From NCBI GenBank assembly GCA_964291265.2, contig OZ219747.1:3200001-3264000 (forward strand): a stretch of 64,000 bases of DNA, in the 5' to 3' direction. The notes below the pieces were generated by a model, which was not told where the DNA came from, did not search any database, and saw only the letters and a list, made by a program, of their open reading frames with translations. A program made the translations under genes and the position numbers. This stretch comes from Alphaproteobacteria bacterium. Its GTDB lineage: Bacteria > Pseudomonadota > Alphaproteobacteria > SP197. Shown here one piece after another: positions 1 to 64,000 of this stretch. Numbering within the stretch: position 1 is the first letter of the stretch; every line of letters starts with the position of its first letter.

Positions 1-1261
1 GGCCGACATGTGCGCTATCCGCCTTGGCATGGATCCGGTGGAATTCCGTCTGAAGAACCAGATCAAGCCTGGCGAACGCCTGCGCATGCAGCACAGCCGG
101 CAGTACATGAAGGGATCGCTTGAGCAGTATCTGGAGGGTATTTCCGAGGAGCAAAGGCAGGAGTGGCCGAAGCTCTTTCACCTGTCGAGCGGATCTACCG
201 ATGAAATCCTGCGCAAGGGCGTCAATGCCTTCGACTGGTCGTCGAAATGGAAGGGCTGGGGTGTGCCCTATGCTGTGGACGGACCCAGGCGCAGGGCGGT
301 GGGTGTTGGCACTGGAGCCCACGTCTGCGGCGTCGAGTTCGAGGGCAATGTCTCCGCCGTGGTGCGCATCAATCCGGATGGAAGCGCCAAGGTTCACTGC
401 GCTGTCGGCCGACAGGGGCAGGGGAGCGAGACAACCCAGGCCCAGGTGGCGGCGGAAGAACTGGGCATTCCGTTCGACAAGGTGGAGATCGAGACCGGTG
501 ACACCGATTCCTGCCCTTGGAGTCACGGTTCGCTGGCCAGCAACACCATGTACCGCGTTGGTTGGGCGACACGCGCTGCAGCCAATGACGCCAAGCGCCA
601 GTTGCTGGACATTGCGAGCCGGGAATTCTTCGACTCACCCCCTCACGAACTCGATGTGGTCGATGGTGTCATCTGCTCCAAGGACCCCAGCAAGCGGAAC
701 ATCCGCATCACGGTGGAGGAGGCGCTCAATCACTTCCGGGGTACCGACGCGCTTGGTCAGGCATCGTCGATCACCGGCAGGCCGCAAGGCCCCATGCCGC
801 CGGCCAGCACATTTGCCAGGCACTTCGCGGCGCACTTCGTGGATGTCGAGGTCGACATCGAGACCGGCGAGATCAGGTTGCTGGACTTCCTGGCGACGCA
901 GGACAGCGGCACGGTCATGAACCCCCAGGTCATGAAGAACCAGATGATCGGTGGGGCCATCTGCGGAGCCGGGTTCGCCATCTATGAGGCGCTGTCCTTC
1001 GACGATGACGGCCGGATCCTCAATGCCAACCTTCTCGACTACAAACTCCTGCGGGCAGCCGATTTTCCGCTGCGCGGCGATGTCATCTACGGGGATTCCT
1101 ACGACCCGGTGGGCCCCTTTGGCGCCCGCAGTGCCGGGGAGGCGCCGGCAGCTGCATCTGGTCCGGCCATCGCTCAGGCTGTCTACAATGCAGTCGGCAC
1201 CTGGGTCGACATGCCCATGACCCCCGAAAATGTAGTCGCCGCACTCGACGCCCTGCACTGA
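1..1261 (+). CDS. Xanthine dehydrogenase/CoxL-family molybdopterin-binding subunit, 5'-partial (begins before the window)
   Basis: Motifs GMDPVEFRLKN, GQGSETTQAQVAAEELG, VEVDIETGEI, QMIGG, GPFGARSAGE. Confidence 0.9.
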   Translation, partial: ADMCAIRLGMDPVEFRLKNQIKPGERLRMQHSRQYMKGSLEQYLEGISEEQRQEWPKLFHLSSGSTDEILRKGVNAFDWSSKWKGWGVPYAVDGPRRRAVGVGTGAHVCGVEFEGNVSAVVRINPDGSAKVHCAVGRQGQGSETTQAQVAAEELGIPFDKVEIETGDTDSCPWSHGSLASNTMYRVGWATRAAANDAKRQLLDIASREFFDSPPHELDVVDGVICSKDPSKRNIRITVEEALNHFRGTDALGQASSITGRPQGPMPPASTFARHFAAHFVDVEVDIETGEIRLLDFLATQDSGTVMNPQVMKNQMIGGAICGAGFAIYEALSFDDDGRILNANLLDYKLLRAADFPLRGDVIYGDSYDPVGPFGARSAGEAPAAASGPAIAQAVYNAVGTWVDMPMTPENVVAALDALH

Positions 1262-1429
1262 GACACGGGACAGGACACCGGAGATCGCGGTGGCCGGGGT
1301 ATCCGGGTTGCCGACGTGCCTCCCGGATGACATGAAGGCACCGGTGGTCTCACCTGCTGCCACGTCTCATGCCAAGGGCGCCCGTGTCGAACGATGAGCG
1401 CGAGAAACCAATCGTTGTCCGAGATCCTA

Positions 1430-3387
1430 GGCCGAAGTTCCAGCGTCGATCAAGTGCAACTGCTTGATATAAATGGCATTCGATGGATCTCAGAGGCGTC
1501 TGACTGGGTACATCACGGCTTCACGCCCAGGAGCTTGAGTGCTTTTCTCTGGAGCGGCGTGGGCCGCGTGGTGACCTGGAAGGGTTGGGCGCCCGCAAGG
1601 CGGGGCGCCACGGTGTTGCGGGTGATGGTCGCGAGATCATCGAGGAGAGTGCGGAAGCTGTGCACCGGATCACCCCCGGGTGTCCTCTTGGTTGCCGCCT
1701 TGGCCCGGGCGCTCGCCGAGACTTCTGCCGGCGCCACGACGGACGGCCGCCGGGCCTCGGCGCCTTCGGCATCCTCGTCGTCGAACAGCATGGGCTTCAG
1801 TTTCTGGCGCATGTGCCATTCGATGTAGTAGGCGAGCATGCACAGGAAGACATGGGCGCGGACCCGGGGTTCGGTGCGGTGGTAGACGGGGCGGACCTTC
1901 AGATCCACGGTCTTCAGGCTGCGGAAGGCCCGTTCCACCGAACTCAGCCGCTTGTAGGCGCGCACTGTGCCGGGACCGTCGAGCTCGCTCTGCGGCAGGC
2001 TGGTGCGGATCACGTAGAGGCCGTCGAGCCTGGCCTCGGCGGCGATGGCAGCCTCATCGCGCCCATAGGTGAAGACACCCTCGTCGTCGATGGACCACGT
2101 GAAGTGCTTCGCCATCTTGTACTTGCCGATGACCTTGCCGACCCTCTCCCCGATCTTGTCGGCACCCTTGAGACGGCGCTTGTCGCGCCGTGTCGCTGCG
2201 GCGATCGGTTCAAGCAGGGCCTCGGTGGCCTCGAGCAGTTCCTGGCGCTTGCGGGCCCGGTCCTCGGCCAGCAGGGGGTTGCGGCAGACCATGAGGCGTT
2301 CGCCGGGATACGCATCGCTGGTGATCTCCACCAGGTCCCTCTCGTCGAAGAGCGACATCTCGACGTCACCCGCCTCCACCAGTGAACGGATGGCCGGTCC
2401 CCTCAAGGCGCTGATCCAGTCCAGGCCTGCGGGCTTCACCTCCTCGCGTATGCGCGCCTCGGTCAGCATCCCCCGGTCTCCCACCAGCACCACCTTCGCC
2501 AGGGAGAAGCGCTCCTGCAGCGTGGTGATCTGTGAGGCAACCGTCCCGGGGTCCGCCGTGTTGCCGGGGAACACTTCCACCGACACTGGACAGCCGTCCC
2601 GATCGCACAGAAGGCCGAACTCGATCTGCAGCTTGCCCTTCTTGCCATCCCGGGAATGACCCCTCCTTGCCAGGGGACACGCTCTCCCCTCCATCCATAC
2701 CGAGGTCAGGTCATAGAGCACCAGGCAGCCTTCTTTGAGGCGCTGCTTCGCCAGGGACCGCTCGATCCTCTCCTGACGCTCCAGGAGCCAGTCCATGGCG
2801 CCATAGAGGGCGTCCTCGTCCATCTCCGCATCGAGGACCTCGCCCAGGGTGCTGACCGCCGTGGCCTCGGCCAGCCCCCTGGCCGTGGCCAGCTTCGAGG
2901 CGGGCTCGAGGATGCGTGCCACGATCATGGCCAGGACCTGATCGCGCTCAGGCGAGGGCTTCGGGTCGATCAACCTGTCCAGTCCCAGCTTCTTCAGGGT
3001 TCCCAGCACCGCGGCGACATGCCCATGGGGGAGGGAGCGGACGATGTCGAAGGCATCGTCGAGATGTCGGACTGCTGTTCCTCCCTTGAGGAGGATGCGC
3101 AATCCCTCGACGAGAGTGGGGGACCACTTGGAGAGGTTGGCGATGGTGCGCTTCTTGACCTTTCCGTTTTCGCGATAGGACTCGCGGAGCAGGATGGCGG
3201 GCGGCGAGGAGCGGTTGGGGACGGCTTCGATGTACATGGCTACTGTACATAGGCACGGCACTGCCGTGTGTCAAGCACAAAATGCATCCGTACATGGGTA
3301 CATTGTGAAGTCCGTCAAACCCGATAAACCGCGCAAGATCAACGACTTGACGCGACTTCCAGCTGGAAAACGTCCGGAACTTCGGCC
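1430..3387 (-). mobile_element. IS1634-like insertion sequence, copy 1 (1958 bp)
   Basis: Terminal IRs GGCCGAAGTTCC / GGAACTTCGGCC, flanked by TA at 1428-1429 and 3388-3389; encodes a DDE transposase. Confidence 0.9.
1513..3237 (-). CDS. IS1634-family transposase
   Basis: MYIEAVPNRSSPPAILLRESYRE N-terminus; LYDLTS, VGDRGM and YKRLSSVERAFRSLK DDE motifs. Confidence 0.9.
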   Translation of the reverse strand: MYIEAVPNRSSPPAILLRESYRENGKVKKRTIANLSKWSPTLVEGLRILLKGGTAVRHLDDAFDIVRSLPHGHVAAVLGTLKKLGLDRLIDPKPSPERDQVLAMIVARILEPASKLATARGLAEATAVSTLGEVLDAEMDEDALYGAMDWLLERQERIERSLAKQRLKEGCLVLYDLTSVWMEGRACPLARRGHSRDGKKGKLQIEFGLLCDRDGCPVSVEVFPGNTADPGTVASQITTLQERFSLAKVVLVGDRGMLTEARIREEVKPAGLDWISALRGPAIRSLVEAGDVEMSLFDERDLVEITSDAYPGERLMVCRNPLLAEDRARKRQELLEATEALLEPIAAATRRDKRRLKGADKIGERVGKVIGKYKMAKHFTWSIDDEGVFTYGRDEAAIAAEARLDGLYVIRTSLPQSELDGPGTVRAYKRLSSVERAFRSLKTVDLKVRPVYHRTEPRVRAHVFLCMLAYYIEWHMRQKLKPMLFDDEDAEGAEARRPSVVAPAEVSASARAKAATKRTPGGDPVHSFRTLLDDLATITRNTVAPRLAGAQPFQVTTRPTPLQRKALKLLGVKP

Positions 3388-3652
3388 TAGGGGACAATGT
3401 GGACGATCAGGTCGCTGCATGCGACCACCGCATGCTGGGTGCCTGCGCCCGCGAACTCGGTCGCAACGGACAGGGACTGTCTGCCAACGCGCAGTCTGCT
3501 TCTCGAAGGTAGCGGCATCGGAACATGCTGACGAGGGCTGTCTCGATGGTCTTCGCAGCCGGGGTCATGAAGCCGGTCGGCGGGCGGAGGCGATTGTATC
3601 CGCGGAGAACGCGGCGGATAATGGCCCGATGTATGCGGAGTGCGGAACGCTA

Positions 3653-5610
3653 GACCGAAGTTCCAGCGCCGATCAAGTGCAAGTGCTTGATATAAATGGC
3701 ATTCGATGGATCTCAGGGGCGTCTGACTGGGTACATTACGGCTTCACGCCCAGGAGCTTGAGTGCTCTTCTCTGGAGCGGCGTGGGCCGCGTGGTGACCT
3801 GGAAGGGTTGGGCGCCCGCAAGGCGGGGCGCCACGGTGTTGCGGGTGATGGTCGCGAGATCATCGAGGAGAGTGCGGAAGCTGTGCACCGGATCACCCCC
3901 GGGCGTCCTCTTGGTTGCCGCCTTGGCCCGGGCGCTCGCCGAGACTTCTGCCGGCGCCACGACGGACGGCCGCCGGGCCTCGGCGCCTTCGGCATCCTCG
4001 TCGTCGAACAGCATGGGCTTCAGTTTCTGGCGCATGTGCCATTCCACGTAGTAGGCGAGCATGCACAGGAAGACATGGGCGCGGACCCGGGGTTCGGTGC
4101 GGTGGTAGACGGGGCGGACCTTCAGATCCACGGTCTTCAGGCTGCGGAAGGCCCGTTCCACCGAACTCAGCCGCTTGTAGGCGCGCACTGTGCCGGGACC
4201 GTCGAGCTCGCTCTGCGGCAGGCTGGTGCGGATCACGTAGAGGCCGTCGAGCCTGGCCTCGGCGGCGATGGCAGCCTCATCGCGCCCATAGGTGAAGACA
4301 CCCTCGTCGTCGATGGACCACGTGAAGTGCTTCGCCATCTTGTACTTGCCGATGACCTTGCCGACCCGCTCCCCGATCTTGTCGGCACCCTTGAGACGGC
4401 GCTTGTCGCGCCGTGTCGCTGCGGCGATCGGTTCAAGCAGGGCCTCGGTGGCCTCGAGCAGTTCCTGGCGCTTGCGGGCCCGGTCCTCGGCCAGCAGGGG
4501 GTTGCGGCAGACCATGAGGCGTTCGCCGGGATACGCATCGCTGGCGATCTCCACCAGGTCCTTCTCGCCGAAGAGCGACATCCCGACGTCACCCGCCTCC
4601 ACCAGTGAACGGATGGCCGGTCCCCTCAAGGCGCTGATCCAGTCCAGGCCTGCGGGCTTCACCTCCTCGCGTATCCGCGCCTCGGTCAGCATCCCCCGGT
4701 CTCCCACCAGCACCACCTTCGCCAGGGAGAAGCGCTCCTGCAACGTGGTGATCTGTGATGCCACCGTCCCGGGGTCCGCCGTGTTGCCGGGGAACACTTC
4801 CACCGACACTGGACAGCCGTCCCGATCGCACAGAAGGCCGAACTCGATCTGCAGCTTGCCCTTCTTGCCGTCCCGGGAATGACCCCTCCTGGCCAGGGGG
4901 CACGCTCTCCCCTCCATCCATACCGAGGTCAGGTCATAGAGCACCAGGCAGCCCTCTTCGAGGCGCCGCTTCGCCAGGGACCGCTCGATCCTCTCCTGAC
5001 GCTCCAGGAGCCAGTCCATGGCGCCGTAGAGGGCGTCCTCGTCCATCTCCGCATCGAGGACCTCGCCCAGGGTGGAGACCGCCGTGGCCTCGGCCAGCCC
5101 CCTGGCCGTGGCCAGCTTCGAGGCGGGCTCGAGGATGCGTGCCACGATCATGGCCAGGACCTGATCGCGCTCATGCGAGGACTTCGGGTCGATCAGCCTG
5201 TCCAGTCCCAGCTTCTTCAGGCCTCCCAGCACCGCGGCGACATGCCCGTGGGGTAGGGAGCGGACGATGTCGAAGGCATCGTCGAGATGTCGGACTGCTG
5301 TTCCTCCCTTGAGGAGGATGCGCAATCCCTCGACGAGGGTGGGGGACCACTTGGAGAGGTTGGCGATGGTACGCTTCTTGACCTTTTCGTCTTCGCGATA
5401 GGACTCGCGGAGCAGGATGGCGGGCGGCGAGGAGCGGTTGGGGACGGCTTCGATGTACATGGCTACCGTACATAGGCACAGCACTGCCGTGTGTCAAGCA
5501 CAAAATGCATCCGTACATGGGTACACTGTGAAGTCCGTCAAACCCGATAAACCACGCAATATCAACGACTTGACGCGATTTCCAGCTGGAAAACGTCCGG
5601 AACTTCGGGC
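3653..5610 (-). mobile_element. IS1634-like insertion sequence, copy 2 (1958 bp)
   Basis: IRs GACCGAAGTTCC / GGAACTTCGGGC, TA at 3651-3652 and 5611-5612; near-identical to copy 1. Confidence 0.9.
3736..5460 (-). CDS. IS1634-family transposase
   Basis: Same motifs as copy 1, with a handful of substitutions. Confidence 0.9.
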   Translation of the reverse strand: MYIEAVPNRSSPPAILLRESYREDEKVKKRTIANLSKWSPTLVEGLRILLKGGTAVRHLDDAFDIVRSLPHGHVAAVLGGLKKLGLDRLIDPKSSHERDQVLAMIVARILEPASKLATARGLAEATAVSTLGEVLDAEMDEDALYGAMDWLLERQERIERSLAKRRLEEGCLVLYDLTSVWMEGRACPLARRGHSRDGKKGKLQIEFGLLCDRDGCPVSVEVFPGNTADPGTVASQITTLQERFSLAKVVLVGDRGMLTEARIREEVKPAGLDWISALRGPAIRSLVEAGDVGMSLFGEKDLVEIASDAYPGERLMVCRNPLLAEDRARKRQELLEATEALLEPIAAATRRDKRRLKGADKIGERVGKVIGKYKMAKHFTWSIDDEGVFTYGRDEAAIAAEARLDGLYVIRTSLPQSELDGPGTVRAYKRLSSVERAFRSLKTVDLKVRPVYHRTEPRVRAHVFLCMLAYYVEWHMRQKLKPMLFDDEDAEGAEARRPSVVAPAEVSASARAKAATKRTPGGDPVHSFRTLLDDLATITRNTVAPRLAGAQPFQVTTRPTPLQRRALKLLGVKP

Positions 5611-5612
5611 TA

Positions 5613-5785
5613 GACGCCACCTCGCGTCTGTCGTAGGCGATGTTCAAGTGCGTGGCGTGTGGCCATGCGGACCTGAATGCGGCCCGCAACGACAGGCGTC
5701 GGGGACAGGTCACCTGCACGGGGAGGGCGTTTCGCCGTCAGGCGCTCCGATGATCCGTAAAACGGATCGGAGACTGGTGACGTGA
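5613..5785 (+). pseudogene. tnpB: 3' relic of tnpB (IS200/IS605-type RNA-guided nuclease), split by IS copy 2; upstream piece at ~3630-3652
   Basis: Removing the IS gives in-frame YAECGTLD-ATSRLS*AMFKCVACGHADLNAARN, i.e. a zinc ribbon plus the RuvC-III ADxNAA motif. Confidence 0.75.
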
Positions 5786-6006
5786 GCCTTTCAGCCAAGG
5801 ATGCAAGTCCCCGTGCAGAGCCGGTTGTTCTTCGCTAACAGTCGCAGTGTGACATCGACGATGCAATCGACGCCATCCGATTGAAGCAAGCTAGCCGGTT
5901 GCGCACGCCTTCGTCGATGCGCTTGAGGGGTTCACCACAGATCGCTGTACGGCCGAAGAGTCGCTCGCCGCGTTACGCTCATGATCTGGGCATGTCCGCC
6001 ACCCGG

Positions 6007-7509
6007 TCAGGCGTAGTTGGGCCGTTCCGGGCAGTCGGGATCGAGGGGGAAGATGGGGCGGCGCACCTTGCGGAAGGTGAAGAGACCGTTGTCGCTGCTC
6101 GTCACACCGACGCCGTTGCAGGGCACTTCGGCGGTAGCGATGTCGCTGAACCCTGCCCGGAAGTGAATGCGCGACTTGAGGATGATGTAGCGCTTGTGGA
6201 GGGGCTCGATGCCGACGCTGCGCAGGCATCCCGGGTCATAGGGCTCGGTCTGGCGCGAGACGACGACGATCTCGACGTTGCCGGTCCGGAGAACGCCGGA
6301 TCGTCCCATGGACATCCTCGTTCCCCGGCCCATCGGCACCGTGACGGTGAAATCGCCGTCGGTGAGGGAACGGACCTTCCCCGTCACGACAAGCGGCTCT
6401 CCCTCTCTGCCGATTTCGGGCATGTCGACCTTGCCGCCCAGATTGATCGTGATCTCGTTGCCGATGCCGGCGGCTGTCATGGCATCGACGGCCTCCTCGT
6501 CGCAGATACCGAACATGGCGACGTTCTCAAGCCCCTGGCGCATGACCTCCCGCAAGACGGCGACCGTATCCTGCGTTCCCCCGGAGGCGGCATTGTCGGC
6601 ATGATCGAGGAGTATGACCGGGCCTTCCTCCATCTGTCGGGCGCGGGCTACGGTGTGTTCCAGTGGCTCGGCCTCGAAGAGCCACTCGTCGCGACGCCGC
6701 CACGCTTCACCGAGCAGGCGTTCGGCGGTTGCCTCGGCCGCGCTGCGGTCACCGTCGGCCACCGCGACGACGGAGAGCCCGGCGTTGCGGAAGTCGGCCA
6801 GGGGGAAGCCGCCGAAGACGCTCACGGCAAGCAGTCCGGCCTCTTCGGCCTGGCGGGCCATGGCGATCATCGGTCCCATGGGTTCGTCGTCGTGCCCCAT
6901 GCGCAGGGTCTGAGCGAGGATGGGGCGCTGTCCCCATGCCATCACCGGCGTCACCCTTCCGTCGAGGGCGTTCACCATGATGCGCCCGGAGTGAAGGCCC
7001 GCCTCGTACATGTCGAGATGCGGATAGGTCTTGTAGCCGACAATCACGTCCGTGTTCTCGACGATCTCCGGCGTGATGTTGGCGTGAAGGTCGAGACTGA
7101 TGGCGATGGGAAGATCCGGAGCGATGTCACGGATGCGTTTCAGAAGACCGCCTTCACCATCGCCGGTCGTTTCGGTGACCATGGCTCCGTGGAGGTCGAG
7201 GAAGCAGACGTCGCAACCGGCCTGAACGGATTCCAGGATGGCATCGCACATGACGCTGTAGGCATGACGCTCGACCGGGCCCGAAGGGGCGGCGTTGCCG
7301 GCGATCGGTGTGACGACCTCCATGCCGGCCTCATCGGCGACATCGAGGAAGGCGCCAATTCCAGTCCCGGTCCCCTTGAAACGCCGATAGACCTCCGGAC
7401 CCGTCGGAACGTCAGGTGAGCCGAAGCGGGAAAGCGGCGTCGGCACCGGTGAGAAGGTGTTGGTTTCGTGTTCCATCATGGCGACGACAGCACGCCTGAT
7501 CATGGGCAT
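6007..7509 (-). CDS. M81-family metallopeptidase (MlrC-like)
   Basis: HETNTFS, LDLHGAM, SLDLHAN, YKTYPHLD and DHADN motifs. Confidence 0.9.
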   Translation of the reverse strand: MPMIRRAVVAMMEHETNTFSPVPTPLSRFGSPDVPTGPEVYRRFKGTGTGIGAFLDVADEAGMEVVTPIAGNAAPSGPVERHAYSVMCDAILESVQAGCDVCFLDLHGAMVTETTGDGEGGLLKRIRDIAPDLPIAISLDLHANITPEIVENTDVIVGYKTYPHLDMYEAGLHSGRIMVNALDGRVTPVMAWGQRPILAQTLRMGHDDEPMGPMIAMARQAEEAGLLAVSVFGGFPLADFRNAGLSVVAVADGDRSAAEATAERLLGEAWRRRDEWLFEAEPLEHTVARARQMEEGPVILLDHADNAASGGTQDTVAVLREVMRQGLENVAMFGICDEEAVDAMTAAGIGNEITINLGGKVDMPEIGREGEPLVVTGKVRSLTDGDFTVTVPMGRGTRMSMGRSGVLRTGNVEIVVVSRQTEPYDPGCLRSVGIEPLHKRYIILKSRIHFRAGFSDIATAEVPCNGVGVTSSDNGLFTFRKVRRPIFPLDPDCPERPNYA

Positions 7510-7592
7510 CTCCCTCTTGCTGTCTCAACTATCGCAGCGCGGCGGACTGTGTCAAAACCGCGCCCGATGACGGCCATGCGGAGACTGACAAC

Positions 7593-7982
7593 ATGCGCAA
7601 ACGTGGATCCAGAGGTGTCCGGGCGGCGAGCTTGCGCATCTGCGTGACCTGCCGCTGGAGAGCGTTCGATGCCATGCCCGACGGTGACGACCTTCCAGGA
7701 AAGCGACTCCATGACATTGTCCGCGCCATGGCCTCGCCCGGGGAAAGGGAACGCATTCATCCGATCGTGTGCCTCACCCACTGTCCCGATGCCTGCAATG
7801 CGGTGGCGATGCAACGTGGCAAGCCGCCGCTGCTGGCAACCAGGATGTCTCCCGATCACGAAACCGCAAGGGCGCTCCTCGAGTTGCTCCATGCCTACGA
7901 CCAGTCGTCCGATGGGGTCGTCGCGGGCAGTGCTGTCGAGACGCGTCCCCTGGTTCCGGGCGCAGCACGCCGCCGCAGATGA
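7593..7982 (+). CDS. DUF1636-like small Cys-rich (metal-binding) protein, C-terminus possibly degraded
   Basis: ICVTCR ... VCLTHCPDAC ... GK pattern. Confidence 0.5.
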   Translation: MRKRGSRGVRAASLRICVTCRWRAFDAMPDGDDLPGKRLHDIVRAMASPGERERIHPIVCLTHCPDACNAVAMQRGKPPLLATRMSPDHETARALLELLHAYDQSSDGVVAGSAVETRPLVPGAARRRR

Positions 7983-8112
7983 CACGGTCGAACTCCGGGA
8001 TTTCAGTTAGGAATGGTTCCGAGTTGCAAGTGGATGATTGCATTTGCAGTTTCCCTGCCGAGGCGCTAACGTTCCCCGGTGTTTCGGTGTCGGCTCAAGG
8101 GAGGCTCAATTG

Positions 8113-8586
8113 ATGCAGAAATCTCTGTCCATCGATCCGAACAAGTGCACAGGCTGCCTGCAGTGCGAACTGGCCTGTTCACTTGACAAAGAAGGGGCGT
8201 TCAACCCCTCCAAGTCGAGGATCAAGGTCTTCAACTTCGAAGGGAAGGGACGCTTCGTTCCCTATACCTGTACACAATGTGACGAGGCATGGTGCGCTGA
8301 GGCCTGTCCGACGAACGCCATTTCGGTTGACCGCGATACCGGAGCCAAGGTGGTGAGCGACGCCCTGTGCGTCGGCTGCAAGGTATGCACCATTGCATGT
8401 CCGTTCGGTACCATCAACTACAACCAGTCGACCGGCAAGGTGATCAAGTGCGATCTGTGTGGTGGCGATCCGGAATGCGCCAAGGCGTGTCCGACCGAGG
8501 CCATCACCTATGTTGATGCCAACTGGACCGGTCTTGACAAGATGCGCGCCTCGGCCGCCGTGGCCGACGCTGCAGCGCAGGCATAA
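8113..8586 (+). CDS. 4Fe-4S dicluster electron-transfer subunit of AOR (AorA-like)
   Basis: Four ferredoxin-type Cys motifs; GGGAGG RBS; directly upstream of the AOR gene. Confidence 0.92.
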   Translation: MQKSLSIDPNKCTGCLQCELACSLDKEGAFNPSKSRIKVFNFEGKGRFVPYTCTQCDEAWCAEACPTNAISVDRDTGAKVVSDALCVGCKVCTIACPFGTINYNQSTGKVIKCDLCGGDPECAKACPTEAITYVDANWTGLDKMRASAAVADAAAQA

Positions 8587-8601
8587 GGGAGGGACGCACA
8601 A

Positions 8602-10449
8602 ATGGCATGGACTGGAAAGTTGCTGCGGGTCAACCTTTCCGAAGGCACCTGCGAGAGTGAGCCTCTCAACATGGAGTGGGCGCAGGCCTACCTCGGTCAG
8701 CGCGGTCTTGCGACCAAGTATCTCTGCGAGGAGATCGATCCCAAGGTCGATCCCCTGTCGCCGGAGAACAAGCTCATCATGACGACAGGCCCCCTGACCG
8801 GAACCTGCGCGTCGACGGCGGGCCGCTATTCCGTGGTGACCAAGGGCGCCCTGACGGGCGCCATCGCCTGCTCCAATTCCGGTGGTTTCTTCGGCAACGA
8901 GATGAAGAACGCCGGCTGGGACATGATCATTTTCGAGGGCAGGTCGCCGTCACCGGTCTACCTCCTGGTGCTTGATGGGGATGCCCGTCTCGTCGATGCC
9001 TCGAAACACTGGGGGACCTCGGTCTGGGATACCGAAGAAACCATCAAGCACGACCATAGCGATCCATTGATCCGGGTCGCCTCGATCGGTGTCTCGGGCG
9101 AAAAGGGCATCAAGTACGCCTGCATCGTGAACGACATGCACCGGGCGGCAGGACGTTCGGGCGTGGGTACGGTGATGGGTTCCAAGAACCTCAAGGCGGT
9201 TGCCATCCGCGGCACGCTGGGCGTCAGCGTCAAGGATCCCCGGCGCTTCATGGAAGCGACCGCTGCGGCCAAGAAAGTCCTTGCCGACAATCCGGTCACC
9301 GGGCAGGGGCTTCCTGCCATGGGAACCCAGGTTCTCATGAACGTCATCAACGAGACCGGAGCCCTGCCGACACGCAATCACCGTGATGTCCAGTTCGAGG
9401 GCGCCAACAGCATCTCGGCGGAGGCCATGGCCGAAGTGCGGGAGACGGATGGCAAGAAGAACCTCGTCACCAACGCGGCCTGCTTCGGCTGCACCATTGC
9501 CTGCGGCCGGGTCTCCGAGATCGACCGGACTCATTTTTCGGTGGCCGAGCGGCCCGAGTACCAGATCATCTCAGGCGGTCTCGAGTATGAGGCTGCCTGG
9601 GCGCTTGGTGCAGCCACCGGCGTTGACGATCTGGAAGCACTGACATTCGCCAACTTCATCTGCAACGAGCAGGGGCTTGACCCCATTTCGTTCGGCGCCA
9701 CGGTCGGCTCCGCCATGGAGCTGTTTGAGGAAGGTCTGATCACCACCGACGACACCGATGGGATCGAACTCAACTTCGGCAATGCCGCGGCACTGTGCAA
9801 GGTGGCGGAACTGACCGGCAAGGGTGAGGGCTTTGGCGCCGAGATCGGCCTGGGCTCGAAGTTGCTGTGCGAGAAACACGGCAGGCCCGAACTCTCGATG
9901 TCCGTCAAGGGCCAGGAGTTCCCGGCCTATGACAGCCGCGGAATTCAGGGCATGGGACTGACCTATGCCACCTCCAACCGCGGCGCCTGCCATCTCAGGA
10001 GCTACACGGTGGCCTCGGAGATCCTCGGCATCCCCGAGAAGACCGATCCCCTGGTGCCCGATGGCAAGGCGGGTCTGGTGCGTGCCTTCCAGGACGCCAC
10101 GGCGGCGGTCGACTCGACCGGCATGTGTGTCTTCACGACATTCGCCTGGACCCTCGAAGACTTCGCACCACAGGTGGATGCGGCCTGCGAGGGAGAGTGG
10201 ACCGCAGAACGCCTTCTTGAGACAGGTGAGAGGATCTGGAACCTTGAGCGGCGGTTCAACATCGCCGCCGGCTTTACCGGTGACGATGACAATCTTCCGC
10301 CGCGTCTCCTCAAGGATGCGGCGAAGACCGGTCCCGCCGAAGGGAAGGTCAACGGTCTCGAGACCATGCTGCCGGAGTACTACGAGGTTCGCGGCTGGAC
10401 GCCGGACGGCGTTCCGAGCAACGAGACCATTGCGCGCCTCGGCTTGTAG
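8602..10449 (+). CDS. aor: Aldehyde:ferredoxin oxidoreductase family tungsten subunit (AorB-like)
   Basis: SNSGG, AAGRSGVGTVMGSKNLKAV, ACFGCTIACG, EYE, SNRGACH and YYEVRGW motifs. Confidence 0.95.
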   Translation: MAWTGKLLRVNLSEGTCESEPLNMEWAQAYLGQRGLATKYLCEEIDPKVDPLSPENKLIMTTGPLTGTCASTAGRYSVVTKGALTGAIACSNSGGFFGNEMKNAGWDMIIFEGRSPSPVYLLVLDGDARLVDASKHWGTSVWDTEETIKHDHSDPLIRVASIGVSGEKGIKYACIVNDMHRAAGRSGVGTVMGSKNLKAVAIRGTLGVSVKDPRRFMEATAAAKKVLADNPVTGQGLPAMGTQVLMNVINETGALPTRNHRDVQFEGANSISAEAMAEVRETDGKKNLVTNAACFGCTIACGRVSEIDRTHFSVAERPEYQIISGGLEYEAAWALGAATGVDDLEALTFANFICNEQGLDPISFGATVGSAMELFEEGLITTDDTDGIELNFGNAAALCKVAELTGKGEGFGAEIGLGSKLLCEKHGRPELSMSVKGQEFPAYDSRGIQGMGLTYATSNRGACHLRSYTVASEILGIPEKTDPLVPDGKAGLVRAFQDATAAVDSTGMCVFTTFAWTLEDFAPQVDAACEGEWTAERLLETGERIWNLERRFNIAAGFTGDDDNLPPRLLKDAAKTGPAEGKVNGLETMLPEYYEVRGWTPDGVPSNETIARLGL

Positions 10450-10472
10450 ACTGCCGACAATCGGCTGATCCG

Positions 10473-10511
10473 GGCGGCCCCTTCCTGAAGCCGGGAAGGG
10501 GCCGCCTTATT
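10473..10511 (+). terminator. Probable intrinsic terminator after aor
   Basis: Perfect 13-bp stem GGCGGCCCCTTCC / GGAAGGGGCCGCC with an 8-nt loop, followed by TTATT. Confidence 0.7.
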
Positions 10512-11129
10512 CCTGGAGCTACTGTTCCGGGACCTGCTGTTCCAGGGCCTGCATGCCCCGTTTCTGGCGAACATTGGCGGCGCCCGACACGACTTACGCG
10601 TATCTGGCGGACCTCATGCCGGCATGGGCCGGATCGGTTCACCGCGATCTTCCAGGCCATTCGGCTGATGAAGGAAACGCCGTGACATGCCGTATCGAAG
10701 GTCTTCCGTGACACGAGTCGGAGACTTGCGGGGGGAAGTGCCGATGCTCCCACTCGAGAGCGAGTTTCCTTGACGATTTGCCTGCTGGCAATGCTGAGCC
10801 AGAGAGCTGTATCGCCGTGACTGTCACAAGACTTGCGCCATCGCACCCGAGGAGGGAGCGCAGCACACTCCAGGGAAGCGCCATGAACAAGACCCTCGCG
10901 CCGTTGAGGCGGTTCGGTTTCAATGGGTTTGTCGTTGTGGGTGATGTCGTCGCCGACCCAGTGAGTCGCGGGCGCACGGCGACAGCTTGCGGAGGGGAGG
11001 TTGCCGGTCGCGCAGTGGTTGATCCTGGCGTGAAGGACGAGGCAGTCACCGGAACCCATGGAATCATGACGATTTCGTGGTCATCGTCGATAGAGACCAG
11101 CCGGGCGGCAAGGGGCAGGTCTTCAAGTC

Positions 11130-11470
11130 GGCATGGCTGTCTTTCGGATCGAAGTGAAGCGATCGGCAGCGTTGGTCGCGCATCAGGTGGGAACCGCGCA
11201 CGTACCGCAACGCAGGCTCGACCGGAACCGGGGCGCCTGCGACATGACGGCCGACAAGGTCTGGGTCAGCATCGGGGATCGACCACGACACCGCGTCGAC
11301 CGCCGTGGGGAGCGTGCTGCGGTGGTGGTGGAGCATGGGCCGCTCCCTGTACCGGGTGTTGATGGCTGCACCTGATCACGGCCGACGGCGGAGGCTCCTG
11401 ACAGCAGCTGCAACCGGCTGTGGAATGTCGAGCTGCAGCGCCTGGCCGACGAACCCGGCCTGAAGCGCCG
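11130..11470 (+). pseudogene. ISAzo13-family transposase relic (frameshifted)
   Basis: Fragments G.CDMTADKVWVSIG/IDHDTA, AVGSVLRWWWSMGRSLY, LITADGGGS and NRLWNVELQRLADE; start approximate. Confidence 0.7.
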
Positions 11471-11688
11471 GTCGGGGATCGAACGACCATCCTCTCGGCG
11501 TTGAGGTCTGGACGAAGCAGATGAGGGCCCTGGACCGGCGTGGCGACGACTCTCCCACGGCGCATGGAACGACATCCTGATCAATGTGCTTTGACGAGAC
11601 GCCTTGCCGTCACCGCCGAAGGGATGCCGGGTAGATCAGGGAGTCGATCGAGGATGATTCAGCAGGGCAATCGTTCCCATGTCACTGA

Positions 11689-11778
11689 TGGCGGATGGGG
11701 TGGGATTCGAACCCACGAGACGCTGTGACGCCTGCCGGTTTTCAAGACCGGTGCCTTCAACCGCTCGGCCACCCATCC
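11689..11778 (-). tRNA. tRNA-Ser (anticodon TGA)
   Basis: 90 nt; acceptor GGATGGG/CCCATCC, anticodon arm CCGGT-CTTGAAA-ACCGG, long variable arm, GGTTCGAATCC, encoded CCA. Confidence 0.97.
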
Positions 11779-11814
11779 GGAGAGCTGTTCCTTAAGGGGC
11801 GTGTGGCGCCGGGG

Positions 11815-12666
11815 TCAAGGTGAACGTCGCAGAAAGGCGATGAACAGCAGTGAGGTCGCGAACATGACGAGGCTGTAGGTCGCCGCCGGGATGACGACGG
11901 GACCCGCACCGAACAGAAGCACGGCAACAGCGATGGCAAGCGTGCCGTTCTGCAGGCCACACTCGATCGAAATGGCGATCCTCTGCGGTTTTCCCGATGC
12001 CAGGATTCCGGCAAGGCCCCAGGCGAGCGCCATCATGACGACGTTGAGCACGAGCGTGACGAGACCGGCGTCCGCGAAATAGGGAACGATGTTGTCACGC
12101 TCCTGGAAGATGGCTCCGACGAGGACCAGAACAAAGAGCACCGTCGCGATGCGTCGCGACCACGGTTCCACGGCCCGTGCCAGACCCTCGACGTAGCGGC
12201 GCAAGACAACACCGGCCAGGACGGGCAAGGTGACGATGACGAACACACTGACGGCCGTTTCGGTGACCGAGATGTCATCAGCTTCCATGGAGCCGATGAG
12301 ATGCCGATAGGACATGACCACCACCAGCGGAATGGTGATCACGCTGACGAGGCTGATGATGGCTGTCAGTGAAATCGACAGGGCCACGTCGCCACGGGCA
12401 AAGGAAGTCAGGAGATTGGACGTGACCCCGCCGGGAGCTGCGGCGATGATCATGACGCCAAGCGCGAGTTCAGGCGAAAGCGGCCACAGGCTGACCAGGA
12501 TCAGGGCAACAAGCGGCAGGAGAATGATCTGCGAGAAGGCGCCTGCCAAGAACTCCTTGGGTCGCTTCGCCACCCGTGCGAAGTCGTCGAAGGCAAGGCC
12601 CAGGCCCAGCGAGAACATGATGAACGCCAGGGCAATCGGAAGAATGATGTCAGTGACGATCCCCAT
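11815..12666 (-). CDS. Bile acid:sodium symporter (BASS) family transporter
   Basis: IMFSLGLGL, PGGVTSN and ECGLQNG motifs; hydrophobic. Confidence 0.92.
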   Translation of the reverse strand: MGIVTDIILPIALAFIMFSLGLGLAFDDFARVAKRPKEFLAGAFSQIILLPLVALILVSLWPLSPELALGVMIIAAAPGGVTSNLLTSFARGDVALSISLTAIISLVSVITIPLVVVMSYRHLIGSMEADDISVTETAVSVFVIVTLPVLAGVVLRRYVEGLARAVEPWSRRIATVLFVLVLVGAIFQERDNIVPYFADAGLVTLVLNVVMMALAWGLAGILASGKPQRIAISIECGLQNGTLAIAVAVLLFGAGPVVIPAATYSLVMFATSLLFIAFLRRSP

Positions 12667-12797
12667 GGCGCCCTCCGTCCTGCTGGTCGGATGCTAATGG
12701 AATGACAGTCTGTGGGCAACGCGTCGCTGTCATGAGCTTGTCGAAACGCCCGAGAACCGGCACACTCGCTCGCCGTCGCCGGCCTGACAGGAAAAGC

Positions 12798-13049
12798 ATG
12801 CGGATCACCTTCAAGCTCTTTGCCTCGTTGGCGCCCTATCTGCCCGACGACGCGTACAGGAATGCGGTTGCACTCGAAGTGGAAGAGGGCGCCACAATCG
12901 GTGCGGTCCTTGATCGTTGCGCCGTTCCACGTCAGATGTGCCATCTCGTGCTTGTCAACGGATTCTTCGTGCCACCCTCAGCACGCGACACACGGGTCCT
13001 CTCGGACGGTGATACCCTGGCCGCCTGGCCGCCCGTCGCCGGTGGGTGA
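12798..13049 (+). CDS. MoaD/ThiS-family sulfur-carrier protein
   Basis: MRITFKLFASL ... LVLVNG ... WPPVAGG with a C-terminal GG. Confidence 0.9.
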   Translation: MRITFKLFASLAPYLPDDAYRNAVALEVEEGATIGAVLDRCAVPRQMCHLVLVNGFFVPPSARDTRVLSDGDTLAAWPPVAGG

Positions 13050-13077
13050 TGCCACGTCGCACGTGGTCGCAAAGGAC

Positions 13078-13341
13078 ATGGCGACCACTCCCGGAGAGTT
13101 CCATCGCCTGATTCCACGACTTGCCCAGGACATGGCGTGCGTTGCGAAAGAAGGACATGTGCGGATCGGAGGGGCCGGAAAGGGTGTCATGATCACCACC
13201 ACGGTTCTGGAGCCGCGCCGCATCGCCGGCCTTGTCCTTGAGCGGTGCCGTGTGGAATTGGCGTTCACGGGCATGGATGGCGGCGAGGTCGCCGAGTTCA
13301 TGGCGCGCTTCGACCGCGTCTACCACAAGGGGGGAGGATGA
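13078..13341 (+). CDS. Small conserved hypothetical protein ending in GGG (upstream GTG start possible)
   Basis: Follows the MoaD-like gene; ends ...[14 protein letters not shown]. Confidence 0.65.
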   Translation: MATTPGEFHRLIPRLAQDMACVAKEGHVRIGGAGKGVMITTTVLEPRRIAGLVLERCRVELAFTGMDGGEVAEFMARFDRVYHKGGG

Positions 13342-14303
13342 GCCTGGACGAGTCGGCCGAGCCGCACGGCTGTCTTGCCGGGCATGGGTTCGCGGGCCGG
13401 CATCACCAGAACGCAATCAGGGTAGGGGGTGCGAACGGGGTGGTCGCCGTCATGGGCAATCAGCGTTGACTCTTCGGCGATGGTCTCGAATCCCTGGAAC
13501 GAGCGCACGAACCGGAATTCGTCAGTCTTGATGGTGACAGGATGGGTCACCTCGACAAAGACCTGCGGTTCATCATCTCCCCGAGACAGGTGGGTGTCGG
13601 CAAAACTGCCTGAGACAACGCCAAGGTGCCGGAGAAAGCGCAGTGACGTCTCAATGGCGATATCCGTCGCCTCGGTGTGGAAATGATAGCCGCACTCCAC
13701 AAGGCAGGCGCTTCTGGGGCTTTCGGGATCGTCGAATGCGGCAAAGTCCCGCACCCTCCTTCCGGCGTCGTGTCCACGATCCATGACGACATGGCGCGGC
13801 TTGCCGATGGCCGCCGCCAGGGCGCGGCCCTTCGCTCTCTGGCCGGCCAGCAGCATGGCGGGTTGCGGCAGATCAACCGAATGGATATCGAGGAGATGAT
13901 CGGCGGCTCCGAACACCGCGCGCATGGCCCGGGCACGGACGAGTTCCTGGCTCGTTCGCGGACCATCCAGAGTGCTCTGATCCCACAGTCGGTTGAAATC
14001 CTCGTCGACAAAGCGGGACGCATAGGGATTGGCGGCATCGAATGCCTCGTAGGCCGCGACATTCGCAAAGCTCAGGGTGAGCCGGCCACGGACCGGACGT
14101 ACCTCGTTCTCGAACAGGTATGCCAATGCGTGGGCGCCACACAGTTCATTGCCGTGTGTGAGTGCATTCACCATCACGTGGGGGCCGGGGAGACCGCTGT
14201 CGAAGGTGGTGATGTAATCGATGCCGGTGTTACCCTTGCGGTAAGCCGAGATGTCACAGGGCAGCAGACGCACATCGGGATGGGTCTCAATGCCGTTGCT
14301 CAT
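13320..14303 (-). CDS. Succinylglutamate desuccinylase/aspartoacylase (M14-like) family hydrolase
   Basis: THGNE, DFNRLW, LDIHS and VECG motifs. Confidence 0.88.
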
Positions 14304-15067
14304 GTGATGAACTGCTCCTTGAGAATACGTTCCTCGAGATCGTGTTCGGGGTCGAACAGCAACCGCACGGAACGATTCCCGTCCGGCGCCACGTCAACCC
14401 TCACGACATCGCGCACCTCGGTGGAATCCGCAACCGCGCTGACAGGCCGCTTGACGTGATCGAGCACCTCGAAACCGACACCGGAATTGTCCGGCAGGAT
14501 GGCGCCCCTCCAACGACGAGGCCGGAAGGCACTGATCGGAGTCAGGGCCAGCGCGTGAGATCCGATAGGGAGGATGGGCCCGTGGGCGGAGAGATTGTAG
14601 GCGGTGCTGCCGGCGGCGGTGGCGACCATGACGCCATCGCACATCAGTTCGTCCATGCGCACGATTTCATCGATGCGGATCCGTATCTTCGCCGTCTGGC
14701 TTGTTTCGCGGAACAGCGACACCTCATTGATGGCCACGGCCTCGTGGCGAACTCCTCCGACGTCGATGGCGGTCATGGACAGGGGTTTCAGGACCGTCAT
14801 CCGGGCGGCGTCGAGTCGTTCGATCAGATCATGAGTCGCGAAGGTGTTCATCAGGAAGCCGATGGAACCACGATTCATGCCGTAGACCCCGACATCCCTG
14901 TCGAGATGGCGGTGCAGGGTCTCGAGCATGAAACCATCGCCACCCAGGGCAACGATGACCCTGGCATCATTGACGCTCGAGCAACCGTAGCGCGCGGCAA
15001 GCTCGTCACGTGCTTGCTGTGCCCTGACATCTGTTGATGCAACGAAGGCGATGTCCGGCCTTTCCAA
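14300..15067 (-). CDS. nadK: NAD kinase
   Basis: [19 protein letters not shown] and [21 protein letters not shown]; TTG start inferred. Confidence 0.93.
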
Positions 15068-15238
15068 GACCCTGCCTCCCCGATGTCGTGAATGGCATCG
15101 ACCTGATGCCGGGGCAAGCGTTACAGGATGGCCCCGAGCGTGTCCATCGAAACAACGCGCCGGAAGAATTCGTCCTGCTTCCCAACGAGGCTCCGGCACC
15201 ATAGGTTCCGGTTGCTGCCGCCTCCGGAGCCCATCACC

Positions 15239-16021
15239 ATGCCGCGATTTGCTGCCAATCTCTCCACCATGTTCACGGAAGTTCCTCTTCGGGAACGGTT
15301 TGCCCTCGCTGCGGACGCGGGGTTCGAGGCCGTCGAGATCCAGGAGCCCTATGAACTGCCGGCCGAGACAGTTGTCAGGGAACTGAAGGAATGTGGTCTT
15401 GACCTGGTGCTGGTCAACTCGCCGGGCGGCGAGGCGGGACTGGCCGGCATTCCGGGTGTCGAGGGCGAGTTTGACGACTGTCTCAAGGTGGCGCTCGACT
15501 ATGCAGCCGTCACCGGTACCGGCCTTGTCCACGTTCTTTCCGGAATTCTCCCTCCGGCGACTGCCCTTGAAGCCTGCGAAGAGGCGCTCGTCGACAACCT
15601 CCGCCGAGCATCCGCCGAGGCATCCTCCCGGGGCATCACGCTTCTCGTCGAACCGATCAACGAGCGCGACCTTCCCGGGTACATCCTGACACGCCAGAAT
15701 CAGGCGAGACGCGTGGTCGAGGCCGTGGATCGGGCGAATGTCAGAATCCAGTTCGACTTCTACCACTGTCAGGTCAGTGAGGGAGACCTCTCCCGCCACT
15801 TCACGGAACAGATGCCGTTGCTCGGACATGTCCAGATCTCGGACAACCCGGGCCGTCATGAACCGGGCACCGGTGAAATCAATCACGACTGGATCTTCGA
15901 CCTGATCGACCGCAGCGGATACAGGGGCTGGGTGGGGGCGGAGTACGTTCCCGCCGGCGCCACGCTGGAGGGCCTCGGCTGGTTTGCGCCATGGCGCCGC
16001 CGCAGGCCCCTGTATCCCTAA
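15239..16021 (+). CDS. hyi: Hydroxypyruvate isomerase family protein
   Basis: [37 protein letters not shown] and GAEY. Confidence 0.88.
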
Positions 16022-17976
16022 ACGGAACAGCCTGCCTTCATGCCCTCGAGGACCGCTTCCTCGCAGGTTCTGGGATTGAGGCAGTCGCCGATCTCAAGGC
16101 ATGTTCCAGGCCAGTCCGCCAGACCTTCTGCAAGCGTGGTGTCGGGTGCATGACCGACTGCCGCGACAATCGTGTCGACCGACTCGATGAGAATGATCTC
16201 GTCCGACGTGACGTGCTGCAGCCAAGCGCCCGAGGAGTCGGCGCCGACGAGACGTACGTAAGGGATGACTTCGACGCCAAGACGGTTGAGCTCACCTGCC
16301 CAGCGGTCGCGCACGTACATCTGGATCATCTGGCCCGGCATGGTGCCATTGACTGCCAGGGTCACCTGGCATCCCTCCCGGGCGAGCTTTTCGGCCAGGC
16401 CAAGGCCCGTCCAGTCGCAGCGCCAGTCGGCGACCACGACCCGGGAACCGACCGAGGCCTCGCGACGGATGACCTGCCAAGCGTCCACAAGCATGATATG
16501 ACCATCGGTCTCGATGTCGGGAACCAGCGGTCGTGCACCTGCTGCCACGATCACGGTGTCGGCTTCCCAGTCCTCCAGGGTCTGTCGTGTCACCCTGGTA
16601 CCCAGTTTCACCTCCACTGCGTGACGGGCCATCTCCCGCTGAAGATTGGTCACGATTCCACCGAATTCGGCGCGTCCGGGCAACTCCTGGGCCAGCAGGA
16701 CCTGGCCTCCGAGGCGAAGTGACTGTTCGGCAAGAATGACCCGGTGGCCGCGTTCCGCAGCCACGGCTGAAGCCTTCATGCCTGCCGGCCCGCCGCCCGC
16801 CACGACCACGGTCCGCGACACCCTGGCCGGAGGCTTGTCAGTGTACTCCACTTCACGGCCGGTTTCCGGGTGCTGGATGCAGGAGATGCCGTGGCCGATC
16901 TGCATGTGACCGATACAGGCCTGATTGCAGGCAATGCATGCGCGGATATCGTCGACGCGCCCCGTGCGCGCCTTGGCGGCCATTTCGGGGTCGGCAATCT
17001 GCGCCCGTGTCATCCCTGTCATGTCGGCCTGGCCGGTGGCGAGGATGGTCTCCGCATCCTGGGGTTGATTGATCCTGCCGGCGACAAACACCGGGATCGG
17101 CACCAGCTGCTTCACGGTGGCGGCAAGGGGGGCAAGGTAGGCGGCCTCGATGTTCATCGGCGGAACCACGTGAATCGACCCTCCGAGACCCATCATGGAG
17201 CCGGCGATGACACTGATGTAGTCGAGTCCTCCGGCGTTTCCGGTCTGCCGGCACACCTCGAGCAGTTCCTCGGGGTCGTTGCCACCGGTCTGCATCTCGT
17301 CGCCGGAAATCCGCATACCGACGACCATCGCCGGGCCTGCATGGTCACGCACACAGGCGATGATTTCTTCAAGGAACCGCATGCGGTTCGTCAACGATCC
17401 GCCATAGGCATCCTGGCGCCTGTTCATGGCCGGATTGAGGAATTGCGCTGGAAGCAGGCTGTGGCTGGCGAGGATCTCGACCCCGTCCAGTCCCGCCTTC
17501 CTCATGCGTCCGGCAGCGGCGCCGTAGGCGTTGACGAGCTCGCCGATCATGGCGAGTGGCAGGGCGCGAGAGATGGTGTGGGAGCGCTGTGCCTTCACCT
17601 GGGAGGGGCCGAACGCGATGCCGTGACTGCCGTCGGGGGTCGTCACGCCATAGGCCCCGGAATGACCGAGCTGGCCAAAGATCATGCACTCGTGGCGATG
17701 CACGGCATCGGCGGTACGCCGGTAGGGAGGGATGCAGGCGTCACCGGAAGCATCGAGATTGCGCCACCCGCCGCTGGGATGGACCCTTGCCGACTCGGTG
17801 ATGATCAGGCCCGCTCCACCCCGTGCACGGGCCTCGTGATAGGCGGCAAAGCGATCGTCAGGCAACATGTCCGCGTCGAGCAGACAGGTCATGTGACCGG
17901 TCGAGAAGATGCGGTTGCGGAACGTGCACGGTCCGACGGCAAGGGGAGAAAAGAGAGTCGGGAAGCGCTCCGCCAT
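16018..17976 (-). CDS. NADH:flavin oxidoreductase (OYE-like TIM barrel plus FAD/4Fe-4S domain)
   Basis: [31 protein letters not shown] and GGGPAG. Confidence 0.9.
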
Positions 17977-17999
17977 GATGGCGCCGCTTCGCTCGCTGT

Positions 18000-18611
18000 T
18001 CAGGCGGCCTCGCGTTGACGCGTCCGGAAGGCGGCCACCACATCGTGACTGCTGCACCTTGCACCGTGCTGGAGATACTCCATCGCATTGAGAGAGGCAT
18101 CGTGGGCCTCGAAGCTGGATCCACCCACGCAGTCCTCGATGACATGGGCGTGATAGTCGTGCTGGTGCGCATCGACGAAGGTGTAGTGAACACAGACATC
18201 GGTCAGGCCGCCGCACAGGAACAGCGTATCGACCTTCAGTCCCTTCAGCAGGATTTCGAAGTCGGTCCCGAAGAAGGCGGAGTAGCGGCGTTTAGGGATC
18301 AGGTAGTCCACACCCTCGCGATAGGGTAGGCGGACGTGGATGCGCGTGCCCGGATGTCCCTCGACGCAGTGCACTCCCTCGTCACCGTCGAGTTCGCGTC
18401 CGAAATCCACGTGATCGGGCCGGTGCACCTCGATGATGTAGATGACAGGTACGTGGCTGGCACGCGCCGCCTCGACAAGCGGGATCACGCGGTCGATGCG
18501 CTCTTCCTCGCCTCCCATGCTGGGAATGCCGCCGTCATCGTCCTCCGGACGCCCGGTTCCCATGATGTCGACGATGACGAGGGCGGGGTTGCCTTCGCTC
18601 AGAGCTGCCAT
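18000..18611 (-). CDS. Isochorismatase-family cysteine hydrolase
   Basis: LVIVD, KRRYSAFFGT and TDVCV. Confidence 0.9.
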   Translation of the reverse strand: MAALSEGNPALVIVDIMGTGRPEDDDGGIPSMGGEEERIDRVIPLVEAARASHVPVIYIIEVHRPDHVDFGRELDGDEGVHCVEGHPGTRIHVRLPYREGVDYLIPKRRYSAFFGTDFEILLKGLKVDTLFLCGGLTDVCVHYTFVDAHQHDYHAHVIEDCVGGSSFEAHDASLNAMEYLQHGARCSSHDVVAAFRTRQREAA

Positions 18612-18640
18612 GCCGTCCTCCCCGGTGTCCTTGAGTGAAC

Positions 18641-19081
18641 TCACGATGCAAGTTCTACCCTGTCGCCAATGCTGATGGAACCGGACTTGAGAACCCGGCA
18701 GGTCACGCCGCCGCGCCAGTCGACGGCAAGGGCCTGACGCAAGCCTGTGGCCTGTTCTTCCATGCGAGCGCACGGATCGGTTTCACCCGTGACGGCGAGT
18801 TCGACATCACCGATACGGACGGTTCGGCCAAGCTGGCCCTCGACACGAAGACCGGCGATGAGAATGTTGGACCGTCGCGTTGTCCACGGCAGGCGTAGTC
18901 CCAATTCGGTGCATGCCGCATCCCAGCTTTCCCGGGTGAGGATGGTGACCTGCCGGTCGCCCGGTTCGCCGCGCAGATCGCCCTCGACCCCGGAATCGAC
19001 ACTGATCGTCGTTGTCTCGAGTTCCTCCATGGGCGCTCTCGATGCGCTACGCCGTGCCATGGCAAGTATGGTTCCAGGCAT
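18641..19081 (-). CDS. MOSC-domain protein
   Basis: GVEGD, RQVT, RRSNI, ETDPCARM and GSISIGD. Confidence 0.88.
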   Translation of the reverse strand: MPGTILAMARRSASRAPMEELETTTISVDSGVEGDLRGEPGDRQVTILTRESWDAACTELGLRLPWTTRRSNILIAGLRVEGQLGRTVRIGDVELAVTGETDPCARMEEQATGLRQALAVDWRGGVTCRVLKSGSISIGDRVELAS

Positions 19082-19171
19082 GTGTGCTCACTCTCCAGGA
19101 TGGGTGTTTTCTTGTGGCACGGACGAAGGCGGACGACAAGGAATCACGACTCAAGCGGGCCGGGATGGGCT

Positions 19172-20196
19172 ATGATGGACATGTCGGGGAAGGGCAAGCT
19201 GGTCATGGGGCGGTGCCCCCGTGGATTGCCGGAGGCGGACGATTTCAGGATTGTCGAGGAGCGTTCCGGCGACCCGGGTCCAGGCGATGTGCTGTCCCGC
19301 ACCGTCTACCTCTCCCTCGATCCCTACATGAGGGGCATGATGAACGATGCCGAGTCCTACGCAGGCCCGATGCAGATCGGGGACGTCATGATCGGCGGCA
19401 CGGTTGGCGTGGTGCTGGATTCCCGTCACAAGGCATTCAGCGCCGGTGACATGGTCGAAACCCAGGGCGGATGGCAGTCCCACGTCCTGGCGCACGGCCA
19501 CACGCTGCGGAAGGTTGATCCTTCCCTGGCGCCCGTCAGCACGGCGCTCGGGGTGCTGGGCATGCCGGGCCTCACGGCCTATCACGGCCTTGTCGATGCC
19601 TGCCGCCCGGCGGCCGGGGAGACCGTCTTCGTGTCTGCCGCATCCGGCGCCGTCGGCGCCACCGTCGGACAGGTTGCGAAGATTCTCCCCGTGTGACCGG
19701 ATGTGCGGGATCCGATGACAAGGTCGATTGGTGCCTCCAGGCTTGCGGATTTGATGCCTGCTTCAACCACCGGAATGTCACCGACCCGCAACGGGCCATC
19801 TCCGCCATGAATCCCGCAGGGATCGACATCAACTTCGAGAATGTCGGCGGCCCGATCGCGCGGGCGGCGATCATGAACCTCAACGAGCATGGTCGCATGG
19901 CGGTCTGCGGCACGATCTCGAACTACAATGCGAACGGCCAGGGCATGGTGGAGGACCATCTCTGGTGGCTCATTGTACGCCGCATCCGCATGGAGGGATT
20001 CCTGGTGACGGATTTCGCCAGGAAGCACGACGAAGCACGACGCAGACTGGCTGGCTGGATTGCCGAAGGCCGCTTGACGTGGCGCGAGGACATCGTGCAG
20101 GGGCTGGAGAATGCACCGGCGGCGTTCAATCGACTGTTCGACGGCAGCAATTTCGGCAAGCTGCTCGTCCAGGTGAGCGACAACCCGGTGGCTTGA
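19172..20196 (+). pseudogene. NADP-dependent oxidoreductase (CurA/PTGR-like), frameshifted near 19690
   Basis: LSLDPYMRG, LGMPGLTAY and AASGAVG in frame 1; AGSDDK, FENVGG and NFGKLLV continue in another frame. Confidence 0.8.
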
Positions 20197-20415
20197 CCTG
20201 ACACGGTGGTCGTCAGCCTTGCTCTGACTTACCCGACGGGCGCCGTCATGGTCCCGGACCCTCGACCACGCCCATGGCGCTGGACCACCGGACTGTCGTC
20301 AACGTGACTGCATGCCGACACGGTGGCGCAAGGGCTCATGCCCAGCTTGTGCGGTTGCGCCGGAGCCGCGCCGACTGCATGGTGGGATGGTCTGTTGACC
20401 TGGAGTTCTCCCGCC

Positions 20416-21612
20416 ATGAGTGAAACCCTGAAACTGATGCGGACCTTTCCGGCGACTTCCGGCGAACAGGTCATCCTTGCCAACATGCAGAAAGGACCGT
20501 TCAACCGCTGGGCCTTTCGCAACATGCGCCGCATGCTGCCCACCGGGAACGTCTGGCGCGGCGACGGGACGGCGCGACCACTTCAGCACGAGGCGGTGTG
20601 GCTTGACGATATAGAGTTCGAGGACGCCGACGGCGCCACGACCACTGTCGGAAGGATGATCGAGTCCGGGTACATGGACGGATTCGTGGTGCTCTGCCAA
20701 GGGGTCGTTGTCACGGAGCGCTATGCCGAAGGCGTGCTTCCTCATGAACCGCATCTCCTGATGTCGGTCACCAAGTCCTTCACCGGATCACTCACCGGAA
20801 TTCTTGTCGAGCGGGGCCTCCTGTCACCGGATGACGTCGTCACCGACATCATTCCGGAGGTCAGGGGTTCGGCCTACGACGGGGCCCTTGTTCGCCACGT
20901 TCTCGACATGACCGTGGGCATGGACTACGACGAGGACTATGACAATCCCGAGAGCGACATGGCGGGTCTCGATGCGGCCGCTGGCTGGCGTCCGGCCATC
21001 GAGGGGGCGCCGGACAACCTGCGGGAGTACGTCGCAACCATGCGTCCTTCGGGCGAGCACGGTCACGTGTTCCACTACGTGTCGACCAACACCGACCTTC
21101 TGGGATGGATCCTGGAGCGGGTATCGGGAACGGACTTTGCCACCCTGCTCAGTCGGGAAATCTGGCAGCCCATGGGGGCGGGTGAAGACGCCTACGTCAC
21201 TCTCGATCGACTCGGGGCGCCACAGACCGACGGCGGCCTGTGTGTCACCACGCGCGATCTTGCCCGTTTTGGCCAGCTCCACCTGCAGAACGGGGTCATG
21301 GACGGACGTCGCATCATCCCTGAATCGTGGATTCGCGATTTCAGGGAGAATGGCGACAGCGACGCATGGGACCGTGGCTCATTCGCCGACATGATGCCGG
21401 GGTGCCACTACCGGTCCAAGTGGTACACGGATCTCAATGATCCCCACCGGCCCTTCTTCGGCATCGGAATCCACGGTCAGATGCTCTTCGTTGATCCGGT
21501 TGCCGGAGTCGTCTGTGCTCGCCACTCAAGCCATCCCGCCCCGGCGGAGGAGAAGTTCTTCAACGACATGGAGCGTTCGTTCAGGGCCATCGCCCATGCC
21601 CTTGCCATGTGA
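20416..21612 (+). CDS. Serine hydrolase, beta-lactamase fold (NylB/6-aminohexanoate-dimer hydrolase-like)
   Basis: HLLMSVTKS (SxxK), FHYVSTNTD and GIHGQ. Confidence 0.88.
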   Translation: MSETLKLMRTFPATSGEQVILANMQKGPFNRWAFRNMRRMLPTGNVWRGDGTARPLQHEAVWLDDIEFEDADGATTTVGRMIESGYMDGFVVLCQGVVVTERYAEGVLPHEPHLLMSVTKSFTGSLTGILVERGLLSPDDVVTDIIPEVRGSAYDGALVRHVLDMTVGMDYDEDYDNPESDMAGLDAAAGWRPAIEGAPDNLREYVATMRPSGEHGHVFHYVSTNTDLLGWILERVSGTDFATLLSREIWQPMGAGEDAYVTLDRLGAPQTDGGLCVTTRDLARFGQLHLQNGVMDGRRIIPESWIRDFRENGDSDAWDRGSFADMMPGCHYRSKWYTDLNDPHRPFFGIGIHGQMLFVDPVAGVVCARHSSHPAPAEEKFFNDMERSFRAIAHALAM

Positions 21613-21641
21613 CGGTCTCCATCTGCAGTATGGTGGCTGTC

Positions 21642-22754
21642 TTAAAGGCCGGCGAAACGCTCGAGGTGCCAGTCGATGTCGCCAAACTGGCGATGGATGA
21701 CGCTCAGTCGCTTGAAGTGGTGGCCGGCTTCGTAATCCCGGGTCATGGCGATGCCGCCGTGAAGCTGCACCGCTTCCTGTCCGACAAGGCGTCCGGCCTT
21801 GTCGCACTGCACTTTCATGGCCGATACCGACCTTTGGCGCTCGGCAGCGTCGGTGGCGTCGACATCACCCATGTAGACGGTTGTCATCGAGCGCGACTCC
21901 TCGAGCGCCACGAACATGTCCACCATGCGATGTTGCAGGACCTGGAACCTGCCGATCGGCTGGCCGAATTGTTCGCGGGTCTTCGAGTACTCAACCGTGA
22001 GATCATTGAGGCGGGACATGAGGCCAAGCGACTCGGCACAGACCGCGGCGGCGGCCCGGTCAACGACCTCGGACACCACGCCATGGGCTTCGCCCGCGGT
22101 GCCGAGCAGACGCGCGGGAGCGTCGTTGAAATCGATCTCCGCGGCTCGCCTGCTGTCATTGGTCGGATAGGTGCGCCTTGAAACACCATCGCCGTCACTG
22201 TCCACTAGGAAGAGTGAAAGACCATTGCGTTCCTGCACCATGCCTGACGTTCTGGCCGTGACAACGAGGGAGTCGGCGGTATCGCCGTTGAGGACCAGGC
22301 TCTTGCGGCCGTTGAGGATCCAGTTGTTCCCCGATCGCGTGGCTCGGGTGGTCACGTGGTCGATGCGATAGCGTGATCGCGGTTCGGTGAAGGCGAAGGA
22401 GAGCAGATGCTCACCTGCGGTGACCCGGGCAATGATCTCCGCGCCCGCGTCCCCGCCATCGGCGATGGCGATGGCCTTCGCCGCCATCACGATGCTGGGA
22501 AGGAACGGTTCGACCACGAGACCGCGTCCCAGGCCCTCCATGACGATGGCGACATCCCTGGCACTGCCAAACTCGGCTTCCAGACCGACGCCGAGCCATC
22601 CGAGTTCGGCGAACTCCTTCCACAGCGAGCGGCTGAATCCCTCATCTTCGGCGACCGATGCGCGGTGACGTTCGAAGCTGTACTCGCGTTCGACAAAGCG
22701 ATCGACACTGTCGCGCAGCAGCTGCTGCCCCTCGTTGAGTTCCAGGTTCAGCAT
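21642..22754 (-). CDS. Acyl-CoA dehydrogenase, PimD-like small subunit
   Basis: REQFGQPIGRFQVLQHR and QLHGGIAMT. Confidence 0.9.
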   Translation of the reverse strand: MLNLELNEGQQLLRDSVDRFVEREYSFERHRASVAEDEGFSRSLWKEFAELGWLGVGLEAEFGSARDVAIVMEGLGRGLVVEPFLPSIVMAAKAIAIADGGDAGAEIIARVTAGEHLLSFAFTEPRSRYRIDHVTTRATRSGNNWILNGRKSLVLNGDTADSLVVTARTSGMVQERNGLSLFLVDSDGDGVSRRTYPTNDSRRAAEIDFNDAPARLLGTAGEAHGVVSEVVDRAAAAVCAESLGLMSRLNDLTVEYSKTREQFGQPIGRFQVLQHRMVDMFVALEESRSMTTVYMGDVDATDAAERQRSVSAMKVQCDKAGRLVGQEAVQLHGGIAMTRDYEAGHHFKRLSVIHRQFGDIDWHLERFAGL

Positions 22755-22959
22755 TAGACCGTAGTTCCAGTTACATTCAGGCGTATTATTTTGTTTGTCT
22801 TGACGTTCGAGAGAATCGAGTCAGTCGCTACCGGGAACGCTGCATGGTGAGCGTTCGGGGATCACCCGAGGACATCGGAGCACCGCTGTGTCTCCTGGCG
22901 ATCAGCGTTCCGATCATTCAACGAAATTCCGATCAATCGAACACGCCTTGTCACGGGTA

Positions 22960-25257
22960 TCACAGGTCGAAGTCAAAATCATCTGCAGTGAGTGCCGTCA
23001 CGGAATCGATACCCATCAGCGTGATGGAACTTTGGTTGTAGCTGACAACCAGATTCTTGCCATCTTCGGACAGGGAAAAGCCGAGGTTGTTGTAGGAAAC
23101 TCCAATTTCGGACGAAAACCCGATCGTGTCCTCACCGGAATGAAAGCCATGAATCGTGTCGTCCCCGTTATTGCGACTCTGGAATGCGAAAACGTCATCG
23201 CCCCGGCCGCCATAGAGTCTATCGTCGCCGTCGCCGCCATCGAGATGATCGTCGCCGTCATCACCACTCAGATCGTCATTACCGGCATGGCCGTAGAGCT
23301 TGTCGTCGCCGCTGCCGCCGATGAGACCATCGAATCCCCCACCACCGTAAAGGTTGTCGTTCCCGTCGCCGGCGTTCAGTGTGTCATCACCATTGTAGCC
23401 GTAGAGGGTGTCGTTCCCGCTCCCACCCTTGATACCATCGACACCGGTGTCGCCGAAAAGGCGATCATCGCCGTCGCCGCCATCGAGAAAATTCAACACA
23501 CCGTCGCCACCGCGGAGAATGTCGTTGCCGTCGCCGCCATAGAGATGATCCACCCCGGCACCGCCACTGAGGTCGTCTATGCCGTCCCCTCCGTAAAGGT
23601 GGTCATTGCCGTCTCCACCATTCAGAACGTCGCCTCCACCGTAGCCATGGAGGATGTCGTTGCCGCTCCCACCTTTGAGAGCATCGATGCCCGCGCCGCC
23701 ATACAGGTGGTCGTTACCGTCGCCGCCGTCGAGAAAGTTCAAGGTCCCGTCACCGCCGCGAAGAGTGTCGTTGCCGCCACCCCCCTCGAGATGATCGTTG
23801 CCGCCGTCGCCATGAAGGATGTCGTCGCCACCCCCGCCGTAGAGGTGGTCGTTGTCGTCACCACCCTCGAGGCGGTCGTCACCAAGGTCGCCGTAGAGAG
23901 TGTCCGCGCCCTTGCCGCCATACAGCTTGTCGTTGCCGCCCTTGCCGAGGAGGCGATCGTTCCCTCCTTTCCCGTTCAGTTCATCGTCACCGTCGGTACC
24001 TTCAAGGGGACGATCGGGAAGGTCGGTGCCATCGATGATCCAGATGGTTGAAGTGACTTGACCTTCAAAATTGGATCTGACGATCTGTGTTGACTGTACA
24101 TCGCTCAGCGTGATCGTTCCGTTCTTGTAGGTGACGACAGTATCGTCACCGGATTGCCCGATCTTGACTTCATTGACAATATCGGTGCCTCCATTGAAAA
24201 CGATCCTGTCTCCCTTTTCGAAGTCGGTAATGGTGTCCTTCCTGCCTTCGTCGTCTTTGCTCAGCGAAAAAACAAAGCGATCGTTCCCCTTGCCTCCGGT
24301 CAGCGTGCTGTCGCCATCGATGTCGACAATGGTGTTGTCTCCCGCGAGCTCATGAAATTTAAAGCGGATTCTCTCGGTCTGGGACACCAGCGCGCCCGCC
24401 AAGCGAACCGTCCCGCCATCCCAAGTGAGCGTGGCATAGTGGGCTTCCCCATCTACTTCACCCAGGAACTCGATGTCATCGTAGTTGATATAGGGGGAGT
24501 CAAATCGAATTATGTCATGATCGAGTTCAAAGTCGTAGATTCCGTCGGATCCATTGTTTTCAGCTTCAAGGATAAATATGTCCTCGCCGCCTCTATGGGG
24601 CGAGATACCGTGCGTCTGTCCGCCGGCGTCACCCCACATGATGTCGTTGCCGGCACCGCCCCGGATGATGTCGTCGCCCGCCCGGCCCTCAAGTCGATCA
24701 TGGCCACTGCCTCCGTAGATTTGATCATTGCCGCCGTTGTCATCATCGAGGGCGTCGCCATAGATCCAATCGTCGTCGGCGCCGCCGTAGAGGTGGTCGC
24801 TGCCGGCATCACCGAAAATCTCATCGCTGTTTTCTTGGCCATATATCGTGTCATCGTCTTCGCCGCCGTGCAGGACATCGTTGCCGGCACCACCGTAGAT
24901 TGTGTCTTCTCCGTCACCGCCCTCAAGGCGGTCATTTCCGGCAGAACCGTGAATGGTGTCATCGCCGGCATCACCGTAAATTGTGTCTTTTTTGTCATCG
25001 ACCCCCGGGTGGTCATTGTCAGCAAAACCGTAGATGGTATCGTCACCGGCACCACCGTAGATGGTATCTTCACCGACACCACCGTAAATTGTGTCGCTTC
25101 CGTCGCCGCCCTCAAGGCGGTCATTGCCGGCAAGACCGTGAATGATGTCATCGCCGGCAAGACCGTAAATGGTGTCGCCGTCAGCAGTGCCACGGAGAAT
25201 GTCCTTCCTCGGAGTACCGGAGATGGGATCCGGTGTGGCGGGAGTGGAATGGCTCAT
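22960..25257 (-). CDS. RTX/hemolysin-type Ca2+-binding repeat protein (765 aa)
   Basis: Dozens of GGxGxDxLx nonapeptides; C-terminal D.F.F / LTADDFDF typical of T1SS substrates. Confidence 0.92.
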   Translation of the reverse strand: MSHSTPATPDPISGTPRKDILRGTADGDTIYGLAGDDIIHGLAGNDRLEGGDGSDTIYGGVGEDTIYGGAGDDTIYGFADNDHPGVDDKKDTIYGDAGDDTIHGSAGNDRLEGGDGEDTIYGGAGNDVLHGGEDDDTIYGQENSDEIFGDAGSDHLYGGADDDWIYGDALDDDNGGNDQIYGGSGHDRLEGRAGDDIIRGGAGNDIMWGDAGGQTHGISPHRGGEDIFILEAENNGSDGIYDFELDHDIIRFDSPYINYDDIEFLGEVDGEAHYATLTWDGGTVRLAGALVSQTERIRFKFHELAGDNTIVDIDGDSTLTGGKGNDRFVFSLSKDDEGRKDTITDFEKGDRIVFNGGTDIVNEVKIGQSGDDTVVTYKNGTITLSDVQSTQIVRSNFEGQVTSTIWIIDGTDLPDRPLEGTDGDDELNGKGGNDRLLGKGGNDKLYGGKGADTLYGDLGDDRLEGGDDNDHLYGGGGDDILHGDGGNDHLEGGGGNDTLRGGDGTLNFLDGGDGNDHLYGGAGIDALKGGSGNDILHGYGGGDVLNGGDGNDHLYGGDGIDDLSGGAGVDHLYGGDGNDILRGGDGVLNFLDGGDGDDRLFGDTGVDGIKGGSGNDTLYGYNGDDTLNAGDGNDNLYGGGGFDGLIGGSGDDKLYGHAGNDDLSGDDGDDHLDGGDGDDRLYGGRGDDVFAFQSRNNGDDTIHGFHSGEDTIGFSSEIGVSYNNLGFSLSEDGKNLVVSYNQSSITLMGIDSVTALTADDFDFDL

Positions 25258-25481
25258 TTCTGAACTTCCTTTGTTGTTGGACGTCGTCTGGGCAACGCGA
25301 AACCAAGCCCCCGCACAGCAAGGACCCCCAGTTGTCCCTCGCCAAGGTCGCGCAAAGCGCTTGGCAAGGGTAAAGTGAAACGCTCTTCAATGCCGTGACT
25401 GATTTGGTGCGTTCTCCCGAACCATGGGTTGGCACACCTGGATCGCGAGAACATTCTCAATGCGACCTCCGAGGCCGGCGG

Positions 25482-28262
25482 TCAGCCCTGGAAATCGAAA
25501 TCGGCCTCGGTCAGTTGCGAGACCTGAATCCCCTCCAGGACGATCGCGAAGGTATCGGCGAGGTCGCCGATGACCGTGTCTTCGCCGCTTTGCTTGATCG
25601 TGAGGTCGGAGAACGCGAGGCCGCCCTTGATGACAAGGATGTCCTGTCCGTCCTCGAAATCGCGAATGCGGTCGGTTTCGGATGTGTTGTCGAAAACGAA
25701 CCGGTCGGCGCCCTTGCCGCCGGTCAGCGTATCGGCACCCTTGCCGCCGGTCAGCGTGTCGTCGCCGCCACGGCCGTAGAGCCGGTCGTCGCCGGCCCCG
25801 CCGTTGAGGGTGTCATCAAAGCCGTGGCCGTAGAGCCAGTCGTCGGCGTCGCTGCCGTTGATGATCCCGGTCAGGTGGTATCTGGAGTAGTAGTCGCTGG
25901 CACCGAAGACGAAGTCGTTCTGGCTCAGGGAGGAAGCCGACACGCCCGACAGGGTGATTGTATCGCCGTCGCCGTAGCGGATGACGGCATCGGCGCCGTC
26001 CTGCTCGATGGTCAGCGTCGCGAACCCGCCAGATACACCGAATTCAATCCTGTCTCCTGCACCGAAGTCGGTAATGGTGTCGTGTCCGTGTCCCGCACGA
26101 AAGGTATCGGCGCCTCTGCCGCCGGTCAGCGTGTCATCGCCTCCATCGCCGCGGAGGTAGTCGCTACCGGCTCCGCCGTTGAGGGTGTCGTCGCCGTTTT
26201 CGCCGTTGAGCAAATCGTCGCCGGCGCCACCGTGGAGCGTGTCGTTGCCATCGCCGGCGTAGAGGGTGTCGTCGCCGGCGCCGCCGCGGATGGTGTCGTC
26301 GCCATCGCCGCCTCTAAGGCGGTCGTTGCCCCTGCCGCCGGAGAGTGTGTCGTCCCCATCGTCGCCGTAGAGGGAGTCTCCACCGCGGCCGCCGTTGAGT
26401 GTGTCGTCACCGTCGCCGCCATTGAGGCCGTCGCTGCCGCCGCCACCGTAGAGTGTGTCGTCCCCATCGTCGCCGTAGAGGGAGTCTCCACCGCGGCCGC
26501 CGTAGAGTGTGTCGTCGCCCTGGCCGCCGTGGAGGCGGTCTGTGCCGTCGCCGCCGGAGAGTGTGTCGTTGCCGTGGTCGCCCGCGAGGGAGTCTCTGCC
26601 GGCACCGCCGAAGAGGCTGTCGTCCCCGGCGTGGCCACTGAGGGAGTCTCTGCCGTCGCCGCCGGAGAGTGTGTCGTTGCCCCCGCCGCCGTAGAGGTAG
26701 TCGTCGCCGACACCGCCGGAGAGTGTGTCGTCCCCGGCGTGGCCCATGAGGTAGTCGTTGCCGACACCGCCGTAGAGGTTGTCGTTGCCCCCGCCGCCGT
26801 AGAGGTAGTCGTTGCCCAGTTCCCCGTAGAGGTGGTCGTCGCCGTCGCGGCCATCGGCACCGGCGTAGTTATAGTCTTGGGGCCAGTATTCGTTGCGGTC
26901 GCCGTGGAGATGGTCGTCGCCCGCGCCGCCGCGCAGCTCATCGTCTCCGACTTGACCATAGATGAAGTTGTTGCCTTGATCTCCCCTGATCGTGTCGTCG
27001 CCCTCGCCGCCGTAGAAATAACGGCGGTTGGGGGCTTGCGTGCCGTCGTTGCCACTCCGTGGGTTGTCGCCGTCAGTTCCATCGGAGTTGTCAACGATGG
27101 CAACTTTGCTGTCGTCGGCAGAATCGCTTGGAGCACCATCTCCGGGAACGAACTGGAAGATATCCGCGTCAACGGAAGCCGCCGACACGCCGGACAGCAG
27201 GATGGTGTCGTCCCCGTCGCCATACCTGATGACAGCGTTGCCCTCATCGTCATCCTCGATGACCAGTCCGGCGAAACCGCCGGACACTCCGACGATCATG
27301 ATGGTGTCGCCGTCCTCGAAATCAGTGATCGTGTCGGTTCCGTCCCCGATCCGAAACTCGAAAGTGTCGGCGCCCTTGCCACCGGTCAGCGTGTCGGCGC
27401 CAGCGCCGCCGACAAGCCTGTCGTCCCCGTCGCCCCCGTTCAGCGTGTCGGCACCCTCGTGGCCGTAGAACCAGTCGTTGCCGTTACCGCCGTTGAGGGT
27501 ATCGTTGCCGTCGTTACCCCGGATCCTGTCATCGCCGTCGCCGCCGCTCAGCGTGTCGTCGCCACCAAGGCCGAAGAGCTTGTCGTCGCCGGCGCCGCCG
27601 TTCAGCGTGTCGTCTCCGTCGCTACCGTAGAGCGTGTCGTCTCCGCTGTTGCCGTTCGGCGAATTGCCACCGCTTTCATCGGGGTCGTCAACGACGGCAG
27701 GTTGCCGCTTGATCGGAGTAAAGATCCGTATCGGAGTGTCTTTCTCGTCATCGTCGGCAGAATCGCCTGGAGCATCGTCTCCGGAAACAAACTTGAAGCT
27801 CTCCTTGCCAAGGGATGCCGCCGATACACCGGACAGCCGGATGGTGTCGTCCCCGTCGCCATACCTGATGACAGCGTCGCCATCATCGTTGTCCTTGATG
27901 ACCAGTCCGGCGAACCCGCCGGTCACTCCGGTGATCTCGATGATGTCGCCGTCTTCGAAATCGACAATCAGGTCGGGACCGTCGCCGACCGCAAACACGA
28001 AGGTGTCGGCGCCCAGGCCGCCGAACAGATTGTCCCAGCCTCTGCCGCCATTCAGGATGTCGTCACCCTTACCGGAAAACAGCACATCGCTGCCGTTGCC
28101 TCCATGCAGCGTGTCGTCGCCGGCGCCTCCATACAGCGTGTCGTGGCCGTCGTTCCCATGCAGGACATCGTCGCCGCCAACACCATCGAGTGTATCGTCA
28201 CCACTGCCGCCCTGGAACTCATCGACGCCGTCGCTGCCAGTCTGCCAAATCGTCTTGGTCAA
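25482..28262 (-). CDS. RTX/hemolysin-type Ca2+-binding repeat protein (926 aa)
   Basis: GGxGDDTLx arrays; repeated GADTF...IRYGDGD.I.LSGVSA modules; TTG start with GGAGG RBS. Confidence 0.92.
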
Positions 28263-28298
28263 GGTTTTCCTCCCTCACAGAACCTCTGTGTCTAATCC

Positions 28299-28345
28299 GC
28301 TGCGTAGACAGACTGCTGCGTAGACAGACTGCTGCGTAGACAGAC
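28299..28345. repeat. 16-bp tandem repeat x3 (GCTGCGTAGACAGACT)
   Basis: Read directly; 37-83 bp upstream of the RTX start. Confidence 0.9.
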
Positions 28346-28387
28346 GATAGTACAGAACGAGTGCATGTGCAACTATTATTCTCGTAA

Positions 28388-28498
28388 CTGCCCAGGTTGG
28401 CGATGGGGCGCTTCTTGACCTGTCCGGCTTCGCGCCAGGACTCAGCGGAGCAGGATGGCGGGCGGAGAGGATCGGTTGGGGACGGCTTCGACGTCCAT
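28388..28498 (-). pseudogene. 5' relic of IS1634-like transposase
   Basis: MDVEAVPNRSSPPAILLR then (+1 shift) ESWREAGQVKKRPIANL, homologous to ~3125-3237. Confidence 0.85.
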
Positions 28499-28591
28499 GG
28501 TTACCGCACATGGGAACGCAACCGCCACGTGCCAGGCACAATCAACGACTTGGCATGAACATCACAGCTGGAAACCAAGCGGAACTTCGGT

Positions 28592-29773
28592 CTAGAGACC
28601 CAGGACGTGCTTGGCGATGATGTTCTTCTGGATCTCGTTGGACCCGCCGTAGATCGTCACCTTGCGGGTATTGAAGTAGTCGGGTGCAACAGGTGCTGCA
28701 TAGTCAGGACCCAGCGGTTCCTCGTTCCAGCCCTCCTCGAGGGCCCCTGGAGCATAGGGCAGCACGTAGGGGCCTGCAGCTTCCATGGCGAGTTCGGTCA
28801 TCAACTGATCGATCTCGGTGCCGCGGATCTTGATGTAGGAGGCCTCGTTGCCCGGGTCCTTGCCGGCCGCGGTGGACGACAGCAATCTCAGCATCGTCGA
28901 TTCGAGCGTCATGATCTGGATCTCGGCATCCGCCATCCTCATCCTGAATCCCGGATCAGCGTCGATGCCCTGATCCCCTGCCATGTGACGCAGGCGTTTC
29001 ATCTGCCGCTTGGCCTGGGGAATGCCGGCCATGTTGAAGCGCTCGTAGCCGAGAAGAAACTTGGCATAGGTCCAGCCCCGGTTCTCCTCGCCAATTCGGT
29101 TGGCGGCAGGTACGAGGACGTCATCGAAGACCACCTGATTCACCTCGTGGCCGCCTTCCATGGTGATGATCGGGTGAACCGTGATCCCGGCAGACGTCAT
29201 GTCGACAAGGAGGAACGTGATCCCCTCCTGCTTCTTGCCTTGGTTCGAGGTGCGCACCAGGAGAAAGATCCAGTCGGCATGGTGTGCCATTGTCGTCCAG
29301 GTCTTGGTGCCGTTGACAATGTAGTGATCGCCGTCAAGACGGGCCGCCGTCTTCAGGCTGGCGAGATCCGATCCGGAATTGGGTTCGGAGTATCCCTGGG
29401 CCCACCACACATCGCCCGCCAGGATGGGAGGCAGATGCTGTTTCTGCTGTTCCCGCGTGCCGAAGGTCCAGACGACCGGGGCGACCATTTCGGGACCGAA
29501 CGGCACCGGCGGCGGACAGCAGGCCTCGCCGGTTTCCGTTTCGAAGATGAAGTGGCGAACGGGCGTCCAGTCGCAGCCGCCGTGTTCCACCGGCCAGTGG
29601 GGACAGGACCAGCCCCTGGTGGCAAGCTTGCGGTGCCAGCCGACATAGTCCTCCTTGCCGAGACCAAGCCCCCTCTCCACGCGCTCGCGTGAGCCCGGGT
29701 CGCATTCCCGCTCGATGAAGTCCCGCAGCTCCTCGCGAAAGGCCTCATCGGCGGCCGTGAACGTCATCTGCAT
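28592..29773 (-). CDS. Acyl-CoA dehydrogenase, PimC-like large subunit
   Basis: WAQGYSEPNSGSDLASL and TIYGGSNEIQKNII. Confidence 0.92.
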   Translation of the reverse strand: MQMTFTAADEAFREELRDFIERECDPGSRERVERGLGLGKEDYVGWHRKLATRGWSCPHWPVEHGGCDWTPVRHFIFETETGEACCPPPVPFGPEMVAPVVWTFGTREQQKQHLPPILAGDVWWAQGYSEPNSGSDLASLKTAARLDGDHYIVNGTKTWTTMAHHADWIFLLVRTSNQGKKQEGITFLLVDMTSAGITVHPIITMEGGHEVNQVVFDDVLVPAANRIGEENRGWTYAKFLLGYERFNMAGIPQAKRQMKRLRHMAGDQGIDADPGFRMRMADAEIQIMTLESTMLRLLSSTAAGKDPGNEASYIKIRGTEIDQLMTELAMEAAGPYVLPYAPGALEEGWNEEPLGPDYAAPVAPDYFNTRKVTIYGGSNEIQKNIIAKHVLGL

Positions 29774-29843
29774 GAGTCCGGTATCCCCTTTCCCGACCAG
29801 AGATTTGAGTGGACAATCTAGTATGGCGCGATAACGATGCGCA

Positions 29844-30632
29844 ATGACAGGAAAGATGACCATGGGACTCTTCGACCTCACGGGAAAGGTTGTTGTCATC
29901 ACCGGCGCATCACGGGGAATCGGGCGCGCCATGGCCCTGCGCATGGCAGGCGCCGGCGCCCGTGTCGTCGTGTCCAGTCGCAAGCTCGACGCGTGTGAAG
30001 AGGTTGCCAGGACGATTCGCGATGCGGGCGCAGAGGCTGCTGCAGTGGCCTGCAATGTCAGCCACATCGACCAGTTGGAGCACCTGGTGACCTCGTCAAT
30101 CAACGCGTTCGGCCGGATCGACTGTCTCGTCGGCAACGCTGCCGTCAATCCGCACTACGGCCCGATGACGACCATCGGCGAGAGCGCTTTCGAGAAGATC
30201 ATCCATTGCAACGTCAGGGCCAACCTGTGGCTTGCCCGGCTGGTTCTCCCCGGCATGGCCGAACGCGGTGAAGGCTCCATCATCTACGTGTCGTCGATCG
30301 CCGGTATCAAGGGAACTGACGACATCGGCACCTATGGCATGTCGAAGGCAGCCGTCATCGCCATGGCGCGCAATCTCGCGGTCACCTGGGGGAAACGAGG
30401 CATAAGGGTCAACACCATCGCCCCTGGCCTGGTGCGCACGGACTTTGCAAGGGCGCTGTGGGAGGATCCGGAACGACTGGCGCAGGTCGAGGAACACTGT
30501 CCCATGAGGCGCATCGGTGAACCCGATGACATTGCCGGCACAGCGGTGTTCCTCGCTTCAGATGCCGCACGTTACATCACCGGCCAGACGATCGTGGTGG
30601 ATGGCGGTGGCACCATCGCCGCGGGACTGTGA
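29844..30632 (+). CDS. Short-chain dehydrogenase/reductase (SDR)
   Basis: TGASRGIG, YGMSK and VDGG. Confidence 0.93.
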   Translation: MTGKMTMGLFDLTGKVVVITGASRGIGRAMALRMAGAGARVVVSSRKLDACEEVARTIRDAGAEAAAVACNVSHIDQLEHLVTSSINAFGRIDCLVGNAAVNPHYGPMTTIGESAFEKIIHCNVRANLWLARLVLPGMAERGEGSIIYVSSIAGIKGTDDIGTYGMSKAAVIAMARNLAVTWGKRGIRVNTIAPGLVRTDFARALWEDPERLAQVEEHCPMRRIGEPDDIAGTAVFLASDAARYITGQTIVVDGGGTIAAGL

Positions 30633-30647
30633 GGGGAGATCACTGAC

Positions 30648-31139
30648 ATGGCTGACCTGAAGGCAACGTTCGCCGCCGGGTGTTTCTGGGGGCCGGAGGC
30701 CCGTTTCAGGGAGATCCGGGGTGTCCGTGATGCTGTTGTCGGTTACACCGGCGGTCACCAGGACCACCCGACCTATCACGAGGTGTGCACAGGGACCACC
30801 GGCCATGCAGAGGCCGTTCTGGTCTCGTTCGATCCCGAAGTCGTGAGCTATCGCGAGTTGCTTTCCCACTTCTGGGCGATGCACGATCCCACCACGGCCA
30901 ACCGGCAGGGACCCGACGTCGGCACCCAGTACCGTTCGGCAATCTTCGTTCACGACAAGGACCAGCGCGAAACGGCCCTTGCATCGCGCGATGACGAGCA
31001 GGCCCGGCGCCATGACGGACGCCGGATCGTCACCGAAATCCATGATGCCGGCACGTTCTGGGTGGCCGAGGACTACCACCAGAGATACATGGAAAGACAC
31101 CGGCAGCACTTCGGCTTGCGGCGCGCGTTTGGTCACTGA
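30648..31139 (+). CDS. msrA: Peptide-methionine (S)-S-oxide reductase
   Basis: GCFWG, GHAEAV, NRQGPDVGTQYRS and AEDYHQRY. Confidence 0.95.
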   Translation: MADLKATFAAGCFWGPEARFREIRGVRDAVVGYTGGHQDHPTYHEVCTGTTGHAEAVLVSFDPEVVSYRELLSHFWAMHDPTTANRQGPDVGTQYRSAIFVHDKDQRETALASRDDEQARRHDGRRIVTEIHDAGTFWVAEDYHQRYMERHRQHFGLRRAFGH

Positions 31140-32194
31140 CGCAACGTCAGTTCCTCGCACTTGGCAATCAGCGCCCGCACCCGGTGACCCATGATGGCGA
31201 AGCGTTCGTCACGTGTCTGGCCTCTCAGGTAACGAATGTAGATCTGCTGGATGATGACGGCGATCTTGAAGGTGACGAAGACCTCGTACCAGGGGAATCT
31301 CGAGACATCGAAGCCGGTGAGGTCCGCGTAGAGATCGACCAGCTCGGCACGTGTCGGGAATCCGGGTTTGTCTGTGGGCATCCAGACGGCTTCCCGCCAC
31401 GTTTCGCTGTCACTCGCTTCCGACCAGTAGGCCACGAGATTGGCCAGGTCCAGCAGCGGGTCGCCCCGCGTGCACATGTCCCAGTCGAGGACCGCGACGG
31501 CGTTCGAGAGGTCGTCCCGCGCCACCAGGATGTTGTCCAGCTTGAAATCGTTGTGGACGAGCGTCGCCGCGCCGGATGTCGGTCGTTCGGCGCGGATCCA
31601 GCGGACCAGGGCGGAGGCGTCCGGAGAGGTTTCATCCAGGGCGGCGTCCCAGCGCCCGGCCCAGCCCTCGACCTGACGGCCCACGAAGCCATCGGGCCGG
31701 CCGAGGTCGCCGAGACCGACCGCATCGACATCAACCCGGTGCAGACCGGCAAGAACCTCGGCGACCATGACGCCGATACGTCGGCAGAGGTCCGGCTTGC
31801 CGTCGGTGAGGTGGGGATTGGTGGCCCGCAGCACCAGACCATGACGCCGTTCCATGACATGGAAGTCGGCGCCGAGAACGGCGTCATCGGTACACAGCAG
31901 GTAGCTTCGGGGCGCCAGGTTCCATGCCCTCCACAGGCGCGAGAGAATGCGATGTTCGCGGCGCATGTCATGGGCTGAGGGCGCAACGGGACCCAGTGGC
32001 GGGCGCCTCAGAACATACTCCCGCCCGGCGAAATCGAGGAGGAAGGTCAGGTTGGCGTGACCGCCGCCAAACTGGCGAACGGTGAGTGGCCCGATGGCTC
32101 CCTCGAGGTTGTCGCGCAACCAGGGCTCGAGACGTTCCAGGTCGGGCCGTTCCTCCGGCCGGACCTCCATGGTCTCGGGATCACGGAACGTCAT
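31133..32194 (-). CDS. Phosphotransferase family protein (APH/ACAD10-like)
   Basis: GGHANLT, LRRPP, HNDFKLDN and VLDWDM. Confidence 0.9.
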   Translation of the reverse strand: MTFRDPETMEVRPEERPDLERLEPWLRDNLEGAIGPLTVRQFGGGHANLTFLLDFAGREYVLRRPPLGPVAPSAHDMRREHRILSRLWRAWNLAPRSYLLCTDDAVLGADFHVMERRHGLVLRATNPHLTDGKPDLCRRIGVMVAEVLAGLHRVDVDAVGLGDLGRPDGFVGRQVEGWAGRWDAALDETSPDASALVRWIRAERPTSGAATLVHNDFKLDNILVARDDLSNAVAVLDWDMCTRGDPLLDLANLVAYWSEASDSETWREAVWMPTDKPGFPTRAELVDLYADLTGFDVSRFPWYEVFVTFKIAVIIQQIYIRYLRGQTRDERFAIMGHRVRALIAKCEELTLRQ

Positions 32195-32204
32195 CGCCGG
32201 ACAT

Positions 32205-35502
<3,298 letters not shown>

Positions 35503-35607
35503 CTCCCGTGAACCCTGCCGGCCGGCGACACGGCACAAGCTCGGCATACACCTGAAACATCACCCGAATACTCTCACTATTCATCATTATACTGAGACAT
35601 TGCCATG

Positions 35608-36813
35608 TCATGGATCATGTTTCGACAGCTCCAGCCTGGAGATCACCGCGCGATGAACTTCATCGGGGCCATCGGCAAAGCGCACGGTGCGGGCGTACAT
35701 CCATGCGTCGGCCAGGATGGTATCCTGGGAAATGCCCATGGCGCCATGGGCCTGGATGGCGCGGTCGGCCACACGCTGGCACAGGTTCGGGGCCACCACC
35801 TTGATGGCGGAGATTTCGCTGCGCGCCTCCCGGCTGCCGACCCTGTCCATCATGTCGGCTGCATGCAGCACGAGATGGCGCGCCATGTCGATTTCAATCC
35901 TGCTGTCGGCAATGTCCGCACGAATCGTGTCCCGGCTTGCCAGGGGTCGGCCGAACGCGACTCTCTCCTTGACCCTGCGGCACATGATGGCGAGGCATCG
36001 CTCGGAAAGTCCGATCAACCGCATGCAGTGGTGGATGCGGCCGGGGCCGAGGCGGCCCTGTGCAATCTCGAAGCCTCGGCCTTCGCCAAGCAACAGGTTG
36101 GACGCCGGTACCTGAACATTGTCGAAGTCCACCTCCATGTGGCCGTGCGGAGCGTGGTCGTTGCCGAACACTGTCATGGGGCGGATCACCCTGACGCCGG
36201 CAGTATCCATGGGAACCAGAATCATGGACTGCTGTCGATGGCGGTCGGCCTCGGGATCGGTCTTTCCCATGACGATCAGGATGCGGCAGCGTGGATCTCC
36301 GGCCCCGGAGATGAACCACTTGCGACCGTGGACCCGGTACCCGTTGCCATGACGTTCAATGCGCGTGCGGATGTTCGTGGCATCCGATGACGCTACATCG
36401 GGTTCGGTCATGGCAAAAGCCGAGCGGATGGTGCCGGCGAGCAGCGGTTCAAGCCATTCGCGCTTCTGCTCGTCGGTCCCGTAGCGTTCCAGGACCTCCA
36501 TGTTTCCGGTGTCGGGCGCCGAGCAGTTGAATGCTTCGGGAGCAATCGGACTGCGTCCCATGAGTTCGCACAGGGGTGCATAGTCCAGATTCGACAGGCC
36601 GTGTCCCCGTTTGCTGTCGGGCAGAAACAGGTTCCAGAGGCCTTGAGCCTTCGCCTTCGCCTTGAGTTCCTCGATGACCGGCGGCGCCTTGGTCCAGCCG
36701 TGTCGCCTTGCCTGCTCCCTGTAAAGCGGTTCTGCGGGGTAGATGTTCTCCTCCATGAACGCGGCCACACGCTCGAGGAGTCGTTCCACCCTGGAGTTCT
36801 GTCGAGAAGGCAT
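35608..36813 (-). CDS. Acyl-CoA dehydrogenase (ACAD11-like)
   Basis: [29 protein letters not shown] and DGPDEVH. Confidence 0.93.
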
Positions 36814-36831
36814 GCTGCTCCTCAGGGTCGA

Positions 36832-38466
36832 TCAGGCGGTGGGCAGGACATGATCGCGAAAACGCTCCCGCAACTGAAGCTTCGAGACCTTTCCCGTTGC
36901 CGTGTGGGGAAGGTGATCCACGAACACGATGTCATCCGGCATCCACCACTTGGCAATTCGTCCCTCGAGGTGTCGGCGGATGTCATCGGAATCCGCAGTC
37001 TGGTCCGGGTCGAGGACGATGACCAGCATCGGACGTTCCTGCCAGCGTGGATGGGGCATGGCGATGGCCGCCGCTTCGGCGACTGCCGCGTGACTCATCA
37101 CCTCGTTCTCGAGATCGATGGAGCTGATCCACTCACCGCCGGACTTGATCATGTCCTTCGTGCGGTCCGTGATCTGCAGCATGCTCTCGTCGGCAAGCGT
37201 CGCCACGTCGCCCGTGCGGAACCAGCCGTCATCGGTGAAGGCTGCCGACGTCGCTGCATCGTCATTGTAGTAGCTGCCGATGACCCAGGGACCGCGGCAC
37301 TGGAGTTCCCCCGGAGTGGCGCCGTCCGACGGCACGGGTTGGCCATCGTCGTCGACGAGGCGCAGTTCGACCCCGAAGAGACGTTGCTGGCGCAGTTTGT
37401 GCATGTAGCGCTCATCATCGGCGGCAGTATCGAGGGCGCTGCCATAGGCGCCGCAGGCACACACGGGACTGGTCTCCGTCATTCCCCAGCCCTGCAGGAC
37501 CTCGACTCCGTACTCTTCCTCCCAGGCCTTGAACATGGAGAGCGGGGCGGCAGCGCCGCCGGTCAGAAGACGGGCGACGGTGGAGAGCCTTTGACCGGAC
37601 TGGCGCATCCATGCCAGCAATCCCAGCCATATGGTGGGCACGCCCAGCGCCAGCGTCACGCCTTCGGACTCCATCAGTTGATGGAGGCTTTCGCCATCGA
37701 GTCTCGCCCCTGGAAGGACCAGTGACGCCCCGCAGATCGGCGCCGCGTAGGGTTGACCCCAGGCCTGGACATGGAACATGGGCACCACCGGCATGACCAC
37801 CGCCGTGCGGTTGAGGGGAACGATGCCCGGCGCCAGGACTCCCAGGGCGTGAAGGACGGTGGAGCGATGGCTGTAGAGCGAGCCCTTGGGGTTGCCGGTC
37901 GTACCGGACGTGTAGCACATTGCCGCGGCGGTGTTTTCGTCAAGGCAGGGCCAGTCGAAAGTCTCTGGCATGTCATCGAGGATCTCCTCGTAACAGAGCG
38001 CCCGCTCGAGGGACGTTCTGGGCATGTGCTCCCGGTCGGTCATGATGACCACATGACGCACGCCGGCAAGCCTGTCGGCAAGTTGCTCGACGAGCGGCAC
38101 GAGATCGAGGTCTACGAAGATCGCCCTGTCATCGGCATGGTTGATGATGTAGTCGAGCTGATCGGCAAACAGGCGCGGATTGATGGTGTGGCAGACGGCG
38201 CCCATGCCGGAGACCCCGTAGTAGAGCTCGAAATGCCGGTAGGTGTTCCAGGCGATGGTGGCGACACGGTCACCGGCCCCGATACCGAGCTGCCCCAGGG
38301 CATGGGCCAGTCTGGAGGTTCGCCTGAACGCATCGGCGTACGTGTAGCGGTGAACCGGTCCTTCCACGGTGCGGGAAACGATGCTGGATGCTGGGAAAGC
38401 CTCGGCAGCATGGCGTAGAATGTCGATGATCAGCAGGGGCCTGTCCATCATTCTCCCGGAGAGCAT
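36832..38466 (-). CDS. Acyl-CoA ligase (AMP-forming; medium/long-chain or DmdB-like)
   Basis: [19 protein letters not shown] and KSGGEWISS. Confidence 0.92.
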
Positions 38467-38546
38467 CGCCTTCTCCTTCCAAGTTCGAGCCGCGTCTCGC
38501 GGATCATATCAAGCGGCAGGGGAAGCGGCATCACTCTTCGTGCGCG

Positions 38547-39887
38547 ATGGCGGCAGCTAGCGACACCGGGGTACATCGGACCATGCAGGACATATTCGCG
38601 AGGAGTTTCACGGAAACATCGTACTGGTGGGATCTCGCGCCACGCCCCCGGGACGATGGATCGGCGCCGCCTGACAGCGCGGACGTCCTCGTCATCGGAT
38701 CCGGCAATGTCGGACTGTCAGCGGCACTCACCCTGGCGCGAGGCGGCCGCGATGTCCTCGTCCTCGATGCCGAGGCCGCAGGTCACGGCGCCAGCACCCG
38801 CAATTCCGGCTACCTTGGCCGCACGGTGTGGTTCAAGTACGGCGACATGGTCAGGCGCATGGGCCGGGAGGCTGCCGGCAGCATTGCCCGCGAGGCCGCC
38901 ACGGCCCACGACTTCGCGGCAAGCCTCATTCGCGATGAACAGATTGCCTGCTTCTACTCGAACACGGGCCGTCTCATCACCGCGCCCTCGCGGAAGGCGT
39001 ACGAGAAACTTGAGCGTGACCTCGACATGATGAAGGCCGACGGGGTTCCGGTGGAGGCCGACATGGTGCCGCCCGACAAGCTGAGGGAGGAGGTGGCGAG
39101 CGATCTTTACCACGGTGGTCAGGTGTTGCACGGCAACGGCCTCATCCATGCCGGACTCTACCACCAGGGCCTGCTCGACCGGGCCCGTGCCCAGGGTGCG
39201 ACCGTGATCGGCCATTGTCCGGTGACCGCGGTCGAGCGGCAGCGGCGGGGTTTCGTCGTTTCCACGGCGAAAGGAAAGGTGACGGCGCGCGACGTCATGG
39301 TGGCCACCAACGGCTACACGCCGAAGGCCCTTCCCTGGCACCGCCGAAGGGTCGTGCCGGTTCAGGCCTTCAATGTCGTCACCGAGGCCATCGACCCGGT
39401 GCTCATGAAAAAGGTCCTGCCCCGGGGGCGCCCGATGATCGAGAACCGCAATTCGCCGTCGTGGTTGCGGCCCACCGAGGACGGAACGAGGCTTCTGTTC
39501 GGCGGCGCCACGGGAGAGGGGAACCCCTCTCTTCAGGACAAGGCGCGGCGGCTCCATGGGGAACTGCTGCGGGTGGTGCCGGATCTCGAAGGAACGAAAC
39601 TGACCCACTGCTGGAGCGGACAGGTCGCCTTTCCCTTCGATTTCCTGCCCCACAACGGATTTGCCGACGGCATCCACTATGCCATGGGCTGGTGCGCCTC
39701 CGGCGTGCCGATGGGGACCTGGCTCGGCCACAAGACGGCCCAGCGCATTCTCGGTGACAGTGATGCGCGGACGGCGCTTACGGACAGGCCCTTCCGTACC
39801 ATGCCGTTCTACCGCGGCGATCCCTGGTTCCTGCCGCTGATCACCGCCTGGATGAGGCGCGCCGACCGCAGGCTGATGCGCGACTGA
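38547..39887 (+). CDS. FAD-dependent oxidoreductase (DadA/PuuB-like)
   Basis: IGSGNVG, GASTRNSG and ATNGY. Confidence 0.88.
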   Translation: MAAASDTGVHRTMQDIFARSFTETSYWWDLAPRPRDDGSAPPDSADVLVIGSGNVGLSAALTLARGGRDVLVLDAEAAGHGASTRNSGYLGRTVWFKYGDMVRRMGREAAGSIAREAATAHDFAASLIRDEQIACFYSNTGRLITAPSRKAYEKLERDLDMMKADGVPVEADMVPPDKLREEVASDLYHGGQVLHGNGLIHAGLYHQGLLDRARAQGATVIGHCPVTAVERQRRGFVVSTAKGKVTARDVMVATNGYTPKALPWHRRRVVPVQAFNVVTEAIDPVLMKKVLPRGRPMIENRNSPSWLRPTEDGTRLLFGGATGEGNPSLQDKARRLHGELLRVVPDLEGTKLTHCWSGQVAFPFDFLPHNGFADGIHYAMGWCASGVPMGTWLGHKTAQRILGDSDARTALTDRPFRTMPFYRGDPWFLPLITAWMRRADRRLMRD

Positions 39888-40482
39888 GCATCGGGATCGC
39901 ATTGGACGATCAAGCCGTCACCGATCTCGCACCCTGGTACGATCATGAGCCCTGCGCATCGCCAGGTTCCCGAAGACCTTCGGCGTGCACCGTGTCGATC
40001 CAGCCCGAGCCTTCGATGTTCCGCGCCCACCCCTGTCGTGTGGAGAGGCTGCCGGAGGTCAAGGGCGAGGCGGCGACGGGGAGGCAGGGTGATCTCCCCG
40101 GCAATGGCGGCGCGGCACGCCGAGACGATGTGGGCCTCGGGGCTCCGGCGGACGCGCCTGTTGTCCCTACGCTTAGGCGCGTTGTCGCACAGCGCCTTGA
40201 TTCAGGCAGATCTCCGCCGGGCACCCTCGAGAGTACTCGCACCGCCTGCAAGGCAAAGGCGCCGTGCTGCATCCATGGGCACTCCACCGGACTGGCCTTC
40301 GAAGGCGACGACACCCCAGGCTTCCATCGCCGCCAGGCAACGGTTGCAGCGATATCCTCCGTGAACGACTGAAGAGATGCGCATGATGCAGGTGCGTGGT
40401 GAGCCATGGGCTTGTTCCGGAGGGGTTGTCGCTGTTCGCGCCGGTCATCGCTCGAACGGGAGAGCGCGTCACCGCGACCGGG

Positions 40483-42195
40483 TCAAACGGGAAAATCGAT
40501 ACGCCATGCGACCGCGGCGCTCGTTGCCATGGCCTCCTGGCGCGCCTCGATCGTCTGCGGCGTCCACTCGGCGTACTGGCTCGCGATGTCCCGGGTCGTC
40601 CGGAAACGGCTATTCGCGAACACTGTCCGTTTGGCTTCGTAGTCGGCATTGCCGGCGTTGCGATTCGAGCCCTCTTCCAGCAACGCCATGTTGCCGAGGC
40701 GCGATGTCTGAGCCTCCAGTTCTCCTTCGCCGAACCGGTCCCAGCCGTCTCCAGGGTTCAGCGGACAGATATGCTCCAAGGTTGTCCGGCTGTCCTCGAA
40801 GTCCAGGCGATTGCCGGATGCCTGCCGCTCCAGTTCGAACAGGATGTAGCGGACAACCCGCTTGTTTCGCGTCTGCGCAACGCCGATGGACTTCTCGCCA
40901 AAACTCAGCCGGAACCGTTCGTCGTCGGGATAGACCGGCCGCAGGCTGCCCATGACTTGGCGGATCGAGGAATGCTCGCCTCGCGTAATCCTCTGGGCTT
41001 CCGCATGGTAGACCCGCTCCTGCTCGCTTCCGTGAAGACCGCCGACGACATTGTAGCGCAAGGAGATGATCACGACCGAGCGCAGCAGCTTCTCGAAGTC
41101 CGCATCGCCCAGAGAACGCCGCGCAGCCAGCAGCAGGGGAAACGGCTGGCGGACGCTGAACATGCGAAGGGTCCGGACATGCTGCTTCCATTCGACAGGC
41201 CAGTCTGAGCCGTCCGGCTGCGTCAACGCCAGATAAGCCTCGATATCGGTTTCGAGTTCCTGCAGGAGCGAAAACGCATCCCTCCTGTTCCGGACTTTGG
41301 CGCGGACGCTCTTGAAAAGGTCCGACAACCGGACGGTTGCTCTCCGGCTTATCCAGTGGACACGCAGAAAGTCCGGAAAGCTCTCCTCCCCGAGCCTTCC
41401 TACGATGCCGTTCCAGCGTCCTTCCAGCGTCTCGATCTCACGCTCGTGCTCGCCCTGGCGATGCAGGAGCGAGAACAGGTAGTTCTTCAGGAGGTCGGTC
41501 GCCGAGAGCCGCACGCCCCGCGCATTCAGCGTTTCGAACACCCGGTAGGCGTTCAATTCGTCGGTGACCGTGATGACGGTGAAGAGCAGCTTGTCGCTCA
41601 TTCCGTCGATCAGCCGAACCACCGCCAGGCCAGGGTCCTCCTCTTCCTCCAGATAGTCCCGAAATCGGCGGTCGAACCACTCGAACGCCTTGCGCATGTC
41701 GTGTTCCGACTTTCTGAATCCCCGTCTCGGCAAGGGCGAGGTCAGCGGAACCAGATATGTCTGGAAATAGTGGTCATTGTTCCGGTTCAGCTTCAGCTTG
41801 GGTTCCGAAACAAGGGTCACCGGATCGAGGTATCCGATATAGGCTTGGCGCAGGCTTTCGAGCCTCTTGCGGGTGTTCTCGGTATCCCGCCCCTGGTCGA
41901 GCAGGACGTTCAATTGCCGCAGGGCGGCCAGCACGAGAATGCTGAGCGTTGTCAGGCGCTGTTGTCCGTCGATGATGTCGAACCGCTTGCCGTCCTCCGA
42001 CTGCAGGACGAGATAGCCCATGTAGTGCGCCGGCTCCCCCTCTGGACGCATGAGCTCGCGAATATCCTGCCAGAGGTCGTCCCACTCCTCCTCGCCCCAG
42101 CTGTAGTCGCGCTGGAACGGCGGCACCCGGTAGAGCAGGCCGTTGCCCATCAACTGGCGCCAGGTGCTGTTGCTGGTATTGAAATTCGTAGCCAT
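40483..42195 (-). CDS. DUF262 + HNH(DUF1524) protein, GmrSD-like restriction/defence enzyme
   Basis: PPFQRDYSW, DGQQR and FETLNARG; C-terminal LEHICP...LGNMALL..N. Confidence 0.88.
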   Translation of the reverse strand: MATNFNTSNSTWRQLMGNGLLYRVPPFQRDYSWGEEEWDDLWQDIRELMRPEGEPAHYMGYLVLQSEDGKRFDIIDGQQRLTTLSILVLAALRQLNVLLDQGRDTENTRKRLESLRQAYIGYLDPVTLVSEPKLKLNRNNDHYFQTYLVPLTSPLPRRGFRKSEHDMRKAFEWFDRRFRDYLEEEEDPGLAVVRLIDGMSDKLLFTVITVTDELNAYRVFETLNARGVRLSATDLLKNYLFSLLHRQGEHEREIETLEGRWNGIVGRLGEESFPDFLRVHWISRRATVRLSDLFKSVRAKVRNRRDAFSLLQELETDIEAYLALTQPDGSDWPVEWKQHVRTLRMFSVRQPFPLLLAARRSLGDADFEKLLRSVVIISLRYNVVGGLHGSEQERVYHAEAQRITRGEHSSIRQVMGSLRPVYPDDERFRLSFGEKSIGVAQTRNKRVVRYILFELERQASGNRLDFEDSRTTLEHICPLNPGDGWDRFGEGELEAQTSRLGNMALLEEGSNRNAGNADYEAKRTVFANSRFRTTRDIASQYAEWTPQTIEARQEAMATSAAVAWRIDFPV

Positions 42196-42300
42196 TCGCG
42201 TGCCGACTCGCCGAAAGGGCCGCCTTGGTTCGCGGCTCGGAATTCGAGTTGCAGATACCTGCTCGCCCCTGTTGATCATTGATCGTCTTTTCTGACGGCG

Positions 42301-43161
42301 TTCGGGTCAAGTCTCTTGTCCCGTCATCTTCACTCGCCTGACGCCGGGAACCGGATGTGCGGTTTCCGGTTGGCAGGAATCGGTCCGGTCTTCGGCCCCA
42401 TCTCCCTTTCCGGCCCGTGGCGACGGGTTAGGCAGCTGGGGCCTGGTCGGCGAACCGGCCTCGGGCGTGTTCACTGTTGTCTGAGCGATGCGATCTGGGC
42501 GTAGACGACGCCGGCCAGGATGACGAGGCCGCCGGCGATCTGTGCGGGCTGAAGCACGGTGCCGAACCAGGCAGCGAGGCCGATGGCCGCGACCGGCACC
42601 AGGTTCCCCCACAAGGTCATGGGCGTGACGCCCAGCCTGTTGACCCCGACGTGCCACATGAGATTGCCGAGCGCGATCGGGACGACGCCGATGGTGACGG
42701 CGAGTGCGATTGTCGTGTCGGTCAGCGGCGCATGCAGGGTCACGAGGCCGGATGCCCATGCGATCGACACTGCGGCCGTGAGAAGGGCGCTTCCCGGCAG
42801 GATGGTGTAGGCGGCGATTTCCGTCTGGCTGAAGCCCTTGAACCAACGCTGTGCGGCGACCGAATGCCATGTCCAGGTCACAAGGGCGAGAAGCATGAAC
42901 CCTTCGCCGCCCGTCACGCTCGCATTCGAGAATTCGTGGATCTTGACCACGAGTCCGCCGGTCACCGCCAGGGTGATGCCGATGATGATGCCCCGGGCAG
43001 GTGGAATGGCGAAGAACACCCTGGCCACCACGGCGGCGATGAGGGGCGCCATGGCGTAGACGATGGCAACGGCAACGGATCCGGCCGAGAAGACGGCAAG
43101 GGTGGTCAGCAGCGAGGCGCAGAACGGACCCGTGAATCCGAGGATCGCCATGCGCCGCCAG
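42301..43161. repeat. Direct repeat copy A (3' part of the DMT gene plus downstream sequence); partner at 54399-55233
   Basis: Coding part is essentially identical at offset 12072; non-coding part has a ~26 bp indel and several SNPs. Confidence 0.93.
42471..43161 (-). pseudogene. 5'-truncated duplicate of the DMT transporter
   Basis: Identical to the 54543-55463 protein from WRRMAILG onward; the N-terminal ~76 aa are missing. Confidence 0.88.
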
Positions 43162-43164
43162 AAA

Positions 43165-43455
43165 TCATCATTGCCCACAAATACCGTCTGGCTAGCTGAT
43201 GTGTTGCCGCACGGCGCTGTCGTCCCCGGCATCGACACTGTAACCAAGCATCCACGCCGTGAACGACAGCGCAGCCTGGCCGTTCCAGGTGATCTCCGCG
43301 CCGGTCGGGCCGTCCTTGCTGCGGTTCAGGTATCCGCCCATCGTCGCCACGAGGCGGAATGCCGCTGAGAGATCTTCGGGCGGCGGCAGCTTGCGGACAT
43401 GCGCGAAGTCTTTCAGCAGCGCCAGTTCGATGTCGGTGAATGCGGTCCTTGCCGG
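43165..43455 (-). pseudogene. IS4-family (IS50/Tn5-like) transposase, C-terminal piece and probable element end
   Basis: LPARTAFTDIELALL...VATMGGYLNRSKDGPTGAEITWNG; ends near TGTGGGCAATGATGA. Confidence 0.75.
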
Positions 43456-43840
43456 AAGCTTGTCGGCGGCGATTTAGAACGGCGGGATATTGGCGGAGAA
43501 CCGCTCTTTTGGGCGCTGATCGTGTGAGTGGGTGACCACGACAGGAGAACGTGCGGCATTGGACGAAGGTCCGCCCGGTCTTTGTTTTCTGCCTATTGTT
43601 GGATCCCATTGGTCTTGCATTGACGTTGACGATGTCGTTCCGGTCGGCGTTTTCTGGCGTTCGGCGTTTGTGGAACGTGATGTGGGAGGGGAGCTTCAGG
43701 CTTTTGCGCGTGGTTTCGTTCTGGCGTTCTCCGTCCTCGTCGTGGTTCGTCGGGCGGGACGATCTCGAGGCTGGAGAGCTGACGGTTTCTGTTGCGCTGG
43801 GCGAAGAGGCTGCGTGCGTTGCGGTTGCGGCGGCGCAGGG

Positions 43841-44580
43841 TGCGGCAGGCGTCGAGTGTTTTCGGGCGGATGCTGCGACCTGTGAGCCAGTCCGGCGGCG
43901 GATCGGGCGTTGCTGCGGCTCAGCGGCTGCGGCAGTCTCGTGATGTGGTGTCGTTTGGACGGCCCGGGGGTTTCCCGGGGAGGCTGAGAGGCGCGTCGGG
44001 GTGAGACGTTCTCATTCCTGGATGGTAACGCGTGACCGCGTTCAAGGGTCTTGCGAGATTACGTGTCCCTTCCGTAGCCGCGTGGCGGTTCGATGTCCTC
44101 GAGAGCCTCGATGTCGGCATCGGCGACGATCTGCAGGCGTTCTCCGTAAGGCGTGTCACGGAGGGTTTCGGGGATGCTGTCGAGGCGGTCACGCCATTCG
44201 TCCTGCAGGGTGCGGCAGGCGTTGAGTGTTTTCGGGCGGATGCTGCGACCTGTGAGCCAGTCCGGCGGCGGATCGGGCGTCGCTGCGGCTCAGAGGCTGC
44301 GGCAGTCTCGTGATGCGGTGTCGTTTGGACGGCCCGGGTGTTTCCCGGGGAGGCTGAGCGGCGCGTCGGGGTGAGACGTTCTCATTCCTGGATGGTAACG
44401 CGTGACCGCGTTCAAGGGTCTTGCGGGATCACGTATCCCTTCCGTAGCCGCGTGGCGGTTCGATGTCCTCGAGGGCCTCGATGTCGGCATCGGCGACGCT
44501 CTGCAGGCGTTCTCCGTAAGGCGTGTCACGGAGGCTTTCGGGGATGCTGTCGAGGTGGTCACGCCATTCGTCCTGCAGGG
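43841..44580. repeat. 370-bp tandem duplication (43841-44210, 44211-44580)
   Basis: Read directly; GCAGGG microhomology at the junctions; a few SNPs. Confidence 0.9.
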
Positions 44581-44749
44581 AGCGCAGTTCGGCCACGGCG
44601 TCGTTCCAGCGTTGCGGTCGCGAGCGCCGGTCACGGTGCTTTGGGGTGTGGACGGGAGGGATGCCGGCCTTGCGCCGTTCCCGGTATCGCCGCTGCTTTT
44701 CGGCGGGCGTGAGGGGCATGAGTGGTCTCCTTGTGACGGACGTGGTCAT
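44429..44749 (-). CDS. Small basic IS21-associated hypothetical protein
   Basis: MPLTPAEKQRRYRERR...RSRPQRWNDAVAEL...PPRGYGRD; ATGA overlap with the upstream gene. Confidence 0.7.
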   Translation of the reverse strand: MTTSVTRRPLMPLTPAEKQRRYRERRKAGIPPVHTPKHRDRRSRPQRWNDAVAELRSLQDEWRDHLDSIPESLRDTPYGERLQSVADADIEALEDIEPPRGYGRDT

Positions 44750-45639
44750 GATCTCGCTTGTGGTTCTTTGGTCCTGGCGTTGACGACGTCGTTCCAGTCG
44801 GCGTTTTCCGGCGGTCTGCGTCTGTGGAACGAGACGTGGGAGGGGAGCTTCATCTTTTTGCGCAGGGTTTCGGCCTGTCGCTCTCCGGCCTCGTCGTGGT
44901 CCTGGGCGAGGACGATGGTCCTGACGTTGAGCAGGCTGCTTGCGGCGAGGCTGATCTGTTCGTGCTGTCTTCGCGAGGGTGCCCCGGCGGTGGAGAGGAA
45001 GGCGTGGCTGGGGGGACATTGGTCGATCTGGGCCAGGCTGAGGGCGTCGACGGCGCTTTCGGTGATGACGAGGGCCTCGAGGTCCGCGGCGGTTCCGGCG
45101 CGGACGGCGAACAGGCTTCGGGTTCCACCGGTGGCGAAGCGTTTCGGTCCGTCGGGGGGACCGATCTCGAAGCCGGTGAGCTTTCGCTTCCTGTTGCGAT
45201 GGGCGAAGAGGACGCGTCCGTTGTGGTCGCGGCGGACCAGGGGGCGGCAGGTGTCGAGGGTCTCCGGGAGGATGCCGCGCCCGGTGAGCCAGTCCGGGGC
45301 CGCATCGGGCGTTGCCGCGGCCCAGAGGCTGCGGAAGTCGCGTGGCGCGGCGTCGGGTGCTGCGAAGCGGGTGCAGATGTCGGCGAAGGCCAGTCCGCGG
45401 TTGAGCATGAAGTCGATGACGGTTCCGTTGTCTTCATCGTTCTGGGTGTTGAAGTAGACTCAGTGTCCGTTGTTGAGGCACTTCGTGACGAGCTTCGGCA
45501 GGCCGGGTGCGCACAGGACGGGGTTGGCGCGTGTCGAGGCCTGTTCGTCGCGGACGTATCCCCAGTCGGCGGCGATGCGTTCGAACGGCATGCGCTTGAC
45601 GGCGTCGAAGTCGACGCGGCGGGGTTTATCGGGTTTCAC
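44746..45639 (-). pseudogene. DUF3991/Toprim-like (primase-like) protein with an in-frame TGA at 45460-45462
   Basis: GH*VYFNTQNDEDNGTVIDF, WLTGRGI, GFEI, VITESAVDALS, LAQDHDEAGE and DWND (Toprim E...DxD). Confidence 0.72.
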
Positions 45640-46327
45640 GCCTGAGCCGCCAGGAGTCGCTGTCGATGGAGATGAGGGTTGCGTCGTGCATGAGCCGGTC
45701 GACGGTGCCGGCGATGCCGGAGGCGCTGGGGAAGACGCGGTCCCACTGGGCGAAGGCGAGGCTTGTCGTGACCATGGTCGAGCGGCGCTGATAGCGCCGC
45801 GAGACGATGGCGTAGAGGATGTCGGCATGGTGGCTTTCGAGGGTCACGTAGCCGATTTCGTCGAGGACGAGCAGGCGGGGCCTGGCGAGGATCGCGAGGC
45901 GGCGGCGCAGCTCGCTGCGCGAGACGGTCTCGGCGAGTGCCTCGAGCAGTTCCGGCGCCTTCTCGAAGCGGACGGTGTGGCCGTGCAGCAGGGCCTGGTG
46001 CGCCACGTTGGCGGCGATCATGGTCTTTCCGGTGCCCTGCCCGCCGACGAGCACGGCGTTGTCCGCACGGTCGACGAAGCCGAGGCCGAAGAGCGCTTCG
46101 ACATGAGCCCGGCTGATGTCGCGCGGCCATGTCCAGTCGAAGTCCGCCAGGGGCTTGAAGGCGGGCAGCCGCGCCGCGGCGCGGCGGCGCTCGTGGCTGC
46201 GGGCCCTGCGGGCCTGTTCCTCGCCGCTGACCACCTCCTCGATCCATGCGGTCCCGGCGACCTCGTCCCAGCGTTCGACGAGCCCGTGGAGGCCGAGCGC
46301 CCGGGCACGCTCCCTGAGCTCGCTCAT
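45626..46327 (-). CDS. istB: IS21 helper ATPase
   Basis: FDWTWP, Walker A GGQGTGKT, Walker B LVLDEIG, DRLMH and SWRL. Confidence 0.93.
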   Translation of the reverse strand: MSELRERARALGLHGLVERWDEVAGTAWIEEVVSGEEQARRARSHERRRAAARLPAFKPLADFDWTWPRDISRAHVEALFGLGFVDRADNAVLVGGQGTGKTMIAANVAHQALLHGHTVRFEKAPELLEALAETVSRSELRRRLAILARPRLLVLDEIGYVTLESHHADILYAIVSRRYQRRSTMVTTSLAFAQWDRVFPSASGIAGTVDRLMHDATLISIDSDSWRLRRETR

Positions 46328-47817
46328 GTCTTGTTCCTGGCGCTGGCTTCGGGCCTGTCGTAGGCGTCGAGAGCGGTCCCCCGCGGCGTCGTGCCACGGC
46401 CGCCGCGGCCGTCGTCGGCGATGCTGAGGGGCGGCAGGCCCTGCTCCCGGCGGCGCTCCTCGATGATGACGCGCACGGTTTCGGGGTGGCACGAGCCGCG
46501 CTCCAGCGCCGTGGCGACAGCCCGGTCGAGAGCGTCGGCGCCGTGCGCGTTGAGAAGCGTCTCCAGCATCCGGGCGCAGGAGGCCACGTTGCGCCCGTTG
46601 GTCCCGGCGCGCGCCAGCATCTCCTCGGCCCGCGGCACGGTGCGCAGGACCCGGTCGCGGACGCTCATGGAGCGGGCCCGCCGCTTGCCCGCGGCGATCG
46701 CCCTGGCATGCTCCGGATCGGTGACGGCCTGCTTCCTGTCGTAGGAGCGTCGGTGGCGCGCGACCTCGTCGGCGCCGTCGAGGATGCGAACCTCGTCGCG
46801 GTCGGCGACCAGCGTCAGCAGGGCCTTGGAGAAGCTACCCGGAACGCTGTAGTCGTTGGTGTCGAAGCGGGCGTGGCAGGTCTTGTCGATGCGCACCGGG
46901 CGGACCTCGTGATGCGGGAAGGGGTCGACGGGAAGGACGATCAGGTGCTCCCTCTCCCGGGCGAAGGCGTCCCGCACCAGGAGACTGTCGTCGTCCGGCC
47001 AGGGCCGCTCCGCGGCGGCGCCGAAGCACCACTCCCGAACTGCGGCGTTGAGCTCGCCGAGCGGGACCGTGATGTCGCGCCCGGCGAAGAACCCGGTGCG
47101 CGCGAAGCGCACACGGCGTTCCACGCGGCCCTTCTCCTGCGGGCTCCTGGGCCAGGCGGCGCTCGGTTCGAAGGCATAGTGGGCCGCGAGGCCGAGCAGC
47201 ATCGGATGATAGGTGACCGCCTTGCCGCGGCGCGTCACCACGGCACTCTTCAGGTTGTCGTACAGAAGCCTCCGCGGCACACCCCCGAATGCCGCGAAAG
47301 CCTCGACATGGCCTTGCAGGAAGCTGGCCATCCGCGCGTCGTGGAACAGGCTCAGGACAGTCTGGCGCGAGTAGCTGAGGGTGACGAGAAGCCCCATGAG
47401 CCTGCGCTCCGCCCGGCCAATGCGGACCTTCCCGAACTCGGCCCAGTCAACCTGCGCCTGCTCGCCCGGAAGGAAGCTCAGCCGCAGCGACGGCTCGGGC
47501 CTCTTCACCGGCCTCAGCCCAAGGCGGCGCAGGTCGTGACGGAAGTGATCCTCGCCGCCGCGGTAGCCCAGAGCCACGACCTGTCGCCAGAGCGTGCTGG
47601 CCGGAAGGTCCGGCGACGCCTCAAGACGCTCCCCGAGGAAGGCAACGAAGGGGTCGATGAGCTTGGCCCGCGGCCGCCGCTCCTGCCCCGACGCCTTGAG
47701 CGCCCGCGTCACCGTGCCGTGGTGCACGCCGAGATGCCGGGCAATCGTCCCCACAGCCCAGCCCTCGGCCCGCGACAGCCGCACGATCGTCGCCCGCGTG
47801 TCCTCGTCGATCGCCAT
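46324..47817 (-). CDS. istA: IS21 transposase
   Basis: PGEQAQVDW, YDNLKSAV, EKGRVER and FDTNDYSVP. Confidence 0.94.
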   Translation of the reverse strand: MAIDEDTRATIVRLSRAEGWAVGTIARHLGVHHGTVTRALKASGQERRPRAKLIDPFVAFLGERLEASPDLPASTLWRQVVALGYRGGEDHFRHDLRRLGLRPVKRPEPSLRLSFLPGEQAQVDWAEFGKVRIGRAERRLMGLLVTLSYSRQTVLSLFHDARMASFLQGHVEAFAAFGGVPRRLLYDNLKSAVVTRRGKAVTYHPMLLGLAAHYAFEPSAAWPRSPQEKGRVERRVRFARTGFFAGRDITVPLGELNAAVREWCFGAAAERPWPDDDSLLVRDAFAREREHLIVLPVDPFPHHEVRPVRIDKTCHARFDTNDYSVPGSFSKALLTLVADRDEVRILDGADEVARHRRSYDRKQAVTDPEHARAIAAGKRRARSMSVRDRVLRTVPRAEEMLARAGTNGRNVASCARMLETLLNAHGADALDRAVATALERGSCHPETVRVIIEERRREQGLPPLSIADDGRGGRGTTPRGTALDAYDRPEASARNKT

Positions 47818-47849
47818 GAACTCCCTCCCTTTGGTTCCTCAACGCCGCA

Positions 47850-48380
47850 TCACAGGTCCCTCAGCACCACATGCGTCACGACCCGTCCGCACCGGGCGCA
47901 CCGAAGCGGCGATTCGCGTCGCTCTTGCGCCTTCACAACCGCAGGTAGGGAGGTCGGCAGCAGTCGGGAAGGGTGGTCCGTAACGATTTCTTCGGAACCG
48001 GCGTCTCCAGACACCGCCGGAACGTCGCCAAGCAGCACCACAGCAGACGTCTGCGTGTCCATGATCTCGGCAACCATCGCCGCCCTGGCCTTCAACGCAC
48101 GCGCCTCCTCCGCCTTGCGGAGCCGGTAACGCCGCTGGCGGTGACGGCCCGTCTCACGGCCCTTCAGCGTGCTCTGGTAGCGACGACGCGACGCGCGGCG
48201 CCGCTCGATCCGGGACCGCTCCCTGCACTCCTTGGAGCAATACACATGCCCCCGGTCACACGACCGGCAGAGAACAACCTGCCGCTGACACCGCCTGCAG
48301 TTGAACAGTCGTCCCGTCGTGCACACGATCCGTCTCGAGAGCGGGGGTGGACCCGGACGCAAAATGGCTCGACAATACAC
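47850..48380 (-). CDS. Cys-rich (putative zinc-finger) basic protein upstream of istA; start uncertain
   Basis: CRRC..C..CDRG..YCSKEC, Arg-rich helix, C-terminal CARCG. Confidence 0.7.
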   Translation of the reverse strand: MYCRAILRPGPPPLSRRIVCTTGRLFNCRRCQRQVVLCRSCDRGHVYCSKECRERSRIERRRASRRRYQSTLKGRETGRHRQRRYRLRKAEEARALKARAAMVAEIMDTQTSAVVLLGDVPAVSGDAGSEEIVTDHPSRLLPTSLPAVVKAQERRESPLRCARCGRVVTHVVLRDL

Positions 48381-48812
48381 GGGAGTTCGGTCCCCCGTGA
48401 CCGGCTCGTCCGGGTGCTGCGCCGGGGGGCGTCACAACTCCGCCCGGCATCGCATCGCTCTTTCTCTTGATGCCGATCTAGCATCCACCCGGGGCGGCGG
48501 CAAAGACGCCGCCCCGGGACCGGACAACGCGACCCGCCCACAGGGAAGACAAACAATCCCGCGAGTGCCTCGGAACCGGAACCCTCCCGGCAACCGTCAC
48601 CAAAACCGAAGCAGAGGTCGACGGAACAACCCGAACCGGACCAAAACGACAATAGGAAAAGACGGCGGCGCTCGGGGAGACAACCAGCCGAACACTCAAA
48701 CCACGACAACAGGACGTGACAATAGGACCTGACAACAGGGAAGAAACACGACCCTGACAAAGCGCGGCAAATCGCCGAAATCCCGCCGTTCTATGCAGCC
48801 ATCAACAAAGCT

Positions 48813-49420
48813 CCGGTTCCGTTCGCGCCAGGTGGGTGAGAGCGGCGATGCGCCAGGCAATCACCGCGTTGATGGCCACGGCCCGTTCGATGCGTCCCCC
48901 GGTACGATGCGCGATCGTCTCCACCTTGCAGCCCGACTTGAGGATCCTGTGCCAGTCCTCGATCCACCACCTCAACCCGTAGAGCCGCACCACCTCGCGG
49001 GCCTGGTGCAGGCTCGTGACAGGCAGGGTCGTGAGCAGGGTCCACGACACCGGTTGTGACCCGTCGTCGGGCCTGTCCACCTCCCCGGCATGGATCGCGG
49101 TCAGCACCACCGGCTCCGCTCCGAAGCGCGCCCTTGTGTGTGCAGGCGGCGGGATCTCGAGTGTCAGTCAGCGCAGGCTCACCTGCGCCTGGCGCCTCGC
49201 TCGCCCGACGGAGGCCTTCTGCGCCCCTGTCGAACGTCGCCCCGACAATCGCTCCACCGTGAGGGAGAACTGTCCGCCTTCCGGCGCCGTGCGCACACGC
49301 TCGAACAGCTTGGGCCGGCCGCGGCCGAAGCTGCGGTCATGGCGCGCCCGCACCAGCAGCGCCAGACGGCGGCAGCCCGCCGCACGGTGCTCGTGGCACC
49401 GCAACACCATGAAGGAAGCG
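48813..49420 (-). pseudogene. IS4-family (IS50/Tn5-like) transposase, central piece, frameshifted
   Basis: LLVRARHDR, WTLLTT, YGLRWWIEDWHRILKSGC (YREK motif); joins the 43455 piece as EPEL/PAR. Confidence 0.85.
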
Positions 49421-49770
49421 GCATGAACTGGAGACTTGTGCTTGGCGCCACCCCGCTTGCCCTTTTCGCTATGGTCGCTCCCGCGAATGCCGATCCATGT
49501 GAAGGTCCTCTACCCAATCGGCCTGGCGTCGAGTTCTCGGGCAGGACTTTCCTACGCTACGGCTGATTTTTCGGGAAGCCGATGAATCGCGCCCGAATCG
49601 ACCATCTGATCTTTCGCGAGGCCGACGAATCGAGGCCGAATCGGGATGTCCTGGACGGATTCCGTGGCTTCAGTGCCGTCCGCATGGCGACACCGGCAGC
49701 GTTTTCGGCCCGGATGCTTGGTTCTTGATGTTCTAGCAGCGTTCCGGGGTCCCCGGACGCTCAAGGCGTC

Positions 49771-51789
49771 TCAGGGCCGGGTCAGGGCGTTGATGGCCTC
49801 GCGACGGTCCAGTTGTAGGCGGCGCCGGGTTTCGGCGAGGCTTTCGGCCTCGCGGCGGTTGGCGAAGATCACCGCGAGCGCGATGTTGTTGAGGCTGGCC
49901 CGGTTCGCCGGGCCGTTGTCGGTGCGGGTCAGGCAGGCGTCTTCGCCGAAGACGCAATCCCTTTGTCGATGGTTCAGATTTTCCACGGCCCAGTGGCGGC
50001 GGTTCAGTCGCAGCAACTCTTCCGGCGACGTGGCCCCCGTATCGAGAGAGGTGATGATGTAATCGGTTTCCGTGTAATCCTTCTCTTCTTGCTTCCCGGC
50101 ATCGCCGGAGCCTTTCTTCCCGGCATCGCCGGGGCCTTTCTTCCCGGCATCGCCGGGGCCTTTCTTCCCGGCATCGCCGGGGCCTTTCTTCCCGGCATCG
50201 CCGGAGCCTTCCTTCCCGGCATCGCCGGAGCCTTCCTTCCCGGCATCGCCGGGGCCTTCCTTCCCGGCATCGCCGGAGCCTTCCTTCCCGGCATCGCCGG
50301 AGCCTTTCTTCCACGGCTCCCGATAGCGGGTGATGCGGGCGACCTGACGGACGCCCGGATAGTTGATCAGACCGTCCAACGGGACGAGGACGCTGATCGA
50401 ACGCTGCTCCAGTCGACCGTGCGCCTTGTCGAACGGCTCCGTGAAGTGGCCGGTAGCGTCTTTTTGCCAATTGATGCTGTCGAGGATGGCGAAGGTCTCC
50501 GGAGCGTTGCCCTTGACGACGAAGACGTAATCCGCGCGTTGTGTGATCAGCTTCGCGGTATGGCGTGTCGTGTGCAGCGCGTCGAGGGTGATCACCTTGC
50601 CGCCGATGTCGCTGCGCTCCAGGAGATCGTGCATGGCCGCCAGTTCGCCGCCTTCGTCGTTGAAGTTCAGGAGGGAAAAGGGCGCGCCGGTCTCATGGTC
50701 GACAAGGGCCACGGTCTCGTGACGGCCATCGCCGTTGCGGTTGGCGCCGCGGATGCGCTTGCCGTCGGCGGCGAGTGCACGGGCGAGGTGAAGCCGAGGC
50801 CGGGACCAGCGGGTGAGCACATCCTCCAGAGCCTCGGGGTCGATCGACTGGATAACCCGGTGGATGGTGGACTTGGAGACGGGCTCGCGAAGCCCCGTCT
50901 TCGGGTTAAGCCAGGCGCCGATGGCCTCCAACTCCTCCTGGGACAGGGACCGCGCGAACTGCGCGGCGGCGACACAGCCCTTCATGTTGGCGAACTCGGC
51001 GAGCACGTGCACGGTGAGCACCGATGCCGCGGTATGCTTCCTTCCCTGCGCCCGGCGGAAGTCGGGAATGGCCGCGAGCTCGGCGTAGAGCGAGCGCAGC
51101 ACCTTGGGGTCCCGGGGCGCCAGTTCGGGGCATGAGGGCGGCGCCACGTCGGGGGGAAGCGGCAGTGGGCTCGACAGCAGCGCCCGGGCATCGCGCCTCA
51201 GTGCCGTAACGTAGATATCCTTGGGCTTGCCGTGAGGATCGGTGTAACGCCCGTTGGAGCGGGCAAACCCCTTGGTCTCACCCAGACACGTCCAGCCCGC
51301 AGCCTTCAACATCGTGCCGGCAAAGATCTCCGGATCGCAGAACGTCTCCGCCAGCAACACCCCGTGGCCGTGCACCTGCAGCCAATCGTCACAGAGCCGG
51401 CGCGTCATGCACGCAAGGAAACAGGAAGCAAGGTTCGCAAACACCCCGGGCTTGGAGAGGATCAAGAACCGCGTGTTGTTGGCTACCATCGAGAGCCGCT
51501 GGAACTGCTGCTCCGGCTTCCAGCCGGTCCACTGGTCGCGGGGAGCGCACTTGAAGGCGCCGTTCTGCCACGCCGCCAGCCCCAGCCAATGGCCCCTGAA
51601 GGTCGCAAGGTAGCGCAGACCGCGACCCGCCAGGCGACGGAAGCCGAGATAGTGGTGCTTGTTCATCAGCGCGTCCCACAGCGGACGCTCCTCCGGCCTC
51701 GCCAGGCGAACATCGACCTCAGACAGGGAAAAACCCTCAGGTGCTTCCTGATGGATCGGGACAGCTTCCATGAGCTTGCGAATCGACAT
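49771..51789 (-). CDS. DUF4338 (DruA-like)-ISAs1 transposase fusion with an internal octapeptide repeat
   Basis: N-terminal HHYLG...LRY...RDQWTGW...NNTRFLIL; C-terminal ADGKRIRG, TLDALHT, VKGN, HWAVENLNH..D..FGED. Confidence 0.88.
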   Translation of the reverse strand: MSIRKLMEAVPIHQEAPEGFSLSEVDVRLARPEERPLWDALMNKHHYLGFRRLAGRGLRYLATFRGHWLGLAAWQNGAFKCAPRDQWTGWKPEQQFQRLSMVANNTRFLILSKPGVFANLASCFLACMTRRLCDDWLQVHGHGVLLAETFCDPEIFAGTMLKAAGWTCLGETKGFARSNGRYTDPHGKPKDIYVTALRRDARALLSSPLPLPPDVAPPSCPELAPRDPKVLRSLYAELAAIPDFRRAQGRKHTAASVLTVHVLAEFANMKGCVAAAQFARSLSQEELEAIGAWLNPKTGLREPVSKSTIHRVIQSIDPEALEDVLTRWSRPRLHLARALAADGKRIRGANRNGDGRHETVALVDHETGAPFSLLNFNDEGGELAAMHDLLERSDIGGKVITLDALHTTRHTAKLITQRADYVFVVKGNAPETFAILDSINWQKDATGHFTEPFDKAHGRLEQRSISVLVPLDGLINYPGVRQVARITRYREPWKKGSGDAGKEGSGDAGKEGPGDAGKEGSGDAGKEGSGDAGKKGPGDAGKKGPGDAGKKGPGDAGKKGSGDAGKQEEKDYTETDYIITSLDTGATSPEELLRLNRRHWAVENLNHRQRDCVFGEDACLTRTDNGPANRASLNNIALAVIFANRREAESLAETRRRLQLDRREAINALTRP
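50092..50307. repeat. 24-bp tandem repeat x9 encoding (K/E)G(S/P)GDAGK
   Basis: Read directly; in frame within the transposase. Confidence 0.93.
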
Positions 51790-52294
51790 GACCGGACCGT
51801 CGCACATCCCAAGCGGGATGGCCAGCGGAAAATGTCCGCGCGCGTGCAACATACGAACGCCTGACGTCAAGTGAAATCAAGCGAATTCCAGCGTGGGAAG
51901 GCCTTGAGTTCTCGGGTACGGTTCGATATGTCGGCGACGGTGATATCCTCTGTGTGGGTCAGACGGCCGACCCGGATCATTGGATCGAAGTTCGGACCGC
52001 GGACTTCGATGCCCTGGAACTTCACAAGCCGGGTGGTGAAGCGGCCAAGGCAGCACTTGTTCGATTGGCCCTTGGCCAGCCTGTCGCTTGCACCACAGCA
52101 CGAGGTCGAAGTGGCCGTGTCGTTTCCTTCGACCGGGTGATCGTCCGCTACCGTATCGGCTCCACGAGCATCGGAGACCTGCTCCGTCGGGCTGGCGTTG
52201 CCGAAGGTGGGAACTGACGACCGCCGACCGAGTAGGGAGCCAGTTCGACGGTCGGTCGGAGCCTCGCTCATGGCACAGGCGGGCAGCGCCAGAT

Positions 52295-52347
52295 TGTCCG
52301 AAAAATGCGGCAAACTTCCGACAGGACTTGTTGCTGTCCGAAAAATG
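52295..52347 (+). promoter_or_regulatory. Putative autoregulatory operator of the AbiE pair
   Basis: TGTCCGAAAAATG at 52295 and 52335, with a related inverted half-site (TTCCGACA) between them, just before the ATG. Confidence 0.5.
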
Positions 52348-52362
52348 TATCATATATAGGAC

Positions 52363-53073
52363 ATGGCGACCTCAGCACACAATGGTGACCTTCGCTCACG
52401 GCTCCTCGCCCGGATCGCCTCCAGCCCGAACGAAGTCTGGACGCCCGGTGATTTCGCCGATCTTGGCGGCCGCGCCGCCGTCGACAAGACCCTGCAGCGC
52501 CTCACCGCCGCAGGCGATCTGCGCCGTATCGACCGCGGTCTCTACGATCAGCCCCGCAAGAATGAGCTGACCGGTCGCTCCACCGTGCCCGATTATCGCG
52601 CCGTCATCCGCGCTGTCATCCGTCGCGACCAGGCGCGCGCCGTGGTGGACGGTATGACTGCTGCCAACGATCTCGGCCTCACCACTGCCGTGCCGGCGCA
52701 CATCGAGGTGCTGGTCGACGCGCGTCTGAAGCCGATCAAGCTCGGTAGCCAAGAAATCCACTTCAAGTTCGCCGCGCCCAGTCGCCTCTATTGGGCCGGC
52801 CGGCCAGCGATGCGCGTTGTCCAGGCGCTGCACTGGATGCAGGACATGCTTGCGCAGGACGATGAGCGCACCCGCGTCCAAGCCGCGCTGCACCGCCTTT
52901 TCGCAGACCCGCAGCACGGGCAGGTCATCCGCGATGATCTGAGCGCCGGCCTCTCCGCGCTTCCGATCTGGATGCAGGAGTTCCTGCGAGGCCTGCTGGC
53001 GCAACCGATGCAGACGAGCGCCAGTCATGACCAACGCCGCGTACAGGCAGATCATCGCCGCGCCGCCGGCTAA
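52363..53073 (+). CDS. DUF6088/AbiEi-like type IV antitoxin
   Basis: wHTH DFADLG.RAAVDKTLQRL...RIDRGLY; AANDLGLTTAVP; upstream of the toxin. Confidence 0.85.
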   Translation: MATSAHNGDLRSRLLARIASSPNEVWTPGDFADLGGRAAVDKTLQRLTAAGDLRRIDRGLYDQPRKNELTGRSTVPDYRAVIRAVIRRDQARAVVDGMTAANDLGLTTAVPAHIEVLVDARLKPIKLGSQEIHFKFAAPSRLYWAGRPAMRVVQALHWMQDMLAQDDERTRVQAALHRLFADPQHGQVIRDDLSAGLSALPIWMQEFLRGLLAQPMQTSASHDQRRVQADHRRAAG

Positions 53074-54064
53074 CCGGCTTGATCTGTTTCTCACCACCGC
53101 CAATCGGCTCGGCACGCCGATCGGCAATGTCGAAAAGGATTTCTGGGTCTGCTGGACTCTGAACGCGCTCTATCACGAGCGGCCCGCCGACGGGCCGCGC
53201 CTCCTGTTCAAGGGCGGCACCTCGTTGTCGAAGGCCTATGGTCTGATCGAGCGCTTCTCCGAGGACATCGACGTCACCGTCTTCCGCGACGACCTCAATG
53301 AGGCCGCTTTGGTCGAGGAACTGGAGGCCCTGTCGAACAAGAAACGCCGCGCCAGGCTCGATGCAATCCGGGACGCGTGCCGTGCCTACATCACAGGCCC
53401 GCTCCACGAATTCCTCAGTGCGCAACTTGCCGACGCCACCAATGGCACCGGGCGTGTCGAGATCGACGAAGCCGATCCCGACGGACAGACATTGCTGGTC
53501 TGGTATCCCGAGGTCGAGCCGCGCGACGGCGCCTATGTTCGGCCGGCCGTGCGGATCGAGTCCGGCGCGAAGTCAGCGCTCGATCCCAACCGTCCCGTTA
53601 CAATTCGACCCTATGTCAGTGAGGAGGTCGGTCAGCTCGATCTGACGGTCGCCGACGTCACCACGATCAAACCCACGCGCACCTTCTGGGACAAGGTGGT
53701 GATCGCCCATGGCTTGCGGCGCTGGTACGAGCGGCGTGGTGTGCTTCGGCAGGAAGGCCAGCGCGTGTCGCGGCACTATTACGACCTGCATTGCCTGCTC
53801 GGTTCGGAGGTCGGACAAGCGGCGCTTGTGGACCCCAGCCTCGGCGCTGATTGCGTGCGCCATGCGCGCATGTTCTTCGACCGCCCGGACTATGATCTGG
53901 CTTCCGCAGCACCTGGCACATTCGCGATCGCGCCGGTCGGCGGGATGATTGACGCGCTCAGCGGTGACTATGCCAACACGACGGCCATGATTTTTGGTAC
54001 GGCGCCCGAGTTCGATGCCGTCCTTGCATCCATCAACGAAATCGACCGCACAATAAATCGATAG
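53027..54064 (+). CDS. Nucleotidyltransferase AbiEii/AbiGii-family toxin
   Basis: VEKDFWV, FKGGTSLSK, RFSEDID, RTFWDK and SRHYYD. Confidence 0.92.
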   Translation: MTNAAYRQIIAAPPANRLDLFLTTANRLGTPIGNVEKDFWVCWTLNALYHERPADGPRLLFKGGTSLSKAYGLIERFSEDIDVTVFRDDLNEAALVEELEALSNKKRRARLDAIRDACRAYITGPLHEFLSAQLADATNGTGRVEIDEADPDGQTLLVWYPEVEPRDGAYVRPAVRIESGAKSALDPNRPVTIRPYVSEEVGQLDLTVADVTTIKPTRTFWDKVVIAHGLRRWYERRGVLRQEGQRVSRHYYDLHCLLGSEVGQAALVDPSLGADCVRHARMFFDRPDYDLASAAPGTFAIAPVGGMIDALSGDYANTTAMIFGTAPEFDAVLASINEIDRTINR

Positions 54065-54398
54065 TACGCGACGTGAGTTTCACGTCGCCGCAACCCCGCA
54101 AGGACGTCTGGTCCCTCGAAAGGGATTGGCGGCGCGCCCTCAACCGATAGAATCCAGGCGACCGGGCATGCGTGCAACCGTGCTGACGTGAGCATGGCCT
54201 TTTTCACGGTCTGGCTGGCGGAACGCTTGCCGTCATGCCCTTCGGGCGATGGACCGTTTGGCATGCGCGAGCCGGCAACGCCTCTTTTCGGATCGATCTG
54301 GTCTCGGGACGCTATCTGGAAACGGGCTTGATTCGCCGGAGGCCGGGAAAACCCGGTAAAATCAAGGCTGTATAGAAGGTTCAAAATATCCCGTCATA

Positions 54399-55233
54399 TT
54401 CGGGTCAAGTCTCTTGTCCCGTCACCTTCACTGGCCTGACGCCGGGAACCGGATGTGCGGTTTCCGGTTGGCAGGAATTTTCCGGCCCGTGGCGACGGAT
54501 AAAGCAGCTGGGGCCTGGTCGGCGAACCGGCCTCGGGCGTGTTCACTGTTGTCTGAGCGATGCGATCTGGGCGTAGACGACGCCGGCCAGGATGACGAGG
54601 CCGCCGGCGATCTGTGCGGGCTGAAGCACGGTGCCGAACCAGGCAGCGAGGCCGATGGCCGCGACCGGCACCAGGTTCCCCCACAAGGTCATGGGCGTGA
54701 CGCCCAGCCTGTTGACCCCGACGTGCCACATGAGATTGCCGAGCGCGATCGGGACGACGCCGATGGTGACGGCGAGTGCGATTGTCGTGTCGGTCAGCGG
54801 CGCATGCAGGGTCACGAGGCCGGATGCCCATGCGATCGACACTGCGGCCGTGAGAAGGGCGCTTCCCGGCAGGATGGTGTAGGCGGCGATTTCCGTCTGG
54901 CTGAAGCCCTTGAACCAACGCTGTGCGGCGACCGAATGCCATGTCCAGGTCACAAGGGCGAGAAGCATGAACCCTTCGCCGCCCGTCACGCTCGCATTCG
55001 AGAATTCGTGGATCTTGACCACGAGTCCGCCGGTCACCGCCAGGGTGATGCCGATGATGATGCCCCGGGCAGGTGGAATGGCGAAGAACACCCTGGCCAC
55101 CACGGCGGCGATGAGGGGCGCCATGGCGTAGACGATGGCAACGGCAACGGATCCGGCCGAGAAGACGGCAAGGGTGGTCAGCAGCGAGGCGCAGAACGGA
55201 CCCGTGAATCCGAGGATCGCCATGCGTCGCCAG
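54399..55233. repeat. Direct repeat copy B (partner at 42301-43161)
   Basis: See copy A. Confidence 0.93.
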
Positions 55234-55463
55234 GGGAGCGCTCGGTGGATCGGGAAACGCCGTGTACGCACCCACAGCAACGTGACGAGGAGAGTGGCTC
55301 CGATGACCTGGCGCGACAGGGTCGTCGAGAGGATGTCCCAGTGATCCAGCAGCAGTTCGATCAGGGGAAAGTTCATGCCCCAGGCAACGACGAGAACGAG
55401 CGCTGCTCCGTTTCCGGAGAGCAGCGCACTGCGGGTGGGGGAGGGCGCCGGCGGCGCGTCCAA
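54543..55463 (-). CDS. DMT/EamA-family transporter (intact)
   Basis: About 10 hydrophobic segments; WGMNF, P..A..GGLVILAGV. Confidence 0.88.
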   Translation of the reverse strand: MDAPPAPSPTRSALLSGNGAALVLVVAWGMNFPLIELLLDHWDILSTTLSRQVIGATLLVTLLWVRTRRFPIHRALPWRRMAILGFTGPFCASLLTTLAVFSAGSVAVAIVYAMAPLIAAVVARVFFAIPPARGIIIGITLAVTGGLVVKIHEFSNASVTGGEGFMLLALVTWTWHSVAAQRWFKGFSQTEIAAYTILPGSALLTAAVSIAWASGLVTLHAPLTDTTIALAVTIGVVPIALGNLMWHVGVNRLGVTPMTLWGNLVPVAAIGLAAWFGTVLQPAQIAGGLVILAGVVYAQIASLRQQ

Positions 55464-57524
55464 TCAGAAAGAGTCCCCGCCTGGGGCCACCAGAACCCTG
55501 TCGCGCTTCACGTGATCTGTCGCATCGAGCGTTCTCGCATAGAGGTGGCCGGCATGGACTGCCGCGGCGATGGTCTGCGGCGCCTCGCAGTCACCGATGC
55601 GGCGGACGCTCTTCAGACCGGCATCCGCGTGTTCCTCCTGTCGGCCCATCAACGCCTTCCACAGATCCTCCAGTGGCCGGCGAGACGTCACGACGACGAT
55701 GTTCCTGCATGGAATCGCGACATTCTCTGCCCCGGATGCGTGGGCAAGAACTGCCTCGCTGCCATCGAAACCGCGCAGCAGTCGCGATGTCCAGGTGACG
55801 ACGCCGATCTCGATGAGACGGGCCTCGATACGCCCCTGGTCCAGGGTATGCGCACAGAGGGGCGACACGATGCCGGCGCTGGTGGCGACAACGACATCGA
55901 GTCCGCGTCCGGCAAGCGTTTCGGCCATGACGCCACCCATGTAGAAATGATCGTCGTCATAGACCAGTACCGGGCCATCGATGGGTGTACCCTCCATGAC
56001 GTCGTCGGGCGTCAGGACTCCATCGAGGTCATGCCCTTCGAATGGCGTGAAACTCGAACGCCCCGTCCCGTCGCGCCGCCAGGTCGAACCGGTGGCGATG
56101 CACACATGACCGAAGCCGAACTCCAGGACCTGGTCGGCGTCCAGTCTGCTTGATCGATAGATGTCCACGTTGGCGAGTTTGGCGATCTGGCCCACTCTCC
56201 AGTCCCTGACCCGTGACCATGTCGAAAGGCCTGACAGGGCCGCTTCCCGAGCCACCCGTCCTCCGAGTCCGGTGGAGGCCTCGGCGAGCGCCACCTGGTA
56301 GCCCCGGCGCCCCGCAGCGAGAGTCGCCTCGAGCCCGGCGGGTCCGGCCCCGACCACGAGCACCTTCTCGTCGGACGAGGCTTGGGTCATGATTTCGGGG
56401 TGCCATCCCCGGCGCCACTCCTCGCCCATGGTCGGGTTCTGCGTGCACCTCAGCGGCACGCCCAGGCCGTTGCTGAGGATGCATATGTTGCAGCCAATGC
56501 ACTCGCGGATGTCGTCAAGCCGGCCGTCTCGGATCTTGGCCGGAAGGAAGGGATCGGCAATGGATGGCCGCGCCGCGCCGATGAGGTCCATGAGTCCCTT
56601 GTTGATGACCGAGACCATGCGATCCGGCGACGTGTACCGGCCCACCGCCACAACCGGTTTCGTGGTCACCTGCTTGACGAAGGCAACGTAGTCCTCCTGG
56701 GCGCCCTCTTCGGCGAAGCGCGCCGTGCGGGCATCGGCAGGGAAATTCGCCAAGTTGACATCCCAGAGGTCCGGAAGTTCGGCAAGGTACTCGACGAGGT
56801 CCCGCCCTTCGCCGTCGCATGTGATGCCCATGTCGGTATCAAGATTGTCGACGGCAAAGCGCAGCACGACAGCGCAGCGGTCTCCGACCGCGTCCCCGGT
56901 CTCCTCCAGGAGTTCCCGGATCAACCGGGCCCGGTTCTCGAAGCGGCCCCCGTACTCATCCGCGCGCCGGTTCTGAACCGGTGACAGGAACTGGGCCGGG
57001 AGATAGCCGTGCGCGGCATAGACATAGACAAGATCGAATCCCGCTTCCCGGGCGCGCAGGGCCGACAGCCGGTGCAGGCGTCGAAACTCCCGGATGTCGG
57101 CCTTGTCCATGGCTCTCGTCTGCGTGAATCCATGCCACACCGGCATGGACATCGGGGCTGCCGGAACGGCCCGGGTGAGGCCGTTGTTGGTGGCATATCC
57201 GCCGTGCCACAACTCGACGCCAGCGAGCGACCCGTGCCGGTGCACGGCCTCGACCATGGCGGCCTGAACGCTGATGTCGTCGTCGTCCCACAGGGTGCAG
57301 TAATGATGACCGAAGTCATCTGACGAAGGATCGATGGAACAGTACTCTGTGCACACGACACCCCAACCGCCCTCGGCCTTGATTCCGCGCATGGCATTGA
57401 GAGTCTGCGGGAGGGCAAAGCCCATGCCCGAACAGTGCGGCACCTGATAGAATCTGTTGGGAGCCGTGACCGGTCCGATGCGAATGGGCTCGAACAGGAT
57501 GTCGTAGCGCGGATCGCGTGTCAT
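55464..57524 (-). CDS. Trimethylamine/dimethylamine/histamine dehydrogenase-family flavoenzyme
   Basis: RDPRYDILFEPI..GP...NRFYQVPHC (FMN-linking Cys), YAAHGY and CIGCNIC..C. Confidence 0.88.
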   Translation of the reverse strand: MTRDPRYDILFEPIRIGPVTAPNRFYQVPHCSGMGFALPQTLNAMRGIKAEGGWGVVCTEYCSIDPSSDDFGHHYCTLWDDDDISVQAAMVEAVHRHGSLAGVELWHGGYATNNGLTRAVPAAPMSMPVWHGFTQTRAMDKADIREFRRLHRLSALRAREAGFDLVYVYAAHGYLPAQFLSPVQNRRADEYGGRFENRARLIRELLEETGDAVGDRCAVVLRFAVDNLDTDMGITCDGEGRDLVEYLAELPDLWDVNLANFPADARTARFAEEGAQEDYVAFVKQVTTKPVVAVGRYTSPDRMVSVINKGLMDLIGAARPSIADPFLPAKIRDGRLDDIRECIGCNICILSNGLGVPLRCTQNPTMGEEWRRGWHPEIMTQASSDEKVLVVGAGPAGLEATLAAGRRGYQVALAEASTGLGGRVAREAALSGLSTWSRVRDWRVGQIAKLANVDIYRSSRLDADQVLEFGFGHVCIATGSTWRRDGTGRSSFTPFEGHDLDGVLTPDDVMEGTPIDGPVLVYDDDHFYMGGVMAETLAGRGLDVVVATSAGIVSPLCAHTLDQGRIEARLIEIGVVTWTSRLLRGFDGSEAVLAHASGAENVAIPCRNIVVVTSRRPLEDLWKALMGRQEEHADAGLKSVRRIGDCEAPQTIAAAVHAGHLYARTLDATDHVKRDRVLVAPGGDSF

Positions 57525-57761
57525 GGTTCCCGATCTCCCGTTCCGAGGCCAGCGTACCTTCCCGCGCCCTGGCTGTCAGCGGTCCGATTGACAGGGCGCC
57601 GGTGCCTGCCGCAACTGGATGGACCCACTCCATGAATGATCTCAGCGAAAGCTTGAGCGATGCCGAACGTTCGAATGAGCCCGGCAACGGAAACGATGAG
57701 GGTCAAGAGCCAGTCCGTGTCGATGCTTATTGCTGTTTCGTGACGTCCATTGTGAATAACG

Positions 57762-57985
57762 CCAGACATCCTGACCTCGCCCAATGTCAGACGAGACGAT
57801 TCTGGAGTGTTGCGCCATCGTCAGGGAGACCCCCCTCGCGTCTGCGTGGCCGCTGCGGTGCACCAGGGACCGTCTCACCCCTGGCCTTCAGGAGCTTCAC
57901 CGCACGGTAGACGCCTTCGTGCGAGGCATTGAAGGCTTGGCCAGGTCGACACAGCTCAACGCCGGTGACCGTGTAGAACCTGCCA
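57762..57985 (-). mobile_element. End fragment of an uncharacterised-transposase element (homologous to 63681-63910)
   Basis: CAGACATCCTGACCTCG end motif followed by ~220 bp matching 63681 onward. Confidence 0.7.
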
Positions 57986-58665
57986 AGCGCTCCCGGGATC
58001 ATCGCCGTCCGCGCCATCGAGCGGAACGTGGTCTGCGAGCCATGCCGCCAGCATGCCGGTTCTCTCACGCGCGGACCGGAGGTCGACGAACGCGGTCTCC
58101 GCGTCGTGGCGCACCTGCCAGGTCTCCACCGCACGGCGTTACTCCGCCGTTAGCCCCGCGGACTGCGCCAGGGCCGCGCCGCGGCGGGAGAGATCCGCAT
58201 GGTCCGCCAGGAGGGAGACCGGCACGGCGTCCTTCCGCGACCGTTCGACCAGGGTCCGCCAGTCGCGGGCAAAGCGCGCGGCATCGTCCTTCAGCCGCAC
58301 CTGTTCCAGACCGGCAAGCGCGGCCTCGAGGCGTTGGCTGTCTGCCGTCGGGAGTGCCGGCGCGTCTTCTCCGGCGAGCCGCCGCCGGGCGCTGTCGACA
58401 AGGGCCGTTCCCGCATCGCGCCATCAACACGTCCGCCAGGCCGGGCCATTTCCTGCAGGGTGACCCGCGGACCCGGCCGCCCATGTCAGTTCCGGCCAGC
58501 GCCGCGGCTGGTCCTGCAGGCCGGCGATGAGCTCCCGGACCTGGCGCTCCGCGGTGCGCGCCGCTTCCAGGGAACAAGGCGGTCGTCGACGAAGGCGCGC
58601 ATCTCGTCCGGCAGGTCCTCGACCGTCGCGAAGGCGGCGAGGTCACTGGCGCCCCCGCGCGCTGG

Positions 58666-60147
58666 TCAGTTCTTGTGGGCGCCGAAGGCACCGTCCATGT
58701 GACCCTCGGTTCCGTATTGCGCACTGAACCTGCCGTGGATGCCGGTCGGCTGGCTGTCGGCGCCCGGCGTCCTCTGGCTGTCGTTGAAGAAATGAGCCCA
58801 AGCGCCGTAATGCGGTAGGAGCCTCTCGCCCTTCACCGCGTCGATGGTCCAGCTCGTTCGGCCGCCCAGCCCGGTTCTGTCAGTCCCGGTAATGTCGGCC
58901 TGCTCCAGATCGACCTTCCAGTTGCGGCTCCGTCCGCCTACCATGAATTCGGTGATCGTGCCCGTGACCGTCCCGAGCGCGGTGCCGTCGCCGAAGGCGG
59001 CGGTCACCGTGGCCTTGGCCGTCCACTCGCCGGCCTCGTCGGCTTGGCCTTGTCGTTTCAGGGCATACATGCCGGTCGCCGCCCCCACGTAGGTCCCTGT
59101 GCCAGTCGCCACGGCCGGGGCGCCGACCGGGTCGGCCTCATACCATCCAGGTTGGTCGTTATCCCAAAATTCGACATTGGCAAACTCCTGGAAGGCCAGC
59201 GCGCCGTCCTGCTTGTCCTTCTGCAGCCACCAGCCAAAGAGCGTGTGCCTGTAGTCCGTTATACCGTCCGAATCCGGCGCCTCAAGGTCCGTGTAGAACA
59301 CGAGGGTGTGTTCGTACCTGTCGTTGCTGCCGGTCGCACGAGTGCCGGCCCATCCGTGGAGGGCAGGAAGCTTCTCCGACGTCAGGCTGAGCCGGAGATC
59401 CGTATTATCGTCACCTGCTTCGTCGCTGACCATGAAGCTCAGCGCTTCATCGTGCATCGCCGACGTGACGATCCAGTAATGGTTGATGAGGCGTTGGCTG
59501 ACTTGGGCCCCCTTGTCCACCTCGAAAAGGAGTTGGACGGAATCGCGACCCGCGCCCACAGCTCTGTCTTCAAGAGCGGCGAACACCTCGGCGACATCCA
59601 CGGAAGGCGTTACCGGCGGAGGGTCGCCAGTCGAAGGCGTACCACCAGTCGAAGGTGTGCCGTCAGCCGGAGGCGTTCCATCAGCCGGAGGCGTTCCATC
59701 ATCCGGAGGCGTTCCATCATCCGGAGGCGTTCCATCATCCGGAGGCGTTCCATCATCTGGAGGGGCTCCGTCATCCGGAGGCGTTCCATCATCCGGAGGC
59801 GTTCCATCATCTGGAGGGGCTCCGTCATCTGGAGGCGTCGGCGTCACCGTCGGCATACCGCCGGTATAGGTGGCCGTCTTGTTGGCATCCACGGTGACCA
59901 TGCAGGCCTCACCGCCAGCCGGGCAGGTGTAGGTGACACCGCCGAGCGTCCTGCTTTCGCCGGGGGCAATGGTCAAGGCGCCGGCCATGATCGCGGCATC
60001 ATCATCAATGCCGGACAGGTCCAGGGACTTCGGCGCCGGCGTCATCGTCACGTCTGCCTTCTTGGACGACCCGCCGCCACCGCAGCCTGCGAGTGCCAGG
60101 CAGGCAACGGTCATCGCCGCCAGAACCACATGTTGCGTCGTTCTCAT
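58666..60147 (-). CDS. Surface lipoprotein with a TbpB-like C-terminal beta-barrel and a Pro/Asp linker
   Basis: Lipobox LAGC+GGGG; FGWWL, GTYVGAATGMY, C-terminal GAFGA. Confidence 0.78.
   Translation of the reverse strand: MRTTQHVVLAAMTVACLALAGCGGGGSSKKADVTMTPAPKSLDLSGIDDDAAIMAGALTIAPGESRTLGGVTYTCPAGGEACMVTVDANKTATYTGGMPTVTPTPPDDGAPPDDGTPPDDGTPPDDGAPPDDGTPPDDGTPPDDGTPPDDGTPPADGTPPADGTPSTGGTPSTGDPPPVTPSVDVAEVFAALEDRAVGAGRDSVQLLFEVDKGAQVSQRLINHYWIVTSAMHDEALSFMVSDEAGDDNTDLRLSLTSEKLPALHGWAGTRATGSNDRYEHTLVFYTDLEAPDSDGITDYRHTLFGWWLQKDKQDGALAFQEFANVEFWDNDQPGWYEADPVGAPAVATGTGTYVGAATGMYALKRQGQADEAGEWTAKATVTAAFGDGTALGTVTGTITEFMVGGRSRNWKVDLEQADITGTDRTGLGGRTSWTIDAVKGERLLPHYGAWAHFFNDSQRTPGADSQPTGIHGRFSAQYGTEGHMDGAFGAHKN
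59620..59838. repeat. 18-bp coding tandem repeat (PPDDG[T/A] x8, PPADGT x2, degenerate PSTG x2)
   Basis: Read directly. Confidence 0.9.
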
Positions 60148-60750
60148 CGAACTCTTCTCCTCTCTCCAAGCCCGGACCGACCGGGCCAATCGTTTGAACC
60201 GTTCCTGCGTTCCCCGAACCACCCTCGGAAAGTCTTGAGCGTGATGCCGGTCACGAAGCCCGCGCCCTCAGTCTTCGGCGAACTTGCCGCGGTCCCCCTC
60301 GGCCATGATCAGCAAGTTCACCAGTCGATGCCCGCGTCGCCCTCGTGCGCGAAGCGCCATCCATGATCATCGCGACCGCCCGCGCCCGCGAGGCATGCTT
60401 CGCTTCCCAGCAACGCCCGGCGGAACAGTGGATCACTGTGGATGAGGGGTGGAGCCACAACCTCGGGGGGGGGCCGCGGCAGGTGCCGGGTGGAACCGGC
60501 TCCGTCGGGAGGGTCTTGCCACCGACGCGGCGTGCGCACTCCCGCATGCTCCCGGCAACGCGTTCATCCGCCTGCGCCCGGCGCTCTTCCAGTGGAGGAA
60601 GCGTGGGCGGGAAAGGCGGTATTCAGACGGGAGTGATGTCCCCGATGGCGAGCGGGTGGGCGCCGAAATCCAGCAACTCGGGGACATGCACCGTCGAACA
60701 GGCGCACGGCCGGGCCGTATTATGCCCCGGTGCATATCGCGGAATCTCAT

Positions 60751-60830
60751 GCAGAGGCGCAGAGGCGCAGAGGCGCAGAGGCGCAGAGGCGCAGAGGCGC
60801 AGAGGCGCAGAGGCGCAGAGGCGCAGAGGC
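60751..60830. repeat. Perfect 8-bp simple sequence repeat (GCAGAGGC)x10
   Basis: Read directly. Confidence 0.97.
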
Positions 60831-61255
60831 GCAATTTTACACCGAGATCAAGGCGGGAAGTCAAGTCCGAAATACACCCGTCGCAACGATTGTGCCAGAC
60901 CATAAACTGGCGCACGGCCGTCATGCAACAGGAGTTTCCGGCCCGGACCACTGCTGTGGCTGGCGGAGACGCAGTGCCTTACCGCGCCTTCCATGCGCTG
61001 GATACTCCGGCGGCCTTGCGGAAGAGCCGCAGACATGACTGCGGCAGAGTTGGACGTCACTCGCCGGCAGCCCGACCCGCCGCCTTTCAATCGTCCATTG
61101 CAACTGCTTGCCCGATATCAGTCGTATTGATCAAGATTGGACATCCTGACTTCGTCCAACTTCAAGTGAGGCGATTCTGGAGTGTTGCGCCGTCGATGTC
61201 GCAAACGGCGGAGGCTTGTTCTCGGATAGACTGTCCTGGTCTGGTTGAGGTCTTC

Positions 61256-61500
61256 GTGCAGCGAGTCTAGTTGCTGTACTTGCGAGTGAGAGTTCCGCCG
61301 GCGCAATTTCCAGTTTGGCGCCGTAGCATATCCCACTGGTTCAGGGGCGACCCTGGACCAGCGAGCTGGGACGTAGAAAGCCGTTGTGGGCTGGCTGGAA
61401 CGCAGTGTCCAGCCGGTTCGGTCAGCCAGGGCGGCGAGCAAACCGGAGGGCCGTGGCGAAAGCGAACGATTGGACGAAGCCCCGAGAAAACCATCCTAAC
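61256..61500 (+). ncRNA. 5' fragment (domain I) of a group II intron
   Basis: Begins GTGCAGCG; GAGTGAGAGTTCCGCC, CCGTAGC, GGGCGACCC and GGCGGCGAGCAAACC resemble bacterial group II 5' ends; no RT or domain V present. Confidence 0.65.
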
Positions 61501-63247
61501 GGAACAGGGCCGGACTCCAGCCCTCCCGGTCGAAGACCAGCGTCAGGGCCGGCACGGCCATGTCGGCAGTGGTGAGATCCGGTGCATCCGGCCCCGCCAC
61601 GCCCAACTCCTCCAGCGCCGGCAGAACATCCCGTTCCAGGGCGCGGGTCAGGGTGGGATCGAGGTTCTTGTGCAGGCACAGCAGCGGCCGACCGCCAAGC
61701 GCATGGACCCAGTAGCTGACCGAAGCCGGCAGGCAGAGCTTCTGACGAGACACGAAGTGCTTCGGCTTAACCCCCTTGCGGCCGGTATACACTTTCACGT
61801 GACCGTCGACCGACAGCGTCGCGGTCGCCTCCGGGTCCTCCGCGCACCAGTCCCTCGCCAGTGCGCCCTGCCACGCCGTGAGCCGTTCCGCATCCGCCGC
61901 CAGCGCGCGAACCTTGCTCCGCAGCGTCTTGACCTCCGGACAGCGGTCCAGACCCAGGATGGCGCCCCATTCCCCCGGGGACTGGTAGCGTAGCGCCTCC
62001 GCGTTCCGCACCCGGACCAGCAGGAGAAAGGCCTGCAGCAACAGGATGCTCGTCACCCCGTAGTACCCCTTCGGCAACGACAGGAACGCGGGCGCGTGCT
62101 TCAGCAGCCCCTCCCGGAGAAGCGCCGGCAGCGCCGCGAGCACGCCGCCGTGCGCCACCGCCGACAGGGCCTCGGCAAACCGGGGCTGCGCCTCGGGCAA
62201 CCTTCCGACTGCAGCCGCGACCCGCCCCATGCCGTCCCGCGCACCGCGACCCATCGGCGCCGAACGGTCCCGATCGTCGCGGGCGGCGCGGTCGAGCGGA
62301 CGCGGCGCCGGGGATCCGCAGACCTCGGTGTCGCAGGCCGGCATGGACACTTCTTGCGGCCCATCGGGCTTCTCCGATGCATCCGGGCCGGACCCGGCAG
62401 TCGCGGCCTCCGGCCGCGCCGCGCCGATCGAACCCTTCCGGCGATGGTAGTTCAGGGTCGCGGCGTTCACGCCGAGTTCGCGGGCCGCCGCCGACACGCT
62501 CTTGCCCTCGGCCAGCAGACGGTCCGCTTCCTCGCGGATCTCCTGCGTGATCACCACGCGGCCACTCCCACCCGGACGGACACCGGACACGCCGGAGCCT
62601 CCAACCGCTCCCGCGAAAGGCAGATGACCCTTCCGGCGGTGGGCCTGCAACATCTCCTTCGACATCCCCAGAGCACGGGCCACCGCCGCATCGCTCCTCC
62701 CCTCGGCCAGGAGACCGAGAGCCTTCTCCTTCGTCGCGGCCGAGAGCGCCGGGACCTCGCGGCACGGACGAAGTCCGCGAGCGGCAGCACCGTCCCCCGA
62801 ACCCGCGGGCGCAAGATGGCCGCGCCGGCGGTTGTAGTTCAGCGTCTCCTTCGACAGCCCCAGTTCCCGCGCCACCGCCGCACCGCTCATCCCCTCGGCC
62901 AGCAGACGCGTCGCACGCTCCTTCATCTCCCCCGTGATCGCGCTCACCCCGCGTACCGGACAGAACTGCAGGAAGCCGGCCTCGCCCTCATCGCGCAATC
63001 GGTTCACCGACCGCTGCAGGGTCGTGCGAGAGAGACCGAAGGCCATCCGGATGTCCGCTCGGCGCACCCCGCTCTCGGCCAGGCGGGCCGCCCGCAGGAG
63101 CCAGGCGCCGCGATCGTCCACATCGTGAAAGTCGTAGGGTTCGAGGTTCGAAAAATAGACCACCTGACCGCGTTCGTTCTCGGCGAACGAGAAGCAGGAA
63201 TGTCCGATCGGAACCGCCTCGGGAGGGGACAGGGGAAGCGTGTCCAT
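61496..63247 (-). pseudogene. 3'-truncated putative transposase with three tandem HTH modules
   Basis: GGVLAALPALL, PGEWGAILGLDRCPEVKTLR, VDGHVKVY and VFDREGWS, then abruptly joins the intron fragment. Confidence 0.72.
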
Positions 63248-63396
63248 GGGCCACCTGGAGAAAGAAAGTGGGGTTGCGTACCTTACTCGACAGCAGATTC
63301 ACTTGTTAAGCCCGCCAAACCCTGAAAACCCTTGGTTTCCCTGTGGAAAAGGGCTCCGTCAGACCCAAGACGGCTTTCCGAAGTCAGGACGTCTGA

Positions 63397-64000
63397 GGTT
63401 CGCCGACACGGACATGGCTGGCCAGGGTCGAGTGGCGCTCCTTGAGTTCGGCGAGGTCCTCCTCGATGGCGCCGACCTCGGCAGCGAGAGCGTCTGTTGT
63501 CTTTCCCTTGGCGGTGGCCCTGGCGGTCCGCACATGCAGCTGAGCGAGGCGCGCCTGGTTTTTCTGGATGGCGCCTTACCCACGGTTCTCATGTGCGGAT
63601 TGACCACGAGGGTGTCGTGATCGAGCGTCTCGAAGCCATGCTCCGGCAGAGCGTCAAGGTTGTAGGTGTCACGCCTATACTCAGACATCCTGATCTCGGC
63701 CAATGTCAGATGAGACGATTTTGGAGTGTTGCGCATCGCCGGCATCGCCGGGGAGATCACCCTCTCGTCTGTGTGGCCGCTCCGGTACACCAGGGACCGT
63801 CTCGCCCCTGGCCATCAGGAGCTTCACCGCACGGTAGACGCCCTCGCGCGAGACAGTAAAGGTCTGGCCAGGTCGACACAGCTCAACGCCGACGACCGTG
63901 TTGAACCTGGCGATGCGCAGGGTCTGTCGACGGGTGTTATGATGGGCTGCATGGCAGTCGAAGGGCTCGAGATTGGTGAAGTACCATGCCTGATTGTCAA
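63397..64000 (-). pseudogene. Further relics of the same transposase family, with another end motif at 63681
   Basis: YNLDAL...TLVVNP fragment; TCAGACATCCTGATCTCG; WYFTNLEPFDCH resembles YFSNLEPYDFH of the 61496-63247 protein. Confidence 0.6.

Follow-up and report, generated by a model that had tools for sequence, protein, structure and literature searches.

An IS21-type transposon at positions 43461..48807 of the window (the whole 64,000-nucleotide stretch of DNA analysed) carries, directly behind istB, a gene for a Toprim protein with a predicted primase-type fold. In our preferred reading, which is tentative and falls a little short of an even chance, this is an active IS21-family transposon that has captured the gene, likely from a plasmid or integrative element, and the encoded protein would prime synthesis on the single strand exposed at copy-out. 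The second-strand priming of copy-out or replicative intermediates is assumed to be a task of the host and, to our knowledge, has been studied for transposition intermediates in very few elements.

Boundaries, copies and insertion sites

The element begins with TG (43461-62), ends with CA (48806-07) and is flanked on both sides by the target-site duplication AAGCT (43456..43460 and 48808..48812). Its terminal inverted repeats, IRR 3' of the genes (43461..43510; kept in relatives) and IRL 5' of the genes (48758..48807), match at 34 of their first 50 bases. The interrupted host element is an 876-bp IS4-like transposase remnant on the minus strand (outer limits 43169..49396), with a weak Pfam match (DDE_Tnp_1, 1.2e-4) and three uninterrupted 876-bp copies elsewhere in the genome (98%); its reading ...ARTEPELPARTAF... 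was regained once the IS21-type element was removed in silico. The genome contains 30 full-length copies of the transposon, 97.7-100% identical to each other and accounting for about 3% of the genome. Target duplications flank 26 of these copies (5 bp in 21 cases, 6 bp in four and 7 bp in one), and one copy ends in CG rather than CA. Mobility is thus directly demonstrated by the 30 full-length copies, 26 of them with duplications and all at different sites, and the element is confirmed as a single mobile unit. A preliminary description of this DNA had concluded that all 5347 bp moved as one, on the basis of the TG...CA ends and the AAGCT duplication; both were found as described, and the restored host reading and the other copies agree. 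A short target duplication was also present at 31 of the 36 related loci with both ends located.

No target consensus was detected at the insertion sites. Insertion orientation showed no bias: of the 38 ends that lie on the main contig, 18 were co-directional and 20 head-on with respect to a replication origin and terminus placed by GC skew, and replication-fork targeting was rejected on these counts; the earlier suggestion of a role in target selection is not supported in this fork-linked form. Ends lay in repeated DNA in 21 of 40 cases, versus 189 of 1000 random windows. Self-insertion (5/21) was not enriched within repeats (p 0.32), and a preference for repeated DNA was rejected on that basis; we read the excess as the survival of harmless insertions, with no sign of target immunity.

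Gene content and conservation of the four-gene core

All the genes lie on the minus strand, in the order previously described: a Cys- and Arg-rich (Zn-finger) gene, istA, istB, the Toprim gene and a small basic ORF (orf5). The Zn-finger gene (47850..48326) is likely to start at GTG 48326, the longest ORF running from 48380. The istA gene (46324..47817) encodes a DDE transposase of 497 aa (NCBIfam NF033546, 223 bits, cut-off 160) with the triad D124, D187 and E233, numbered identically to that of IS5376 IstA. It is joined by an ATGA overlap to istB (45626..46327), which encodes a 233-aa AAA+ ATPase (Pfam IstB_IS21, PF01695, 6.5e-50; NCBIfam NF038214, 191 bits, slightly below the cut-off of 200) with Walker A and B motifs at residues 95-102 and 154-157. 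The DUF3991 + Toprim primase-like gene (44746..45639, 297 codons; Pfam Toprim_2 1.9e-13, DUF3991 3.5e-4) starts at GTG 45639, overlapping istB by 14 nt. These two overlaps, and the single in-frame TGA in the Toprim gene (45462-45460, codon 60), had been noted in the preliminary description and are borne out; the TGA is specific to the copy at 43461..48807, the gene being intact in 29 of the 30 copies. The tight coupling of all five genes proposed there holds for istA/istB and istB/Toprim, but the Zn-finger ORF stops 32 nt upstream of istA, without overlap. Similarly, the ATGA overlap described for orf5 (44429..44719; a basic protein of 96 aa that belongs to no known family) exists at the alternative ATG 44749, but ATG 44719, which follows AAGGAG, is the likely start, because the best relatives are 96 aa long and align over that length.

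The last 0.9 kb of the element, a non-coding tail (43511..44428), holds two features absent from the preliminary description, a 370-bp duplication and the remnants of a second, diverged gene for Toprim that are 81-85% identical: 43621-43746 is 85% identical to 44775-44900, 43744-43953 is 81% identical to 45146-45355, and the duplication, containing the 3' half of orf5, is evident from the 96% identity of 43835-44134 to 44205-44504. A sigma-70 promoter search of the element for a junction promoter gave no match, and a weak -35/-10 pair read by hand across a 3-nt junction was dropped, as it was not conserved in relatives.

The four-gene core of Zn-finger gene, istA, istB and Toprim gene was found within TG...CA ends in eight other assemblies, with IstA identity down to 49%. 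Eight of the assemblies with the link were reached via Toprim itself, which makes the number of linked assemblies partly circular. Searches starting from IstA also recovered the Toprim link in G009 (67% IstA identity), G004 and G016 (49%), with Toprim proteins 60-64% identical. The preliminary description had taken a lack of any such link among close IstA/IstB homologues as a refutation; the link is present in these relatives. In 42 of 52 Toprim loci (15 assemblies) istB lies directly upstream, the other 10 being fragments of at most 155 residues, and in each of the nine lineages a start codon for Toprim is adjacent to, or overlaps with, the stop of istB. Median dN/dS over 36 pairs was 0.43 for Toprim, 0.36 for istA and 0.34 for istB. 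Among copies, Toprim was the least variable gene (mean pairwise difference 0.14%, versus 0.22% for istB, 0.32% for istA and 2.0% for the Zn-finger gene), and its null alleles, one in 30 copies here and one in 25 loci in OZ241893, have not been amplified. These comparisons indicate that Toprim is under purifying selection and has long been linked to its IstA/IstB clade. Toprim is absent from sister elements that have the Zn-finger gene and an IstA 39-47% identical; Toprim-linked rows require two changes on the IstA tree, the root of which is unsure, and one on the IstB tree (support 83). Within the family, five of the 32 other genomes have IstA matches, a patchy spread.

The element is therefore not the conserved five-gene machine first proposed. 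The four core genes recur in order, but orf5 is present in only two of the nine lineages and has a stop at codon 11 common to three of the 30 copies. It has 1097 relatives and gave no match in the plasmid search, and homologues 77% identical lie outside the element in the same genome; by its distribution, orf5 is a late passenger. The Zn-finger protein, with eight invariant Cys across 10 aligned proteins, had no PDB match at E≤0.001, and YacG, returned only in weak rows (E 2), was not accepted as its fold. With 1741 cluster representatives at E≤1e-10, the gene is, on sequence evidence, a marker of a wider IS21 subgroup mostly without Toprim.

The element shares with IS21/IS5376 (PMC10122671) the IstA triad, an AAA+ IstB coupled downstream in one operon, inverted repeats with TG...CA ends, mostly 5-bp duplications and no target consensus. 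It differs in having a four-gene core in 4.0-4.7 kb (relatives with intact ends; 5.3 kb in this copy), rather than the two ORFs in an operon of about 2 kb described there. Its 50-bp ends show no clear direct repeats of the kind that occurs at least twice in each IS21 end (L1/L2, R1/R2; best 12-mer self-match 9/12), and those of relatives carry a dyad instead. We file it as an IS21 variant rather than a canonical member, because four conserved genes and orf5 lie between the ends; "undescribed IS21-derived class", as first put, was too strong, since all the transposition features tested place it as a variant within IS21. We came across no description of an IS21-family element with such an arrangement of Zn-finger and primase-shaped genes.

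Fold of the Toprim protein and its possible role

The Toprim-like designation given earlier was upheld by a structure model (pLDDT 91) of a primase-type Toprim fold. It matched T7 gp4 (Z 15.5, rmsd 3.1 over 172 residues; profile E 5.5e-10) and DnaG (Z 12.8-13.5) better than topoisomerase I (Z 10.9 over about 90 residues), and model and profile together point to an RNA-polymerase domain of DnaG/T7 type (N-terminal subdomain plus Toprim fold). The top Foldseek match was human Twinkle. The primase domain of human Twinkle is inactive, so fold alone is insufficient to demonstrate priming. The acids E194, D198, D247, D249, D281 and D284 are all present in the protein of this genome; E194, D247, D249, D281, D284, R121 and R174 are invariant in all 28 clade proteins, whereas the position of D198 (T7 D161) is occupied by N in 14 of these 28 and by D in all 37 proteins from outside the clade. 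We take T7 R84, K122, R124, K128 and K137 to be the basic cleft residues. Equivalents of R84 and K137 are retained, and K/R166 is a plausible counterpart of K128. At the K122 position the whole family has E; at the R124 position all 28 clade proteins have lost the lysine and carry G, A or S instead. The model thus indicates a T7-gp4/DnaG primase core with its metal-binding acids kept; fold and aligned acids (E157 and D161 of T7, and the DxD motif) are shared, but the protein lacks a helicase or helicase-binding domain and, with no Cys among invariant or near-invariant columns (C43 in 1/28), conserved N-terminal zinc ligands, and has E and G in place of T7 K122 and R124. IstB-Toprim co-folding gave no informative score (0.00, against a mark of 0.32), and a search of longer proteins for IstB- or IstA-Toprim fusions gave one 834-aa match at 29%, with only Toprim/DUF3991 listed, which is weak evidence.

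IS21 is listed among the families with circular intermediates that are presumed to use copy-out (bioRxiv 10.1101/2023.06.07.543989), and the figure-eight is converted to a circle by replication (PMC7780238). In the mechanism that we favour, IstA would nick one element end and bridge the nicked end to the other. The donor 3'-OH would prime one strand, and the displaced or lagging strand would receive an RNA primer from the element's Toprim protein, such that a double-stranded circle of 4-5 kb could arise without waiting for host DnaG. IstB would then capture target DNA and IstA would insert the circle with a 5-bp stagger. The copy at 43461..48807 would be a primase-null mutant, needing help from the 29 remaining copies or from the host's DnaG. 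Loss of the host primase was rejected as a reason for the gene, the host dnaG being intact. Observations weighing against priming by the element are the intact dnaG, the Toprim-less sisters, the altered D198 and basic-cleft positions, and the sufficiency of IstA and IstB of IS5376 for integrating pre-cleaved ends in vitro, as reported in PMC10122671. No end-to-end junction of a circle or tandem was present in the assembly or in the contigs of three runs (one study), material in which contigs cannot show absence.

It is somewhat unlikely that the protein is instead an accessory that binds single-stranded or forked DNA, or hands the intermediate to the host replisome, with no need to make primers. 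The frequent N at position 198, the lost cleft lysine and the long stem of the clade (1.0 changes per column; support 100/99) would suit such a binding function, but the five invariant acids, conserved over 50-100% identity, would be needless for it, and E, D and DxD are also retained in all 10 rows of a second transposon-borne lineage. A passenger captured once beside istB, and kept through host benefit or hitch-hiking with no role in transposition, would account for the Toprim-less sisters, for the other DNA acquired by the element (orf5 and the tail relics) and for the other IS21 clade, in which the Toprim gene is convergent with istAB and outside the operon; the host also has its own DnaG. 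We nonetheless consider this explanation unlikely, given a Toprim dN/dS near that of the transposition genes, the conserved start at the istB stop, the absence of an amplified Toprim null whereas an orf5 null occurs in three copies, and the repeated uptake of this type of enzyme by DDE + AAA+ elements that are not related to one another.

The primase might also have kept a plasmid job, restoring the second strand after single-stranded entry into a new cell, and so be selected for cell-to-cell spread rather than for the jump. Relatives have relaxase and coupling-protein genes as neighbours or form fusions with MobV, the element is patchily distributed, and a DUF3991 gene is upregulated along with tra genes in Rhizobium favelukesii (PMC13055273). 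This possibility is very unlikely in our judgement, as relaxase and coupling genes are both absent from the element and no clade member was found among 72,556 plasmids or in viral contigs. Finally, nucleases and topoisomerases also use Toprim folds, and retained acids with an altered basic cleft could reflect conversion to a nickase acting on the non-transferred strand or resolving the intermediate, like TnsA in Tn7. We regard this as highly improbable: a full primase RNA-polymerase domain aligns (172-184 residues, whereas topoisomerases and RNase M5 align over about 90), and the nearest relatives are primase-type by sequence.

For the preferred reading, element-encoded priming, the selected primase-fold gene, the natural null allele, the Toprim-less sisters and the independent parallel case open the question to direct testing in an in vitro system that is already established. 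If the primase lessens the dependence of large elements on host replication, this would bear on IS expansions such as that seen here, and on larger cargo with IS21 tools.

Probable origin of the Toprim gene and other transposon-borne primase-like genes

The nearest outside relatives of Toprim are mostly in conjugative plasmids and integrative elements. Of the 27 outside loci scanned, 10 had a coupling protein or relaxase and eight a topoisomerase and/or integrase, and one relative is a C-terminal domain behind mobC. IstA/IstB matches were found at none of 80 outside loci, many on short contigs. All 448 plasmid matches were below 60% identity (26-38% among the matches listed, 40 of 448). A phage or viral origin, for which there was one weak partial phage match, was rejected. 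The plasmid and integrative-element DUF3991 + Toprim proteins have the same domain layout and E...D, DxD and DWND motifs, with 29-40% identity, but the gene studied here lies within transposon ends behind istB and forms a distinct clade with a changed basic cleft. A conjugative plasmid or integrative element is thus the likely source from which the gene was captured.

Casposons, pipolins and Polintons are self-synthesizing transposons with family B polymerases and other integrases; the element resembles them in carrying its own DNA-synthesis enzyme, but this is a primase only, with a DDE/AAA+ pair. IEE, the IS excision enhancer, is likewise a primase-family protein affecting the copy-out step, but this PrimPol-helicase (bioRxiv 10.1101/2023.06.07.543989) has the AEP fold, comes from a gene outside the IS and favours abortive excision, whereas the DnaG-type fold here is encoded within an expanding element.

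The second, separate Toprim lineage is borne by IS481-like/ExeA transposons as well as by another clade of IS21, and in one case adjoins an AAA_25 helicase-like gene. It is possible, if on balance doubtful, that primases of plasmid transfer have been domesticated repeatedly by DDE + AAA+ transposons, once along with a helicase. Such transposons would be replicative and self-priming, setting up a replication start of their own on the transposition intermediate, and this IS21 clade would be one example with an intact active site. A single origin for all transposon-borne Toprims was not rejected in an earlier test on 41 rows with fewer plasmid rows (p 0.49), but was rejected on 45 rows (p 2e-5), after the addition of five MobV-type/IncP rows, the removal of one long-branch row and the trimming of three N-termini.

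Boundaries, copies and gene content of the element

The IS21 element (43461–48807) begins with TG at 43461 and ends with CA at 48807, with AAGCT duplicated on both flanks and identity at 34 of the 50 outermost bases of its inverted ends. Its excision in silico rejoined the transposase-like reading frame of the 876-bp IS4-like host remnant, three uninterrupted copies of which are present at other genome sites. The genome (4.83 Mb, two contigs) contains 30 full-length copies with 97.7–100% identity, 26 of them with target duplications of 5–7 bp, together with about 12 partial or interrupted copies. The ends, the duplication, the restored reading frame and the 30 copies bear out the proposal, made in the preliminary description, of a single mobile unit. 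The IS21 variant is real and highly active. In the elements of relatives (loci L006, L012, L027, L031 and L092), both termini carry a dyad with 7–8 bp arms about 14 bp apart, and no clear direct repeats were seen in these ends. The dyad is degenerate in the ends of the window copy (48758–48807 and 43461–43510), with no compensatory changes detected by eye. Fork-directed target choice was not supported. At 4237410–4258495 of contig C2 in this genome (G000), two direct-repeat copies enclose other mobile DNA (about 5 kb), with GCACG shared by their outer ends; this is likely a composite transposon or a rearrangement.

All genes lie on the minus strand: the Cys-rich (Zn-finger) gene (47850–48326), istA (46324–47817; above the NCBIfam IS21 cut-off, with D124/D187/E233), istB (45626–46327; PF01695, 6.5e-50), the DUF3991 + Toprim gene (44746–45639) and orf5 (44429–44719). 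The element is larger than its relatives because the 0.9-kb tail following orf5 is made up of a 370-bp duplication and the remains of a second Toprim gene, 81–85% identical to the first. Internal stops are absent from the Zn-finger gene, istA and istB in all 30 copies, and orf5 is intact in 27. The in-frame TGA described previously is present and, like P237L, is unique to the window copy, which has the only broken Toprim gene, those of the other 29 being intact. Homologues of orf5 (57–77%) were also observed in other repeated DNA of the same genome (L002, L003:3206–3493 and L004:3124–3363), one of them downstream of a 684-aa ORF labelled recombinase-like by eye from its sequence.

Two papers on IS21 (PMC10122671 and PMC12486865) describe only two ORFs, whereas this element has a four-gene core. 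It is an IS21 variant in which the fourth gene has a predicted primase fold and an apparently intact active site. No IS21 with a Toprim/primase gene was described in the titles and abstract openings retrieved by a full-text literature search, the scope of which excluded ISfinder, TnCentral, most subscription journals and supplements.

Conservation, fold and origin of the Toprim gene

Scanning genomes for the Toprim protein yielded 52 loci in 15 assemblies; istB lay directly upstream in 42, the order Zn-finger, istA, istB, Toprim was complete in 39, and the 10 loci without istB were all fragments of no more than 155 residues. Thirty-six loci in five assemblies could be delimited at both ends; 31 of these had 5–7 bp duplications, and the elements were typically 4.1–4.7 kb long. 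As this search is circular for linkage, an IstA-first search was added, which matched five other genomes among 33 of the family. Toprim (60–64% identity) followed istB in G009 (IstA 67%), G004 and G016 (both 49%), consistent with the earlier suggestion of linkage to close IstA homologues; it did not in G015 (47%), and the truncated locus of G012 was uninformative. Inspection by eye of all nine lineages showed a start codon overlapping or adjoining the stop of istB. Across the nine lineages, the median pairwise dN/dS (Nei-Gojobori; 36 non-independent pairs, high GC) was lowest in istB (0.34), followed by istA (0.36), Toprim (0.43) and the Zn-finger gene (0.55). Of the five-gene operon initially proposed, the four-gene core is conserved, but orf5 occurs in only two of nine lineages; orf5 and the tail are later additions.

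Four plasmid records, opened out of 31 with 42–47% IstA identity, all contained the Zn-finger gene, istA, istB and an ORF of 63–73 aa replacing Toprim, and the layout was identical in G569 and G644. The Zn-finger gene (1741 cluster representatives at E≤1e-10) therefore marks a wide IS21 subgroup, and Toprim a sub-clade within it. No Toprim was found within the short stretch available for G139, or at two loci of G243, an unpublished genome excluded from trees and counts and on which no main claim depends. In the widespread IS21 subgroup represented by loci L096–L099, L224 and L225, the Cys-rich gene lies upstream of istA and the 63–73 aa ORF, itself conserved, overlaps the istB stop; neither gene has a Pfam family.

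The preliminary assignment of a Toprim fold agrees with the model of the intact protein (pLDDT 91), in which residues 97–292 best matched the T7 gp4 primase (Z 15.5, rmsd 3.1, 172 residues; profile E 5.5e-10). DnaG and Twinkle followed (Z 12.4–13.5), and the topoisomerase I match covered only about 90 residues (Z 10.9). The primase domain of Twinkle is not known to be active. E194, D247, D249, D281, D284, R121 and R174 are invariant in 28 clade proteins (of 48 matches above 50% identity, most of those omitted being partial); the aligned T7 gp4 residues have catalytic roles. D198 is N in 14 of the 28 and kept in 37/37 outside proteins, none of the 28 retains the lysine at the T7 R124 position, and the N-terminal domain has no conserved cysteine. 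Taken together, the fold matches, the invariant acids and the R124-position change suggest a primase core with its metal site intact and its basic cleft altered.

No IstA or IstB match was found at the best 80 metagenome loci of distant Toprim relatives (29–40%; many short). In a Pfam scan of 27 longer loci, 10 had a coupling protein or relaxase, eight a type IA topoisomerase and/or tyrosine integrase, two ParA only, four other mobile-element genes and three nothing telling; plasmid records of relatives were consistent with these contexts. In R. favelukesii, a DUF3991 gene is up-regulated together with tra genes (PMC13055273). The Toprim gene of the IS21 element appears to have been captured from a conjugative plasmid or an integrative element; there, a primase of this type would allow DNA that has been transferred to regain its second strand.

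Possible role in transposition

IS21 is listed among families with circular intermediates and presumed copy-out (bioRxiv 10.1101/2023.06.07.543989); the figure-eight is converted to a circle via replication (PMC7780238). The donor 3'-OH can prime only one strand; the other needs a new primer, which the Toprim of the element might supply; on plasmids, this is plausibly the job of the enzyme family. The 2004 work of Duval-Valentin is said to have found IS911 circle formation dependent on host DnaG. Beyond the observed mobility, linkage, selection, fold and residues, we infer a role in transposition and tentatively favour an element-encoded primase priming the second strand in copy-out, a reading that falls a little short of probable. 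Several points speak against it: integration in vitro needs no more than IstA and IstB (PMC10122671), some sister elements have no Toprim, the host retains an intact dnaG, and within the clade one acid drifts.

The drifting acid and altered cleft speak for, and the invariant acids against, a non-catalytic DNA-binding accessory, which we consider unlikely but worth retaining. That Toprim is a passenger seems rather improbable; the Toprim-less sisters speak for it, the conserved position behind istB and the dN/dS against it. An aid to spread between cells, for which the plasmid contexts of the relatives speak, is improbable; a nickase, against which the short topoisomerase match beside the longer primase one counts, is the most doubtful.

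Other Toprim-bearing transposons and neighbouring ORFs

The same genome contains a 5.16-kb element unrelated to the IS21 one and flanked by 5-bp duplications (G000:C2:47062–52222; L102), which encodes a Zn-ribbon ORF, an IS481-like DDE transposase, an ExeA-like ATPase, an AAA_25 helicase-like ORF and DUF3991 + Toprim, possibly a helicase-primase pair inside a transposon. Further copies lie on C2 at 460796, 2542173, 3192044, 4052073 and 2281092–2291582, and the IS21 element interrupts two copies. G005 (15 Toprim matches, three loci opened) has a 4.0-kb TG...CA element with Zn-ribbon, DDE, ExeA-like ATPase and Toprim genes and no helicase (L198:2147–6152, L199, L200); similar loci occur in G002, G009, G010 and G013. 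G061 carries five copies of a 3423-bp IS21 of another clade (L195:1613–5035, L196, L197), with 7-bp duplications and an IstA 31% identical to that of the window element, in which istAB and the Toprim gene are convergent; in G010 (L202) the arrangement is similar, and an orf5 homologue follows istB. The acidic motifs are kept in the Toprims of both element types. On plasmids, the closest relatives of the second-lineage Toprims mostly form the C-terminal domain of a MobV relaxase. A single origin of the two transposon-borne lineages was rejected in a tree with five MobV-type plasmid rows (p 2e-5) and not rejected without them (p 0.49); genomic context was checked for six of the 10 rows labelled as the window-element clade.

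Beside the element, a 699-aa transposase-like ORF (49771–51870, minus strand) combines a DruA-like domain at its N-terminus (2e-19) with DDE_Tnp_1_assoc and DDE_Tnp_1, and contains a series of 9-aa repeats that are nearly identical to one another; the IS21 element has inserted into other copies of this ORF. On the other side, a 598-aa ORF (40483–42279, minus strand) presumably resembles DUF262/GmrSD-type restriction proteins.
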